From Verrucomicrobiota bacterium (GTDB taxonomy: Bacteria > Verrucomicrobiota > Verrucomicrobiia > Limisphaerales > JADLHS01): a stretch of DNA of 64,000 nt. Positions within the stretch are counted from its first letter, which is position 1, and each line of letters opens with the position of its first letter. The notes below the pieces were generated by a model. It did not search any database. It saw only the letters and a list, made by a program, of their open reading frames with translations, and had not been told where the DNA came from. Both the position numbers and the translations under genes were made by a program. The DNA is taken from the NCBI GenBank assembly GCA_029573725.1, contig JAKQDQ010000122.1, forward strand, positions 100,156-164,155, in the 5' to 3' direction. Positions 1 through 64,000 of the stretch are shown here, in pieces.

Positions 1-1
1 C

Positions 2-1570
2 GGGCCGGAAGACTTTGCCGCGATTCGCGCCTGTCTCGAAAGGAGCGCGACCGATCCCTGGCTGCTTCACGCGGGCAGCCTGGCGCTGGTTCGCTGCGGC
101 ACGGAAACCGCGTTGGCGGCGTTGCAGCAAAGCTCGTCACTCCAGACGCGCCTGGCGGCCGTGGTGGGTTTGCGGCGGCTGGCTTCACCCCTGGTTCAGG
201 AATTCCTGCGGGATTCCGATCCGCTGGTGGTGGCGGAGGCCGCGCGCGCAATCAACGATTTGCCGATTGGGGAAGCGCTTCCTGCACTGGCCACGTTGCT
301 GGATCAACGCACCGGGCTCGACCAGCTGCCGGCCGGCGTCACCGAAGCGCCGACGCCGCGCGATGCGATTTTGCGCCGGGTGTTGAATGCCAATTTTCGT
401 CTGGGCACTGCTCCGGCGGCGGTGCGGCTGGCGCGCCTGGCCGCGGCCCCAACCTTCCCGGCGCACCTGCGCGCCGAAGCCCTGAGCCTGCTGGCCGGCT
501 GGGCGCACCCGGACGGCAAGGATTACATCACTGGTTTGTGGCGGCCGCTCCCGCCACGCGCGGCGTTGGATGCCCGCGCAATTCCGCACTTGCTCTTGCC
601 GGCGATGTCATCGGCGCCGGACGAGACCTTCGCGGCGGAATTGTTTGCGCTGGCCGGTGTGAATCAGTGGCGTGAATTCGAAGCTGCCGCCTGGAAACAG
701 TGGCGGACGGTGGAGGCCGGGCCCGAGCTGCGCCTGGCCGCCCTGCAATTGCTGAAGGCGACTGGCGCACCGGGTTACGTGGCCGAATTGAAGGTGGCGC
801 TGGCTTCCGAGGTGGAAGCGATTCGTCTGGCCGCCTTGCGATGGCAGGCGGAAATGGATGAACGCGAACGTTCGTTGGAGGATTTCCGGCAGCGGCTCGA
901 ACTGGGCACGGTGGCGGAGAAGCAAACCGCCTACGCCATTTTGGCAGATTGGGAGAGCGGCGCGGTGGACCAGTTACTGCGGGAGGATCTGGAAAAATTG
1001 CAACAAGGCAAAATTGCGCCAGCCGTGGCGCTGGATTTGTTGGAAGCCGCGGCGCGGCATCCGTCCCCCACGGTCCAGGCCGGCTTGCGCGCCTACCAGC
1101 GGGCCCGGGAGCAACAATCCGTCTTGTCGCAGTTCGCTGAATGTCTGGCTGGCGGCAATGCGCAAAACGGCCGCCGAGTGTTCCGTCACAAAATGGAAGC
1201 GTCTTGCATTCGTTGCCACACTGTGGACGGAGAGGGGGGCGTGGCGGGTCCGGATTTGTCCGGAATCGGCGTCCGGGCGGATCGTCAACAGCTGCTGGAG
1301 TCCATCATTCTGCCCAATGCAACCATTGCCGCTGGGTTTGAAAACGTCCAGGGGCTGCGCAAAAGCGGCGTGGCCTATGCCGGATTGTTGAAGCGCGAGA
1401 CGGACGACAGCATTGAGATTTTGTCGCCGGAAGACGGGCTGGAAACGATCAAAAAGTCGGAGATTGAGACGCGGCAGAATGGACGGTCCGGCATGCCGGA
1501 CAATCTGCGCGAGATGCTGAGCCGGCGGGAGTTGCGCGATCTGGTGGAGTACCTGGCCGGCTTGAAATAA
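2..1570 (+). CDS. HEAT-like repeat protein with a C-terminal mono-haem cytochrome c domain (PVC-type CxxCH haem-binding protein); the 5' end lies outside the window
   Basis: The frame is open from nt 2, and the track start at 113 is a TTG. The N-terminal part is Ala/Leu-rich helical repeats. The C-terminus reads ...GRRVFRHKMEASCIRCHTVDGEGGVAGPDLSGIG... (CxxCH), with a distal GMPDNL. Stop codon at 1568-1570. Confidence 0.7.
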   Translation, partial: GPEDFAAIRACLERSATDPWLLHAGSLALVRCGTETALAALQQSSSLQTRLAAVVGLRRLASPLVQEFLRDSDPLVVAEAARAINDLPIGEALPALATLLDQRTGLDQLPAGVTEAPTPRDAILRRVLNANFRLGTAPAAVRLARLAAAPTFPAHLRAEALSLLAGWAHPDGKDYITGLWRPLPPRAALDARAIPHLLLPAMSSAPDETFAAELFALAGVNQWREFEAAAWKQWRTVEAGPELRLAALQLLKATGAPGYVAELKVALASEVEAIRLAALRWQAEMDERERSLEDFRQRLELGTVAEKQTAYAILADWESGAVDQLLREDLEKLQQGKIAPAVALDLLEAAARHPSPTVQAGLRAYQRAREQQSVLSQFAECLAGGNAQNGRRVFRHKMEASCIRCHTVDGEGGVAGPDLSGIGVRADRQQLLESIILPNATIAAGFENVQGLRKSGVAYAGLLKRETDDSIEILSPEDGLETIKKSEIETRQNGRSGMPDNLREMLSRRELRDLVEYLAGLK

Positions 1571-1587
1571 CCGGACGCAAATAACAA

Positions 1588-1615
1588 CGCGGCGGACTGT
1601 GCCCAATCCGCCGCG
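1588..1615. terminator. GC-rich hairpin between convergent genes (candidate bidirectional terminator)
   Basis: 9-bp stem CGCGGCGGA (1588-1596) / TCCGCCGCG (1607-1615) with a 10-nt loop. It lies in the 66-bp gap between two convergent CDSs. There is no clear U-tract. Confidence 0.4.
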
Positions 1616-1636
1616 CCGGCAAACCGGGAGGCTGGT

Positions 1637-2524
1637 TTAAAACAACTTGGTCAGGGTCAGCGAGAACAAATGACCTTGCGGGCGCTCGACCGCGCCGAAC
1701 TCATAAGCGTAGCGCAGCGAGGTGAAGAGTTTCAGATCGGGCCAGAAGGCGTTCACTTCCGGGCCCACACCGAATTTGCGGTCGCGCTTGTTGGTGGCTG
1801 TCGGGCCGGAGTCCTTGGTGGTTTGCTGTTGGTAATAGCCGATCGCTCCCAGGTCCAGGCCGGGATTCAAGCTTTTGCTGAAGCCCGCCTCCAAGGTGTA
1901 AACCTGGCCGGGGTCAATGTGGGTGTTCTGCTGTTCGTGCGCGAATTCGTACCGGTTCAACAACGAGAGCGCCCAGGTCTTGTCCTGATCCGGATACCAG
2001 GTGGCCCCGAAGGTGAGCATGTGCGACCAGAAGCCCTTGGCGAGAAGATCGGGTTTGCCGATTTCAAAGTCGCCGCTGGGCAGCCAGATGGCGTAACCGG
2101 CCGCCAGGTCGAATTGGGCGAAGTGCCAGGACAGCAGCAGCGGTTCAATTTGAATGTCGCCCAGCCCGAAATCGCTGTCCGAGGTGGCCACCTTCCAGTT
2201 GATTTGTCCGAACGGCACGATCACGTCCATGCCGTAGTTCGCGCCCAGGATTTCCAGATCCGTCATCCAGATGAGGCGGGGGGCGTTCACGTAGGCGAAA
2301 ATGTCGAAGTTGGGAGGACCGTCCTTAAACTTGTTTGCGAAATAAAAGAAGTTGTAGTCGCGGAAGTACACCCCCGGGGGCGGCAAGGACGCCGCTTTGA
2401 TGCCTTCCGCTCCCGCAGGGTAATGCCCGGCCACGATGGGTTGGGCGGGTGCGAGGGTGACGCTGCCGAGCCAGGCGATGCCGCCGAGGGCAACGCAACT
2501 TTTGATGAATTTAGATGGGTTCAT
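1637..2524 (-). CDS. outer-membrane beta-barrel protein, MetA-pathway/phenol-degradation-like transporter family (tentative)
   Basis: 295 aa with signal peptide MNPSKFIKSCVALGGIAWLGSVTLAPAQ. It shows an amphipathic strand pattern rich in aromatics and ends ...LTLTKLF; a terminal Phe is typical of OMPs. Confidence 0.55.
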   Translation of the reverse strand: MNPSKFIKSCVALGGIAWLGSVTLAPAQPIVAGHYPAGAEGIKAASLPPPGVYFRDYNFFYFANKFKDGPPNFDIFAYVNAPRLIWMTDLEILGANYGMDVIVPFGQINWKVATSDSDFGLGDIQIEPLLLSWHFAQFDLAAGYAIWLPSGDFEIGKPDLLAKGFWSHMLTFGATWYPDQDKTWALSLLNRYEFAHEQQNTHIDPGQVYTLEAGFSKSLNPGLDLGAIGYYQQQTTKDSGPTATNKRDRKFGVGPEVNAFWPDLKLFTSLRYAYEFGAVERPQGHLFSLTLTKLF

Positions 2525-2539
2525 GATTTGGATTTGCGT

Positions 2540-3847
2540 TTAAACATTTTGGAGTTTGCCGGCGAAATAACTTTCATATGCAGTCAGATCCAGCAGACCG
2601 TGTCCGGACAGATTGAACAGCAGCACCTGTTTCTGCCCGGTTTCCCGGCAACGTTCCGCTTCCTTGATCACGGCGGCGATGGCGTGGGAGGATTCGGGCG
2701 CGGGAACAATGCCCTCATGCCGGGCAAAGGCCACCGCCGCCTCAAACGCCTGCGTCTGCGGATATGCCTCGGCTTCGATCAGTCCCAGCTTCAGTGCGTG
2801 GCTGACCATCGGGGACATGCCGTGATAGCGCAGTCCCCCGGCGTGGATGGGGGGCGGCATGAATTGGTGTCCGAGGGTGTACATTTTCAGCAGGGGCGTG
2901 GTTTCCGCCGTGTCGCCGAAATCATAACGCAATTCCCCCTTGGTCAGGGTGGGGCAAGCCTCGGGTTCGACGCCCACGACGCGGTATTTTTTGCCCTCCT
3001 TGATTTTCCGGTGCAGGAACGGGAAAACCAGACCGGCAAAGTTGCTGCCGCCTCCGCAACAGCCGAAGATCACGTCCGGCTCCTCGCCGGCCATTTCCAT
3101 CTGTCTGATGCTTTCCTGGCCGATAACCGATTGGTGGAGGCACACGTGGTTCAGGACGCTGCCCAGGGAGTATTTCGTGTGCGGATGTTTGACGGTGTCT
3201 TCGATGGCCTCGCTGATTGCGATGCCGAGGCTGCCCGGACAATGGGGGTCTTCCGCGAGCAACTTGCGGCCATAGTGCGTTTGGTTGCTGGGACTGGGAT
3301 GCACGGTGGCGCCCCAGGTTTGCATCAGCAGGCGCCGATACGGTTTGGTGTCGTGGCTCACCTTGACCATGTACACGTTGCATTCAAGACCAAAGAAGCT
3401 GCAGGCCAGCGCGAGTGAAGAACCCCACTGCCCGGCACCGGTTTCGGTCGCCAGGCGTTTTGTCCCGGCTTCTTTGTTGAAGAAGACCTGGGGCACGGAG
3501 GTGTTGACCTTGTGGCTGCCGGCCGGGCTGGCCCCCTCGTATTTGTAGTAGATGTGCGCGGGGGTCTGGAGCGCGCGCTCGAGACGGACGGCCCGCAACA
3601 GCGGGGTGGGGCGCCAGAGCGCGTAAATTTCGCGAACCGGTTTGGGAACCTCAATCCAGCGTTCCGCGGAAATTTCCTGTTCGATGAGATTGCGCGGAAA
3701 AATGGCCTCGAGCGCATCCGGCGGCATGGGTTCTTTGGTCCCCGGATGGAGCGGTGGCGGCAGGGGTTCGGGGAAGTCCGCGTTGAGGTTGTACCAGGCG
3801 GACGGAATATCCGCCTGCGTCAGGGTGAAGCTGGTTTTTTGGCTCAT
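2540..3847 (-). CDS. trpB: TrpB2-type tryptophan synthase beta-like PLP enzyme
   Basis: 435 aa. The long N-terminal extension ...[25 protein letters not shown]... and [17 protein letters not shown] (PLP lysine region) are typical of the TrpB2 class. No other trp genes are adjacent. Confidence 0.85.
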
Positions 3848-3941
3848 AAGTGTGGTTTGATAAAATTCATCCGAATGGTCAGCCTGTGCCGCTCACTCTG
3901 GATGAATAGAGGGTAACCAGAAGCCGCCGCAACGCAACCCT

Positions 3942-6383
3942 TTACCGCAACTCCGCCGATAAATTTGTTTTGAGGGCCGCCAGTACGGTTTCGTGGGCGG
4001 TATTGACTTCGACTTCAGTCAAGGTCCGGTCGCGGCCGCGATAGGTCAGCGCGTAAGCCAGGCTCTTGCGGCCGGCAGGAACATTCTTGCCGCGGAAAAC
4101 ATCGAACAGTTCGACAGATTCCAGGTGTGGCGCCTTGGCGCCCCGGACGGTCTGCAAGACTTCGTCATGCGTTACGGTTTCCGGCACAAACATCGCCACA
4201 TCCCGACGGCTGGCCGGGTATGGCGGCAGGGGTTTGAACGATTTCACCGGATTCCGCCGGGCGAGGAGTTGATCCAGATTTAGTTCCGCCAGCAGCACGA
4301 CATCCCGTAAATCGTATTTTCGGGCCAAGATTGGGGAGAGCACCCCCAATTCGCCCAGGGGCAATCTGCCGCCGAGGGTGATGGTGGCCGATTCGAGGAA
4401 GAAGTCCGTGGCGGTTTCACGCCGCGCGTACACCGCGCCCCGGAGTCCCAGTTGTTCGAGCAATTCCGTCACGATTCCTTTCAAGTCGGCCGCATCCAGA
4501 GTGGCGTCCCGTTCCGCACCGCTCCAAAAATGGGGAGTGCGCCGGCCGGTCAAGGCGATGGCGACGCGGCGCTCCTCATGTGCGCGGCCATCACGCCTGA
4601 AAAATACCCGCCCGATCTCAAACAATCGGACGTCGTAATTTTTGCGCGTCACGTTGTGCCGCAGGGAGTGCAGCAAACCCGGCAGCAGGCCGGGGCGGAG
4701 CACATCCATGTCCGCGCTGAGCGGATTGGTCAGTGCCACAATGGCGGCCGGAGGAATGTCCCGTACTTCCGCGCGGCCGATCAAGGTCTGCCCTTGCGCC
4801 TCATCCAGTCCGGCGGCGGTGAGGATGCGGCGCACTTCCGCGAGCTGATCGTAAACGGCATCGAACGCGTTTGTTCCGATCGCGCCGCGTGGCGCGGTGG
4901 CCGCGGTTTTTTCCAGGCCATGCAAGCGCTCAATTTCTTCAATCAAATCCGTTTCGTGTTTGATGTCCACCCGCCAGCTTGGGGTCGCGACGGTGACGGA
5001 GTCGTCGGTTTGTTTGAGAGCGGTGAAGCCGAGCCGCCCCAGCAGGGCGGTTTGTTGCGTTGCAGGGATGGAAATGCCCAGAAGCGCGTTGGTGCGGGCG
5101 AACCGGAGCGTCACCGCGGGGGCGGGCGGGATTGAGGCCCTGGCCTCGACCACCCCGGCGGCCAGGCGGCCGCCAGCCGTTTCCAGGATCAGTTGCGCCG
5201 CGCGGCGACTGGCCCAATCACACATGGCTTCATCCGCACCGCGTTCAAAACGATAACTGGATTCGCTGCGCAGTCCGAGCTGCTTGCTCGTGCGCCGAAT
5301 CTGTGTCGGGGCGAAATAGGCGCTTTCCAGCAGTACATCCACGGTCTGAGGGTTAATTTCGGTGTTGGCGCCACCCATGATGCCGGCGAGCGCAATCCCC
5401 TTTTGGGGGTCGGCGATCAACAACATGGTGTCCTGCAACGTATGTTCCTGGCCGTCGAGCGTCCGGAATTTTTCCGCCGGCCCGGCGCGGCGGACGAGGA
5501 TCATTGGTTGTCCGTCCCCGCCTTTGGCAATCAGGTGATAGTCAAAAGCGTGCAAGGGTTGGCCGGTTTCCAGCATTACGAAATTGGTTACGTCCACCAC
5601 GTTGTTGATGCTGCGCAGGCCGACTTTTTCCAGCGTGTTTTTCAGCCAGTCGGGGCTGGGGCCGATGGTGACGCCCTGGATGACCCGCGCGGTGTAGCGC
5701 GGGCAGAGCTCCGGGGCCGCAACATGCACGGCCACCAATGCGGCCGCGGCGGTCTCCGCCGCAGGCGGGGCCGGCGGTGGCCACGGGAGTGCGGGCAGTT
5801 GGAGTGGAACCCCGGCCCTGGCGGCAATCTCGCGCGCGATGCCGATGACGCTGTTGAGGTCGGGCCGGTTCGGGGTGACCTCGAGGTCAAAGACCACGTC
5901 GCCACTGCTGCGGCCGAGATATGCGTCGAAGGATTGCCCCACCGGCGCGTCCGGACGCAAGATCAGCAAGCCGTCCGCCTCGTCGGACAAGCCCAGTTCC
6001 CGCGGGGAACACATCATGCCTTGTGATTCGACACCCCGGATTTTTCCGACTTTGATGATGTGCGGCGTTTTTTCGCCAGGTTGCAGGGGCAGGGAAGCGC
6101 CCGGAAGAATCAGCGGGACCTTGTCCCCGGCCTGGAAATTTTGCGCGCCGCAAACGATCTGACGTTCCGTCGTGCCGTCATTGACGCGGCAAAGGGAGAG
6201 CTTGTCGGCGTTGGGATGTTTGTCGCGGGTGAGGACTTGCGCGACGACGATGCCGTGGAAGGCTCCTGCGAGCTTTTGCACTCCTTCCACTTCCAAGCCG
6301 AGCATGGTCAGTTGCTCGACGGTTGTTTCGACGGACCAGTTGAAATCAACGTATTGTTTGAGCCAGTTGAGCGTAACCTTCAT
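3942..6383 (-). CDS. pheT: phenylalanine--tRNA ligase beta subunit
   Basis: 813 aa starting MKVTLNWLKQYV... It has a tRNA-binding OB domain (HPNADKLSLCRV), B3/4 and B5 domains, and a C-terminal FDX-ACB domain (...FDVFRGKNVPAGRKSLAYALTYR). Confidence 0.95.
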   Translation of the reverse strand: MKVTLNWLKQYVDFNWSVETTVEQLTMLGLEVEGVQKLAGAFHGIVVAQVLTRDKHPNADKLSLCRVNDGTTERQIVCGAQNFQAGDKVPLILPGASLPLQPGEKTPHIIKVGKIRGVESQGMMCSPRELGLSDEADGLLILRPDAPVGQSFDAYLGRSSGDVVFDLEVTPNRPDLNSVIGIAREIAARAGVPLQLPALPWPPPAPPAAETAAAALVAVHVAAPELCPRYTARVIQGVTIGPSPDWLKNTLEKVGLRSINNVVDVTNFVMLETGQPLHAFDYHLIAKGGDGQPMILVRRAGPAEKFRTLDGQEHTLQDTMLLIADPQKGIALAGIMGGANTEINPQTVDVLLESAYFAPTQIRRTSKQLGLRSESSYRFERGADEAMCDWASRRAAQLILETAGGRLAAGVVEARASIPPAPAVTLRFARTNALLGISIPATQQTALLGRLGFTALKQTDDSVTVATPSWRVDIKHETDLIEEIERLHGLEKTAATAPRGAIGTNAFDAVYDQLAEVRRILTAAGLDEAQGQTLIGRAEVRDIPPAAIVALTNPLSADMDVLRPGLLPGLLHSLRHNVTRKNYDVRLFEIGRVFFRRDGRAHEERRVAIALTGRRTPHFWSGAERDATLDAADLKGIVTELLEQLGLRGAVYARRETATDFFLESATITLGGRLPLGELGVLSPILARKYDLRDVVLLAELNLDQLLARRNPVKSFKPLPPYPASRRDVAMFVPETVTHDEVLQTVRGAKAPHLESVELFDVFRGKNVPAGRKSLAYALTYRGRDRTLTEVEVNTAHETVLAALKTNLSAELR

Positions 6384-6623
6384 TTTGCGCGAAAAGAGCC
6401 TCGGAAGAACACCCTGTCATTTCGAGGCGAGACAGAGTATCAGCCGGCATTGGCCAGAGCCAATCAATTCAATCGGAGGTTCGGCCGGGAGGAAGGCCGG
6501 GTTTCGCCATCCCACAATGGGAGCGGGGCGTGCTCCGCCGGCGGCAGCAAACGCGCCGGGCCATGCCCCGAGCCAGCCTCCCGCCGCCGCAAGGTTGGGG
6601 CGGAGAGGAGAACGTAGTTGCGC

Positions 6624-7553
6624 CTATTTGAAAGCCGTCGCGATCGGACGTCCCCATAGGGATTCCGGCAGGGGCACTTTCAGCAGCCAAAGGGCGGTGG
6701 CGGCGGTGTCGTAAGTGGATACTGCTGAAGTGATCGTGAAGTTCTTTTTGACGCCCTTGCCCCAGATGACCCAGGGAATCGTGACATCTTCAGGCGCGGT
6801 GCTGCCGTGGGAGCCGACCGTTTTTCCCTCCTTGTTCTGGCTGTCGTGGCTGCCGTGATCCGCCGTCAGGATGAAAACGCTTTGATCCAGAACTCCCGCG
6901 GCTTTTACGGCGTCGCGGATCATTGCCAGCGCCTGATCACACTCTTTCAAGGCCTGGATTTTTTCCGGCGAATAAGCGCCGGTGCGATGGCCGACGGAAT
7001 CCGGATCGCGGAAGTGGATAAAGCAGACGTTGGGCTTGATTTGATCAAAATTGGCAACGAAAGCTTGCGCCACCGCGCGCGCATCATCCTCCGGTTGCGG
7101 CCAGATGAATTTGTCCACCGAACCGGGCCGGTCCAGGTGGCGAAATTTCTCCTTGGCGACGAACATGGCGGTTTTCAGTCCCCGCGCCTTGGCCAGGCTG
7201 AAAATTGTCGGGACCGAAACCGTGCCCTGGTTCGGTTCGTAGCCGTTCCAAGTAACTTGGTGTTTCTGAATGCCGACACCTGTGAGCATCGACGTATGCG
7301 AAGGCAGGGTGATGCTGGGCACGATGGTGTAAGCCTCCCAGGTATGCGCACCTTCCGTCACCATTTGATGGATCGTCGGCAGGTCGGTTCGCTTGAGCAG
7401 GGCGGGATTGCCCTGATCGAAACTAACAATAAAAACATAATGAACAGGCGGTGGTTTCGCCGCAGGCACGGCCTGAAGACCCAGGGTGAGGAGGAGAATT
7501 ACGAGCCAGCGCAGCGGGTTTTGTGAATTGCGTCCCAAAATCATTCCGAACAA
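6624..7553 (-). CDS. secreted alkaline-phosphatase-superfamily enzyme (type I phosphodiesterase / nucleotide pyrophosphatase-like)
   Basis: Signal peptide present. FIVSFDQGNP, ITLPSHTSMLTG (Thr nucleophile region), DPDSVGH and TADHGSHD match NPP-type metal-site motifs. Confidence 0.75.
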   Translation of the reverse strand: MFGMILGRNSQNPLRWLVILLLTLGLQAVPAAKPPPVHYVFIVSFDQGNPALLKRTDLPTIHQMVTEGAHTWEAYTIVPSITLPSHTSMLTGVGIQKHQVTWNGYEPNQGTVSVPTIFSLAKARGLKTAMFVAKEKFRHLDRPGSVDKFIWPQPEDDARAVAQAFVANFDQIKPNVCFIHFRDPDSVGHRTGAYSPEKIQALKECDQALAMIRDAVKAAGVLDQSVFILTADHGSHDSQNKEGKTVGSHGSTAPEDVTIPWVIWGKGVKKNFTITSAVSTYDTAATALWLLKVPLPESLWGRPIATAFK

Positions 7554-7845
7554 CGACGAAAGATTGCCGGTAAATATTCATTTTAAAACCTGAAAGTTTT
7601 CTGAGACCACCCTGCCGTATGCGGCCGGCGACGGAGCCGGGCAAAATGGTGTGGTCCGGGTGCTGTCATTGCCGTCAGGCGTTGCGCTACGGGCGGAGGC
7701 AGGTTCCGGTTTGCGCCGGGAGACCCGCTTCCTTTGAGCCCAGGTTCCGGGTCGGCCGACGCGTGGCCGGCGTCGCCAAAGCTCCGATCACAAATCACGT
7801 CGTTTCCGATTGGTTTTTCGGACCGGCATTTGGTTAACTGTTGGC

Positions 7846-8508
7846 ATGCAGGTTCGGCAGGCACGGTTGCAGCGGCGCACCAAAGAAACCCAAATTAGCG
7901 TTCAACTGAGGTTGGACGGCTCGGGACAGGCTTCCATCCAGACGGGGATTCCGTTCTTTGACCACATGCTGACGCTCTTTGCGAAGCATGCGGTGGTGGA
8001 CCTCAGACTGCGCTGCAAGGGAGATTTGGAGGTGGACGCGCACCACACGGTTGAGGATTGCGGGCTGGCCTTGGGACAAGCGGTTTTGCAGGCTTTGGGA
8101 GACAAAAAGGGACTCCGTCGCTACGGGACTGGCTTTCATCCCCGAAATCCATTTGCCGGCGAGGCCTATCTGCCCATGGACGAATGTCTGGCTCGCTGCG
8201 TTATCGATTTCGGCGGCAGACCCTGTCTGGTCTGGCGCGGTTTGGACAAGCACGCCTACCGGCGACTTTCCCAAGTGGAGCGGCAGCAGGACATGTCCAG
8301 TTCATTTCGATTTGGTCTGGCGCGCGAGTTTTTTCAGGCGTTTGCGAATGAATCCCGATGCAATTTGCACCTGGAATTGCTTTATGGAGAAGAGCCGCAT
8401 CACATCGTTGAGGCGCTTTTCAAGGCGTTTGCCAAGGCGGTGGATGCCGCCGTTCAAAGGGATTCACGCATCCGCGCGCAAATTCCCAGCACGAAAGGCC
8501 GGCTTTGA
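7846..8508 (+). CDS. hisB: imidazoleglycerol-phosphate dehydratase
   Basis: RRTKETQISVQL..., IPFFDHMLTLF, DAHHTVEDCGLALGQA and ...IPSTKGRL. I start it at the ATG at 7846 (MQVRQARL) rather than the upstream track start at 7810. Confidence 0.9.
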   Translation: MQVRQARLQRRTKETQISVQLRLDGSGQASIQTGIPFFDHMLTLFAKHAVVDLRLRCKGDLEVDAHHTVEDCGLALGQAVLQALGDKKGLRRYGTGFHPRNPFAGEAYLPMDECLARCVIDFGGRPCLVWRGLDKHAYRRLSQVERQQDMSSSFRFGLAREFFQAFANESRCNLHLELLYGEEPHHIVEALFKAFAKAVDAAVQRDSRIRAQIPSTKGRL

Positions 8509-8554
8509 AGCGGCTGAATAAATCCATGGTCAACCCGTCAAACCAAGGGCCGTA

Positions 8555-9139
8555 ATGGATCATTCCACCGCGACTGATGATGCCCTGGTCCGGTTCGCAC
8601 GAAACGGCGACATGGCAGCATTTGAGGAACTGGTGGCACGCCATCGGGACAAGCTGTATGCGCGTGCCTACACGATGATGCGGAATGAGGATGAGGCGAT
8701 TGATCTTTCTCAAGAGGCATGGGTGAAGGGATGGCAGCGGTTGGCGCAATTTCAAGGTGAATCCAGCTTTGCCACATGGATGACCCGGATCGTCATCAAT
8801 CTTTGCCTGGATCAACTTCGGAAACGAAAACGTCAACGCGCGGAATCCATTGAAGCCATGGATGAGGAATCCGGCGGGGTGGAGCGGCAGATGCCAATTG
8901 TCATGGTCAACCCCGCGGCAGGACTGGAACGCGAAGATTTGCGAAGTCGCATTGATGAAGCGCTGGGAAAGCTGACGGAAACTCATCGAACGGTGCTGGT
9001 ATTGCACGAGTTCGAGCAGATGGAATATAAAAATATTGCGAAAATCATGAACTGTTCGATCGGCACCGTGATGTCGCGCCTGTTTTACGCACGACGGAAG
9101 ATGGCGGCATTGTTACAGGATTTAAAGAAGGCTGGGTAG
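8555..9139 (+). CDS. ECF-type RNA polymerase sigma-70 family factor
   Basis: 194 aa. Region 2 is ...YARAYTMMRNEDEAIDLSQEAWVKGW. The region 4 HTH is ...LHEFEQMEYKNIAKIMNCSIGTVMSRLFYARRKM. Confidence 0.85.
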   Translation: MDHSTATDDALVRFARNGDMAAFEELVARHRDKLYARAYTMMRNEDEAIDLSQEAWVKGWQRLAQFQGESSFATWMTRIVINLCLDQLRKRKRQRAESIEAMDEESGGVERQMPIVMVNPAAGLEREDLRSRIDEALGKLTETHRTVLVLHEFEQMEYKNIAKIMNCSIGTVMSRLFYARRKMAALLQDLKKAG

Positions 9140-9141
9140 AA

Positions 9142-9645
9142 ATGATGAAAACAGAAATGCAGTTGAAGTTGCAGGCCTACTTGGATGGCGAATTGCCGGC
9201 CAGCGAAAGCCGGGGCGTTCGTGATTTGTTGGCCAACGACCGCGAGGCGCGCGAACTGCTTACGGAACTGTCCCAAACCCGGGATTTGATCGCGGCGCAT
9301 GAGGCGGGCGTCAAGCTGCCCGAAACCCGGGAGTTTTACTGGGCCAAAATTCAACGCGCCATCGCCCCGGAGTCGCAAGGCGGACGGCAACGTTCCCCAG
9401 GGGTTCCGTTGCTCGGCTGGTGGCGGCGAATTCTCGTGTCCGCCGGGGCGGTTGCGGCTGTGGCCATTGCCGTCCTGTTGAGCTGGTCGCATGCGACCGG
9501 CGGCAGCGACGCCGTGACCATTTCGGACGGGGCGACCTTGTTTACTTACCGCAACTACGCCACGGACACGACGTTGGTCTGGCTGGACTATGGCTCAGGA
9601 ACCGACTTTTCCAACGACAGTGAAGGTGCTAAACTCACCCCTTGA
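9142..9645 (+). CDS. anti-sigma factor (single-pass membrane protein)
   Basis: It starts 2 nt after the sigma-factor stop. The N-terminus ...LQAYLDGELPASE...ARELL is typical of zf-HC2-like anti-sigma domains. It has a central TM segment (ILVSAGAVAAVAIAVLL). Confidence 0.6.
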   Translation: MMKTEMQLKLQAYLDGELPASESRGVRDLLANDREARELLTELSQTRDLIAAHEAGVKLPETREFYWAKIQRAIAPESQGGRQRSPGVPLLGWWRRILVSAGAVAAVAIAVLLSWSHATGGSDAVTISDGATLFTYRNYATDTTLVWLDYGSGTDFSNDSEGAKLTP

Positions 9646-10116
9646 ATGAACTGGGCATCCGTTTTCAGCAAGGTTTGGCTTTGGGGAGGGCTGGTGTGCG
9701 CCGGCGCATGGGGTTTTGAATCCACGGTTGTCGCAGCGGAAACAAAATTCGAGGTGCAACTGGTCTGGGCGACCAATGATGAAAAACCCCCGAACGACCG
9801 GTACCAACCCGCTGATGAGGCCACCCAGAAGCGGCTGGAAAGCCTTGGGTTGAAATGGAAAAACTTCTTCGTCGTCAGAAAAAGCGAGTTCGAGACGAAA
9901 AATGGTGAGTCCGGGCGGATTACTGTCAGTGAAAAATCCTCGATTGCGGTGAAATTGCTGGCGCACAAAAAGGCGGAAATCATTTTCTACGGCCAGCAGG
10001 GTGAAGAATGCAGCCGACGCGTGCAACGTTTCAGGGTGGGCGAGGTCCTCGTCCACGGAGGCAACGTCCCGGAAAACGCGACAGCCTGGTTGATCACCCT
10101 GAAACGGCTCAATTGA
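9646..10116 (+). CDS. hypothetical secreted protein, third gene of the sigma/anti-sigma operon
   Basis: Its ATG directly abuts the upstream TGA (TGAATG). It has a signal peptide (VWLWGGLVCAGAWG). I recognise no family. Confidence 0.4.
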   Translation: MNWASVFSKVWLWGGLVCAGAWGFESTVVAAETKFEVQLVWATNDEKPPNDRYQPADEATQKRLESLGLKWKNFFVVRKSEFETKNGESGRITVSEKSSIAVKLLAHKKAEIIFYGQQGEECSRRVQRFRVGEVLVHGGNVPENATAWLITLKRLN

Positions 10117-10190
10117 CCGCATCGTTTGTCCGTCGCCAAAAATTCCATTTGTGAATTTGCCCGGACTCCGTAATCTCCCCTTCGGATTTT

Positions 10191-10574
10191 ATGAGCGCAG
10201 TGCCGTCCGAACTAAAATACGCGAAATCACACGAGTGGGTCCGGGTTGCTGACGGGGTGGCGACCGTGGGGATCAGTGATCACGCGCAGCAGGAGCTGAC
10301 GGACATCGTTTTCGTCGAGTTCCCCGTGGTCGGCCGCCAAGTGAAAGCCGGCGAGGCGTGTGCGGTTGTGGAGTCGGTCAAGACCGCCAGCGACATTTAT
10401 TCGCCGGTCAGCGGTGAAATTCTGGAGATCAACCAGGCGGCGGTGAGCGACCCGGCCTTGGTAAATCGCGAGCCCTACACGGGCGGCTGGTTTTTCAAGG
10501 TTAAACTGGAAACGCTGGAGGAGCTTGATGATCTGCTCACCGCGGATCAGTATCAGGCCCAGATCAATGGCTAG
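10191..10574 (+). CDS. gcvH: glycine cleavage system H protein (lipoyl carrier)
   Basis: 127 aa. YAKSHEWV..., and the lipoyl-lysine motif [19 protein letters not shown]. Confidence 0.9.
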
Positions 10575-10628
10575 CTGCCCGGTCCGGCGATCCCCGGCAT
10601 TCCTTTCCCACCACGTTTTAAACCGGGT

Positions 10629-10874
10629 ATGAAGGTCCGCTTGTTTATCAAACCGTATTGTCCGTGGTGCCGGAAGGCGCGGGAATGGCTGGATGCCCGC
10701 CAAATCCGGTATGAGATCCTGGATGTCATCGCGGACGCCGCTGCCGCCGCCGAGATGCAAGCCATCTCGGGACAAACACTGGCCCCGGTTCTTGACGTGG
10801 ACGGAAAAATTCTTGCGGACTTCGGTCCCGAAGAACTCGCCAAATTCTGGGAACAATTGAAACCCGCCCAATAG
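10629..10874 (+). CDS. small glutaredoxin-like protein (YruB/NrdH-like, CPWC active site)
   Basis: 81 aa. FIKPYCPWCRKAREWLD...YEILDV...SGQTLAPVLDVDGKILADFG shows a thioredoxin-fold pattern. Confidence 0.75.
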   Translation: MKVRLFIKPYCPWCRKAREWLDARQIRYEILDVIADAAAAAEMQAISGQTLAPVLDVDGKILADFGPEELAKFWEQLKPAQ

Positions 10875-10889
10875 CTGTTAATCTGTCGC

Positions 10890-11846
10890 ATGGTTTCTAC
10901 GCCGGGCATGGCGGTTTCAGGACAAACGGGCACGTCACCGCACGGGAAGCCCGAACGGCCCCCGAACGGGGCCCCGGCGCGGCCGCGGCTTCCGCCGTGG
11001 TTGCACACCAGGCTGCCCACGGCCGGCACGTTTGCGCGCACACGTTCGCTGCTGGGCGAACTCAAACTGCACACGGTTTGTGAAAGTGCAAAATGCCCGA
11101 ACCATTGGGAATGCTGGAGTCGCGGCACGGCCACCTTCATGATTGCCGGCGATCGTTGCACCCGCGCCTGCAAATTCTGTGCGGTGAACACGGCCCGGCC
11201 GCTGCCTTTGGAGGCGGATGAGCCCCAACGCGTCGCGGAGGCGGCGCGCCGGATGCAGTTGCGCCACGTGGTGATTACGGCCGTATCTCGAGATGATCTG
11301 CCCGACGGCGGCGCGGAACATTTCCGAAAAACCATTGAGGCGGTGCGCCGGTTGAACCCGCAGATCGTCATCGAGGTCCTGACGCCCGACTTTCAGGACC
11401 AGGACGCCTTGATTGACTGTGTACTCAGCGCCAACCCGCACATCTTCAATCATAATCTGGAAACAGTGCGCCGGCTGACCCCGAGTGTGCGGCACCGGGC
11501 GACTTACGACCGCTCGCTCAACGTACTCAGGAAGGTGAAGTCCCGGCGCGGCGAAACCATCTACACAAAGTCTGGAATGATGCTGGGACTGGGCGAGGAG
11601 GAGACGGAAGTGCTGGTGGCCATGCAGGATCTGCGGGCGGTCGGCTGCGATATCCTGACCCTGGGTCAGTATCTCCAGCCGACGTTGGAATTGCTGCCCG
11701 TGCAGGAGTTCGTCACTCCGGAAAAATTTCGTCAACTCGGGGAGCGCGGCCGGGAGATGGGATTCATCCACGTGGCGAGCGGCCCGCTGGTCCGGAGCTC
11801 CTATCACGCGGATGAATTTGTTTTGCCGCTACGGCGGGGGCAATGA
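10890..11846 (+). CDS. lipA: lipoyl synthase
   Basis: It carries the auxiliary-cluster motif CESAKCPNHWEC and the radical-SAM motif CTRACKFC. A roughly 35-aa Pro/Gly-rich N-terminal extension means the true start may lie further downstream. Confidence 0.9.
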   Translation: MVSTPGMAVSGQTGTSPHGKPERPPNGAPARPRLPPWLHTRLPTAGTFARTRSLLGELKLHTVCESAKCPNHWECWSRGTATFMIAGDRCTRACKFCAVNTARPLPLEADEPQRVAEAARRMQLRHVVITAVSRDDLPDGGAEHFRKTIEAVRRLNPQIVIEVLTPDFQDQDALIDCVLSANPHIFNHNLETVRRLTPSVRHRATYDRSLNVLRKVKSRRGETIYTKSGMMLGLGEEETEVLVAMQDLRAVGCDILTLGQYLQPTLELLPVQEFVTPEKFRQLGERGREMGFIHVASGPLVRSSYHADEFVLPLRRGQ

Positions 11847-12464
11847 ACCGGCACGCTGTTTGAGAATCAGCCAGATGGCGGCGGCAAGAAAGAGCAGCGC
11901 GATGAGGCTGATGCCCGAGATGACTATCCCTTTAATCATCCGTGCCCGTGCCAGCAATTGACTTCGCTGCGCCTTCTCCGACTCGACGAACAAGGCGAAC
12001 TCCTTTTCCAGGGAGGCGGCGGTTTCCTCATCTTTCAGTTTCAAAGTCAGCCAGTCTTTGTGTGCGCGATCCCATTGGGAGGGCATTTTTTCCAAATCTT
12101 CAGCCGGGGGCGGACGAAATCCCTGCTGCGACCAGAAGGGGGACTGCTCCTGCGTCCAGAGGCGGAACAGGCCGTGATTGACCGCCAGGTTCTGAAGGCG
12201 ATGCCAGAGCGCCTGGCGTCCGGCATCCGCCAGGCTGAAATCTTCAAAAGTTTCACTGTGAATCCGGGCTTGGCGGGCATGGATTTCCAATGCCGCAGCG
12301 CCGATCACCGTCCCCGCCGCGTCGGTAATCACCTGGAAATCGGTGAGTTGCCGGTCCAGTTCCTCGACCGGCAGGCGCATCAGGGCCCAGAGCTGCCGCA
12401 GCCGCGGCAAATCATCCACCGTCGCGCGGCGCACTTGGAATGCGGCAGGACTCATCGGGCGCAT
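11829..12464 (-). CDS. GNAT-family N-acetyltransferase with a C-terminal coiled-coil and transmembrane tail
   Basis: VRRATVDDLPRLRQLW...GAAALE...WSQQGF shows a GNAT pattern. The C-terminal IVISGISLIALLFLAAAIWLIL is a TM helix. The 3' end overlaps convergent lipA by 18 nt. Confidence 0.6.
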   Translation of the reverse strand: MRPMSPAAFQVRRATVDDLPRLRQLWALMRLPVEELDRQLTDFQVITDAAGTVIGAAALEIHARQARIHSETFEDFSLADAGRQALWHRLQNLAVNHGLFRLWTQEQSPFWSQQGFRPPPAEDLEKMPSQWDRAHKDWLTLKLKDEETAASLEKEFALFVESEKAQRSQLLARARMIKGIVISGISLIALLFLAAAIWLILKQRAGSLPPP

Positions 12465-12538
12465 GGTAAAAATCGCCGCCCGGATTTCCAGCGCGTTTTT
12501 TGCCGGCCCTGCCGGGACGCTGCAGCGCTGCGGCGCCG

Positions 12539-15226
12539 CTACGGCTCAAAAACGCGCACGCGATAGAGCTTGGGAGTGGTGGCGGCCGCCGGATCCGAGA
12601 CAACAATCGTGCGATTGGTGCGGGGGAAAAAAGGACGGTTGTCGGGTTGATTCAATGCGGTCCACGATGCGCTGTCCGCCAGATTGGTGGTGCTTTGGAC
12701 CTCCACCGCGCGATTGGCAACCTGCGGGATCACAATCTGGGCCTGGGCGTTGGTGAGCGAGATGGAAACGCTCCAGCCGCTGGCCGCGTTCGTGGGGTTG
12801 GTGCCCGTGAGATATTCCAGGTAGTTATGCGCCCGATCCCCGTCCACGTCATCCAGCGGGCCGGCGCCGGGGGCATTCGTCGCGCCAAAGTAGTTGAGTT
12901 GCCAGTCGGAATAGCTGACATATCCCGACAGTTCGTTGGTGATCCAGGCGGCAATCAACTCCACTGCTTCGGTGTTGATGACGGACGTGCTCAGCGGCGG
13001 CATGTGTCCCGGGCCAAAGTTTGCCACGCGCTGGAAGAGCGATGAATTGGCCAGGGACCCGGGAGCGACCACGCGACTGTTGGGATTGCCCCAGTTATTG
13101 ATCAACGGTCCATCCACGATGCCGTTCTGTGGTCCCGGAGTGCCGATGCGCGCGTCCCAATAGGATTGGGTGGCGGCGTCCGGCTGATGGCAGAACGCGC
13201 AGTTGGCTTCCAGATAGGAGCGGACGCGGTATTCCAGGCTGACGGCGTCGTTGGTGGCGTGGGCCAGAGCCGGAAGCAGGTAGCGGTTGGTGAGGGGCTG
13301 GCTCAAATAGCCAGCGTCACTCAACGCGACCAGCTGGTTGGTGAGCGTGCCGTCATAATCAAAATCGCGGTTCAATTGCGGGGTGTTGAATCCCAACGCA
13401 AAGCCCGAGGTGGTCGTGTGGCAAACCATGCATTCAACGCGCGCCGGATAATGCCAGACTTGCGTCCGGACCACGCTGCCGTCATTGGCGTAAAGGGTGA
13501 CGGGCTCGTCAAATCCGCCTTCGGCGACCAGCAGCGCATTGGTCGGCGGCACCGTCCAGCGGTAGGTGATTCCGTAGCCACCATTCGTGTTGGCGATCAT
13601 CAGCCGGGTTTCCAGCCGGCGGCGGGAGGCCGCCAGGCCGTTCGTGATTTCCAGTTCAAAATGCTTGATCCAGACGCTGCCGGGGGGGAATTCCCAGTTG
13701 GCATGGCCGTTGAACGTCATGGTCAGGTTGGTGTCCGGAACTGAAAACCATCGGGCTTTCTCCGAGTTGTCCGACCAGAAGGGGGCATTGACATCGTACG
13801 GCACGATGCCGGGCGCGACCGCAAGGGTTGCCAGATCGGCGAACACGCCCGTATCGGAAAGTTTGTCGGGGAGGGGGGCGCCGGTCATTTGCGTGTTGTA
13901 AATGATCCGCTTGATTCGGCTTTGCAGCACGTCGCAATAAAGGATGTCTCCGTTTCGCGGATCAGTGCCGAATGTGGAAATCCGCCCGGGATCGGTGAAG
14001 AGGACCTGGTTTTGGGTGACATTGGTGCCGGTGTGGCGCAAGGCCCAAACCGTGCCGAAACCATAATCCGCATAGATGTAGGCGCCGTAAAGTTGGGAGA
14101 TGTTCAAGCCGCGGTACACGAGGCCGCCAATAATGCAAATGCCGGCGTTGCGCGGGTAGGCCAGCAGGGGGGGGGTGTGTTCAAATCCGGCCGGAGCCAG
14201 ATGCGCCTTCGGGCCGTCGGCAAAACCCTCCCGATAGGCCCAGCCATAATTTTTGCCCGGTTCAACCAAATCCACCTCCTCCCAGCCGACCTGGCCGACG
14301 TCTCCGCAGTAAAGCAGCCCCGTGACTTTGTCGAAGTTCCAGCGCCACGGATTGCGCAAACCCACCGCCCAAAACTCGGTTCGCACCAGGTTCGGGTCCA
14401 CGGCCAATCCATTGAAGGTGGTTGCGCCCACAAAGGGATTGTCCGCCGGCACCAGGTAATTCGTGGTGACGGCATGATGAGGGTTGGGAGGCAAATTACC
14501 CGGCCGCTTGTCCACATCAATCCGCAGCATTCCGGCAAATAGATCTTTCGTGATGGTTTGACTGTTATTGTAGGAATCATCCCCGCCACCTTCGTCGCCC
14601 AACCCAAGATACAAATAGCCGTCGGGACCAAAGTGAATGTCCCCGCCGTTGTGATTTACGGATTGGTCGTACTGCCGAATGATGGGCAGGTAGGAGGTGG
14701 GATCGGCCTGGTTCGGATCCGTGGCCGAGACTTGAAACCGGGCCAGGATGTCGTGCATTCCGTTGGCCCCGCCATCGGCGGAGGTGTTGGCTGGTCCGGT
14801 AAAATACACGTAAAAATATCCGTTGTTGGCAAAATTCGGATGAAAGCAAAGTCCGAGCAGACCGCGTTCATCGTTGAGGTCCGATGAGCCGGTCACCCGG
14901 CTTGTCAGATCGAGAAAAATGGAACGGGTGGGTGCGGCCAGATTGGTGATGACGACGATCGTGCCGCCCTTTTCCAGGATGAACAAACGGTTGGTTTCCC
15001 TGGGCGGCGTGGCGAGGCAAACCGGGTTGTCAAAACTGAGCCCGGGGAAGGCGTTGGTATAGGCGAAACCCAAACTTGGCGGGATTACCGGGACGTTTGT
15101 CAACGTGACATTTGGCACTCGTTCCAAGGGGGCGGCTCCGCTTGGATTCGAGAAACCCAGAAGACCGATTGTGACGGTGCCAAATGCGAGAACGGCCCCA
15201 ACTGAACGACGTGCAAAACCCAGCAT
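12539..15226 (-). CDS. secreted PQQ-dependent sugar dehydrogenase (GSDH beta-propeller) fused to a dihaem cytochrome c-like domain and a C-terminal exoprotein module
   Basis: Signal peptide present. HNGGDIHFGPDGYLYLGLGDEGGGDD is the GSDH motif. The HNE_0200/SO_2930-like region (LSDTGVFADL...PYDVNAPFWSD...) has two CxxCH motifs (CMVCH, CAFCH). DVDGD..N.LEY..GTNP is a Ca-binding-like motif. The tail ends ...KLYRVRVFEP. Confidence 0.7.
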   Translation of the reverse strand: MLGFARRSVGAVLAFGTVTIGLLGFSNPSGAAPLERVPNVTLTNVPVIPPSLGFAYTNAFPGLSFDNPVCLATPPRETNRLFILEKGGTIVVITNLAAPTRSIFLDLTSRVTGSSDLNDERGLLGLCFHPNFANNGYFYVYFTGPANTSADGGANGMHDILARFQVSATDPNQADPTSYLPIIRQYDQSVNHNGGDIHFGPDGYLYLGLGDEGGGDDSYNNSQTITKDLFAGMLRIDVDKRPGNLPPNPHHAVTTNYLVPADNPFVGATTFNGLAVDPNLVRTEFWAVGLRNPWRWNFDKVTGLLYCGDVGQVGWEEVDLVEPGKNYGWAYREGFADGPKAHLAPAGFEHTPPLLAYPRNAGICIIGGLVYRGLNISQLYGAYIYADYGFGTVWALRHTGTNVTQNQVLFTDPGRISTFGTDPRNGDILYCDVLQSRIKRIIYNTQMTGAPLPDKLSDTGVFADLATLAVAPGIVPYDVNAPFWSDNSEKARWFSVPDTNLTMTFNGHANWEFPPGSVWIKHFELEITNGLAASRRRLETRLMIANTNGGYGITYRWTVPPTNALLVAEGGFDEPVTLYANDGSVVRTQVWHYPARVECMVCHTTTSGFALGFNTPQLNRDFDYDGTLTNQLVALSDAGYLSQPLTNRYLLPALAHATNDAVSLEYRVRSYLEANCAFCHQPDAATQSYWDARIGTPGPQNGIVDGPLINNWGNPNSRVVAPGSLANSSLFQRVANFGPGHMPPLSTSVINTEAVELIAAWITNELSGYVSYSDWQLNYFGATNAPGAGPLDDVDGDRAHNYLEYLTGTNPTNAASGWSVSISLTNAQAQIVIPQVANRAVEVQSTTNLADSASWTALNQPDNRPFFPRTNRTIVVSDPAAATTPKLYRVRVFEP

Positions 15227-15344
15227 AGCGGGTTACGATGGAACAGCCGCCACGATTTGTCAAAAGGGCAACCCGTTGGAACTGCATCTGTTAGGTCAGT
15301 AATATCCGCGGGAATTTCGGGAGAACAACGGAGCGCCCATCCTG

Positions 15345-16739
15345 TCATGCGTGCGCTGGTTTGGGCCCGGTCTCCGGCGCAGGCGCGGGGCTTCCCGCTG
15401 GCGCTCCAGTCCGCCAGTTTGGGCTTGTTTGGGAAGTCCCGGATTCGGCGCGATACGCCTCTGCCAGCAGGGTGATCGGATGCACCACGCGCACCCGGAG
15501 TCCGTCCTGCTTCGCCCCGTTGATGATCTGGAGGAGGCAGCCCGGATTCGCTGTGGCCACGATCGGGGCCCCGGTGGACCGGATGTGGCGGATTTTCCGA
15601 ATCATCAATTGATTGGCCATCCTGGGCTGGGTCAAATTGTACACGCCCGCGCTGCCGCAGCACCAATCGGCCTCGGGCAGCTCGATCAGTTTCAAGTCCG
15701 GAATGGCGCGCAGCACTTCGCGCGGCTGCCGGGTCACCCGCTGGCCATGGAGCAGGTGACAGGATTCGTGGTAAGTGACGACCTGGCTGTGGCCGGTGGG
15801 GTGGGGGCGGCGGATGCCGATCTGGACCAGCCATTCGTGAATGTCCTTTACTTTCGCATCCCATTGAATCGCGCGCGGGGCGTACTGTGGATCTCCGGCC
15901 AGCAATCCGCTGTACCGTTTGAGATGTGATCCGCATCCGCCGGCATTGGTGATGATGGCGTCGTATTGGTCGGAGGGAAATTGATCGATGTTGCGGCGGG
16001 CCAGTTCGGCGGCCAGGGTGCGGGCCCCATTGTGCGCGTGCAGTGAGCCGCAGCAGCTTTGTTCCGGCGGCGTGACGACCTCACACCCGTTTTGGGCAAG
16101 CACTTCCACCGTATCCCGGTTCACCTGGCTGAAGGTCAAATCTTGCGCGCAACCGGTGAGCACGGCGACGCGGTATTTGCGTTCTCCTGCCGCCGGCGTC
16201 ACCGGCGCAATCAAGTCACGCGAAAAGTGCTTGCAGATGGTGGGGGTCAGGGCCTCCAGTTCCTGCAGCCGGGTGGGGAGCAGGTGCATCACCCGGGTGC
16301 GCCGCACCAAATCCTGCAAACCCAGTTCCTGATACCAGCGGATGGCGCGGCCGGCGAATTCGAGCCGGCGCAAATCCATGAACAACCACCCCATCGTGAA
16401 CCACCGGATAAAATCGCGCCGCGGGCTGGCCAACACTCGTTGTGCTTCCACATCCGCCCGCGCGTGCTCGAACAATTCCACATAATTTACCCCGGCGGGG
16501 CATGCGGTCATGCAGGCCAGGCAGCCCAGACAAAAGGACATCTCCTCGCCAAACGTGCGGGTGACTTCCATCTCGCCATCCATGATGGCCCGCATCAGGG
16601 CGATGCGCCCCCGCGGACTGTTGCGTTCCAATTTGGTGGCATCGTAAGTAGGACAGGTGGGCAGACACAGGCCGCAGCGCATGCACTGTTGCACCACGGA
16701 ATAATCCAGCTCCTTCAAATACGAATGTTGCGCGGCCAT
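15345..16739 (-). CDS. glcF: glycolate oxidase-type iron-sulfur subunit ((Fe-S)-binding protein)
   Basis: Two ferredoxin-like motifs, CMRCGLCLPTCP and CLGCLACMTACP, followed by CCG-type Cys-rich domains. It overlaps the upstream partner by 1 nt. Confidence 0.8.
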   Translation of the reverse strand: MAAQHSYLKELDYSVVQQCMRCGLCLPTCPTYDATKLERNSPRGRIALMRAIMDGEMEVTRTFGEEMSFCLGCLACMTACPAGVNYVELFEHARADVEAQRVLASPRRDFIRWFTMGWLFMDLRRLEFAGRAIRWYQELGLQDLVRRTRVMHLLPTRLQELEALTPTICKHFSRDLIAPVTPAAGERKYRVAVLTGCAQDLTFSQVNRDTVEVLAQNGCEVVTPPEQSCCGSLHAHNGARTLAAELARRNIDQFPSDQYDAIITNAGGCGSHLKRYSGLLAGDPQYAPRAIQWDAKVKDIHEWLVQIGIRRPHPTGHSQVVTYHESCHLLHGQRVTRQPREVLRAIPDLKLIELPEADWCCGSAGVYNLTQPRMANQLMIRKIRHIRSTGAPIVATANPGCLLQIINGAKQDGLRVRVVHPITLLAEAYRAESGTSQTSPNWRTGAPAGSPAPAPETGPKPAHA

Positions 16740-18121
16740 TAATCAAACATCTTTCCAGGGTTCAAAATCTGATGGGGGTCCAAAATCTTGCGGAATTCGC
16801 GCATCAGGCGCATTGACACCGGCCCTGCGAACGGCTCCAGAAAATTTTTCTTGGCGACACCCACGCCGTGTTCGCCGGTGATCGTGCCGCCCAGGCGGAT
16901 GGCTTCGTCAAAAATTTCCTTGAACGCCTGCTCGACCCGGCGCATTTCCTCCGCATTGCGTTCGTCGGTTAAAAAGGTGGGGTGCAAATTGCCGTCGCCC
17001 ATGTGTCCGAAGGTGGCCACGCGCAGCCGGTATTTTTCCGCCGTCCGGGTGACAAAACGGATCATTTGGGCCAGCGCGCTGCGCGGCACGGTGGCGTCCT
17101 CGAGGATCGTGGTCGGCGACACGCGGGCGACGGCAGAGAACGCGCCCCGCCGGGCGGTGGCCAGCTGGTTGGCTTCGGTTTCGTTCCGGGCGACGCGGAT
17201 TTCCAGTGCTCCGGCCTTGCGCGCAAAGGCTTCCATCTGCCGGGCTTCTTCGGCCACGGCGGCCGGATGCCCGTCGGTTTCCATCAGAAGCAGGGCCTCG
17301 CAGTCCAGCGGTAAGCCGATCTTGGCATAATCCTCGACACAGCGAATGGTTGTGGCATCCAAAAATTCGAGGGTGCAGGGAATGATACGCGCGGCAATGA
17401 TGTCCGAAACGCACTGGGCCGCGGCCTCCATCTGCGCAAACGTGGCAAGCATCGTCTGTTTCGTTGCCGGTTTGGGGACGAGCCGCAGCAGGATTTTGGT
17501 GATCACGCCCAGCGTGCCCTCAGAACCGATGAACAGGTCGCGGAGCGAGTAACCGGCGACATCTTTAACGCATTTGTTGCCGGTCCAGAACACCTCGCCG
17601 CCGGGCAGCACCACCTCCAGCCCCATCACGTAATTGCGGGTGACCCCGTACTTCAGACCGCGCAGGCCGCCGGAGTTTTCCGCCACGTTGCCGCCAATGG
17701 TGGAAATGCTCATGGAGCCCGGGTCGGGAGGATAAAAGAGATCTGCCGCGGCGGCGGCTTGGGCGATGGCCGCGGTGGTGACCCCCGCTTCGGCCAAAAT
17801 GGTGAGATTGGCGCGATCCAGCTCCAGAATGCGGTTCATCTGCGTCAGACAGAGGACGATCCCGTCGGCCACCGGGAGACTGCCGCCGCTCAAACTGGTG
17901 CCAGAACCGCGGGTGACGACCGGAGTTTTGGTTGCATTGGCGAGCCGCAGCACCGCCGCGACGGCTTCGGTGCTGGCGGCGAACACTACGCAACCCGGGA
18001 GTTGTTGTAGCGCGGCGGTGCCATCGAACGAATAGGCCACCAAATCCTCCCGCGCGGTCTGCACATGGGCCGGACCGACAATCTCCTTGAGCCGGGCCAG
18101 TGTATCGTTGGACAAGGGCAT
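16739..18121 (-). CDS. glcD: FAD-linked oxidase (glycolate/D-lactate dehydrogenase GlcD-like subunit)
   Basis: 460 aa. It has a PCMH-type FAD-binding domain (...VVTRGSGTSLSGGSLP...) and the C-terminal ...TGEHGVGVAKKNFL. No glcE lies between it and glcF. Confidence 0.85.
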   Translation of the reverse strand: MPLSNDTLARLKEIVGPAHVQTAREDLVAYSFDGTAALQQLPGCVVFAASTEAVAAVLRLANATKTPVVTRGSGTSLSGGSLPVADGIVLCLTQMNRILELDRANLTILAEAGVTTAAIAQAAAAADLFYPPDPGSMSISTIGGNVAENSGGLRGLKYGVTRNYVMGLEVVLPGGEVFWTGNKCVKDVAGYSLRDLFIGSEGTLGVITKILLRLVPKPATKQTMLATFAQMEAAAQCVSDIIAARIIPCTLEFLDATTIRCVEDYAKIGLPLDCEALLLMETDGHPAAVAEEARQMEAFARKAGALEIRVARNETEANQLATARRGAFSAVARVSPTTILEDATVPRSALAQMIRFVTRTAEKYRLRVATFGHMGDGNLHPTFLTDERNAEEMRRVEQAFKEIFDEAIRLGGTITGEHGVGVAKKNFLEPFAGPVSMRLMREFRKILDPHQILNPGKMFD

Positions 18122-18366
18122 ATAACTTCAACGAGCATGTAACCGAACTTTCAAGGGGTCAAGAGCCGTCCCGCGTGCTGGAAACTTGAAAGGAACGGCC
18201 GCCCATTCGTGAGAAGCGGGGTGAGCCCGGTTGCGGGGCGAACCACGGCGGGCCAGGGAATCGTGCATCCGATCCGGCCCGCCAGGTTGAAAATTAAATA
18301 TCTACGCATCCAGATGCGTTGATTTTTATAATTGAAATTCCGAAGGATTGCAGTATCCTGCGGCTT

Positions 18367-21300
18367 GTGAATAAGAATGAATGGTTTGGTCCACAAGCCG
18401 GGCTGTTGCTCAAATCGTTGCGGGAGCGGATTCTGATTCTGGATGGCGCGATGGGGACGACCATCCGCGCGTACGGCTGCGGGGAAACAGAGATTCGCGG
18501 CGACCGGTTCAAGTCCGTGAAGAAGGACCTGAAAAATAACGGGGACCTGTTCACTTTGACGCAACCCGGCACAATCGGAGACATCCACCGCCGGTTTCTC
18601 GAAGCCGGCGCGGACATCATTGAGACCAATACGTTTTCGGCCACCGCGATCGGGCAGAGCGAGTTTTTTGTGGAGGATCCGCGTGAAACGGGAGGGCGCA
18701 AGGACCCGCAGTTCTACCAGACCATCGTCGAAAACCAGTTTCTCAACGAGCTGGCGTGGGAAATCAACGAGCGATCCGCGCGGCTGGGCCGCGAATGGGC
18801 GGAGCGCATCGCCCACCAGTCGGGTCGCCCGCGTTTTGTGGCCGGGGCCATCGGGCCGCTCACGGTTTCACTGTCCAATTCCCCGGATGCGGATGATCCC
18901 GGGTTTCGCGTTTGCACGTTTGATCAGGTGAAGCAGACCTACGCGAATCAGGTGCGGGCGCTGCTGGCGGGCGGGGTGGATTTGTTGCTGGTGGAGACGA
19001 TTTTTGACTCGCTCAACGCCAAGGCGGCGCTGGTGGCGATTCAAGAGGTGTTTGCGGCGGAGCAGAAGCGGCTGCCGATCATGATTTCAGCGGCGGTCGG
19101 GCGGGGCGGGGAAACCGTGATCTCCGCGCAAACCGTTGAAGCGTTTTGGAATGCGGTGCAACACGTGCATCCGGTGGCGGTGGGGCTGAACTGTTCGCTC
19201 GGACCGGATTTGATGCGGCCGTTCCTGGCGGAACTGGCTGCGAAGGCGGACACGGCGATTTCGTGTTATCCCAATGCGGGGCTGCCCAATCCGTTGTCGC
19301 CGACGGGATTCGATTTGCATCCGGCGGACATGGCGCGGTATCTGGGTGAATTTGGAGCGAGCGGCCTGCTGAACATTGCGGGGGGGTGTTGCGGCAATAC
19401 TCCGGAACACATTGCGGCGATTGCCCAAGCCCTGGCGCATACGCCGCCACGCGCGCCGCGCGCGGAAACCCCACTCGCCACCGGGGCGGCCGTTCCTTTG
19501 CGGCTGTCAGGTTCGCAACCCTTTACCCAACAAACCGGCACGTTTCTGGTGATTGGGGAGCGGACCAATGTGGCGGGCTCTCCCAAGTTCGCCAGGCTCA
19601 TCAAGGAGAACAAATTCGAGGAGGCCGTCGCCATTGCGCGGCAGCAGGTCGAGAACGGGGCCAACCTGCTCGATATCTGCATGGACGAAGGAATGATTGA
19701 TGGCGTGGCGGCCATGTCGCGCTTTCTGCAGTTGCTCGGCAGTGAACCCGAGGTCGCCAAGGTGCCGTTCATGGTGGATTCCTCCAAGTGGGAAGTGATC
19801 GAGGCGGGGCTGAAATGTCTGCAGGGCAAGGGGGTGGTGAACTCCATTTCGCTGAAGGAGGGAGAGGCTAAATTCCGCGAACAGGCCCGCCGGGTCCAGC
19901 AATACGGGGCGGCCGTGGTGGTGATGGCATTTGACGAAAATGGCCAGGCCGCCACCCTGGCGGACAAAATCCGCATTTGTGAACGCGCCTATAAAATCCT
20001 GGTGGACGAAGTCGGTCTGCCGCCCGAGGACATTATTTTCGACCCGAACATCCTGACGGTCGGCACGGGGATCGAGGAGCACAACAATTACGGGGTGGAT
20101 TTCATCGAAGCCACGCGCTGGATCAAGGCCCACCTGCCGCACGCGAAGGTGTCCGGCGGCGTTTCGAACATTTCGTTTTCGTTCCGCGGCAACAACAAGG
20201 TGCGGGAAGCCATGCACAGCGCTTTTTTGTACCACGCGATCAAGGCCGGGCTGGACATGGGGATTGTCAATGCGGGGATGCTGGCCGTTTACGAAGAGAT
20301 TGAGCCGGAGCTGCTCGGGCTGGTCGAGGACGTCCTGTTGAACCGGCGGCCAGATGCGACGGAACGGCTGGTGGCGTTTGGCGAAAAACTCAAGGCGACA
20401 GCTTCCGGGGCGGCAGAGGCGCCGGAGGAACAGGCGGCCTGGCGGAACGGCACCGTCGAGGAACGCCTTTCCCACGCGCTGGTGAAGGGCATAGACGCGT
20501 TCGTGATTGCGGACACCAAAGAAGCGCACGCCAAGTATGGGAAACCGCTGGCGGTGATTGAAGGACCGCTGATGGCGGGAATGGCGGTGGTCGGCGACCT
20601 GTTCGGCGCAGGGAAAATGTTTCTGCCGCAGGTGGTCAAATCCGCCCGCGTGATGAAGAAGGCGGTGAATTATCTGACGCCCTTCATGGAGGCGGAAAAG
20701 GCGGAAAAGGCGGCGCGGGGCGAGGAGGTCAAATCCCAGGGGAAGATTGTCCTGGCCACGGTGAAAGGGGACGTGCATGACATTGGCAAGAACATCGTCG
20801 GGGTCGTGCTGGCGTGCAACAATTACGAGGTGCTCGATCTGGGAGTCATGGTGCCGAGCGAGAAAATCCTGGATACCGCGCAACGCGAAAAGGCTGACAT
20901 CATCGGCTTGAGCGGGTTGATCACGCCGTCGCTGGACGAAATGGCCCACGTGGCATGCGAGATGGAGCGCACCGGTTGCAAACTGCCGTTGCTGATCGGC
21001 GGGGCGACAACGACCAAGGCCCACACCGCCATCAAAATCGCCCCGCATTACCATGAGCCCGTCGTGCATGTTCTGGATGCCAGCCGGGCGGTGCCGACGG
21101 TGAGCAGTCTGCTGAATGCCGCGAGCAGGCCGGCGTTTGTAGCCCAAATCACCGGGGAATACGAGAAGCTCCGCCTGCGGCATCAGGGCGCAGCGGTGAA
21201 ACTGCTCTCATTTGCCGCGGCCCGCGCGAATCGTCCGAACCTCACTTATGATGATCTGCCACAGCCGGAGTTCCTTGGCATTCGGACCCTGAGCTCGGAC

Positions 21301-22260
21301 GGATTCTCCCGGGGGAATTGTGATTGTCAGGTGGCGTTTGGGCATGCCGGAGAGTTTTCGGTTGCGCTGGAGGACATCGTGCCGGTGGTGGACTGGACGC
21401 CGCTGTTCCACGCGTGGGAATTGCGCGGGGTATATCCCAAAATTTTCCAGCACGAACGGCACGGCGAGCAGGCGCGGCAACTTTTTGCCGATGCGCAAAG
21501 CCTCCTGGAGAAAATCGTTGCCGGAAAGTTGCTGCGCTTGCGCGCCGTGTATGGGCTGTTTCCCGCCAATTCCGTCGGTGAAAGCGTGGAGATTTACACC
21601 GACGAATCGCGGCAACAGGTGCATGCCACCTTTCACTTCCTGCGCCAGCAGATGGATAAAGGAGATGGAACGCCCAATCGCTGCCTGGCGGATTTTATCG
21701 CGCCCCGCGGGAACGGGCACACGGACAAACTCCTGCCCGATCATATCGGCGCATTTGCAGTCACCTCGGGAATGGGGTTGAAGGAGTTGATTGAAAGTTT
21801 CAAGGCGCAGCAGGATGATTATAATGCCATCATGGCGGAGGCGCTGGCTGACCGCCTGGCCGAAGGCTTTGCGGAGTATCTGCATAGGCGGGTGCGTGCG
21901 GAATGGGGGTTTGGCCGCGACGAGAATCTGACCACCGATGACTTGATCGCCGAGAAATATCGCGGCATCCGTCCGGCTGCGGGTTATCCCGCGTGTCCGG
22001 ATCATCCGGAGAAGGCGACCCTGTGGAAGTTGCTGGACGTGGAGCGGCATACGGGGATCAAGTTGACGGAAAACTTCGCCATGTGGCCGGGCTCCAGTGT
22101 GAGTGGACTTTATTTTGCACATCCCGAGGCCAAGTATTTCGCGGTGGGCAAACTTGGAAAGGATCAGGTCGAAGATCACGCCCGGCGCAAAAACTTTACC
22201 GTTGCCGAGGATGAGCGCTGGCTCAATCCGTGGCTGGGTTATGCCAGCAACGGAGTCTAG
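18367..22260 (+). CDS. metH: cobalamin-dependent methionine synthase
   Basis: All modules are present: Hcy-binding ([11 protein letters not shown]...[11 protein letters not shown]), pterin-binding, the B12 cap and B12-binding domain ([11 protein letters not shown]), and the AdoMet activation domain. The start is uncertain. The track ORF opens at TTG 18319; GTG 18367 gives an N-terminus of canonical length. Confidence 0.93.
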
Positions 22261-22365
22261 ACGTGCTGCCTGAGCCCGCCTGCCGTCACGGAAGGGCTGC
22301 CGATTTCCCATCGGGACGGATTACCGGACACTTGTGTTTTGCGGGAGACGGAATAATCTTGCCCC

Positions 22366-22818
22366 ATGAAGAACGACGTCGTGCCGGTGCAGATCCGCGG
22401 CATCCTCCCCATCAACAACAGTTGCGCGTTGTTTGTAGGAAATGATGAAAAGGTGTTTGTCATCAACATCGAGCCGCAGATGGGGCATATCATCGGAATG
22501 TTTCTGCGGGACACCCCCAAGGAACGCCCGTTAACGCATGACCTTATGAAGAACGTCTTCAAAGGATTTGGGATTTCAGTCGAACGGGTGATCATCACGG
22601 ATTTGCGTAATTCCACGTATTACGCGCGGCTCATTCTTTCGCAGAGCAACGAAGTGGCGAAAAAGCTGGTGGAAATTGATGCGCGCCCCAGTGATTGTCT
22701 GGCGCTGGCTTCAGCCGAAAAGTGCAAGATTTACGTCAACCGGCCCCTGTTCGAGCAGCTGGAGGACATGACCGAGCAGCTCAATCAAATGAATCAAGGC
22801 GAAGATGCGCCAGAGTAA
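22366..22818 (+). CDS. bifunctional nuclease (BFN/DUF151) family protein
   Basis: 150 aa. ...VQIRGILPINNSCALFVGNDEKVFVINIEPQMGHIIG...ERPLTHDLM...VIITDLRNSTYYARLIL matches the BFN domain pattern. Confidence 0.7.
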   Translation: MKNDVVPVQIRGILPINNSCALFVGNDEKVFVINIEPQMGHIIGMFLRDTPKERPLTHDLMKNVFKGFGISVERVIITDLRNSTYYARLILSQSNEVAKKLVEIDARPSDCLALASAEKCKIYVNRPLFEQLEDMTEQLNQMNQGEDAPE

Positions 22819-23971
22819 ACTGGCCGACCCACCCCGCGTGCCGGACCCGCCCGTGGTGCTGTTCCACGGAGACGATGATTTTGCCGTCAAACAGCAGGCC
22901 AAAGCGCTGTACCACCGGTGGACGGCGGAACTGGGCGGGATGGACCACGAGATCATTGAGGCTGCCGTTGCAAACAGCGGCGAGGCCTTGAAGGTGGTCG
23001 GCAAATTCCGCGAGGCATTGCAAACCCTGCCATTCTTCGGTTCCGCCAAGGTCGTCTGGTTGCGTGACTGCACATTTCTTGGTGAGGATGCGGTGAGTGC
23101 CGCGGCCGCGGTGGCGGGGGCAGTGACGGAACTGGCCAGGGAGTTGCGGGAATTCCGCTGGGACGGGGTGCGCCTGCTGATCAGCGCCGGGAAGGTGGAC
23201 AAGCGGAAAGCCATCTTCAAAACACTGGAGAAAATCGGCAGGGTTGAATGTTTCGCAAGCTGGTCGGCCAACGACAAGGATTGGCTGGATCGTGCCGAAG
23301 CCCTCGTCCAAACTCAAATCCGGGAAGCCGGCAAACGCATTGCCGATCGGGCACTGCGGGAATTGGTGGCCCGCGTGGGGCCTCTGCCGCGCCAGCTGGC
23401 CAGCGAAGTGGAAAAACTCTGTCTCTACGCAGATACACGCGACGAAATCACCCCGGAGGACGTGGAGGTCATTTGCGTGAGAAACAAACAAGCGCGCGCC
23501 TTTGCCCTGGGCGACGCCTTGGGAGACCGCGATTTGCCGGCGTTGCTGGCACGTTTGGATGATGAGCTGTGGGCGACGAAATTCGACAAGGACAAAAGTG
23601 AAATCGGGTTGCTGTACGGCCTGATCTCCAAGCTGCGGGTGCTGTTATTGTTGAAAGAGATGGTGCGGGAAGGCTGGGTGCGGCCCGTGCCTCGTTTTGC
23701 TGAATTCAAGATGCAACTGGATCGCGTTCCCGCCGCCAGGTTGCCTGCGGACAAGAAATACAATCCACTGGCTTTCAATCCTTACGTATTGTTCAAGGCA
23801 CTGCCGCAAATCAACAATTACTCAACGGCGGAGTTGGTGCGCGGGCTGGAGGGCTTGTTGCAAGCCAATCAACGTCTGGTGACAAGTGGATTGGACGAGT
23901 CCATGGTTTTACAACAGGTTTTGCTTGAAATTGTGGGGACCGGCCCCGCGCGAGGACGCGGGCGGTGGTGA
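22805..23971 (+). CDS. holA: DNA polymerase III delta subunit
   Basis: 388 aa. The N-terminus reads ...VVLFHGDDDFAVKQQAKAL..., and the remainder is helical with length and organisation typical of HolA. It overlaps the upstream gene by 14 nt. Confidence 0.65.
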   Translation: MRQSKLADPPRVPDPPVVLFHGDDDFAVKQQAKALYHRWTAELGGMDHEIIEAAVANSGEALKVVGKFREALQTLPFFGSAKVVWLRDCTFLGEDAVSAAAAVAGAVTELARELREFRWDGVRLLISAGKVDKRKAIFKTLEKIGRVECFASWSANDKDWLDRAEALVQTQIREAGKRIADRALRELVARVGPLPRQLASEVEKLCLYADTRDEITPEDVEVICVRNKQARAFALGDALGDRDLPALLARLDDELWATKFDKDKSEIGLLYGLISKLRVLLLLKEMVREGWVRPVPRFAEFKMQLDRVPAARLPADKKYNPLAFNPYVLFKALPQINNYSTAELVRGLEGLLQANQRLVTSGLDESMVLQQVLLEIVGTGPARGRGRW

Positions 23972-24032
23972 TGCCCAAGGAAACCTTGAATTGAGTGAGC
24001 CGAGGAAAGTGACAACATCCTGCGCCAGCCTG

Positions 24033-24551
24033 ATGGTCTTGACAGGGGAGCATTTTGCCTGCGTCAAGGTCACAGGCCGGGCAACTTTCACCCTGGCGAT
24101 CGATTTCAAGGCTCTGCTCACCAGATTGGAAGCCCGCGGTTACCCTTATCTGGTCATTGAGCTGGCAGACTGTTCGCTGATGGACAGCACGTTTCTCGGC
24201 GTTCTGGCGGCGTCAGCCGCCCGGTTAAACCCAGTCAACGCAGAATGCGAAACCCGCGCAATCGAACTGCGCAACGCCAATACACGATTACTCGACCTGC
24301 TTGAGAGCCTCGGTGTGTTGCACCTGTTTAAGCTGGGGCACGAGCCCGTCCCGGACCAAGGGTATCAGAAGGCCGTGCCCATGGATGCCTGCCAACAATC
24401 TCGGGAAAATCTAATTCAGGCCTCGCTTGAGGCACATGAAACGTTGATGCAGATCAATCCCGATAACGTTGAGCGGTTCAAAGAAGTCACCAGATTTCTC
24501 AAGGAAGACCTGAAAAAGTCCAAAAACAGCAGGAATCGTGGCGAGGCGTGA
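24033..24551 (+). CDS. STAS-domain protein (anti-sigma-antagonist-like fold)
   Basis: ...CVKVTGRATFTLAIDFKALLTRLEARGYPYLVIELADCSLMDSTFLGVLA... shows a STAS pattern. I start it at ATG 24033 (GTG 24009 is also possible), because the longer track ORF would overlap holA. Confidence 0.55.
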   Translation: MVLTGEHFACVKVTGRATFTLAIDFKALLTRLEARGYPYLVIELADCSLMDSTFLGVLAASAARLNPVNAECETRAIELRNANTRLLDLLESLGVLHLFKLGHEPVPDQGYQKAVPMDACQQSRENLIQASLEAHETLMQINPDNVERFKEVTRFLKEDLKKSKNSRNRGEA

Positions 24552-24684
24552 TGGGAGAATTACGACTTTCATCGGCCGGAAAGGTTGCGTAAGGCCGGCC
24601 TAAATCGGCTGCTTTCCTGAGTTCGAGGTTCTTATTGTTCGGTTTGCTAAGCATTTTATTATTGAATTTTATGCCCGTTACGTT

Positions 24685-24708
24685 AGCCTGAACCGGCGTC
24701 AGGCTTTT
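24685..24708 (+). terminator. terminator-like hairpin in the rpoD upstream region
   Basis: 7-bp stem AGCCTGA (24685-24691) / TCAGGCT (24699-24705) with a 7-nt loop, running into TTTT (24705-24708). It lies 133 nt upstream of the rpoD ATG. Confidence 0.35.
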
Positions 24709-24840
24709 GGAGTTGTAACGTTCCCAAGATTTTGCGACCGGACACAAAACGGTGAGATACTGCAGTTTTCCATCATTGATTTTACGACCGAATCATGAGT
24801 CGCCCCCGCCCAGAAGTGCTGGCCTCGTCCATTTAACATT

Positions 24841-26727
24841 ATGCTAAAACGAAAGTCTGTCCGAAATACCGCCATTAATTCTCGAAATCCTGCATCTGCA
24901 CGAAAATCCTCCCCAGCCAAGACGGCCTCTGTTCGACGCCGTTTCGTCCTGCCCGCCACCCGGCGTCAGACCAAACCTGCCACCGCAGCGGGGGCCAAAA
25001 AGGAAGCGGCTGCCCGGCGTAATCCGGAGGTGAAGGAAGAGGCGAAGAAGCCGGAAATTCCGACACAAATCGCCGCAATGGCGAATCCGAGTGCGGGTGC
25101 GGTGGACATGACCGAGACCGTGAAGATGTTGCTGCACCTCTCGCAGGAACATGGGTATATCACGTTTGATGACATCAATGACATTTTGCCGGACGGGTTG
25201 ACCCCGGCGGACCTGGACACGCTGTTCACCAAGCTGCGCAGCCTGGATATTGAAATTGTGGATCAAGCCGAGGTGCAGCGCACCACCAAGAAAGACGAGG
25301 CGGAGGAGCCCGAGGAGGACTCCCGACTGGAAATTTTGGATGACCCGGTGCGGATGTACATGAACCAGATGGGAAAGGTGCCCCTGCTGACCCGGGAACA
25401 GGAAGTGGAGATTTGCAAACGCATCGAAGATGCGGAGATCGCCATGAAGCAGATCATCTGCGGTCTTGGGTTCACCGCCAAAGAGCATATTGCGATTGCT
25501 GAAAAACTGCTGTCCGAGCCGCCCAAGGAGCGGTTTGACCGGGTCGTAATTGACAAGAAAGTGGCGAACCGGGAGGGGCATTTGAAGGATTTGCGGATTC
25601 TGATAAAAAAAGTCCGCACGGCCGATGCCAAGGTGGATGAGAAATACGCGGCTTTGATGAAGATCTCCCAAAAGGGGCGCAGGGAAAAGGCGCACAAAGA
25701 GTTTGGCCGGCTGAACCAAAAACTGCAGGAGATGTTTCAAAAGTTCGCCTACAAACAAAAGGTGATCGAGGAGATGATCGTGGTCGCGGGAAACATTTAT
25801 GAAAATCTCCAGACGAGCTCCCGCCGCATCCAGGAATTGGAGCGGCTGCGCAGCACTTCCGAACGCCGCGCCGCCGTGGAGGCGGAACAGGCGCGCATCC
25901 GCACCCTGGAGCAGTTCGTGCGTATGCCGAAGGAGGAGTTTGCCAAGGCGTTTGCCGCCTTGCGGGAGGCCGCCGACCGGGCGCATCGTGCCAAAACGCA
26001 CATGGCCGAAGCCAATTTGCGTTTGGTGGTTTCCGTCGCCAAAAAGTACACCAATCGCGGGCAATCCTTCCTTGATCTCATCCAGGAAGGCAACATCGGT
26101 TTGATGAAGGGGGTGGAGAAATTCGAGTACCGTCGCGGTTACAAATTCTCGACCTATGCCATCTGGTGGATTCGCCAGGCCATCACCCGGTCCATCGCCG
26201 ATCAGGCGCGCACCATCCGCATCCCGGTTCACATGATCGAGATCATGAACAAGCTTTGGCGCGCGCAGAAGCAGCTCACGCAGGAGCTGGGGCGTGAGCC
26301 CACCCCGGAAGAACTGGCCGACGAGATGCACATGCCGGTCAGCCGCATTAATTCGCTGCTCAAGATGGCGCAACAACCCGTTTCCTTGCATGCGCCCGTC
26401 GGCGATGACGGGGATGTGAGCGTGGGCGATTTCATCGAGGACAAGAGCGCGGAAAATCCGTCCGACGTGACCAGCTACTCGTTGCTCAAGGAGAAGCTGG
26501 GCGATGTGCTTACCACGCTGACCGAACGTGAGCGCAAGATCCTCGAGATGCGCTTCGGGCTTGTGGACGGCTACGAGCGCACGCTCGAAGAAATCGGCAA
26601 GATGTACAATGTCACCCGTGAGCGCATCCGCCAGATTGAGGCCAAGGCGCTCCGCAAGCTGCGCCATCCGACCCGGGTGCGGCATTTGCAGGGATTCCTG
26701 GACAGCGAGGACGCCGCGGCCGCCTGA
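24841..26727 (+). CDS. rpoD: primary RNA polymerase sigma factor (sigma-70)
   Basis: 628 aa. [65 protein letters not shown] (regions 2.x), and the region 4.2 sequence ...[30 protein letters not shown]. Confidence 0.97.
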
Positions 26728-26827
26728 GCGTGCCAATGTCCCGCGGCCGCCGTTCGTGCGGGTTGCCCGCGCGGAATCATTCGGTTTGACATGCGCCGAG
26801 GATTCCGAAAATTATGGGCGCTCGGTG

Positions 26828-26902
<75 letters not shown>

Positions 26903-26954
26903 CGCCGACTTTCCCGCGTCGGGCGGATCACCCCCCGGTGGAGACGCTCCTACG

Positions 26955-26982
26955 TTGACGACGGCACCTCATTTGGTAGCCT
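26955..26982 (+). promoter_or_regulatory. sigma-70-like promoter candidate for ppdK
   Basis: TTGACG (26955-26960), a 16-nt spacer, then an extended -10 TGgTAGCCT (26974-26982). It lies about 50 nt upstream of the ppdK ATG. Confidence 0.3.
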
Positions 26983-27032
26983 GAACGCCCGGTTTTACGG
27001 TTCATTTTCGGATAACAAATACCAGTTCATTT

Positions 27033-29783
27033 ATGGCAAAAGCAAAATCCACCAAATACGTGTATCAATGGGGCAACAACAAAGCCGATGGCGACGGCAG
27101 CATGAAGGCCCTGCTCGGCGGCAAGGGGGCGAATCTCGCCGAAATGACCCGCATTGGTCTGCCCGTGCCTCCGGGGTTTACGGTGACCACCGAGGTTTGC
27201 ACCTATTTTTACGCGCATAAAAAAACCTACCCCAGGGAACTGCGCAAACAGATTGAGGCCGGAGTCGCCAACATGGAAAAAATCATGGGGGCGAAATTTG
27301 GCGCGGCCAGCGGCCGCCCCCTGCTCGTGGCGGTCCGCTCGGGCGCCCGCGATTCCATGCCCGGCATGATGGATACGATTTTGAATCTGGGGCTCAACGA
27401 CCAGACGGTTTTCGCCCTGGAACGCGCCACGAACAACCCGCGCTTCGCATGGGACTGTTACCGTCGTTTTATTCAGATGTATGGCGACGTCGTTTTGGGG
27501 GTGCAAAAGCGTGAAGGCGAAGATCACGAGCCCTTTGAGACGGTGATTCATGCGTTGAAGGAGGAGCGTTACCATGCGGACATTGAAGACTCGAAGCTGA
27601 CCGCCGCCGACCAGGCCGAGCTGGTCAAGCGGTTCAAGGCGCTGGTCAAGGAGCGCACCGGAAGGAACTTTCCCGAGAACCCGTGGGACCAGCTTCAGGG
27701 TGCCGCCAGTGCGGTCTTTGGTTCCTGGATGAATGATCGCGCCATCGTTTACCGGCGAAAATACAACATCCCGTCCGAATGGGGCACGGCCGTCAATGTA
27801 CAGGCAATGGTCTTCGGCAACACCGGGGAGAATTCCGGTTCCGGAGTCGCCTTCACCCGGAACCCCGCCAATGGCACGAATGAGTTTTACGGGGAGTTTC
27901 TGATCAACGCGCAGGGAGAGGACGTCGTGGCCGGAGTGCGGACTCCCGAACCCGTCGCCAAGTTGAAGGAGCAGATGCCCCAGACTTACAAGGAATTGCT
28001 GCGCGTGCGGCAGATTCTCGAAAAGCACTTCAAGGACGTACAGGACATCGAATTTACCGTGCAGGAGGGCAAGTTGTTCATGCTGCAAACGCGCAATGGC
28101 AAGCGCACCGCCGCCGCCGCCCTCAAATTTGCCGCCGACATGGTGAGAGAAAAGCTGATCGATTGGGAGACGGCGATTCTGCGCAATCCCGCGGACCAGC
28201 TCTCCCAGCTGCTGACCCCCATTTTCGATGTCGCGGAGCTGCAGAAGGCCGAAATAATCGCCTCCGGTCTCCCCGCCGGTCCCGGGGCAGCCACCGGCAA
28301 GATTTATTTCAATGCCGATCGCGCTGCCCAGGCCGCAGAAAAGGGCGAGGAGGTTTTGCTCGTCCGGCTGGAAACCTCACCGGAAGACCTGCGGGGCATG
28401 ATCGCAGCAGAGGGAATTCTCACCGCACGCGGGGGGGTCAGCTCGCACGCGGCCCTGGTCGCCCGCCAAATGGGCAAGGTTTGCGTGTGCGGCGCATCCG
28501 GAGTCATCATCAATTATGACAAGAAAACCGCAACCATCGGCGGGCAGACTTTTACCGAAGGCGATTTTCTTTCCATTGATGGCACCTCAGGCGCCGTTTA
28601 CGCCGGACAAATCAAAACCGCACCTTCCGAGATCATTGCCGGATTGCTGCACAACGACGCGGCGGCGCAAAAGACTGAAAAATACCGCCAGTACGTGCAG
28701 CTGATGAAGTGGTGCCGGCAGGCCACCCGGTTGGTCGTGCGCACCAATGCCGACACGCCCGAGCAGGCGGCCATGGCCGTGGCTTTCGGCGCGGAAGGCA
28801 TCGGTCTGACCCGCACCGAGCACATGTTCTTTGAGGGAAACCGCATTGATTCCATGCGCGAAATGATCCTGGCCGACACCCAGGAAGCGCGTGAAGCGGC
28901 CCTGGCCAAATTGCTCCCCTATCAACGCGAAGACTTCTACGGAATTTTCAAGGCGTTGAAGGGACACCCGGCCACCATTCGCTTCCTGGATCCGCCTTTG
29001 CACGAATTTCTACCACAGTCCAAGGAGCAGCAGATGGACTTTGCGCGCAAGCAGGGAATCAACATCGAGAAGATTATGAACCGGGTGAACGAACTGCATG
29101 AGTTTAACCCGATGCTGGGTTTCCGGGGTTGCCGCCTGGGCATCCGCTACCCGGAAATTACCCGGATGCAGGCCCGCGCGGTTCTCGAGGCCGCCGCGGA
29201 CGCCACGAAGGACGGGTACAAGGCCAGACCGGAAATCATGATTCCCCTGGTGGGCTTCAAGCGCGAGCTCGATTTGCAGGTGGCCATTGTTCACGAGGTG
29301 GCGGCCCTGGTGCAGAAGGAAAAGCAGGTCAAGATCAACTACTCCGTCGGCACCATGATCGAGATTCCGCGCGGCGCCTTGACGGCCGATGAGATCGCCG
29401 AGACGGCGGAATTCTTCAGCTTCGGCACGAACGACCTCACGCAAACCTGTCTTGGCATGTCCCGTGACGATTCCGGCACCTTCCTCGGGGCGTACACCGA
29501 GCATGAAATTGTGAAGAAAAATCCGTTTGCCTCGGTGGACCAGACCGGGGTTGGTCAACTCATGCAAATCGCCGTGGAAAAAGGAAGGCGCACCCGCCCC
29601 AACATCAAGCTGGGCATTTGTGGTGAACATGGCGGTGACCCGGACTCGGTAAAATTCTGCCATCAACTCGGCCTGTCCTACGTCAGTTGTTCTCCCTATC
29701 GCGTGCCGGTGGCGCGCCTGGCCGCGGCGCAAGCGGCGGTTGAAGAGAAACGCCGGACCAAAGCCGCAAAGAAAAAGAAATAA
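27033..29783 (+). CDS. ppdK: pyruvate, phosphate dikinase
   Basis: 916 aa. The N-terminus is ...[32 protein letters not shown]. The phospho-His region is [19 protein letters not shown]. The C-terminal PEP-utilising TIM barrel includes ...[11 protein letters not shown]. Confidence 0.97.
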
Positions 29784-29817
29784 GCGACCGCATCAACCGC
29801 TCCGCCGCCAGGAGCAG

Positions 29818-29851
29818 GCCGTCCCGCCCGACCGGGGCGGCCTGCGACGGC
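29818..29851. terminator. composite GC hairpin between convergent ppdK and queG
   Basis: The outer stem is GCCGTC (29818-29823) / GACGGC (29846-29851). The inner stem is CCGCCC (29824-29829) / GGGCGG (29835-29840). A 5-nt bulge separates them. Confidence 0.35.
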
Positions 29852-30954
29852 TATTCGGGTTCGCTTTTGCCCAGACGCGCTTCGATGGCCTGGATGGCCC
29901 AACGGGCGTGCTCGGCGATCAACGGTTCCGGGTCCTGCGCCGCCTTGGCCAGGGCGGGCAGGGCGCGTGCGTCGCCCACATTGCCCAGGGCCACACATAC
30001 ATTGCGCAAAATGCCGCGGCGTTTCGTGCGAATCAGCGGTGTGCCGGCAAATTTTTGTTTGAAGCCCGCGTTGTCCAGCGCCAGCAGTTCGATGAGATCT
30101 TGCACGCCCAATTCCGGTTTGGCGTGAGCCTTCATGATTTTTCCCGACCGGGCAAATTTGTTCCACGGGCAGGCGGCGAGGCAATCGTCACAACCGAAAA
30201 TGCGGTTGCCAATCAGCGGCCGGAGTTCCACGGGAATGGCACCTTTCAACTCGATGGTGAGGTAGGAAATGCATCGGCGGGCGTCCAGCCGGAACGGGGC
30301 CGTGATCGCGCCGGTCGGACATGCGGTGATGCAACTGGTGCAGGTGCCGCAGCGATTCTTTTCCGGCTCGTCGGGCGGCAGTTCCAGGGTTGTGATGATC
30401 TCCGCAAGGATGATCCAGTTGCCGCGGCTCCGGCTGATGAGGTTGTTGTGCTTGCCGATGAACCCGATGCCGGCGCGCTGGGCCAGCTCGCGCTCCAGAA
30501 TCGGACCGGTATCCACATACCAGAGTGAGCGGGTGTCCGGCCCGCCCTGCTGGTTCACAAAGTCGTTGAGTGCTTTGAGGCCGGCCTTGAGTACGTCGTG
30601 ATAGTCCGTATGGCGCGCATACCGGGCAATCACTCCGTGGAGAGGAGCCACCGGGACGGGGGGCATTGAGGATGCGGAGCTTCCAGCATTTGGGCGGCAC
30701 TGTGCCGCCGGTTCGTCGGCGTAAGAAATGGCCAGGGCGATGATGGTTTTGGCGCCGCGCAGGACGAGGTCAGGGTTGGCGCGTTTTTCCGCATTCCGCG
30801 CCAGCCAGCCCATTTCACCATGGTGATTGTCCTGCAACCAGGCCTGAAAATACGTGGCGCCGTCCGGCGGTGCCGCCGTTGTAAACCGGCAGTCATCGAA
30901 ACCCAGATTCAGCGCATGCTGGCGAATGAGTTCTTTCATTGTTGCCAAGTCCAT
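29851..30954 (-). CDS. queG: tRNA epoxyqueuosine(34) reductase
   Basis: 367 aa. ...IARYARHTDYH..., the ferredoxin motifs CGTCTSCITACPTGAI and CDDCLAACPWN, and C-terminal HEAT-like repeats. Confidence 0.9.
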   Translation of the reverse strand: MDLATMKELIRQHALNLGFDDCRFTTAAPPDGATYFQAWLQDNHHGEMGWLARNAEKRANPDLVLRGAKTIIALAISYADEPAAQCRPNAGSSASSMPPVPVAPLHGVIARYARHTDYHDVLKAGLKALNDFVNQQGGPDTRSLWYVDTGPILERELAQRAGIGFIGKHNNLISRSRGNWIILAEIITTLELPPDEPEKNRCGTCTSCITACPTGAITAPFRLDARRCISYLTIELKGAIPVELRPLIGNRIFGCDDCLAACPWNKFARSGKIMKAHAKPELGVQDLIELLALDNAGFKQKFAGTPLIRTKRRGILRNVCVALGNVGDARALPALAKAAQDPEPLIAEHARWAIQAIEARLGKSEPE

Positions 30955-31054
30955 CGGATGCGGCCCGGTGGACGACCCGGGGGCGGATGAGTTGCCACGG
31001 GCGACCCCGGCTCCACCCGGACATCAGTCTAGCAGGCTTGTAAAGGGACCGGCC

Positions 31055-31600
31055 TCATGGGGGGGAGGCGGGCCCGAGTCGAAACTGGTTGACGATTTGT
31101 TGTGCAACCTCGCGGGCGGGTCGAAAATCGCTGTTGATCAGGACGTCGGCCCGGCGGTAAAACGGCTCGCGTTCGTTCAACAGGGTCCGGATCTTGTCGA
31201 GGGGATTGGTTCCCTGCAAGAGCGGCCGGTGGGATTGATCCCGGACACGTTCGTAAATCCGCTCCGGTGAAGCCCACAGACAGACCACCAGGGCGTGTTG
31301 CTTGAGGCTTTCCAGATTTCCCGGATGGATCGGCAGGCCGCCTCCAGTGGCAATAACGGTACGGTCACGGTGCGCGAGCTCGGCGACCAGTTGAGTTTCC
31401 AATTGGCGAAACATCGCTTCACTGTGTTGGGTGAAGATTTCCGTTATGGATTTGCCACATCGTTGCTCAATCAGAAAATCCGTATCGAGGAAATCGAATT
31501 TGAGCTGTTCGGCCAGCAACCGCCCGACAGTGGACTTGCCGGTACCCATGAAGCCGATAAGCGCAAGATTCCGGAAGTGACGCCCGCTGGACACAAGCAC
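31055..31600 (-). CDS. aroK: shikimate kinase
   Basis: 181 aa with P-loop LIGFMGTGKSTVGRLLA. It starts at a GTG. Confidence 0.9.
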   Translation of the reverse strand: MLVSSGRHFRNLALIGFMGTGKSTVGRLLAEQLKFDFLDTDFLIEQRCGKSITEIFTQHSEAMFRQLETQLVAELAHRDRTVIATGGGLPIHPGNLESLKQHALVVCLWASPERIYERVRDQSHRPLLQGTNPLDKIRTLLNEREPFYRRADVLINSDFRPAREVAQQIVNQFRLGPASPP

Positions 31601-31692
31601 AGTTTAGAAAAGCCGGGTGCCACGGCCAATCAGAAAAGCCGGCCCCGCCTGTGGCGCGGGCAAGGGGTTGGCGCGGTTGCGTGGCCCAGAGG

Positions 31693-32160
31693 TCAAATGA
31701 CAAAGTCGTACGAATTTTGCGACTGTTGCTCCAGCTTGCGGGCCCGTTCCACGAGATCGTTGAGCGTGGTGGTTTCCATTCTGTCGGCCACCCAATCGCG
31801 TACTTCCTGCATCACGCTCCGAATCGCACAATGCGCTTCGTCGGGGCAGGTGCATTTTTCGTAAAAGTATTTACTGACACAACTGACCGGAGCGAGTGGG
31901 CCCTCGATGTGGCGGATGATTTCCGCCAGACTGATTTGTTGCGGTGGTCGTTTAAGCCGGTACCCACCGGCCACCCCGCGCTTGCTCACCACCAGACCGG
32001 CTGATTTAAGATCATTTAAGATTTGTTCGAGAAAACGTTTGGGAATTTTCTGTTTGCTGGAAATGGCCTGAATCCGGATGACAGAATCGTCGTTCCGAAA
32101 GTTACGTGCGAGCACCTGCATTGCGCGCAGGGCATACTGGCCTCGGACCGTTAACTTCAT
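31693..32160 (-). CDS. Rrf2-family transcriptional regulator with a Cys cluster (possible Fe-S ligands)
   Basis: MKLTVRGQYALRAM...KIPKRFLEQILNDLKSAGLVVSKRGVAGGYRL is the wHTH. The Cys-rich segment is VSCVSKYFYEKCTCPDEAHC. The gene is divergent from the sulfate-uptake operon. Confidence 0.85.
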   Translation of the reverse strand: MKLTVRGQYALRAMQVLARNFRNDDSVIRIQAISSKQKIPKRFLEQILNDLKSAGLVVSKRGVAGGYRLKRPPQQISLAEIIRHIEGPLAPVSCVSKYFYEKCTCPDEAHCAIRSVMQEVRDWVADRMETTTLNDLVERARKLEQQSQNSYDFVI

Positions 32161-32238
32161 GCGAAAAACTAGAAATCCCCATACTCGAAGTCAAGATTTG
32201 GCCAAGCAGCTGATCGAATCTAAATTACTTAAAATTCA

Positions 32239-32266
32239 TTGACATAGTAGTGATTATGTCTAAGAT
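32239..32266 (+). promoter_or_regulatory. sigma-70-like promoter of the porin/sulfate operon with an embedded inverted repeat (candidate Rrf2 operator)
   Basis: TTGACA (32239-32244), a 16-nt spacer, then TAAGAT (32261-32266). The inverted repeat GACATA-N8-TATGTC (32241-32260) fills the spacer. The region is AT-rich and lies between the divergent rrf2 gene and the operon. Confidence 0.45.
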
Positions 32267-32366
32267 CCTCCGGTTGCGTAATTTTCATTGGCCTTCCGCG
32301 AAATCATGGTGGACGCACACCGAAGTGGAATCTGGACTAGGAATTTGATCTGATAACACACGTTCC

Positions 32367-33767
32367 GTGGACTTAAGAATAATTCAAAAATTGATCGCGA
32401 CCTTTCTCTGGATGGGGCTGCTGGCCGGGAGCGAAAGGGTGGTTGCACAGTCCCCTGGGGTGGATGTGGAGCTCCTGTTGCAACGCCTTGAGGAATTGGA
32501 ACAGAAAGTAAAAACCCTGGAGCGCAACGACACAGAGGACAAGGCCGCGTCGGGAACCGCGCCGGCGCAGGACCAGGTCTGGCCCACGGTTTCGCTGGGT
32601 GCCAACGGGTTGACGGTTACCTCGGTTGACAGCAATTATCTATTTGCGCTGCGTGGGTTTTTGCAGGTTGACAGCCGCACCTTTTGGGATGATGGCGGCA
32701 TTGCCAATAACAACGATTTTTTGCTGCGGCGCGCCCGGCTGATTTTTTCCGGCACGGTTTTACGGGATTTTGATTTTCAGGTGTCCCCGGGCTTCGGCGG
32801 GTCAACAGCGCGGATTTACGATGCTTATTTGCGCTATGGCCATCACCCGTGGTTGCGCGCCCGTATTGGCAAATTCAAAACGCCGGTCGGGTTGGAGGCT
32901 CTCCAATCCGATCAATTTAATGCGTTCAATGAGCGCGCGCTGCCGACCCAGTTGGTGCCCGGTCGAAGTGTCGGTTTTCAACTTGAAGGTGAGATCAATG
33001 ACGGGGCGTTGAGTTATGCGGCCGGGATTTTCAACGGCTTGAGCGACGGACGCAATTCAGGCAATGCGGACTTCAACGACAGCAAGGACTTCGCGGGGCG
33101 GGTGTTCGCGCAGCCGTTCAAACAGGGGGGGGCCGATGGTTGGCGTGGTCTGGGTTTTGGTGTGGGCGGCAGCTGGGGCGATTTTACTGCGGCGAGTGCG
33201 GCGGGGCTGCCCAGCGACCTTGGTTATGTCACCGACGGGCGGCAACAATTCTTCGCCTACACTGCGACCGTTTTGAGTGAGGGCGCGCATTGGCGGGTGG
33301 CGCCGCAGGCATATTATTACGTCGGGCCGTTTCATTTGCTCGGCGAATACGCGCTCTCGGCACAGCGGGTCCGGCAGGCGACGCAAACGGCGCTGTTACG
33401 GCACACCAGCTGGCAGGTGACAGCCGGCTGGGTGTTGACGGGTGAGGCGGCGACGCCCCGTGGTGTGGCGCCGGAGCATCCTTTTGACCTGCGCCGCGGC
33501 AGCTGGGGCGCGTTTGAGATTGTGGGGCGGTACAGTGTGCTGGACCTCGATGATGATGCCTTTCCGGTGTTTGCCAATCCAGGCTCCGCCACCGAAGCGC
33601 GCGCCTGGTCGCTGGGCTTGAACTGGTATCTTAATCAAAACCTGATCTTGAAAACCAGTTACGCGCGCACCACCTTCGACGGTGGCGGCGCAGGGGTGCT
33701 GCCGCCGGCCCCGGTAACCCGGCAGCCGGAGCAGGTGTTTTTCACCCGGGTGCAACTGTCCTTCTAA
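32367..33767 (+). CDS. anion-selective porin of the phosphate-selective porin O/P (OprO/OprP) family
   Basis: GTG start and signal peptide. An N-terminal coiled-coil ([13 protein letters not shown]) is followed by ...[26 protein letters not shown]... The protein ends ...FTRVQLSF with a terminal Phe. Confidence 0.7.
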
Positions 33768-33790
33768 ACCGGGCTCCAAGCCCAAACACC

Positions 33791-34783
33791 ATGAGAATCA
33801 TCTGGAGTCTGCTGCTGTTGGGGATGGCGGTTGGCGTTGATGCCGGCGACATCAAGCTGCTCAACGTCTCGTATGACCCGACGCGCGAGTTGTATCAGGA
33901 TTACAATGCGGCATTTGCGAAATATTGGAAGGCGAAGACGGGGGATACGGTGAAGATCGAACAATCGCATGGCGGTTCCGGCAAACAAACGCGGGCGGTG
34001 GTGGAGGGCTTGGATGCGGATGTGGTCACTCTGGCCCTGGCCTATGACATTGACGCGATTGCCCGGCAGGCGGGGTTGTTGCCGGTCCGGTGGCAGGAGC
34101 GGTTGCCGTATAATTCCGCGCCGTACACCTCGACCATTGTTTTTCTGGTACGGCACGGCAATCCGAAACGGATCAAGGATTGGGAGGACTTGGTGAAGCC
34201 GGGCGTTGCCGTGGTGCCTGCCAATCCGAAAACCTCCGGCGGGGCCCGGTGGGCCTACCTTGCCGCTTGGGGCTCGGCGTTGAAGCGGTCCGGCGGTGAT
34301 GAAACTGCGGCGCGGGAGTTTGTGCGGAAGCTTTACAACCAGGCGCCGATCCTGGATACGGGCGCCCGGGGGGCGACCATTTCATTTGTGCAGCGAGGCA
34401 TTGGAGATGTGTTGATCGTTTGGGAGAACGAGGCTCATCTTGTCCTCCGGGAGTTCGGCGCGGAGAAATTTGAACTGGTTTTGCCCTCCATCAGCATTCT
34501 GGCCGAACCTCCGGTCGCCGTGGTGGATCAGAACGTCCGGCGCCATGGCACCGCCGCGGTGGCCAAAGCCTATCTGGAATATCTCTATTCGGCCGAGGGG
34601 CAGGCGATCGCCGCGAAAAACTTTTACCGGCCGCGGCAGGGGAGCGCGGCCCGGCTGGCGGCGCAATTTCCGCCGCTGGAGCGATTCACCCTGGCCGAGC
34701 TGTTTGGCGACTGGCAACGGGTGCATCGCATTCATTTTGTGGAAGGCGGGGTGTTTGATCAGCTGCAACAACCGTCCCGATGA
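33791..34783 (+). CDS. cysP: sulfate/thiosulfate ABC transporter substrate-binding protein
   Basis: [24 protein letters not shown]...[34 protein letters not shown]...[13 protein letters not shown]. Confidence 0.9.
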
Positions 34784-34868
34784 CCGGCTCGAAGTTTGAA
34801 ACCTGGCATGATCCGGCGATGAAAAGGCGTGCGTCCAGCGTGGTGATGCTTGAAACTGCGAACGGCTA

Positions 34869-36062
34869 ATGGCTGCGAACAAGTCCAGCGTGCTTCCCGG
34901 CTTCCGCCTGACCATGGGCTACACCATGCTCTATTTGAGTTTGATCGTGTTGATCCCGATTGGCGCGCTCTTTCTGCGGGTGTTCCAGGCAGGGATGGCA
35001 ACGGCGGCGTTCACGCCGGATGATTTTGACGATTTTCCCGCGCTTTGGGAGCGCCTGGTGCAGCCGCACGATGCGGCGTCGGCGATGGTGTGGGCGCAAT
35101 TTCCGCCGGACACCCGGGCGGCGCTTGCCGCCGTGGCCGAGCCGCAACGGCCACAGGCATTGACCGGCGCCTTGAATCAATTGATCGCCGGTGAAGCCCT
35201 GTTTGCGCCGGCGTCGGCCTCGAATGTGGTGCTCAGCGCAAAGGCGGACTGGTACCTCCGGCATGCACCGCGGTCTGAGTGGTGTAACCGCACCCTCCTG
35301 GAGGATGCGTTCTACGCCCACATCAAAAAGAAAACCAACTGGGTGGATCTTTGGTTGTCCATCAAAAGCCCGCGGGCATTGGCGGCGTACCGGTTGACCT
35401 TTGGTGCCTCGTTGCTGGCGGCGCTGGTGAACGCGGTGTTTGGCACGCTGGTCGCCTGGGTGCTGGTTCGTTACGAGTTTTACGGGCGCCGCTTCCTTGA
35501 TGCGCTGGTGGATTTTCCCTTTGCACTGCCGACCGCCGTGGCCGGGTTGACACTGGCCAGTTTGTTCGCAGCGAATGGCTGGCTGGGGCGTTTTCTGGCG
35601 CGGCCCGCCACTGACGGCCGAATGGAAGCCATCACGCAGTATCTGCCCTGGTTTGGTGTGGTGATCGCCCTGGTTTTTGTGGGGCTGCCCTTCGTGGTGC
35701 GGACGCTGCAGCCGGTTCTGGAAAATTTTGAGCGCGAGGTCGAAGAGGCTTCGGCAATGCTCGGAGCGGGGCGGCTGCATACCTTTCGCCGCGTCATTTT
35801 TCCCTCCCTGCTGCCTTCCATACTCACCGGGTTCGCCCTGGCGTTTGCGCGCGCGATCGGGGAATTCGGCTCGGTGATCTTTGTGTCCAGCAATCTGCCG
35901 TATCGGAGCGAGATCGCCCCTTATCTCATCGTGGTGCGGCTGGAATCGTATGATTACGCGGGTGCCATGGCCCTGGCGGTGGTGCTGCTCATATTCTCCT
36001 TTGGCCTGCTGGTGGGCATCAACGTCATTGAGCAGTGGGCGGGCCGGTTTGTGAAGGAATAG
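34869..36062 (+). CDS. cysT: sulfate ABC transporter permease CysT with a large inserted periplasmic loop
   Basis: VLPGFRLTMGY..., DALVDFPFALPTAVAGLTLASLF, and the EAA region ...EEASAMLGAGRLHTFRRVIFP. At 397 aa it is far longer than the roughly 277 aa usual for this family. Confidence 0.85.
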   Translation: MAANKSSVLPGFRLTMGYTMLYLSLIVLIPIGALFLRVFQAGMATAAFTPDDFDDFPALWERLVQPHDAASAMVWAQFPPDTRAALAAVAEPQRPQALTGALNQLIAGEALFAPASASNVVLSAKADWYLRHAPRSEWCNRTLLEDAFYAHIKKKTNWVDLWLSIKSPRALAAYRLTFGASLLAALVNAVFGTLVAWVLVRYEFYGRRFLDALVDFPFALPTAVAGLTLASLFAANGWLGRFLARPATDGRMEAITQYLPWFGVVIALVFVGLPFVVRTLQPVLENFEREVEEASAMLGAGRLHTFRRVIFPSLLPSILTGFALAFARAIGEFGSVIFVSSNLPYRSEIAPYLIVVRLESYDYAGAMALAVVLLIFSFGLLVGINVIEQWAGRFVKE

Positions 36063-36114
36063 CGGGCGTGAGCGGGATTGTTGAAGTTTTTCGCAGTGAT
36101 CGGATGACCCAGAT

Positions 36115-37083
36115 ATGGCGGGCATTGTAAAACGACAGAGAATTGCCGGCTGCGTGAAATCGCAGCGCGGCGCCGAAGAATCGGCGGTGGCCAAGTGGCT
36201 GTTGATCGGCGGGGCCATCGCCTTTTGTCTGGTGTTCCTGCTGCTGCCTCTGGCCAATGTGTTTGTCCAGGCCGGGGCGAAGGGGAGCGCGGGATACTGG
36301 CGCGCCATTTCGCACCCGGATGCCTGGGCGGCCATGAAACTTACGCTGTGGATTGCCGCCATCAGCGTGCCGTTGAATCTCCTCTTCGGTTTGGCGGCCG
36401 CCTGGGCGATCGCCAAGTTTGAATTTCGCGGCAAGGCCCTGCTCATCACCCTGATTGATCTGCCGTTCTCGGTGTCGCCGGTGGTGGCCGGCCTGATGTT
36501 TGTGGTGTTGTTCGGATTGCAGGGTTACTTCGGCGCCTGGCTGCGCGATCACGGTTTGCAGGTCATCTTTGCCGTGCCGGGAATGGTGCTCGCGACCGTG
36601 TTCGTCACCTTTCCATTTGTTGCCCGCGAACTGATCCCCGCCATGCAAGCCACCGGCTCGGATCAGGAACACGCCGCGTTGGCGCTCGGCGCCAGCGGCT
36701 GGCAGACGTTTTGGCATGTCACCCTGCCCAGCGCCCGGTGGGGATTGTTGTACGGGGTCATTTTGTGCAACGCGCGGGCGATGGGGGAGTTTGGCGCCGT
36801 GCGCGTGGTCAGCGGCAACATCGCCGGCAAGACGCAGACCATGCCGTTGCGGGTGGAAAGCCTGAACGAGGAATTTCATGGCCAGGCGGCCTTCGCCGTC
36901 GCCAGCTTGCTGGCGTTGCTCGCCCTGGTGACGCTGGCGTTCAAGACGTTTTTGGAATGGCGGCAGCGGCGGGAATTCGTCCTGGCGCAGCAGGCGGCAG
37001 CCGGGGAACTGTCCGTCGTCAGCCCGCCGTCATCAGCCGGCGGCCGGCCGGCGGCCACGAAAGGGACGCGCAAACATGCATAA
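36115..37083 (+). CDS. cysW: sulfate ABC transporter permease CysW
   Basis: ...LIDLPFSVSPVVAGLMFVVLFG..., the EAA loop EHAALALGASGWQTFWHVTLP, and ...GEFGAVRVVSGNIAGKTQTMPL. Confidence 0.85.
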   Translation: MAGIVKRQRIAGCVKSQRGAEESAVAKWLLIGGAIAFCLVFLLLPLANVFVQAGAKGSAGYWRAISHPDAWAAMKLTLWIAAISVPLNLLFGLAAAWAIAKFEFRGKALLITLIDLPFSVSPVVAGLMFVVLFGLQGYFGAWLRDHGLQVIFAVPGMVLATVFVTFPFVARELIPAMQATGSDQEHAALALGASGWQTFWHVTLPSARWGLLYGVILCNARAMGEFGAVRVVSGNIAGKTQTMPLRVESLNEEFHGQAAFAVASLLALLALVTLAFKTFLEWRQRREFVLAQQAAAGELSVVSPPSSAGGRPAATKGTRKHA

Positions 37084-37197
37084 ATTTCAAGCGTCGGCAG
37101 CCGTGCGCCAGCTTGCCTGCCAACGGCGGGAATCTGCGGGAGCGTGCCTGCCGCCGACGCGCCGGCGGCACGGGGCCGTAATCGTTCGGGGCCGGTC

Positions 37198-38301
37198 ATG
37201 AGCATTGAACTTAAACAGATCACCAAGAAATTTGGCGAAGTGACGGCCGTAGCCAACGTCAACTTCACCGTGAATGAAGGCGAGCTGGTGGGCTTGCTGG
37301 GGCCCAGCGGCGGCGGCAAGACCACCGTGTTGCGCATGATTGCCGGATTGGAGGAACCCACCACCGGGGATATTTTTATCCGGGGGCAGCGGGTCAATGA
37401 CGTTTCCGTGCGGCAGCGGAACATTGGCTTCGTCTTTCAGAACTACGCGTTGTTTCGGAACATGAACGTGTTCAAAAACATTGCGTTTGGTCTCAAGGTC
37501 AAAAAGTGGAAGCGGGGGGACATTGCGGCCCGGGTGGCCGAGTTGCTGGAGCAGTTCGATTTGCAGGGCCTGGACCGGCGCTATCCGCACCAGCTTTCCG
37601 GGGGGCAACGCCAACGCGTGGCGATTGCGCGGGCGCTGGCGCCCAGGCCCGGCGTGTTATTGCTTGATGAACCGTTTGGCGCGGTGGACGCCAAAATCCG
37701 CCAGGAGCTGCGGGAGTGGCTGGTGACGCTGCATCACGATTTGAATGTGACCACGATTTTTGTCACGCACGATCAAGAGGAGGCGATGGAGGTTTCCAAC
37801 CGGATTGTCATCTTCTCGAAGGGGCGGCTCGAGCAAATGGGGGCGCCGCGCGAGGTGTATGAACAGCCGGTCAATGAGTTCGTGGCGCGGTTTGTCGGCG
37901 TGATGAACGTGTTGGAAACGGAAGTGCTGGCCGGCGTGGCGCGAATCAATGAATTGCAATTTGTCGCCCCGGGCTATGCGGACGGCGCGCGGTTGCGGAT
38001 TGGATTTCGTCCGTATGCCGTGCAAGTCTCGACCAATTTGAACCTGCTGCCGTATCGGGCGGTTTTGCGGCGCACGTATTTTTTGGGCATCATGCTCCGA
38101 TTGGAATTGGAGCTGGCCAGCGGCCTGACCCTCCGCAGCCGCATGACCAAGGAGGAGTATTCCCAGCTGGGCCTGTACGACGGGGTGGAGGTTTCTCTGC
38201 GAATCAAGAATTACCGTGTGCTGGCCACGGAACATTCCCGTCTGGCTCCGGAGTTGGAATCCGAGTATCAACCGCCTCCGACTTTTGGGGAAAATATTTG
38301 A
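37198..38301 (+). CDS. cysA: sulfate ABC transporter ATP-binding protein
   Basis: Walker A GPSGGGKTT, signature LSGGQRQRVAIARAL, Walker B LLLDEP, and a C-terminal TOBE-like domain. I start it at ATG 37198 (MSIELKQI). Confidence 0.9.
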   Translation: MSIELKQITKKFGEVTAVANVNFTVNEGELVGLLGPSGGGKTTVLRMIAGLEEPTTGDIFIRGQRVNDVSVRQRNIGFVFQNYALFRNMNVFKNIAFGLKVKKWKRGDIAARVAELLEQFDLQGLDRRYPHQLSGGQRQRVAIARALAPRPGVLLLDEPFGAVDAKIRQELREWLVTLHHDLNVTTIFVTHDQEEAMEVSNRIVIFSKGRLEQMGAPREVYEQPVNEFVARFVGVMNVLETEVLAGVARINELQFVAPGYADGARLRIGFRPYAVQVSTNLNLLPYRAVLRRTYFLGIMLRLELELASGLTLRSRMTKEEYSQLGLYDGVEVSLRIKNYRVLATEHSRLAPELESEYQPPPTFGENI

Positions 38302-38376
38302 TCACCGGCGGTTCCGCACCGGGAGGCGTAAACGGCTCGACATCCGCGGCGATTGCGCGCAAATTTCGATCATTCC

Positions 38377-38994
38377 ATGGCGGCGCGCATGGCCTGTTTG
38401 CGAAAACTAAATGCCGATGGCCGGACGGAGATCCTGGAGCTGAAGCTGGGAGTGAACGTCCTCGGGCGCGATGCGGAATCGCACATCCCCGTCAACCATG
38501 CGTCCGTGTCGGCACGCCACTGCGAACTGATTCTGACCGCGGCCGGCGTCCTGGTGCATGATTTGGACTCCACCAACGGCACTTTCGTGGACAATGTTCC
38601 GGTTCGCCAGGCGGTGCTGCAGCCCGGACAAAATCTGCGGCTCGGCAGTGTGGAATTCGTGGTGGAGGATGTAAGTATAAAGATTGCAATCCCGGCAATC
38701 GAGCGGCCCGTGCCGGCCCCTCCCGTGGTGTTACCGGATGGCGTGATGCTCTGCCAGCGCCATCCACACGCCCGGGTGACCCATCGCTGCCCGCACTGCC
38801 ATGCCGTCTTGTGCGACCATTGTGTCACACGTCTGCGACGGCGCGGAGGCAAAACGCTCAAACTCTGCAAGTTGTGCAGTCATCCGGTGACGTCGCTGCA
38901 TTCCCCTTCGTCCCGGGCCAAATCCTTCTGGTCCAGACTGCGGCTGGCCGCCACGCACAAGTTGCCCTTTCTCCACGGCGGCAACAACAAGTGA
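38377..38994 (+). CDS. FHA-domain protein with a C-terminal Cys/His-rich double zinc-binding module
   Basis: The FHA pattern is LGRDAESHIPVNHASVSARHCELI...VHDLDSTNGTFVDN. The C-terminus is CQRH-x8-CPHC-x4-CDHC-x14-CKLCSH. The start could be ATG 38377 or ATG 38389. Confidence 0.7.
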   Translation: MAARMACLRKLNADGRTEILELKLGVNVLGRDAESHIPVNHASVSARHCELILTAAGVLVHDLDSTNGTFVDNVPVRQAVLQPGQNLRLGSVEFVVEDVSIKIAIPAIERPVPAPPVVLPDGVMLCQRHPHARVTHRCPHCHAVLCDHCVTRLRRRGGKTLKLCKLCSHPVTSLHSPSSRAKSFWSRLRLAATHKLPFLHGGNNK

Positions 38995-39157
38995 CGCCGA
39001 AGGATCACCGGATGTCGGCGGCTGAAATCACCGACCGCAAAATCCGGAGCGGGGCGGATATTTCTGGCAGCAGCGGGCGGCGGGGTGTAGAACGTGACGG
39101 AATCCGTCGGGATGAGTGCCGGCAGCCGGCGACCGGCGGGTCGAGGATGCGATTGTC

Positions 39158-40714
39158 ATGAGCAAAAAATCTAAAAGCAGCCGGCGCGATTCCGGCGTCA
39201 GCCGGCGTGACGCGCTCAAGGGGATTTTGGGGGTGGGGGCGCTCTCCGCACTGGCGGGTTGTGCCACGCCGGGAGATGTGGCTTTGCGCGCCAGACCCGA
39301 CAGGCGGCGCATTGCGCGGGAGAACCAACGGCCGGGCACGCGCGATTGGCTGCTCACAAACACGCGCATTGACCCGGCGACGAAGTATCGTTGTCCCTGG
39401 ATTGAAGGGTACTGTTCGCGCACCAGTGTCCGCGCCGGCGAGAGCATCAGCTTTCATGTCAGCACGAATCCGGCGTCGCCGTTCCGGCTGGATGTGTTCC
39501 GCATGGGCTATTACGGCGGGGCGGGCGCACGGCAGGTGGCGAGCCTTGGACCGTTCGCGGGGCAGATCCAGCCCGATCCGCCGGTGGGGCCGAAGCGTGT
39601 GCGGGATTGTCGCTGGGAGGCCTGCACGACGCTCACCGTCCCGGCCGACTGGCCGAGCGGGATTTATGTGGGCCAGCTGACTGCCGAGCGCGAGGGACTG
39701 CAAAGTTACGTTATTTTCATCGTGCGGGATGATCGGCCGGCGGACCTGATTTATCAGTGTTCCGATACAACCTGGCAGGCTTACAACCGCTGGCCGGATC
39801 AATACGCGTTGTACAACGACGACCAGAATCAATGGTATTGGGGCGGCAACGTGCAGGTGAGTTTCAACCGCCCCTACGGGAAGTATTGTCAGATTGTGGA
39901 CGCGCCGTTGTCCACCGGGACTGGAGATTTTTTTCTGTGGGAATTTCCCTTCGTTTACTGGCTGGAATCGCAGGGTTACGATGTAACCTACACGTCCAAT
40001 CTGGACACCCATGCGGACCCCCGGGGACTGCTACGCGCCCGCGGCTTTCTGTCCGTTGGTCACGATGAGTATTACACCATCGAAATGTTCCGCAACCTGC
40101 AGGCGGCAAAGCGTGCCGGAGTGAGTCTTGGCTTTTTCTCGGGTAACACTTGTTGCGGCCGGATTTTGCTTTCGCCCGACGCAGACGGGTTGCCCCGCCG
40201 CGCTTTTGAACGCATCGGCGTGTTTGGTCCGCCCGGCGGGATGCGTGATTTCATCGCCATGAAATCGCTGCGCCACGAACGGCCGTATGCCAACGAATTG
40301 GTGGGCGCGCACAGCACGGGCGTGGTGACCGGCGGCGCCGACTGGGTGTGCGTGTTGCCGGAGCACTGGATTTTCGCCGGGACGGGGATGCGGCGGGGCG
40401 AGGGGATTCCGGGATTGGTTGGTTGGGAATGGCACGGCGATCCGGCGGACATTCCCGGATTGGAAATCGTGGCCAGCGCTCCGACTCAGGACAAACCCGG
40501 CTCCCTGAACGGCGGCGTCTTCACTGCGACGGTATATCCCGGGCCGCAACAGAATTTTGTCTTCAACGCCTCGACTTGCTGGTGGGCGGATGGGTTGAGC
40601 GAGCCGCCGGGTTACGTGCGTCCATCGGTTTACACTTCTCCCCTGGGACCGGACCGACGCGTGCAGCAGATCACGCGCAACATCCTCGAGCGCATGATCC
40701 GGCGTCCGGTGTGA
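39158..40714 (+). CDS. Tat-exported (lipo)protein, possibly N,N-dimethylformamidase large-subunit-like domain (tentative)
   Basis: Twin-arginine signal SRRDSGVSRRDALKGILGVGALSALAGC with a lipobox-like Cys. YQCSDTTWQAYNRWP and ...SVGHDEYYT... recall the DMFase beta-subunit-like family. This is from memory only. Confidence 0.45.
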   Translation: MSKKSKSSRRDSGVSRRDALKGILGVGALSALAGCATPGDVALRARPDRRRIARENQRPGTRDWLLTNTRIDPATKYRCPWIEGYCSRTSVRAGESISFHVSTNPASPFRLDVFRMGYYGGAGARQVASLGPFAGQIQPDPPVGPKRVRDCRWEACTTLTVPADWPSGIYVGQLTAEREGLQSYVIFIVRDDRPADLIYQCSDTTWQAYNRWPDQYALYNDDQNQWYWGGNVQVSFNRPYGKYCQIVDAPLSTGTGDFFLWEFPFVYWLESQGYDVTYTSNLDTHADPRGLLRARGFLSVGHDEYYTIEMFRNLQAAKRAGVSLGFFSGNTCCGRILLSPDADGLPRRAFERIGVFGPPGGMRDFIAMKSLRHERPYANELVGAHSTGVVTGGADWVCVLPEHWIFAGTGMRRGEGIPGLVGWEWHGDPADIPGLEIVASAPTQDKPGSLNGGVFTATVYPGPQQNFVFNASTCWWADGLSEPPGYVRPSVYTSPLGPDRRVQQITRNILERMIRRPV

Positions 40715-40807
40715 ACGGATCGCCGCCCGGAATGACCGTGCCGGCTTTGGAGTTGGCAAGATGCGGGTTTTCCGCGCATAATGTCCGGCCGTGACAACGG
40801 CGGTGGC

Positions 40808-42367
40808 ATGAGAACACAAGTGGAAATTTACGACACCACCCTGCGCGATGGCGCGCAGGGTGAAGGCATCAATTTTTCGGCCGGCGATAAATTTCGCATT
40901 GCCGAGAAGCTGGACGCCTTTGGGGTTCACTATATCGAAGGAGGCTGGCCGGGCAGCAATCCGAAGGACCTGGAGTTTTTCCGGCTGGCGGCGCGGCGGA
41001 AATGGCGGAACGCCAAGATCGCAGCGTTCAGCATGACCCGGCGCAAGGGGGTGGCGGTGGAGCGCGACGAGTTGATGCGTTTGATTCTCGAAGCGGAAAC
41101 GCCCGTGGTGACCATTGTGGGCAAGACCTGGCTGCTGCATGTCACCGAGGTGCTGCGCGTCAAGCCGGACGAGAATCTGGGCATGATCCGCGATACGATC
41201 CGCTATCTGAAGGATCGGGGTAAAACAGTTTTCTATGATGCGGAACACAGTTTTGATGGCTACGCCGCCGAGCCGGAGTACGCGCTGGCCACCTGGCAGG
41301 CGGCGGAACAGGCGGGGGCGGATGCCATTGTGTTGTGCGATACGAATGGCGGCCGGCTGCCCGGTGAGATTGCGCGAACGGTGGCGCTGGCCCGATCGAA
41401 ATTGCGCTGTGTGATCGGCATTCACACGCACGACGACTGTGGTTTTGGCGTGGCCAATGCCATCGCCGCCGTGGATGCGGGGGCGAGCCAGGTGCAGGGA
41501 ACGATCAACGGCTTCGGCGAGCGGACGGGCAATTGTAATTTGACCAGCGTGATTCCCACATTGGCGCTCAAGATGGGGCTGCGCAGCGTTCCGGCCAGCT
41601 CCCTGCCCAAGCTCAAAAAGCTGTCCGAGTTCGTCAATGAAGTGGCCAACATCCGGTCCAATTCCCGGGCACCGTGGGTGGGTGAATCGGCATTTGCTCA
41701 CAAGGGCGGAATGCATGTCCATGCCATCGAGCGCTTGACGAAAAGCTACGAGCACATCAATCCCGCCGCGGTGGGCAATGCCCGGCGGGTGCTGGTCAGT
41801 GACATGTCCGGACGCACCAATGTCCTGATGAAAGCCAAGGAATTGGGCTTCCAATTGACACCGGACATGGCCGAGTTAAAGGCGATGACGGCGCGCATCA
41901 AACAACTGGAGAGCGAAGGTTACGAATACGAGGCGGCCGAGGGTTCGCTGGCGCTGTTGATTGGCAATGCGTTGAAACATCGCGAGAAGCCGTTTTTGAT
42001 CAATGCCTACCATGTTTCCATGCGCCGTGATGGCCAGGACAACATCTGCGAGGCCACCATCAAGGTCCGCGTCGGAACCAAAGAAGCCCACACGGTGGCG
42101 GATGGGGATGGCCCGGTGAACGCGCTGGATGAGGCGTTGCGCCTGGCGCTGGGCGGGTTTTTCCCGAAGTTGAAAAACGTCGATCTGATCGATTACAAGG
42201 TACGCATCATCAACGGCACGACCGGCACGGCGGCCAAGACGCGGGTCCTGATCACTTCCACGGACGGAAAGCGGGAGTGGGGCACCGTGGGGGTGAGCAA
42301 AAACATCATCGAGGCCAGCCTTCAGGCCTTGGTGGATTCCATGGAGTACGCGCTGCTGAAGAAATGA
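40808..42367 (+). CDS. cimA: citramalate synthase (LeuA/HMGL-like family, CimA type)
   Basis: VEIYDTTLRDGAQGEGINFSAGDKFRIAEKLDAFGVHYIEGGWPGSNPKD, HTHDDCGFGVANAIAAV, and a C-terminal LeuA-allosteric-like domain. Confidence 0.85.
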   Translation: MRTQVEIYDTTLRDGAQGEGINFSAGDKFRIAEKLDAFGVHYIEGGWPGSNPKDLEFFRLAARRKWRNAKIAAFSMTRRKGVAVERDELMRLILEAETPVVTIVGKTWLLHVTEVLRVKPDENLGMIRDTIRYLKDRGKTVFYDAEHSFDGYAAEPEYALATWQAAEQAGADAIVLCDTNGGRLPGEIARTVALARSKLRCVIGIHTHDDCGFGVANAIAAVDAGASQVQGTINGFGERTGNCNLTSVIPTLALKMGLRSVPASSLPKLKKLSEFVNEVANIRSNSRAPWVGESAFAHKGGMHVHAIERLTKSYEHINPAAVGNARRVLVSDMSGRTNVLMKAKELGFQLTPDMAELKAMTARIKQLESEGYEYEAAEGSLALLIGNALKHREKPFLINAYHVSMRRDGQDNICEATIKVRVGTKEAHTVADGDGPVNALDEALRLALGGFFPKLKNVDLIDYKVRIINGTTGTAAKTRVLITSTDGKREWGTVGVSKNIIEASLQALVDSMEYALLKK

Positions 42368-42593
42368 TTTCAATCACGGATGGACACAGATGGACACGGA
42401 CTCCAAATTTGATCTGCGACATCCCGAAAACACCATGCGCTGCATCGCCACCTCGCTGGGCAGTCGAGCGGTTCAAGTAATTTGTCAGCGACTGTTGCAG
42501 CCGACCGCGCGTTTCCGGCGGTCGCTGGTGATTAGGCGGCAGTGTGCGCCTTGATTTATACAAATGTGGTATGTTGCGGTGTCTATTTAGCGT

Positions 42594-42779
42594 ATGAAAG
42601 CATCACGTCTGTTTCTGATACTGGCAGTTGGGATAGTGGCCACAGCATTTATCCCGAGCATTTCCCCCAGCCGGACTCGTCAGACGCCGGTGCGCGTTCA
42701 CTCAAAGAACAATATCGCTCGGATGACGATTACTGCTCCGGCGGTATTGCCCACCAATGCACCGAGTCAGTCGCATTGA
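42594..42779 (+). CDS. possible small membrane/secreted protein (61 aa)
   Basis: ATG ORF in a 660-bp lower-GC spacer. The N-terminus MKASRLFLILAVGIVATAFIP is hydrophobic. Hairpins lie downstream. There is no SD sequence and I recognise no family. Confidence 0.25.
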   Translation: MKASRLFLILAVGIVATAFIPSISPSRTRQTPVRVHSKNNIARMTITAPAVLPTNAPSQSH

Positions 42780-43026
42780 GTTAGTGGATTAGAGTTCTTC
42801 GCCGCCTGATCACCAAGGGATTGGAAAGGACTGAGGCGCGGAGGGGGCGTCGCCTTGTCTGAGTGGGTGATTGTCGAACGTCCTTTCCTTCCGTCGTTGA
42901 TTGCCCCGCCCCCGGCAGTTCGTTAGACTGCCTTTCACGTTTGTCCGGGGAAAGGCGAGTCGGACTGCTGACCAAGTCGAATCGCCAGCGAACGATGTTG
43001 GTGTTTAGGTCAAACGTGAACTGAAT

Positions 43027-45963
43027 ATGTCTGAAATTCCGAAGGCCTACGAACCGCAGTCCGTCGAGGACAAATGGTATGACTTCTGGCTGAAGCAGGG
43101 TTGCTTCACCGCCGACCCGGCGCGCGTGACCGACAAGCGCCCGGCGTATTCCATCGTCATCCCGCCGCCGAACGTCACGGGCATGCTCCACATGGGGCAT
43201 GTGCTCAACAACACGATCCAGGACATCCTCGCCCGCAAGGCGCGCATGGATGGCAAGGAGGTGCTCTGGCTGCCGGGCACAGATCACGCCGGCATCGCCA
43301 CGCAGGTGCAGGTCGAGAAGGCGCTCAAGAAGGAGGAAAAGAAATCCAAGCATGACCTCGGACGCGACGAGTTTCTCAAGCGCGTCTGGCAATGGAAGGA
43401 AAAGCACGGGGGCATCATCATCAACCAGCTCAAAAAGCTCGGATGCTCGTGCGATTGGACGCGCGAGCGTTTCACGATGGACGCGGAGTATTCCCGCTGT
43501 GTGCAAAAGGTTTTCGTCGAGCTTTACAAGAAGGGTCTCATTTATCGCGGCAAACGCATGGTGAACTGGTGTCCGGCCACGCAGACCGCGCTGTCCGACG
43601 AGGAAGTGGAGATGAAACCGCAGAAGGGTTTCATGTATCACTTCCGGGTGGAGGCGGTGGACCAGGATGGATCGCCTGTGCAAATCGTGGCGCGGCCCCT
43701 CACCCCTGCGGAAGGGCAGAGGGTGGCTGACAGGCCGGGTGAGGGGAAATCGGGCGGCCCGCAGATTGACGCCGAAGAGCGGACTTGGCTCACCATCGCG
43801 ACGACGCGACCGGAAACCATCCCGGGCGACACGGCGGTGGCGGTGAATCCGAAAGACCCGCGGTACGCGCATCTCATCGGAAAACACATCGTGCGGCCGT
43901 TGCCGGCGGAATTGCCGCGCGAACAGAAGCTCATCCCGATCATCGGCGACGAGCATGTGGATTTTGAATTCGGCACGGGTGTGCTCAAGGTGACGCCGGC
44001 GCATGACAAGGCGGACTTCGAGATCGGTCAGCGGCACAAGTTGCGTGTCGTGGACATCATGAATCCCGACGGCTCGATGAACGAGCTGGCGGGCGCGGAT
44101 TTGAAGGGGTTGGACCGGTTCAAGGCGCGCAAGGTGGCGGAGGAGAAGCTCACGGAACTCGGTGCGCTGGTGGAAACGAAGTCATACGAGAACAACGTGG
44201 GCTTCAGTCAGCGCGCGGATGTGCCGATCGAGCCGCGGTTGAGCGAACAATGGTTTTTGAAGTATCCGGCGGTGGAGGAAGCCAGGGCGTGCGTGGAGCA
44301 GGAGGGGAGCGCCGAGCACCCGCTCGGCTCGGGCGCCGAATCTGGAACTGGCCGAGCGGGTGCTCGGCGCTCCAAGATGCGTTTCCATCCGCAGCGTTGG
44401 GCGAAGGTTTACGATCACTGGCTGACGAACATTCAGGACTGGTGCATCAGCCGTCAGCTTTGGTGGGGACATCGGATTCCGGTGTGGTATCGTGCCAATC
44501 CCGGTCCGTATGATTTGCGGAAAAGCTCGCAGGAAAATTTAGACGCGAACTATACGATTGAAACAGTTTGTCAGATTGAGAAACCAGAGGGTGATGGTTG
44601 GGAACAAGACCCCGACGTGCTCGACACCTGGTTCAGTTCGTGGCTCTGGCCGTTTGCCACGATGGGTTGGCCCGAGCAGACCGACACGTTGAAGAAGTTT
44701 TATCCGACCACCGACCTGGTCACCGGGCCGGACATCATTTTCTTCTGGGTCGCACGCATGATCATGGCGGGCTATGAATACATGGGCGAGCTGCCGTTCA
44801 AGAATGTGTATTTCACCGGCATCATCCGCGACAAGCAGGGGCGCAAGATGTCGAAGACGCTCGGCAATTCGCCCGACCCGCTCGAACTCATCGCCAAATA
44901 CGGCGCGGACGCATTGCGCTTCGGCACAATGCGCAGTGCGCCGCTCGGTCAGGACGTGTTGTTCGACGAGAAGGACGTCGAGCTGGGCCGCAACTTCTGC
45001 AACAAACTGTGGAACGCGTGTCGCTTTAGACAAATGCAGGGAGGCGAAGTGCAGGGCGAGATTGATCCGGCGCTGCTCACCACGGATGACAAGTGGATAT
45101 TGCTCAAGCTGAACCGGGCGATTGAGGAAATCTCGACGGCCTTAAACACCTACAACTTCAGCACGGCGGTGCAGACGTTGTATCGCTTCTTCTGGAACGA
45201 ATATTGTGATTGGTATGTCGAGGCGAGCAAGGCGGTGTTGGGAAGCACGGAACGCGGAGTGCGGAGCGCGGAACAGGAGAGGCGCCGCGCGAATACGCTC
45301 GCGGTGGTTGATTTTGTGCTGTCGCACACCCTGCGGTTGTTTCACCCGTTCCTGCCATTCATCACGGAGGAGCTGTGGCACGGGATGGGTTACGCGGCAG
45401 ACATGCCGGAGGAGCAGGGCGGCCGCACCCTCATGACGGCGCCATGGCCCAAACCGTTTGACGCGGATTTTCACGAGGCGTACGGGCTGGATGAGACGCA
45501 TCTGGAATTTGCCAGCCAGAAATATGAAGTTGTGACACTGGGGCGCAACCTCCGCCGCGTTGGCAACATACAGTCCGGCAAAAAGGTGAAATTCGTGCTT
45601 AAGCCGAGTCGCGAAATCGCCGCCCATGATGGCGAAGTGATCAAACTGCTGCTCAACGCCGAAGCCTTGGATTTTGCAGAAGATTATGTGACGAAGAAGG
45701 GAACGCCGACGGTGCATACGCCATTCGGGGAATTATTCCTGCCGTTGGATGGATTGATTGATGTCGCGGCAGAGAGGGCACGTCTGACGAAGGAAAAGGA
45801 AAAGATTGAAGGGGAGATCGTCAAGGTGGAACAGAAACTGGCCAATCCTAATTTTACGCAGCGGGTACCCGCCGCGGTGTTGCGCGAGCATGAGCAGCGA
45901 TTGACGGATTGGAAGGAAAAATTCGCGCACGTCAGCGGAGCGCTGGACGCATTGGGAACGTAG
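43027..45963 (+). CDS. valS: valine--tRNA ligase
   Basis: 978 aa. HIGH motif PPPNVTGMLHMGH, ATTRPETIPGDTAVAVNP, DWCISRQLWWGHRIP, KMSKS motif (GRKMSKTLGN), and a C-terminal coiled-coil. Confidence 0.97.
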   Translation: MSEIPKAYEPQSVEDKWYDFWLKQGCFTADPARVTDKRPAYSIVIPPPNVTGMLHMGHVLNNTIQDILARKARMDGKEVLWLPGTDHAGIATQVQVEKALKKEEKKSKHDLGRDEFLKRVWQWKEKHGGIIINQLKKLGCSCDWTRERFTMDAEYSRCVQKVFVELYKKGLIYRGKRMVNWCPATQTALSDEEVEMKPQKGFMYHFRVEAVDQDGSPVQIVARPLTPAEGQRVADRPGEGKSGGPQIDAEERTWLTIATTRPETIPGDTAVAVNPKDPRYAHLIGKHIVRPLPAELPREQKLIPIIGDEHVDFEFGTGVLKVTPAHDKADFEIGQRHKLRVVDIMNPDGSMNELAGADLKGLDRFKARKVAEEKLTELGALVETKSYENNVGFSQRADVPIEPRLSEQWFLKYPAVEEARACVEQEGSAEHPLGSGAESGTGRAGARRSKMRFHPQRWAKVYDHWLTNIQDWCISRQLWWGHRIPVWYRANPGPYDLRKSSQENLDANYTIETVCQIEKPEGDGWEQDPDVLDTWFSSWLWPFATMGWPEQTDTLKKFYPTTDLVTGPDIIFFWVARMIMAGYEYMGELPFKNVYFTGIIRDKQGRKMSKTLGNSPDPLELIAKYGADALRFGTMRSAPLGQDVLFDEKDVELGRNFCNKLWNACRFRQMQGGEVQGEIDPALLTTDDKWILLKLNRAIEEISTALNTYNFSTAVQTLYRFFWNEYCDWYVEASKAVLGSTERGVRSAEQERRRANTLAVVDFVLSHTLRLFHPFLPFITEELWHGMGYAADMPEEQGGRTLMTAPWPKPFDADFHEAYGLDETHLEFASQKYEVVTLGRNLRRVGNIQSGKKVKFVLKPSREIAAHDGEVIKLLLNAEALDFAEDYVTKKGTPTVHTPFGELFLPLDGLIDVAAERARLTKEKEKIEGEIVKVEQKLANPNFTQRVPAAVLREHEQRLTDWKEKFAHVSGALDALGT
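44306..44373. repeat. perfect 23-bp inverted repeat (nested palindrome) inside the valS coding sequence
   Basis: GGAGCGCCGAGCACCCGCTCGGC (44306-44328) is the exact reverse complement of GCCGAGCGGGTGCTCGGCGCTCC (44351-44373), with a 22-nt spacer. Each arm also contains GCCGAGC-N4-GCTCGGC. Confidence 0.9.
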
Positions 45964-45980
45964 GCGCGCGGGGAGGAACG

Positions 45981-47456
45981 ATGCAACAACGCAACGTGAC
46001 CATGAAACGATGGCTGGGGATTTTCAGCGGAGGATGGCTGCTCGTGGTCGGGGCGGCCGCCGAACCCTCCGCAGTCCTGCACGCCAGCGTGTTGGAGACC
46101 CAGGGCCGGTTCCAGGCGGCGTCCAACACGCTTTACGCGGCGACGTCTGATTCCGCGCTGAGCGAGGCGGAGCGGCGACGTCTGGCGTTTGAACTGGACC
46201 GGCTGGAACGCATTCGCAAGGATTATCCGTTCACCCAAGCCGGGTTGTTCAAACGCTTGCAAGATGCGGTGCGGGATCTGACTCAAAGCGAATTCGAAGG
46301 CTGGATCGCCAAGGGCTGGTTCGATTCGCGGGATTTCGACGGGGAACGTCGTTTCATGAGCGCGAGCGTCAGCAATTTGTTCTTTCGTCATCCGGAGTTG
46401 AATGCGCGCCGGATTCCCCCGCGGGATACGCGAGAACACGATCGCGCCAGCCTGGCCACCTGCCGCGCCATCCGCCAGGCCGCGCGCCAGGAGGGACGAC
46501 CCTACGTTTTGCCAAAACACCTGAGAGCCGTGATGACGGTGACGGTGGATGCCGATGTGGCACCGCCGGGAGAAATGATCCGGGCGTGGCTGCCCATCCC
46601 GCGTGAGTACCCGTTCCAACGGGATTTCGTGCTGTTGGAAACCTCCTCGCCGGTGCGGCATCTCGATGGTCCGGACAGCCCGATCCGCGCAGTGTATCTG
46701 GAGCAACCCGCGCAGTCAGGGCAGCCGACACACTTCAGTGTTGAATACCGCTACAAGATTTCCGGCGTCTCGTTCGACATCAATCCGGAGCGGGTGCGCC
46801 GCGTGGACGCCCTGGATCCCCGGCTGCAGCCATTTTTGCGGGAGGAGTTGCACGTGGTCTTTACTCCCGAGTTGCGGAAGTTGGCAAAGGAAATTTTGGT
46901 GGACGAAGTCAATCCCGCCCGGCAGGCCCGGAAAATTTACAATTGGATCGCGGAGCACATCCAATACAGCTACGCCCTCGAGTATTCCACCATCCGGAAT
47001 CTCAGTGATTACTGCCGGGACAAGGGCTACGGCGATTGCGGCCAGGAGGCGCTGCTGTTCATCACGCTCTGCCGGCTCAATGGGATCCCTGCCCGATGGC
47101 AGTCAGGCTGGAACTTATTTCCCGGGGTGAAAGGCATCCATGACTGGTGCGAAATTTATCTTCCGCCGTACGGCTGGATGCCGGTGGATCCATACAAGGG
47201 AATTTTCGCCATGCAATACGCGCCGACCTTGACCCCGGAGGAACGGCGCGAGGTGCGCGATTTTTATTTCGGTGGTCTGGATTACTACCGCATGGCCGCC
47301 AACAGCGCCCACTGCCAGCCGTTGACCCCGCCCAAGCAGTCATTGCGTTCCGACAATGTGGATTTTCAGCGGGGCGAGGTGGAGTGGGGCGACCACAACA
47401 TTTACTTCGACGCTTACCGCTACAGCCTGCAAATTCGCGAACTGCCGTTGCCGTGA
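45981..47456 (+). CDS. secreted transglutaminase-like cysteine protease domain protein
   Basis: GGAGG lies upstream of ATG 45981, and a signal peptide is present. The catalytic triad context is ...GYGDCGQEALLFITLCRLNGIPARWQSGW...IHDWCEIYLPPYGWMPVDP. Confidence 0.75.
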   Translation: MQQRNVTMKRWLGIFSGGWLLVVGAAAEPSAVLHASVLETQGRFQAASNTLYAATSDSALSEAERRRLAFELDRLERIRKDYPFTQAGLFKRLQDAVRDLTQSEFEGWIAKGWFDSRDFDGERRFMSASVSNLFFRHPELNARRIPPRDTREHDRASLATCRAIRQAARQEGRPYVLPKHLRAVMTVTVDADVAPPGEMIRAWLPIPREYPFQRDFVLLETSSPVRHLDGPDSPIRAVYLEQPAQSGQPTHFSVEYRYKISGVSFDINPERVRRVDALDPRLQPFLREELHVVFTPELRKLAKEILVDEVNPARQARKIYNWIAEHIQYSYALEYSTIRNLSDYCRDKGYGDCGQEALLFITLCRLNGIPARWQSGWNLFPGVKGIHDWCEIYLPPYGWMPVDPYKGIFAMQYAPTLTPEERREVRDFYFGGLDYYRMAANSAHCQPLTPPKQSLRSDNVDFQRGEVEWGDHNIYFDAYRYSLQIRELPLP

Positions 47457-49952
47457 TCACCACTGCCGCTCCGCCGCCGGCGGCGACGCTTCCGGTTGGG
47501 GAAGCGTCATGGCGGGCAGCGCTGCCAGCTCGAAGCTTTCTCCACGGGCCGTCGCAATCGCGCAGCCTCGGGGACGAAAATAAATCTGCACCGCGCCACT
47601 GGTGCGGGTGCTGAGGACCAGGGTCCGGTGGGCCGTCAGCCGGTCCAGGAGTTTGGTGGAGGCACGTGCGGTGGCCGGAAATTCTGAATCGGCGACAATG
47701 ATGACGCGCGGTTGAATGGCGCGCAGCAAGGTTTCGGACAAGGCCTCGGACGCGGTCGGAATTCCGGTGACAACGATGTCGGATCGCAGGCGATGAGCTT
47801 CGCGATCGAACAGCTGGTGTTGTCCCTGCCGGCCCAGATCGGACAGCAGGAGCACCCGGACCCCGTGCAATTCCGCCTGGCACACCAGCGCACCGTCGTC
47901 ACCGAGTGAAGAGGCGTCGTCTTCGCCCGGGTGCAGGATCCGCCAGGGCGGCGCCACATCACCGCGATGCACCGTCTTGACCAAACCCGGATGGTGTTCC
48001 AGGCGGGTCAACACTTGCCGGTACACGGGTGAGCGAAAGCGGAACGGGCTGACCCACACTTCCGCACAGTGGAATTCATCGCGGAGCAGCTCCGCGCCCC
48101 CCACATGTTGCACATCGCCGTGGGTGAGCATGAGTCGTGGCAGCCGCGTGACCCCTTGGGCGCGCAAAAACGGGCGTACGACATAAACCACGGAGTTGGT
48201 GCTGCCACAATCCACCAGCCAGTCCCGGGAGCGGCCGGCAGCGTCCAGGAAGCTGGCATGCCCGCCTTCCAGCGGGAGGATGGTGAGCGAGAAGTTCCGG
48301 CGCGCACTCCGCCATTGACCGCCGTAATATAGTCCGAGGAGCAGTAACGCCGCGACTGTTCGCAGCCGGCGGCCGCGCTGCCATAACCAGCCGCTCAGGC
48401 ATCCGACCAGCAAGCCGTAATAAATGAGGCAGGTGAACACGCCGGGGGCCGGTACAAAGGCATAGGCGCCTGGAATCAAGGTGGCCCACCGGCTGAAGCG
48501 GCTCATGCCGAGCATCCAGAACCACGCGGCGTGATTGAACAGTTCGGACACCCACGGCAACCCGGCGCCGCAAAGCAGGCTGCCCAGATTGCAGGAGAGC
48601 GCCAGGGCGCTCAGCGGGACAATGACGAGATTGGCCAGCAACGTGACCGGACTGCAGATGTGAAAATAGTAGGCGGTCAGCGGCAGCGCGCCCAGCCAGG
48701 CGGCCAGTGAAGTGGCCAGGGTCAGCAGGAGGTTGCGCAACCCCGTGCGGGCGAGCCGCTGCCATTGGGGAATGATTTCCGGCGCCAGAAAGGAGTCCAA
48801 TGCCAGCCGCCGGTCAATTCCGCGTTGCAACGGCGGCACCAACAAGGCAATGCTGAGCACCACGAAAAAGGAAAGCTGGAAGCTGGCTTGAAACAACTGC
48901 TGGGGCTGCCACAGCAGGATGATGAAGGCGGCGGCCGCCAGCGAGTTTAGCAAGTCGCTGGGGCGGCTCAGCGACCACCCCCCCACAACGATGCTCATCA
49001 TGATGGCGGAGCGGATCGCGGAAGGCTGCCAGCCTGTGGCCGCAGTATAAAACCAGAGCAGGGGGACCACCACCAGGCCGCATCCCCTCCGGGGCAAGCG
49101 CGCCACCCGCAACAGACTGACCAAAATGCCGGCGATCAAGGCAATGTGCAGCCCCGAAATGGCGAAGATGTGCATCGTGCCGGATTTCATGAATGGTTCG
49201 CTGACCTCCCCGGTCAGCGCCGTCTTCCAGCCCAGCGTCATGGCCCAAAGCAGGCGCAATGGCTCGTCCTGTTCCGGCAGGCCGGCGGCCAGGGTCCGCT
49301 TGGCCCAGGCTTGGAAGCGGTCGGCCAGCGGGGGCGGCGCGGAAGGATTCATCACTTTCCAATGCGCGGCATCGGTCGTCAGCTGGTAATAAATGGATTG
49401 GTGGGCCAGATAATTCCGGTAGCTGAAGAGCCCCTCGGCCAAGCGATCCGGAGGCGGAGCAATGACTCCGCTCACTTCGATCTCCTGGCCGCTGAATCCG
49501 GGCGGCTCCAAATTGCCGCGAGTCGAGACCAGCACCTGGCCGAAGGCTGGCAACCACCCTCCGTTCGTGGCCAGAGCGGATACGTGCAGCGTCACCAGGG
49601 TCCGGGCCAGTTCCTGGCCGTCGCGTTCATGCACGCGCAGGCTTGGTGTTTCGGCCAGGGTGCCGCGCAGGGTGCCCAACACGGGGGCGTTGCCCAGTTG
49701 AATTCGTAAATCGTATGGCGAAATCACCGCGGTGCATCGGACCAGATTCGTCCAACCCAGAAAAACCAGGCAAAGGGCCGGCAACCAGGCACGGTCCGAT
49801 GTCCGGCCCAAGGCCAGGATCAGGCAGAGCAGGCTCGCGGTAAACAGCAACACAAGCGGTGGTTGGACGAGTCCGCCCAGCAACAGTCCAACGGCATAGT
49901 ACAACGCCACGGGCACCAGGGGGCGTTTCATGTTTGCCCACCAGTCAAGCAA
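47457..49952 (-). CDS. comEC: DNA internalisation-related competence protein ComEC/Rec2
   Basis: 831 aa. It has an N-terminal DUF4131-like domain, a polytopic competence domain, and a C-terminal metallo-beta-lactamase domain (...LTHGDVQHVGG...). Its stop codon abuts the stop of the convergent upstream gene. Confidence 0.85.
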   Translation of the reverse strand: MLDWWANMKRPLVPVALYYAVGLLLGGLVQPPLVLLFTASLLCLILALGRTSDRAWLPALCLVFLGWTNLVRCTAVISPYDLRIQLGNAPVLGTLRGTLAETPSLRVHERDGQELARTLVTLHVSALATNGGWLPAFGQVLVSTRGNLEPPGFSGQEIEVSGVIAPPPDRLAEGLFSYRNYLAHQSIYYQLTTDAAHWKVMNPSAPPPLADRFQAWAKRTLAAGLPEQDEPLRLLWAMTLGWKTALTGEVSEPFMKSGTMHIFAISGLHIALIAGILVSLLRVARLPRRGCGLVVVPLLWFYTAATGWQPSAIRSAIMMSIVVGGWSLSRPSDLLNSLAAAAFIILLWQPQQLFQASFQLSFFVVLSIALLVPPLQRGIDRRLALDSFLAPEIIPQWQRLARTGLRNLLLTLATSLAAWLGALPLTAYYFHICSPVTLLANLVIVPLSALALSCNLGSLLCGAGLPWVSELFNHAAWFWMLGMSRFSRWATLIPGAYAFVPAPGVFTCLIYYGLLVGCLSGWLWQRGRRLRTVAALLLLGLYYGGQWRSARRNFSLTILPLEGGHASFLDAAGRSRDWLVDCGSTNSVVYVVRPFLRAQGVTRLPRLMLTHGDVQHVGGAELLRDEFHCAEVWVSPFRFRSPVYRQVLTRLEHHPGLVKTVHRGDVAPPWRILHPGEDDASSLGDDGALVCQAELHGVRVLLLSDLGRQGQHQLFDREAHRLRSDIVVTGIPTASEALSETLLRAIQPRVIIVADSEFPATARASTKLLDRLTAHRTLVLSTRTSGAVQIYFRPRGCAIATARGESFELAALPAMTLPQPEASPPAAERQW

Positions 49953-50064
49953 AGCCCGCCACCGGAGTCACGCCGGGTTTTCTCCAGACCCGCGGCATCC
50001 GGTTGGCGAAAAAATTCATGCCTTGGATTGCCTCGCCCCGCGCCGCAGTTTATTTTTGGCCACC

Positions 50065-50697
50065 TTGAAAAAGAACCGGCGACCAGAAATTCCGCGCAAA
50101 ACCGTGTACCGGCTGTCCACTTACTTGCGCTGTCTGGCCCCCTTGTGCGAGCAGGCGACGCAGACCATTTCCAGCGAGGCCCTGGCCAAAGCCGCCGGGG
50201 TCAAACCCACCCAATTGCGGAAGGACCTTGCTTATTTGGGCACGTTCGGCACGCGGGGGCTTGGTTACGACGTGAAGGATTTATACCAGCAAATCACCAA
50301 TGAGCTGGGCGCGTCACGCCTGCGCCCTGTTATCTTGATCGGCCTGGGAAATCTGGGGCTGGCCCTGCTGTCCTATCGCGGCTTTGAAAAGGAAGGATTC
50401 GAGATCCTGGCGGCGTTCGATATCGAGCCGGGACGGCGTCGGAACAAGGAGATCAAGCGTCCGGTGTATGGCATGAATCAGCTGGCGGAATTCGTGCGCG
50501 CCCACAGTGTGAAAATGGCCATTGTCACCGTGCCGGCGGAAGCCGCCCAGGGAGTGGTCAACCAGCTGGTGGAGTGCGGCGTGCTGGGCATTTTGAACTT
50601 TTCCCCCGTCGTCCTCCACGTGCCAAAGAACGTCATGCTCAACAACGTGAACCTGGCCATCGAGCTGGAAAACCTGAGCTACTTCATCCGGGAATAA
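50065..50697 (+). CDS. rex: redox-sensing transcriptional repressor Rex
   Basis: IPRKTVYRLSTYLRCL...QLRKDLAYLGTFGTRGLGYDV, then the Rossmann motif ILIGLGNLGLALL. The start is uncertain. TTG 50065 gives about 210 aa, whereas the track start at 49930 would overlap comEC. Confidence 0.85.
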   Translation: MKKNRRPEIPRKTVYRLSTYLRCLAPLCEQATQTISSEALAKAAGVKPTQLRKDLAYLGTFGTRGLGYDVKDLYQQITNELGASRLRPVILIGLGNLGLALLSYRGFEKEGFEILAAFDIEPGRRRNKEIKRPVYGMNQLAEFVRAHSVKMAIVTVPAEAAQGVVNQLVECGVLGILNFSPVVLHVPKNVMLNNVNLAIELENLSYFIRE

Positions 50698-50820
50698 GCG
50701 GGGCGGCCGGCGCGTTTGTCCCGGCGCCGCTACGCCGCGGCCCGGGGGCCCGCCCCGGGACGTTCCGCGGCGGTCAACCTACGGGCAGATCGGTTGACGC
50801 GCAGCAGCAACTTGCCCAGT

Positions 50821-51834
50821 ATGAAACCCATGACGGGTCACGTTTGGAATGGACTGCGGTTGCTTGCGGTGACGTTGCTGCTCACCGGCTGCGCGGTCCT
50901 GCCCAGAGCCAAACCCGGCACCACCCAATCGGCCATGCGCTTGATGGCGGCGACGGCGGACCTCGCCGCGGCTGGCGCGTCGCGTTTACCCGCCGATTAT
51001 ATTTGGGCCACGTTGCGGGATCGCAACGGCGATCCTGAGGTTCAAGCCGCCTTTGACCGCGCATTGGCCGACGCCACCGGCGCCGGCCAGTGCCGGCTTC
51101 TGCGCGCGCTGGAGCGAAAATTCATTCACGATCCAAACTGTTCGGGTTTGGACATTTTGGGGCCGGAGTTGAGCGATCATTTCCGCAACTTTCCCTGGCA
51201 CGACGACGACTTTCCCGGCGGCCCAGAAGGTCCGAATGAGCAGTTTGCCGACGTCATGGTGGACGCGCTGGATTTGGTGCGTCCGGAGCGCCGGGCCAAC
51301 CGTTCGCGCGCCGCGGTGGTGTTGCGGCAGGAGGTGAATGCGGCCGTTTGGGGGTACATCACCAACCAATGGCGGGCCGTCGCGGGGCAGGAACAGTGGA
51401 AACTGAACCGGCACGCGTTGACCTCGTTTCTCCGGATGCGCGCGCGCGCACGGGCCGACGGCGTGGAACTGATCATTCTGTCGGCACATCGCTCGCCGGA
51501 AACGGCCCGCGCGAATGCGGCGCGTGCGGGCAATGCCCATGCCGTGGCCAGCTTTTCAGCGCACTCCCTCGGCCTGGCCATTGATTTCAAGATGAGCCAG
51601 GCGGGCGAGTTCCAAACGCGCGAAACATTCACCCGTCCGATGTCGGAACTGGTCCGGATGCGCCAGTCTCCCGTCCATAAATGGCTGCTGTTGCGGGGCG
51701 AGGAATTCGGCTGGTATCCCTACCAAAACGAACCGTGGCACTGGGAGTACAATCCGCCCGGCTTTCGCGACCGTTTCTGGGCCGATTTTCCCGGTGGCGC
51801 GCCCGTGCGAGGCGTCATCATTGACGGTCCTTGA
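50821..51834 (+). CDS. D-alanyl-D-alanine carboxypeptidase family (peptidase M15B/VanY-like) lipoprotein
   Basis: Lipoprotein signal ...LLAVTLLLTGC. Zn-site motifs SAHRS..., HSLGLAIDF and EPWHWEY. Confidence 0.75.
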   Translation: MKPMTGHVWNGLRLLAVTLLLTGCAVLPRAKPGTTQSAMRLMAATADLAAAGASRLPADYIWATLRDRNGDPEVQAAFDRALADATGAGQCRLLRALERKFIHDPNCSGLDILGPELSDHFRNFPWHDDDFPGGPEGPNEQFADVMVDALDLVRPERRANRSRAAVVLRQEVNAAVWGYITNQWRAVAGQEQWKLNRHALTSFLRMRARARADGVELIILSAHRSPETARANAARAGNAHAVASFSAHSLGLAIDFKMSQAGEFQTRETFTRPMSELVRMRQSPVHKWLLLRGEEFGWYPYQNEPWHWEYNPPGFRDRFWADFPGGAPVRGVIIDGP

Positions 51835-51904
51835 GCCGGCGGCCCGGGGGGCGGGTATTTGCATCTTGAGTTGCCGCGGGGCTGCGGCGGATATTGGTGG
51901 CGGT

Positions 51905-54199
51905 ATGAAGAAAATTTGTTGGCTGGCGCTGGTGCTGTGGGTCGGCGGGAATGGTGGGAGCCGCGGGGCGACGCGGCCACCGGTCTATCTTGCCAATCCG
52001 TTGCAGGGGACGGACTCGGTGGGCAGTTATTCCCATGGCAACACCTATCCCGCCATTGCCCTGCCGTTTCCGATGAATGTCTGGGCGCCGTATACGCAGC
52101 CGCAACGTGATTCGTTCTTTTACCAATACCGCCAGACCAGGATCCGCGGCATCCGCCAGACCCACCAGCCCAGCCCGTGGATTGGAGATTATGCGAACTT
52201 CGCCTTGATGCCGGTCTCGGGGCGGCTGGTGGTGCGGGAGGACGAACGCGCCTCGGACTTCCGCCATGAATCCGAAGAGGCGCAGCCCAGTTATTATCGC
52301 GTGCGCCTGGACACCTGGCAGGCAACGGTGGAGGTGACGCCGACCGAGCGGGCGGCGCGGTTCCGGTTCACCTACGAGAATGACGCCGCCGCCTACGTGG
52401 TGCTGGATGCCTTTGCCCAGGGTTCGCGGGTGACGATCCTGCCGGAAGCCAGCAAAATCATTGGAGTTTGCCGCAACAACAACGGCGGTGTGCCCGGCAA
52501 TTTCTCCAATTACTTTGTCATGGAGTTTGACCGTCCCTTCGCCGCGTTCGGCACCTGGACGCCCGGAGGCGTCCACGAGGGACAGTCCCAGCTTGCCGGG
52601 GAACACGTGGGGGCGTTTGTACGGTTTGAGACGCAGGGAAATCGCGTGGTGGGTTGCAAGGTGGCCTCGTCTTATCTCAGTCCGGAGCAGGCGGAACGAA
52701 ATCTGGCCCGGGAAATCGGAGACGCGGATTTCGACACGGTGCGGCGGCGGGCGGAGGATGCCTGGAACGGGTTGATGGGGCGGTTGCAGGTGACGGGCGG
52801 CACGGAGGAGGCGCAACGGACGTTCTACAGCGCGGTATATCGCAGCTTTTTGTTTCCGCATCGGCTGCATGAATGGGACGCGCAGGAACGGCCGGTTTAT
52901 TTCAGCCCGTACGACGGGCAGGTGCATGCCGGGTTCATGTACACGGACACGGGATTCTGGGACACCTTTCGTGCTGCGCATCCGCTCTACAATCTGCTCG
53001 TTCCGGAGGTCAGCGGTGAAATCATGCAGGGGCTGGTGGCGGCGTACGAGCAAAGCGGGTTTCTGCCGTCCTGGTCCAGTCCCGGCCATCGGGATTGCAT
53101 GATCGGCAATCATGCGTTTTCCCTGCTCGCGGACGCCTGGGTGAAGGGCATCACGAATTTCGATGCCCGCACCGCCCTGGACGCGATGGTGCATGATGCC
53201 AACACGCAGGCGCCATCGCGCTGTCATTCCATCGGTCGCGACGGAGCGGAGTTTTATCAGCAGCACGGCTACGTGCCGACGCGCCAGCGCGAGGCCACGG
53301 CCAAGACGCTGGAGTTTGCGTATGACGATTTTTGTGCGGCGGTGTTTGCCCTGGCCCAGGGGCGGGCGAACGATGCCGCGGGGTTTCGCCACAATGCGAT
53401 GAACTATACGAACGTGTTTGATCCGCAGGTCGGTTTCATGCGCGGACGGGATGAGGCGGGGAACTGGCGCGAACCGTTTGATCCCACTGAATGGGGCGGG
53501 CCGTTCACCGAAGGCAACGCCTGGCACTGGACGTGGAGTGTGTTTCACGATGTGCCCGGATTGATTCGACTGCTGGGTGGGGATGCCGCGTTCGCCGACA
53601 AATTGGATGGAGTTTTTTACACGCCGCCGGTGGTGAATGTGGGGAGCTACGGAACGATGATTCACGAAATGACCGAGATGGTGGCGGCCAACATGGGGCA
53701 GTACGCCCACGGCAATCAGCCGATCCAGCACCTGCCCTACCTCTACAATTACGCCGGGCAGCCGTGGAAGACGCAGGCGCGGGTGCGCGAGGTGATGACG
53801 CGGTTGTATCACCCGACGCCGGACGGGTTTTGCGGTGATGAAGACACCGGGCAGATGTCCGCCTGGTATGTGTTCAGTGCGCTGGGATTTTATCCGGTAT
53901 GTCCCGGCACGACCGAATACCTCATCGGCAGTCCGTTGTTTGACCGCGCCACGATCCGGTTGCCGGACGGCAGACAATTCGTCGTGACCGCAAACCGCAA
54001 CGGTCCATTGCGACCCTACATCGAAAGCGCGACCTTGAATGGGGCGGCATTTGAAAAAATCTATCTGACCCACAAACAAATCACCGCCGGCGGCGAACTG
54101 GTGTTCAACATGACCTCCGCGCCCAACTACAAATGGGCGGTGGAACCGGGGCAGCGTCCCGGCTCGGCACTGGAGGCCCTGCATCCGGCGCCGCGCTGA
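51905..54199 (+). CDS. GH92-family alpha-1,2-mannosidase
   Basis: Signal peptide present. GSYSHGNTYPAIALPFPMNVW, ...FSPYDG..., and NEPxxH-like HGNQPIQHLPYLYNYAGQPWKTQ... are typical of GH92. Confidence 0.85.
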   Translation: MKKICWLALVLWVGGNGGSRGATRPPVYLANPLQGTDSVGSYSHGNTYPAIALPFPMNVWAPYTQPQRDSFFYQYRQTRIRGIRQTHQPSPWIGDYANFALMPVSGRLVVREDERASDFRHESEEAQPSYYRVRLDTWQATVEVTPTERAARFRFTYENDAAAYVVLDAFAQGSRVTILPEASKIIGVCRNNNGGVPGNFSNYFVMEFDRPFAAFGTWTPGGVHEGQSQLAGEHVGAFVRFETQGNRVVGCKVASSYLSPEQAERNLAREIGDADFDTVRRRAEDAWNGLMGRLQVTGGTEEAQRTFYSAVYRSFLFPHRLHEWDAQERPVYFSPYDGQVHAGFMYTDTGFWDTFRAAHPLYNLLVPEVSGEIMQGLVAAYEQSGFLPSWSSPGHRDCMIGNHAFSLLADAWVKGITNFDARTALDAMVHDANTQAPSRCHSIGRDGAEFYQQHGYVPTRQREATAKTLEFAYDDFCAAVFALAQGRANDAAGFRHNAMNYTNVFDPQVGFMRGRDEAGNWREPFDPTEWGGPFTEGNAWHWTWSVFHDVPGLIRLLGGDAAFADKLDGVFYTPPVVNVGSYGTMIHEMTEMVAANMGQYAHGNQPIQHLPYLYNYAGQPWKTQARVREVMTRLYHPTPDGFCGDEDTGQMSAWYVFSALGFYPVCPGTTEYLIGSPLFDRATIRLPDGRQFVVTANRNGPLRPYIESATLNGAAFEKIYLTHKQITAGGELVFNMTSAPNYKWAVEPGQRPGSALEALHPAPR

Positions 54200-54213
54200 G
54201 CGTGGCCCGGGCC

Positions 54214-56478
54214 TCAACGTGCGCGAAGCTGGTTCAGGTAGCTGGCGGCTGTTTGATTTGAAGGGGACAACCGCAGGGTCTGCTGGAATTGTTCCATCGC
54301 TTCGGGAATCCGGCCCAGTTTGGCCAGGGCAATGCCGAGGTTCAGATGGGCCAGAGGGTGATCGGGCTGCCACCGGAGCACCGCACCAAACTGTTCACTG
54401 GCGCCGGTCAGGTCGTTGCGGACCGCCAGTTCCACGCCCAACAGGTAACGCGCCTCCCAGAAGTCGGGGCGCAACTCGATCGCCCGCCGCAGGCTGGCGA
54501 TGGCGGCGTCGCGCTGCTCCAGGGCGGCCTGGGCTTCAGCCAAATCAAGATACAGCCTTGCGTTGTCGGGCTGTCCGGCGACCGCCTGCCGGATTTGGGC
54601 CAACGCTTCCGCGGGGCGCTTTTGCTGGAGCAAAACGCGGCTCAGCTCGGCCCGCGCCTCCGGAAGGTCGGGACGGATTTGCAGGGCGCGCGTCAGTTCT
54701 CGTGCCGCGGCGTCCGTCCGGCCCTGCCGCGCAAGGACTTTGCCCCAATAAAATGCCGGGCCGAAGTGGTGCGGCAATAAATCACTGACCCGGGCCCATT
54801 CCGCCGCCGCTCCGGAGAGGTCGCCCGTGTCTTCCAGCAGTTTGGCCAGGTTGCCCCGCAGGAAAAAATCCTCCGGCCGTGCTTGCAATGCCGTGCGATA
54901 GCGGTTCAGTGCGGTGGGCAGGGTGTTGGAATTCATCCGGGAGCGGAACTGTTGTAAGGCCTGGGTCAGGCTGGCCAGTTGGTTGGTGTGGTTTAGTTGT
55001 TGCGTGAAGGGAGGGCGCTGCTCGCGCTGCCACACATTTTGATAAACGCGATACCGATCCCACGGCGTCACCGCCAGGCGCTCATCAGCCTGCTCGGCGG
55101 TCAACGGATCGCCGGACGCCGTGATTCCCTGGCGGGATTCCAGCAGTTGCGTTGCGGCTGCCGCGATCAACCGCGCGAGTCGCTGGTTGCCCGTGAAATT
55201 GAAATGAACATGCTCGTAGAACAAGTCGGCTCCGGGGATGGGAGTGGAGTCCGGCGCGGTCAATTCCCGCGCGACATCCAGCAACACCACCGGATCGCCG
55301 CCAAATTTCGCGGCGCACTGGCGGATGATCTCGTTCTGGGTCGAAGTGGTGCGAAACGGGAGCGCGTCGAAATCCCGGGCCCGTTCAAAACAACGCCGCG
55401 CGGCGGCCGGCTGGTCCAGCGCGAGATGGCAGCGGCCCATGCGGAATTGAAGTTCGGCGTAATCGGCATCCAGCGCGGCGGCCTGTTCGTATTGTTGCAG
55501 CGCCGCGTTCCAGTCTTGAGCCTGTTCAAATTCAGCGCCCGCTTGGACCCGCGCCTCCCAGGCGCGGCGGTGCGCTGCGTCGAATTGTCGCGCATGCAGG
55601 GAGGCGAAGGGGGCGCAATCCTTCAAATTGCTGGCCACGGTGCAGAGCAGGACCGGGATCCGCTGGCGGCGTGCGAGGTGAAGCATGGCTTCCAGATTTT
55701 CCCGGAAGCTGGCCTCGGTCCGTTTTCGGCCGGGATCATCGGGTCGGGTTTGGGCTTCGAGGAACATGCGCATCCCTGCCCATGCCGCGGGCGTCGCCGG
55801 GCTGGTCCAGCGCCGGTTGAGGAGGGCATCCAGTAATTGTCCGGTGCGGGTCGCTTTCAAGGCCAGGCTGGCACGAACGAAAAAGCGCGGTGGAGATTTT
55901 GGTCCAAAGACCGTGGCCGCGCCATACGGTCCGACCACCTCGTTGTTGCCCATGTAAATGATCCAGAGATCGCCGTCGTGCCGGGCACAATCCGCTGCGA
56001 TGGGGAGGAGGGCGTGTGAATTGATGGCGGTCATGGCCGCGCAAATCACCTCGCAGCGCTGATCCGGAAACCGCGCCTGCAACTGCGCTTCCAGATAACG
56101 GCCAAAACCAAATGCAGGTTCGGGATCGCCCAAAGCCGCCGATTCCCCAAGAATAAAGATGCGGAAGGTGTTGCTGCCTTTGGAGGCGGGAAAGACGGTG
56201 GGCGAGGGGAGGCGGGCGAGCGAGCGCGGGAAGAAACGCAGCCCAAAATCGTCGTTGGCCACGAAAACGTCCCGTCCGGCAATTTGGGTCTTGCGAAAGA
56301 AATCAGGGGAATAGCCGTAGCCCAGCAGGCGCAAGGTCAATTCCAGGCCGCCAAACACCAGCACCGGCATCAGGATTGCCGCAAGCAGTTTGGCCCTCCG
56401 TCCGTAACGTCGCCGGCCGTGTGCGGGCGGCGGCAAGGGCCGGGGGGTCGGCTTCAAGGAGTTGTGCCGGCGTTTCAC
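54214..56478 (-). CDS. membrane-anchored TPR-repeat protein with an N-terminal SGNH-like domain
   Basis: N-terminal TM segment. FRIFILGESAALGDP...IYMGNNEV is GDSL/SGNH-like with a GES block. The C-terminal half contains at least 8 TPR-like repeats. Confidence 0.7.
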   Translation of the reverse strand: MKRRHNSLKPTPRPLPPPAHGRRRYGRRAKLLAAILMPVLVFGGLELTLRLLGYGYSPDFFRKTQIAGRDVFVANDDFGLRFFPRSLARLPSPTVFPASKGSNTFRIFILGESAALGDPEPAFGFGRYLEAQLQARFPDQRCEVICAAMTAINSHALLPIAADCARHDGDLWIIYMGNNEVVGPYGAATVFGPKSPPRFFVRASLALKATRTGQLLDALLNRRWTSPATPAAWAGMRMFLEAQTRPDDPGRKRTEASFRENLEAMLHLARRQRIPVLLCTVASNLKDCAPFASLHARQFDAAHRRAWEARVQAGAEFEQAQDWNAALQQYEQAAALDADYAELQFRMGRCHLALDQPAAARRCFERARDFDALPFRTTSTQNEIIRQCAAKFGGDPVVLLDVARELTAPDSTPIPGADLFYEHVHFNFTGNQRLARLIAAAATQLLESRQGITASGDPLTAEQADERLAVTPWDRYRVYQNVWQREQRPPFTQQLNHTNQLASLTQALQQFRSRMNSNTLPTALNRYRTALQARPEDFFLRGNLAKLLEDTGDLSGAAAEWARVSDLLPHHFGPAFYWGKVLARQGRTDAAARELTRALQIRPDLPEARAELSRVLLQQKRPAEALAQIRQAVAGQPDNARLYLDLAEAQAALEQRDAAIASLRRAIELRPDFWEARYLLGVELAVRNDLTGASEQFGAVLRWQPDHPLAHLNLGIALAKLGRIPEAMEQFQQTLRLSPSNQTAASYLNQLRAR

Positions 56479-56727
56479 GCCTCTGACTGTGGCAGAGAAG
56501 GGGACGGATGAAAATCCAATTACCCTCCCGCCTCCTGGCGGAGACCGGTCTGGACCAGCAAACCCGGGAGCGGGATCAGCTGCGAAATGAGTGTGGTGAC
56601 GGCGGATTGCGGGGACAAAAGATCGCTTCCGCCCGCTGGGAGATTACGTTAGCCTTCCGGCAGGCCCGCCGGGTGGAGGCCATGGCGCCGGGCCTCAATT
56701 GAGTGGGGCGGCAGTGCCTTTGCGCAA

Positions 56728-59700
56728 ATGAAGACACGAACGATTTGGATTGCGGGAATTTTGGTTTTGGTCGCATTCGGCGGATTCATCCTGATCGGGC
56801 TGCTGAATCCCGCGCGACCTCTCCAATCCCAGGAACGAGTGGCCGGCCGACCGGGGTCGGCGGCGCCGGCGGCCGCCTCCGGCAGCAACACGCTGGCGGG
56901 CGGGGCGGGACCGGTCGCCACGGGGACGGCGCCGCGGCCGCCTGATTTCAATCCCTACGCGGGGGCCATCAAAACGCCGGGCAAGTCAAAACGCGCCTGG
57001 GATCTGCATTTCATGGCCGCGCATCAGCACGCGCAAGCGGGCGAGGCCATTGAATTCGAGTTGACGGAGGGGCGCATGGCCTCCGGGCATGTGCAAATCA
57101 CCCAATATCGCAACGGGGAGATGACGTATATCTCGGGGCAATTGGAGTTGCCGGAAGCCGGCGAATTTTTTTTCCTGACTCCGCCCGCTCTGGGTGTGGC
57201 CGGGCGCGCGGTGGGCGTGGTCCTGTTTGCCGGCAGTCAGACCGCGTATCGTCTCGAGCCCACCGGTCCCAACGGTGATCCGGAGTTGTGGGAGCGGCGC
57301 TGGGACGAGGTGATTTGCTCGCCTCCCCCGGTCTCGACGTTGGCCCGCAACGCCTCCGCGGAGGCGAATCGCACGGCGGAGATTCCGCCGTTGCGTCCCG
57401 ACGAAATCCCGACGTATGTGCCCGATTACAACAGCAATATCGTGTCATTGCAGAGTCTGCCAGGCGCGAAGGGGGTATTGTACCTCGATTTTGCGGGGGG
57501 CTACACGCCGACATGGGGCGGGGTTTATTATTCCCGGCCGGCGGCGGCGAACAATTACACCATTCGCGACGTCTGGAAGCGCGTGGCGGAAGACTACCTG
57601 CCCTTCAACATCAACGTGACTACGGATATCAAGGTGTATCTGGATGCCCCGGAAATCAGCCGGCAACGAGTGGCCTTCACCGATACGCCGGTCACCGCTG
57701 CGGGGGTGGCGATGATCGGTTCATGGAATTGGGGCGGCGACGTTCCGTGCTGGTCGGTTTATTCCACCGGCAAGAGTGCGGGTGAAGTGGCGTCACATGA
57801 GGCCGGCCACACTCTGGGTTTGGCCCATCAGGGCACCTCGTCGGAAGAATATTATGCCGGTCATGGCAGCGGGGAAACCGGGTGGGCACCCATCATGGGA
57901 GTGGGCTATTACCAGCCGGTGACCCAGTGGGCCAAGGGAGAATACAATGGCGCTACCCAACCCGAGGACGAGCTGAATCTCATCACCGCCAACAACAACA
58001 CGGCGTATCGGGCGGATGACACCGGGGCATCCCTGGCCACCTCGCGATTCCTCGAAGTTTATCCCGATGGCTCGGTGGCGGCGGAAGGAGTGATTGAGCG
58101 AACGGGCGATACCGATGCGTTTCGGTTCAGCACGACGGGCGGGGAGGTGGCATTGACGGCGCGGCCGGTGGGCGATTGGTCCAATCTTGGGCTGGCCGTG
58201 TCCGTGGCGGATGATGCCAATGCAGTCCTTCACACCAACAACCAATCCAACCGGCTTTGGGGCAGCATCAAAACCAATCTGCCACCCGGCACCTACACGT
58301 TCCGGGTGACGGGGGTTGGAAAGAACAATCCTCTCAACAACGGTTTCTCGGCCTACGCCAGCTTGGGCTATTATTCCATTGTCGGCTCCGTGCCGGGCGC
58401 GGTGCCGGCCACCCGGTTGCAGGTATGGGAAGCGGCGACCAATGGCACCGCCGTGGGCCTCATCCCGCCCCCGGTTGCGGGCGACCTGGCTTACGCTATT
58501 GCCGCCGGCAATTCCAATCAGACCTTTGCGGTTGATAACAACGGGTTGCTGACTGTCGCCAACAATGCGCTGTTGCATTACGACCAGTTGGCGTCCAATG
58601 CCGTCTATTGGGTGGGGTTTGAACTGTTCGTCAATATTACGAATCGCGATAATCCCGCGCTGACGGAGTTGCATCGTCGCGTCGTCGTCGAGGTGCGCCG
58701 CACCGGAGGCAGTTATCCCCTCGCCGTGAGTGGGTTCAATGCCGGGGTTATTTTGCCTTATAACGCCACGGTTGCCAGTCCCCAGACTACGGGGTTTGAC
58801 GTGCCGAATCGCTGGGCGTTTTACCAGGCGGGGTTGAACGGGAACGCGCAAATCGTGGCGAACACGCACGGATTGCAGGGACTGCCATCGAGTCGCATCG
58901 TGCGCGGGCAGGGGGATGGGGCGGTGTTTGAGCTGGGACCGTACGGCGGTCTCAATGCGCTGATGCTCGGGTACACCTACACCGCGGCGGGGACGTTGAC
59001 CTTGACGCCGCCGCTGGCGCTGAACCGCATTTCCGTGCTGGCCAGCTCCGCCAATGGCGGGGGGGTGGGCACGTTCGTGCTGAACTTTACCGATGGCACA
59101 CACAGTTCCCCGTTCAGTTTCAACGCGCCGGATTGGTATTACCAGACGGCCAATGTGGCGTGGCAGGGATTTGGGCGGGTGCGCCTGGGGGCCGGCAGCT
59201 TTAACACGGAAAATCCGGGCTGGGATAATCCCAATCTTTACCAAACGACCGTTGACCTGGCCGCGCTGGGTTTGAACAAGACGATTCAATCCCTCACGTT
59301 CACGGGGCCGCCGGTCGGCGGTACGCGCACCACCGCCATTCTGGGGATCAGCGGAGAGGTCATGCCGGCGCGGGTCGTTATTGTCCAGTCCCCGGTTTCC
59401 CAAACCAACAACGCCCCGGCCAGTCCCAGCACGTTCACGGTGACAGCCATGGGCGCGCCGGTGTTGCATTATCAATGGCATCGCGGCGTTCCAGGGAGCA
59501 GCGTGACGCTGCCGGGGGCCAACGCTGCGACGCTGACGCGGTTCCCCGTGACGCCGGCGGAAGCGGGAAATTATTTTGTGGTGGTCAGCAATGATTGGGG
59601 GGCCGTGACCAGTGCTGTGGCCACGCTAACCGTGCATCGCGAGCCGCAGATTTTGGCTCCGCCCGGGCCTGCTTATACCGCCCGGGCCGTGGGCCGGAGC

Positions 59701-61374
59701 GTCAGCTTCTCTGTCGGCGCCGTGGGCGCGCAGCCTTTGTACTTTTTCTGGCAAAAAGACGGGACGAATTTGCCGGGGGCAATTTCCCCCACCCTCAACC
59801 TGCCCAGCGTGCAGCCCGCTCAGGCGGGCGCTTATTCGGTGTGGGTGAGCAACGCTTTTGGCAGCGTGGTGAGTGGCGCCGTGCTGCTGGCGGTTACCAA
59901 TGCCACTTACCCGTACGCCCAATTGGTGCTCGCCGACAACCCCGTCGGGTATTGGCCCTTGAACGAGACGGGCGGCGCGACGGCTTATGACTGGGCGGCG
60001 GGGCGCGACGGCGTGTACCACGCCACGCAACTGGGGCAACCGGGACATCGCCTGGTGGACACCCATACCGCGGCGCGGTTTGGATTTCTTGCGGCACAGA
60101 ACAGTTATGTGGGCAGCATTCCCATGGATTTTGGCAGCGCCCCGAACCAAAGCCTGACGGTGGAAGCCTGGGTGAAAAGCACCAGTCTGCCTGCATCGGA
60201 CGCCGGTTTGATCACCAAGGGCACGGGTGCGGGCGGTGAACAGTTCAATCTGGATTGTGGCGGCCCGGGGCGGGCGTTCCGGTTTTTTGTGCGGAAGGAT
60301 GATGGCGGCACCGTAATCGCCGCGGGCAATGTGCCGCCCAATAACCAATGGCAACACGTGGTGGGCGTGCTCAATCGGTCCGCCGGTTATGTGGCTTTGT
60401 ACGTCAATGGGATTTCCAACGCCGCCGCCAACAATTTTCCGACCGAACCGTTCCGCGGCCTGTTGCGCAGCACCAATGCAATGACCATCGGGTCCCGGCA
60501 GGAGGGAGCCGGCGCTTACAACTTTCAATTCAAGGGCTACATGCAGGATGTGGCCGTGTATGATCACGCGTTGTCACCCGCGCGGATCCTCGCGCATTTC
60601 CAGGCGGCCAGCAATCGGCCGCCCGTGTTCGCGCACGACCCCATCGTGCGTCCGACGGCCAACGCCGGGCAGTTTTACAGCAGTGCCATCAACACCGAGG
60701 CAGATGATCCGAACGGGGACGCCATCTTTTTCACCAAGGTGAGTGGCCCGGGCTGGTTGACGGTGGCGAACAACGGGGCGATCAGCGGGATCCCGGCACC
60801 TGACCAGCCCAACACCAATGTCTTCGTGGTCAGCGCTCGCGATGCGGTCGGGGCGTTCAACACGGCGACCCTGCTGATTGCCGTCAATGTGCATCCGCTG
60901 TTTCTGACCGATCCGCTGACTCTGCCGGATGTCAGTCCCGGAGGCAGTCTGGCGGGCAACCTTGCCACCAACGTGACGGATCTGAATCCCGGCGACGTGC
61001 TGAGTTTTGCAAAAATCAGCGGGCCGCCGTGGGTGCAAGTGGCGGCCGGGGGCGCGATTTCAGGCACCCCAACCAGTGCGGACGTCGGAGATCACGCGGT
61101 CGGGGTCAGCGTCACCGATTTGGGCGGGCTCTCGGCCAGCGCCACGCTCTTGGTGCGGGTGGTGCCACTGGCCGCCCCGTTGCAGGTCAGTTTGCTTTCA
61201 CAAGGCGAACACCTGCTGCTGGCCTGGACCGGCGGCACGCCCCCCTATCAAGTGGAAATGACCACGAACCTGGCGCACCCGGAATGGCTGCCGCTCGGCG
61301 AGCCGACGACCGCGACCTCCCGGCTGGTGACGCCGAGCAACGCCGCCACCTTCTATCGCCTGCGCGGCAATTGA
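56728..61374 (+). CDS. giant membrane-anchored exoprotein: Zn-metalloprotease, PPC, cadherin-like, 2x Ig, LamG and 2x cadherin/He_PIG-like domains, plus a C-terminal module
   Basis: The N-terminal TM helix is IWIAGILVLVAFGGFILIGLL. HEAGHTLGLAH sits at nt 57796-57828. GDTDAFRF is the pre-peptidase C-terminal (PPC) motif. The Ig-like repeats read (...YQWHRG...AGNYFVVVSNDWG; ...FFWQKDG...AGAYSVWVSNAFG). The LamG region is (VEAWVK...WQHVVGV...LYVNG). The tail ends ...ATFYRLRGN. Confidence 0.75.
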   Translation: MKTRTIWIAGILVLVAFGGFILIGLLNPARPLQSQERVAGRPGSAAPAAASGSNTLAGGAGPVATGTAPRPPDFNPYAGAIKTPGKSKRAWDLHFMAAHQHAQAGEAIEFELTEGRMASGHVQITQYRNGEMTYISGQLELPEAGEFFFLTPPALGVAGRAVGVVLFAGSQTAYRLEPTGPNGDPELWERRWDEVICSPPPVSTLARNASAEANRTAEIPPLRPDEIPTYVPDYNSNIVSLQSLPGAKGVLYLDFAGGYTPTWGGVYYSRPAAANNYTIRDVWKRVAEDYLPFNINVTTDIKVYLDAPEISRQRVAFTDTPVTAAGVAMIGSWNWGGDVPCWSVYSTGKSAGEVASHEAGHTLGLAHQGTSSEEYYAGHGSGETGWAPIMGVGYYQPVTQWAKGEYNGATQPEDELNLITANNNTAYRADDTGASLATSRFLEVYPDGSVAAEGVIERTGDTDAFRFSTTGGEVALTARPVGDWSNLGLAVSVADDANAVLHTNNQSNRLWGSIKTNLPPGTYTFRVTGVGKNNPLNNGFSAYASLGYYSIVGSVPGAVPATRLQVWEAATNGTAVGLIPPPVAGDLAYAIAAGNSNQTFAVDNNGLLTVANNALLHYDQLASNAVYWVGFELFVNITNRDNPALTELHRRVVVEVRRTGGSYPLAVSGFNAGVILPYNATVASPQTTGFDVPNRWAFYQAGLNGNAQIVANTHGLQGLPSSRIVRGQGDGAVFELGPYGGLNALMLGYTYTAAGTLTLTPPLALNRISVLASSANGGGVGTFVLNFTDGTHSSPFSFNAPDWYYQTANVAWQGFGRVRLGAGSFNTENPGWDNPNLYQTTVDLAALGLNKTIQSLTFTGPPVGGTRTTAILGISGEVMPARVVIVQSPVSQTNNAPASPSTFTVTAMGAPVLHYQWHRGVPGSSVTLPGANAATLTRFPVTPAEAGNYFVVVSNDWGAVTSAVATLTVHREPQILAPPGPAYTARAVGRSVSFSVGAVGAQPLYFFWQKDGTNLPGAISPTLNLPSVQPAQAGAYSVWVSNAFGSVVSGAVLLAVTNATYPYAQLVLADNPVGYWPLNETGGATAYDWAAGRDGVYHATQLGQPGHRLVDTHTAARFGFLAAQNSYVGSIPMDFGSAPNQSLTVEAWVKSTSLPASDAGLITKGTGAGGEQFNLDCGGPGRAFRFFVRKDDGGTVIAAGNVPPNNQWQHVVGVLNRSAGYVALYVNGISNAAANNFPTEPFRGLLRSTNAMTIGSRQEGAGAYNFQFKGYMQDVAVYDHALSPARILAHFQAASNRPPVFAHDPIVRPTANAGQFYSSAINTEADDPNGDAIFFTKVSGPGWLTVANNGAISGIPAPDQPNTNVFVVSARDAVGAFNTATLLIAVNVHPLFLTDPLTLPDVSPGGSLAGNLATNVTDLNPGDVLSFAKISGPPWVQVAAGGAISGTPTSADVGDHAVGVSVTDLGGLSASATLLVRVVPLAAPLQVSLLSQGEHLLLAWTGGTPPYQVEMTTNLAHPEWLPLGEPTTATSRLVTPSNAATFYRLRGN

Positions 61375-61381
61375 GCCTGCT

Positions 61382-61397
61382 GATGCTGGCGAGCATC
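61382..61397. terminator. short hairpin in the 23-nt gap between convergent genes
   Basis: GATGCT (61382-61387) / AGCATC (61392-61397) with a 4-nt loop. There is no U-tract. Confidence 0.25.
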
Positions 61398-62903
61398 TCA
61401 CCGCATCAATACCGGACGGACAAGTTCGGCCAGCAATTTATAGCCGGCGGCGTTGAAATGTAACCGGTCATTGCGGAACAGTTCGCCGCGGATGCGACCG
61501 TTGGCGTCAAAAGTGAAATCGAAGACGTCGAGGTATTTCACCTTGGGCTGGGTCTGTGCGTAAGCAGCGACCAATTCATTCAACGCGCGTTCCCGCGCCG
61601 CCGAATGCCAACGGCTCGGACTGTTGTTCCATGCCAGGAAGACAATTTCCGTGTCCGGCAGCCGCGCATGCACCGTGGCCACGAAATCCTTGAAGTCCTG
61701 GCAGGTGCTTTCGGGGCTTTTGCCGGCCTGCAAATCGTTGCCGCCGGAGCGGAAAATGATCTGGCGCGGTGCGTAGGGGAAAATGATGCGCGCGGCGAAG
61801 TGCGTGACGTCTTCAATTTCCGAGCCACCGAAACCGCGGTTGATCACCGGCAGGCCGGGGAAATCCCGGGCGAGACTCTCCCAGAGGCGGATGGTGGAGG
61901 AGCCGGTGAACAGAATGCCGTGTTGCGGCGGGGGGTTGGTTTTATCCTGGGCGGCAAAGGCGGCCATCTCCTTGTCCCAGATGCCAAAGTTGCGGTGCTC
62001 GGGCACAATCCAGCGGTTGAAGCGCATCCACTCGGCACAGCGCTCCGGCCATTTGGCGAAAGGACCATCCTGGGGGGTGAGCCGGGCACCGGGGGTGCCG
62101 GCGGTGTAATCGTGCATCTCCGCGGGCACCCCGGCCCGGCGGAGTGCCGCATAGAACGTCAGGGCATTTTCCACCGGCACACGCGCATCGGCGAGGGTGG
62201 CGACCAGGAAAACGGGTGGGGTATTTGAGCGGACCTGGTTTTCCAGCGAGAGCAGCTGGATCTGGGCGGGTGTGGGCGAGGCGCCAAGGAGCGCGTGGCG
62301 TGAACCGGGATGTGTAAACGGGTCGGTCAATGTGATGAGCGGCTGGAGCAGGACTGCGAAATTGGGCCGGGCGTCCACCTGGTCCAGTGCGTGTCCCGTT
62401 TTGCCCGCCGGGCTGGACCACAAGGTGGCCGCGCACGCCGCGAGATGTCCCCCGGCGGCGGTGCCCATGACGCCGATGCGGTGTGGCATGATGCCGAATT
62501 CATCCGCCCGGGAGCGCACGATCCGCACGGCGCGCAGAATGTCCTGCAGCGGCGCGGGATGCCCGTAATCCGCCAGCCGATGTTTGAGAACAAACACCGT
62601 AATGCCGAGCGCGTTCAACCATTGCGCCTCCTGCTGGCCGTCGCCGACGCGTTCGTAATCGCCGCCCGGCGCATAGATGATGGCTGCGCCGGTGGAGTGC
62701 CGCACATCGGGCGCGTGCCTCGTCAGCGTGGGGGATTGCACGTGACGGTAAAAGTGCTGTTCCGGCACTTCCACCAGACCGGTTTGAAGATCCGGCACGC
62801 CCTCCGGCCAAAGGGGAAGGACCGGCAATTCAGCCGCGGCGGGGTGCAGCACCAGGGCGACGAGTCCCCCGGCCACCAACCGCATAAAAACATGGGCACG
62901 CAT
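61398..62903 (-). CDS. secreted two-domain esterase-like protein: alpha/beta-hydrolase (BD-FAE-like) domain plus SGNH/GDSL hydrolase domain
   Basis: I start it at ATG 62903 (MRAHVFMRLVAGGLVALVLHPAAA, a signal peptide). The N-terminal domain reads ...IIYAPGGDY...IGVMGTAAGGHLA. The C-terminal domain has SGNH blocks FTGSSTI, RGFGGSE, RSGGND and DRLHF. Confidence 0.7.
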   Translation of the reverse strand: MRAHVFMRLVAGGLVALVLHPAAAELPVLPLWPEGVPDLQTGLVEVPEQHFYRHVQSPTLTRHAPDVRHSTGAAIIYAPGGDYERVGDGQQEAQWLNALGITVFVLKHRLADYGHPAPLQDILRAVRIVRSRADEFGIMPHRIGVMGTAAGGHLAACAATLWSSPAGKTGHALDQVDARPNFAVLLQPLITLTDPFTHPGSRHALLGASPTPAQIQLLSLENQVRSNTPPVFLVATLADARVPVENALTFYAALRRAGVPAEMHDYTAGTPGARLTPQDGPFAKWPERCAEWMRFNRWIVPEHRNFGIWDKEMAAFAAQDKTNPPPQHGILFTGSSTIRLWESLARDFPGLPVINRGFGGSEIEDVTHFAARIIFPYAPRQIIFRSGGNDLQAGKSPESTCQDFKDFVATVHARLPDTEIVFLAWNNSPSRWHSAARERALNELVAAYAQTQPKVKYLDVFDFTFDANGRIRGELFRNDRLHFNAAGYKLLAELVRPVLMR

Positions 62904-62937
62904 CCAGCCATTTTGGGCCTGACGCGGGCGACGGCAA

Positions 62938-63867
62938 TCAAAAGTTTCCTTCCCAATCACGGCGCACGGCCGGATGCTCCCATGTGGCCCGGATGGCCTC
63001 GGGAGATTTGCCGCGCGCGCCGAGTGCGCGCAAACTCAACGCGTCATGCCGCTTGGCCAGCCGTTGCCCCCGGGCGTCCAACAGCAACGCGCCGTGGAAA
63101 AAGCGCGGCGCGGTCCAGTTGAGTGCCCGATAGAGCAGGAGTTGGCGCGCCGTGGACTTCAACAGGTCGGCCCCGCGCACCACCTCGGTGATTTGCATGG
63201 CGGCATCATCCACCACGCAGGCCAGTTGATACGCCGGCACATCGTCCGGACGCCAAACCACAAAGTCGCCGAAATCCTTTCCGGCGACGAAGGTCTGGAC
63301 GCCCAGGTTGCCGTCCACAAAGCGGATGACCTCGCCGTCGGGCACCCGGAAGCGCACTGCCGGCCGGCGTTGCGCGCCTGCGGGGGACTCCGGGGTCGGG
63401 CCGGGACCGGGCACATCGGACCAGGCGACCTGCCGATTGCGACAAAATCCGGGATACACCGGCTCGTCGTCATCTTCCGGATGTGGCGCCTGCACGGCGG
63501 TGGCGATGTCCTTGCGCGAGCAGGTGCAGGCATAGACGAAACCGCCGGCGCGCAGCCGCGCCAGTGCGGCGCGATATTGTGCCCTCCGTGCGCTTTGTGC
63601 GTAAGGAGCGAACGGACCGCCGCAATCCGGACCTTCGTCCCACGCGCAGCCGAACCAGCGCAGATCGTGGTACATGGCGGCGACGAATTCCGGTTTGCAA
63701 CGGGCCTGGTCCAGATCGTCAAGGCGCAAAATCAGGGTGCCCTGCGCCTGCCGCGCGCGTTCCTGGGCGGTCCAGAACGTGCGCGCATGACCGAGATGCA
63801 AATAGCCGGTGGGTGAGGGGGCGATCCGTCCGCGGTAGGGACCTCGGGGCACGGAAGACGCAGTCAT
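62938..63867 (-). CDS. gluQ: tRNA glutamyl-Q(34) synthetase (GluRS catalytic-domain paralogue)
   Basis: 309 aa. RGRIAPSPTGYLHLGHARTFW (HIGH motif) and ...LRLDDLD... There is no anticodon-binding domain. It ends with the KMSKS-like ...RLAKRHD. Confidence 0.85.
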   Translation of the reverse strand: MTASSVPRGPYRGRIAPSPTGYLHLGHARTFWTAQERARQAQGTLILRLDDLDQARCKPEFVAAMYHDLRWFGCAWDEGPDCGGPFAPYAQSARRAQYRAALARLRAGGFVYACTCSRKDIATAVQAPHPEDDDEPVYPGFCRNRQVAWSDVPGPGPTPESPAGAQRRPAVRFRVPDGEVIRFVDGNLGVQTFVAGKDFGDFVVWRPDDVPAYQLACVVDDAAMQITEVVRGADLLKSTARQLLLYRALNWTAPRFFHGALLLDARGQRLAKRHDALSLRALGARGKSPEAIRATWEHPAVRRDWEGNF

Positions 63868-63876
63868 GCGGCAGGA

Positions 63877-64000
63877 TTAATCGGTGAGCAGGCTGATCAG
63901 GTCCAGACCGCGCTGCGTCAACTCCCACCGTCCGTTGCGTTGCGTCACCAATCGTCGGCAGGGATTGTTCTGGTGTTCCGCAGGATTGACTGCAAGCAGT
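63877..64000 (-). CDS. 3' end of a CDS that continues beyond the window (possibly a winged-helix regulator C-terminus)
   Basis: An open frame of 41 codons runs from the window edge to TAA (63877-63879). It translates to ...LLAVNPAEHQNNPCRRLVTQRNGRWELTQRGLDLISLLTD*. The R-x-G-R-W-E-LT-x-x-G pattern resembles a wHTH wing. It is not in the ORF track because there is no start codon in the window. Confidence 0.3.
   Translation of the reverse strand, partial: LLAVNPAEHQNNPCRRLVTQRNGRWELTQRGLDLISLLTD

What the first reader, a model, noticed from the sequence alone, without database searches (positions are those of the whole stretch)
44306..44373. Perfect 23-bp nested inverted repeat translated in-frame inside valS, coinciding with a lineage-specific peptide insertion
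nt 44306-44328 (GGAGCGCCGAGCACCCGCTCGGC) is the exact reverse complement of nt 44351-44373 (GCCGAGCGGGTGCTCGGCGCTCC). That is 23/23 bp with 19 G:C pairs and a 22-nt spacer. Each arm is itself a small hairpin (GCCGAGC-N4-GCTCGGC). The 68-nt unit can therefore fold as one long stem-loop or as nested hairpins.

I indexed it against the valS frame (codons ...EQEGSAEHPLGSGAESGTGRAGARRSKMRF...), so it is translated. The roughly 23 low-complexity residues it encodes interrupt an otherwise conserved ValRS block (...ACVEQ | KMRFHPQRW...DWCISRQLWWGHRIP). As far as I recall, E. coli ValRS has only a couple of residues at this point.

A perfect 23-bp inverted repeat is far beyond chance in 64 kb, and I saw nothing comparable elsewhere in the window. 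The pattern fits in-frame insertion of a small palindromic (REP/MITE-like) element into an essential gene, as established for Rickettsia palindromic elements. I am not aware of this being described for PVC bacteria. Alternatives are a selected mRNA structure (translational pausing, RNase site) or a fold-back assembly artefact.
Basis: partly seen in the sequence, partly recalled or inferred. Interest (0 to 1): 0.7.

Follow-up and report, generated by a model that had tools for sequence, protein, structure and literature searches.

The report
In-frame REPIN palindrome inside valS
The perfect 68-base palindrome inside the valyl-tRNA synthetase gene is a real, translated copy of a small selfish hairpin repeat (a REPIN) that is scattered through related Verrucomicrobia genomes, a kind of event already described in this phylum in 2013.

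Summary
Positions 44306-44373 are a perfect 23/23 inverted repeat with a 22-nt spacer, read in frame as ValRS residues G427-S449. Four independent metagenome assemblies reproduce it without a single difference.

It is not specific to valS. The 23-nt arm (GGAGCGCCGAGCACC-NN-CTCGGC) belongs to a dispersed family, with at least 120 stretches in species-representative genomes and 100 in metagenomes. I recovered 152 complete copies. They have sharp ends, unrelated flanks, non-conserved spacers and no target-site duplication. At least 11 copies lie in frame inside Pfam-verified genes such as CysRS, UvrD and MnmE.

In five relatives a RAYT-type Y1/HUH transposase gene downstream of aconitase is flanked by these repeats or a sister family, forming a REPtron. 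That RAYT also carries a copy in frame inside itself.

In ValRS the same loop is occupied in 106 of 120 relatives by at least 12 repeat families. The families are scattered almost randomly on the ValRS tree.

Its belief that this is undescribed in PVC bacteria is wrong (Di Nocera et al. 2013, Opitutus terrae).

The parts
43027..45963 (+). valS (valine-tRNA ligase) ORF, 978 aa, host gene of the element
   Evidence: ORF list. The 120 closest homologues are all ValRS of Verrucomicrobiota/Limisphaerales-like bacteria. It aligns to T. thermophilus ValRS 1GAX.
44306..44373 (+). Complete REPIN-like element (two inverted REP arms plus spacer), translated in frame as G427-S449
   Evidence: It matches the family consensus built from 152 complete copies. 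It is one of only 19 of 152 copies with perfectly complementary arms.
44306..44328 (+). Left REP arm: GGAGC tag plus mini-hairpin GCCGAGC-ACCC-GCTCGGC (44311-44328)
   Evidence: Information content is about 1.9 bits per position across the arm and about 0 immediately outside it.
44329..44350 (+). Spacer, 22 nt, not conserved across the family
   Evidence: Spacers differ between copies. 19/22 bases are identical to the orthologous copy in L001.
44351..44373 (+). Right REP arm, exact reverse complement of the left arm
43697..43745 (+). Second, decayed in-frame palindromic element in the same gene (site A, CCCTCACCC...GGGTGAGGG family; peptide PLTPAEGQRVADRPGEG)
   Evidence: Sequence. It is a 12-nt-deleted version of the 61-nt element at the same site in L004 and L005. 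The fold is weak, z = -1.55. Site A is hypervariable in relatives and empty in some.

Best explanation
The palindrome is a resident copy of a REPIN: two inverted REP sequences around a short spacer.

**Shown:**
- The copy belongs to a family with GGAGC-tagged 23-nt arms that is dispersed through Limisphaerales/Pedosphaera-type Verrucomicrobiota.
- It landed in a surface-loop codon position of valS (between residues 369 and 373 of Thermus ValRS), kept the reading frame, and has been translated since as 23 extra residues.
- The insertion is older than the split from the nearest sampled relative.
- The tag and stem bases of the arms have stayed identical while synonymous sites around them diverged by 25%.

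**Shown in relatives only:**
- A RAYT gene (a REP-associated Y1/HUH tyrosine transposase) lies downstream of aconitase, flanked by REPINs of this family, or in L229 of a sister family.

**Inferred:**
- The RAYT recognises the REP hairpin in single-stranded DNA and mobilises the doublet, which leaves no target-site duplication.
- The insert survives in an essential gene because this loop tolerates it.
- The arms are kept by RAYT-linked homogenisation, by re-insertion, or by hairpin-templated correction, not by any service to ValRS.
- The mRNA hairpin is simply unwound by the ribosome.
For: - Real and translated.
A further 100 stretches in JGI metagenomes carry the exact arm.
- Family structure: 152 unique complete copies with length mode 71 nt, sharp boundaries and unrelated flanks.
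- The two arms covary at the variable NN positions: 64 of 152 fully complementary against 27 expected and a maximum of 42 in 2000 shuffles. This fits the doublet being the copied unit.
- No target-site duplication.
- In frame in real genes: CysRS, UvrD, OGG, E2 acyltransferase, MnmE, ABC ATPase, sulfite reductase, CtaA, GH141 (near-cutoff Pfam hits), CstA and BlaR1-M56.
- A second copy with the identical arm lies outside valS on the same 7-kb contig, L003.
- RAYT: Pfam Y1_Tnp above its cutoff. The best PDB hit is E. coli TnpA-REP 4ER8, with the HUH and Tyr motifs aligned.
- REPtron layout in L075, L087, L228 and L230. In L229 the orthologous RAYT and its REPs have switched together to a sister family.
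- The RAYT is syntenic downstream of aconitase in 5 genomes.
- Orthology and arm conservation against L001: 42/42 tag and stem bases identical, against 75.4% identity at 325 four-fold sites.
Against:
- The 64-kb window holds only this one copy and no RAYT.
- No contig of four metagenomes that contain this organism lays on the L087 RAYT at 80% nucleotide identity or more.
- An earlier unchecked note places a RAYT with a different REP family in this genome. This copy may therefore be a relic whose transposase is gone or diverged.
- No transposition has been observed. RAYT mobilisation of REPINs is itself inferred in the literature.
- The near-random distribution of repeat families at this loop on the ValRS tree is not explained by simple insertion plus vertical descent.
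Confidence: 0.85

Rival explanations
1. The hairpin is a selected cis-acting mRNA or DNA structure of valS itself, for example a translational pause for co-translational folding, an RNase site or an attenuator. It would be retained at this position because it benefits ValRS expression.
For: - The loop is occupied by some long hairpin in 106 of 120 relatives.
- Hairpin-forming ability is kept although the sequences differ.
- The arms are conserved far beyond synonymous sites between W and L001.
- The fold is very stable, -62 kcal/mol.
Against: - The same element family sits in at least 11 unrelated genes and in intergenic DNA.
- 14 of 120 ValRS have no insert, and those are scattered on the tree.
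- Arm sequence, not just pairing, is conserved, and it matches a genome-wide consensus tied to a RAYT.
- Other loops of the same gene carry the same families.
- No Rfam family matches.
Confidence: 0.08
2. The site is an actively targeted landing pad. A resident REP hairpin, or the local DNA, attracts new REPINs, so copies are repeatedly replaced or overwritten by whichever family the genome currently mobilises. Under this reading the present copy is the latest occupant and not a single old insertion.
For: - At least 12 peptide/DNA families occupy the same few codons.
- The families need 75 changes on the ValRS tree, against about 80 for shuffled labels and a minimum of 12.
- About half of occupied sites carry GGAGC-tagged sister families that share the outer stem.
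- RAYT and REP family co-vary.
- Insertion sequences that target REPs are known (cited in PMC3733652).
Against: - Strong purifying selection in an essential enzyme could by itself restrict surviving insertions to a few permissive loops (survivorship).
- W and L001 clearly share one inherited copy.
- Left and right junctions vary by a few codons between families.
- The FastTree topology is only partly supported: 47 of 116 branches are starred.
Confidence: 0.3
3. Fold-back or chimeric assembly artefact.
For: Perfect palindromes can arise from library fold-backs.
Against: The sequence is identical in one contig each of four runs from four studies, and present in 20 runs of 12 studies. An orthologous copy exists in L001, L002 and L003.
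Confidence: 0.01

Closest known systems
REPINs and their RAYT transposases (Bertels & Rainey 2011, PMC3116915, PMC3337134; E. coli TnpA-REP structure 4ER8, PMC3479197)
   Same: - Two inverted REP units, each an imperfect palindrome, separated by a short spacer and forming one long hairpin.
- A dispersed multi-copy family.
- The doublet behaves as the copied unit.
- A syntenic Y1/HUH transposase gene is flanked by the same repeats.
- No target-site duplication.
   Different: - A large share of copies are inside genes and translated.
- The tag is GGAGC, not GTAG.
- The linked RAYT clade carries a copy of its own REPIN in frame between its HUH and Tyr motifs in all 120 closest homologues.
- The link to a RAYT is shown only in relatives, not in this genome.
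Intragenic GTAG/CGTC REPs (Di Nocera, De Gregorio & Rocco 2013, BMC Genomics 14:522, PMC3733652)
   Same: - REP dimers inserted in frame, encoding 20-30 residues.
- The highest count was in the verrucomicrobium Opitutus terrae.
- Hits in repair genes (UvrD) and aminoacyl-tRNA synthetases (IleRS, GlyRS-beta).
- Multiple inserts per gene.
   Different: - This family is not GTAG- or CGTC-tagged, and 'GGAGC' is absent from that paper and its supplements.
- ValRS is not among their cases.
- That paper did not describe one loop occupied by a dozen families across an order.
Rickettsia palindromic elements (RPE; Ogata et al. 2000, as cited in PMC3733652)
   Same: Palindromic selfish DNA inserted in frame in conserved genes, including essential ones, and translated into surface loops of proteins that remain functional.
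   Different: - Unrelated sequence and host.
- As far as I recall, RPE-1 is longer.
- No transposase is linked to RPE-1, whereas here a RAYT is linked.

Membership tests
REPIN (REP doublet) | Two REP units in inverted orientation separated by a short spacer, able to form one long hairpin | tested here: met
   23-nt arms, 22-nt spacer, dG -62 kcal/mol. The same layout is seen in 152 copies.
REPIN (REP doublet) | Each REP unit is itself a short imperfect palindrome with a conserved non-palindromic tag at one end | tested here: met
   GGAGC tag plus GCCGAGC-N4-GCTCGGC. The conservation profile drops to zero outside the tag.
REPIN (REP doublet) | Many dispersed copies within one genome | tested here: inconclusive
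   Met in relatives: at least 14 contigs of MAG JAYVOY01 and at least 9 of JAYVQV01, in a truncated scan.
REPIN (REP doublet) | Cognate RAYT gene flanked by the same REPs (REPtron) | tested here: inconclusive
   Met in relatives L075, L087, L228 and L230, and in L229 with a sister family. Not found in the window. No orthologue at 80% nucleotide identity or more in this organism's metagenomes.
REP in the strict sense (repetitive extragenic palindrome) | Extragenic location | tested here: not met
   This copy and at least 11 others lie in frame in Pfam-verified genes. Published exceptions exist (PMC3733652).
GTAG / CGTC REP superfamilies (Di Nocera 2013) | GTAG or CGTC tetranucleotide at one end of the REP | tested here: not met
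   The end is GGAG(C): G 99%, G 98%, A 98%, G 88%. Position -1 is only C 50% / T 29%.
DDE-type MITE | Terminal inverted repeats plus a target-site duplication | tested here: not met
   Terminal inverted repeats are present, but no direct flank repeats of 2-8 nt occur beyond chance in 152 copies.
RAYT (for the linked gene in relatives) | Y1/HUH transposase fold with an HUH motif and a catalytic Tyr motif; a vertically inherited gene | tested here: met
   PF01797 at 25-26 bits against a cutoff of 23. 4ER8 alignment of vmPNHaHvL and WQ..YIeNNPVK. Same locus downstream of aconitase in 5 genomes. Some homologues are named RayT by JGI. Copy number per genome was not tested.
Rickettsia palindromic elements | Sequence membership in an RPE family | not tested
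   No RPE sequence was compared. Only the behaviour (in-frame insertion) is shared.

The most novel reading that the evidence does not exclude
The most novel reading combines two ideas.

1. The ValRS loop between the editing domain and the DWCISRQ strand is not merely tolerant. It is an actively re-used landing or replacement site where REPINs of at least 12 families succeed one another faster than ValRS itself diverges.

2. The responsible RAYT clade has permanently built its own substrate, a REPIN read as ERRAPxR...EPRRCSALQ, into its coding sequence between the HUH and Tyr motifs. That would make the REPIN an integral, co-evolving part of the enzyme or of its self-regulation.

Together these would describe a third REP lineage, GGAGC-tagged, beside GTAG and CGTC. 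Its lifestyle would be largely intragenic.
Probability: 0.3. Interest if true: 0.7.

Novelty: new member of a known kind. Interest (0 to 1): 0.42.

Why it matters
For annotation: dozens of low-complexity 'lineage-specific insertions' in Verrucomicrobiota housekeeping proteins (SAEHxLG..RAGARRS, GAPSTxSA..VLGAP, ERRAPxR.. and so on) are translated selfish DNA and not adaptive protein features. They inflate protein-length variation; ValRS ranges from 892 to 1211 aa.

For biology: an essential enzyme gene tolerates a -62 kcal/mol hairpin and 23 extra residues. One loop is re-occupied again and again. This offers a natural system for asking three questions:
- whether REPIN insertion is targeted;
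- how palindrome arms are kept perfect inside coding DNA;
- what a RAYT does with a copy of its own substrate inside its own gene.

The basic phenomenon is already published, so the finding itself is confirmatory.

Tried and rejected
1. **Copy number from read depth.** I first read the flat depth over the element as evidence against other copies. I retracted this.
2. **Frame selection.** A small sample suggested that in-gene copies are enriched for arm-to-arm length of 2 mod 3 (12/14 against 7/22). On 152 copies the bias vanished (20/42 against 17/40, p = 0.66). Dropped.
3. **Crude 'open frame on both sides' test of genic location.** 24/37 copies passed, against a 70% background in these GC-rich loci. 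It does not discriminate, so I replaced it with Pfam evidence.
4. **AlphaFold2 model of ValRS** with 55 close homologues: mean pLDDT 62.8, and residues 392-651 all below 50. It is uninformative about the loop.
5. **Looking for this organism's RAYT or aconitase-downstream locus by laying metagenome contigs.** No contig lay on the RAYT. Contigs with the right depth fingerprint lay on aconitase but stop about 190 nt before its end.
6. **Rfam.** Only far-sub-threshold matches to generic miRNA-precursor hairpins.
7. **HUH-motif regex screen near arms.** It gave 11 candidates, of which only 2 were RAYTs.
Full report
**Observation.** Positions 44306-44328 and 44351-44373 are exact reverse complements: 23/23 pairs, 19 of them G:C, with a 22-nt spacer. 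Each arm contains its own 7-bp hairpin. No other perfect inverted repeat of 16 nt or more exists in the 64-kb window. My own scan for hairpins of 14 pairs or more finds only one other, weak one. The 68 nt fold at -62.1 kcal/mol, z = -9.3. The element lies in valS (43027-45963, +, 978 aa). It starts at the second base of codon G427 and ends with codon S449.

**Not an artefact.** The stretch is present at 98-100% of sampled words in 20 sequencing runs from 12 activated-sludge, wastewater and bioreactor studies. In four runs from four studies, one contig each spans 44100-44600 with no difference and no gap.

**What the site looks like in relatives.** The 120 closest ValRS are all Verrucomicrobiota/Limisphaerales-like and range from 892 to 1211 aa.
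- Aligned, the position between ACVEQ and KMRFHPQRW is empty in 14 (ACVAEGRMKFHPERW). In 106 it is occupied by 15-70 residues.
- The inserts fall into at least 12 recognisable peptide families.
- The gene has at least four more hypervariable sites. The same peptide families recur at different sites in different genomes. For example, CSGAVSAP..AVTDRRY is at site B in P0024 and at site A in P0033 and P0057.
- DNA of seven relatives shows that every occupied site B is a long hairpin (-52 to -75 kcal/mol). The empty site is not a hairpin.
- Against T. thermophilus ValRS 1GAX, the insert replaces about three residues between 369 and 373. This is just after the editing domain and before the DWCISRQLWWGH strand.

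**A dispersed family.**
- On the 7-kb contig L003, a second copy with the identical 23-nt arm lies outside valS, at the edge of a Ham1-like gene. L006 has two near-identical copies of another family at sites A and B of valS.
They are overwhelmingly Verrucomicrobiota, Limisphaerales and Pedosphaera MAGs, often with many contigs per MAG.
- The exact arm occurs in 100 further JGI metagenome stretches.
- Pooled, there are 419 arms and 152 unique complete elements, with length mode 71 nt. Conservation is near 2 bits across the arm and about zero directly outside it. Spacers are not conserved and flanks are unrelated.
- The two variable 'NN' positions covary between the arms: 64 of 152 are fully complementary, against 27 expected. 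This is what is expected if the doublet is copied as a unit.
- There are no target-site duplications.

**In frame in real genes.** Of 20 stop-free frames spanning copies, 11 have Pfam domains on both sides of the element or across it. They are CysRS, UvrD, OGG, E2 acyltransferase, MnmE, an ABC ATPase, sulfite reductase, CtaA, a GH141-like protein (near-cutoff hits only), CstA and BlaR1-M56. All three reading phases occur, giving the peptides RSAEHxLG..RAGARRS, GAPSTxSA..AExVLGAP and ERRAPxR...

**The transposase.**
- Two frames next to arms, L075:2912-3712 and L087:1017-1826, hit Pfam Y1_Tnp above its cutoff. Their best match among solved structures is E. coli TnpA-REP (4ER8), with the HUH and Tyr motifs aligned.
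- In both loci the gene follows aconitase. A complete REPIN of this family precedes it. In L087 a solo REP follows the stop codon. A REPIN sits in frame inside the gene.
- Three more homologues, L228-L230, sit at the same locus. L228 and L230 have upstream, internal and 3' REPINs.
- In L229 all of the REPINs have switched together to the sister family GGAGCGCCGGTCTCC.., which is the 'SADLxxG' type seen at ValRS site B.
- The RAYT clade is large: 3089 hits, some named RayT by JGI.
- All 120 closest members carry the extra 47-56-residue segment with arm-like peptides. E. coli TnpA-REP has about 26 residues there.

**History of this copy.** The nearest ValRS, L001 (88.7% amino-acid identity), has the same family with 19/22 identical spacer bases, so the insertion predates their split. 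All 42 tag and stem bases of the arms are identical, whereas four-fold synonymous sites are only 75.4% identical (n = 325). The probability under neutrality is about 7e-6 by my arithmetic. The four differences lie in the NN positions, and one of them is a compensated C-G to G-C swap.

Across the clade, however, family identity at site B needs 75 changes on the ValRS tree. Shuffled labels need about 80 and the minimum possible is 12. Presence/absence needs 13 changes, against 13.5 for shuffled labels. Occupants therefore turn over quickly. I cannot tell whether this reflects targeted replacement or repeated survival of insertions in one of a few permissive loops.

**Comparison with what is known.** The architecture and the RAYT link match REPIN-RAYT systems (PMC3116915, PMC3337134). 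In-frame REP dimers encoding 20-30 residues were described by Di Nocera et al. 2013 (PMC3733652). They found the highest intragenic count in Opitutus terrae, a verrucomicrobium, and cases in IleRS, GlyRS-beta and UvrD. Rickettsia palindromic elements are the classical analogue. This family differs in three ways:
- its tag is GGAGC, not GTAG or CGTC;
- its RAYT carries a copy inside itself;
- one loop is re-used to an unusual degree.

I found none of these three features in the papers searched. Earlier notes from this scan describe similar in-frame REPINs in other genes of the phylum. They are leads and were not used as evidence.

**Limits.**
Copy number and a cognate RAYT in this genome are therefore unknown.
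- The window has one copy and no RAYT.
- Indirect attempts through metagenome contigs were inconclusive.
- The structure prediction was too poor to use.

**Verdict.** This is a new member of a known kind, of moderate interest. The open question is recurrent site use and the RAYT with an embedded REPIN.

Noticed in passing
L087:1223-1293, L075:3442-3512, L228:3492-3562, L230:3495-3565, L229:3498-3568: The RAYT linked to this REP family carries a REPIN of its own family in frame between its HUH and Tyr motifs (peptide ERRAPxR...EPRRCSALQ). All 120 closest homologues have the extra segment. In L229 the internal copy switched family together with the flanking copies.
   Followed up: partly
window 43697-43745: A second in-frame palindromic element in the same valS (site A, CCCTCACCC..GGGTGAGGG family). 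It is a 12-nt-deleted version of the 61-nt copy at the same site in L004 and L005. A solo GGGTGAGGG arm also lies at 63811.
   Followed up: partly
window about 45238-45273 (ValRS residues 738-749, GSTERGVRSAEQ): A third variable site (E). The query peptide resembles GSAERGVRSAEQ of P0014 and P0043, while many relatives have none or carry GTAG-type inserts (SSSRRESAQT..QSGLTSAAT). The window DNA no longer folds as a hairpin (z = -0.67).
   Followed up: partly
ValRS residues 488-523 (window about 44489-44595) in relatives P0008, P0011, P0014, P0039, P0046, P0052: Site C holds large inserts of up to about 174 residues that look like real protein domains and not repeats. Several carry a precomputed PF18798 hit. 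The query has only a short version.
   Followed up: no
L087, L025/L035/L053/L069, L031, L050, L085: Contigs carrying this Verrucomicrobiota repeat are filed under MAGs or isolates labelled Hyphomicrobium, Bifidobacteriaceae, Bifidobacterium, Klebsiella and Arthrobacter (a 240-nt contig at coverage 1). L087 is syntenic with the Limisphaerales locus L075. These are probably mis-binned or contaminant contigs.
   Followed up: no
L004:631-698, 12393-12468, 14444-14514; L002:4566-4643: GTAG-tagged REPIN families (GTAGC(C/A)GCCGACGTGAG.., GTAGGGCGCGTCACTCC..) co-occur with the GGAGC family in the same genomes. One of them sits in frame at valS site E.
   Followed up: no
window 21468-21541: The only other hairpin of 14 pairs or more in the window (15 pairs, 2 mismatches, 40-nt loop). 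Not examined.
   Followed up: no
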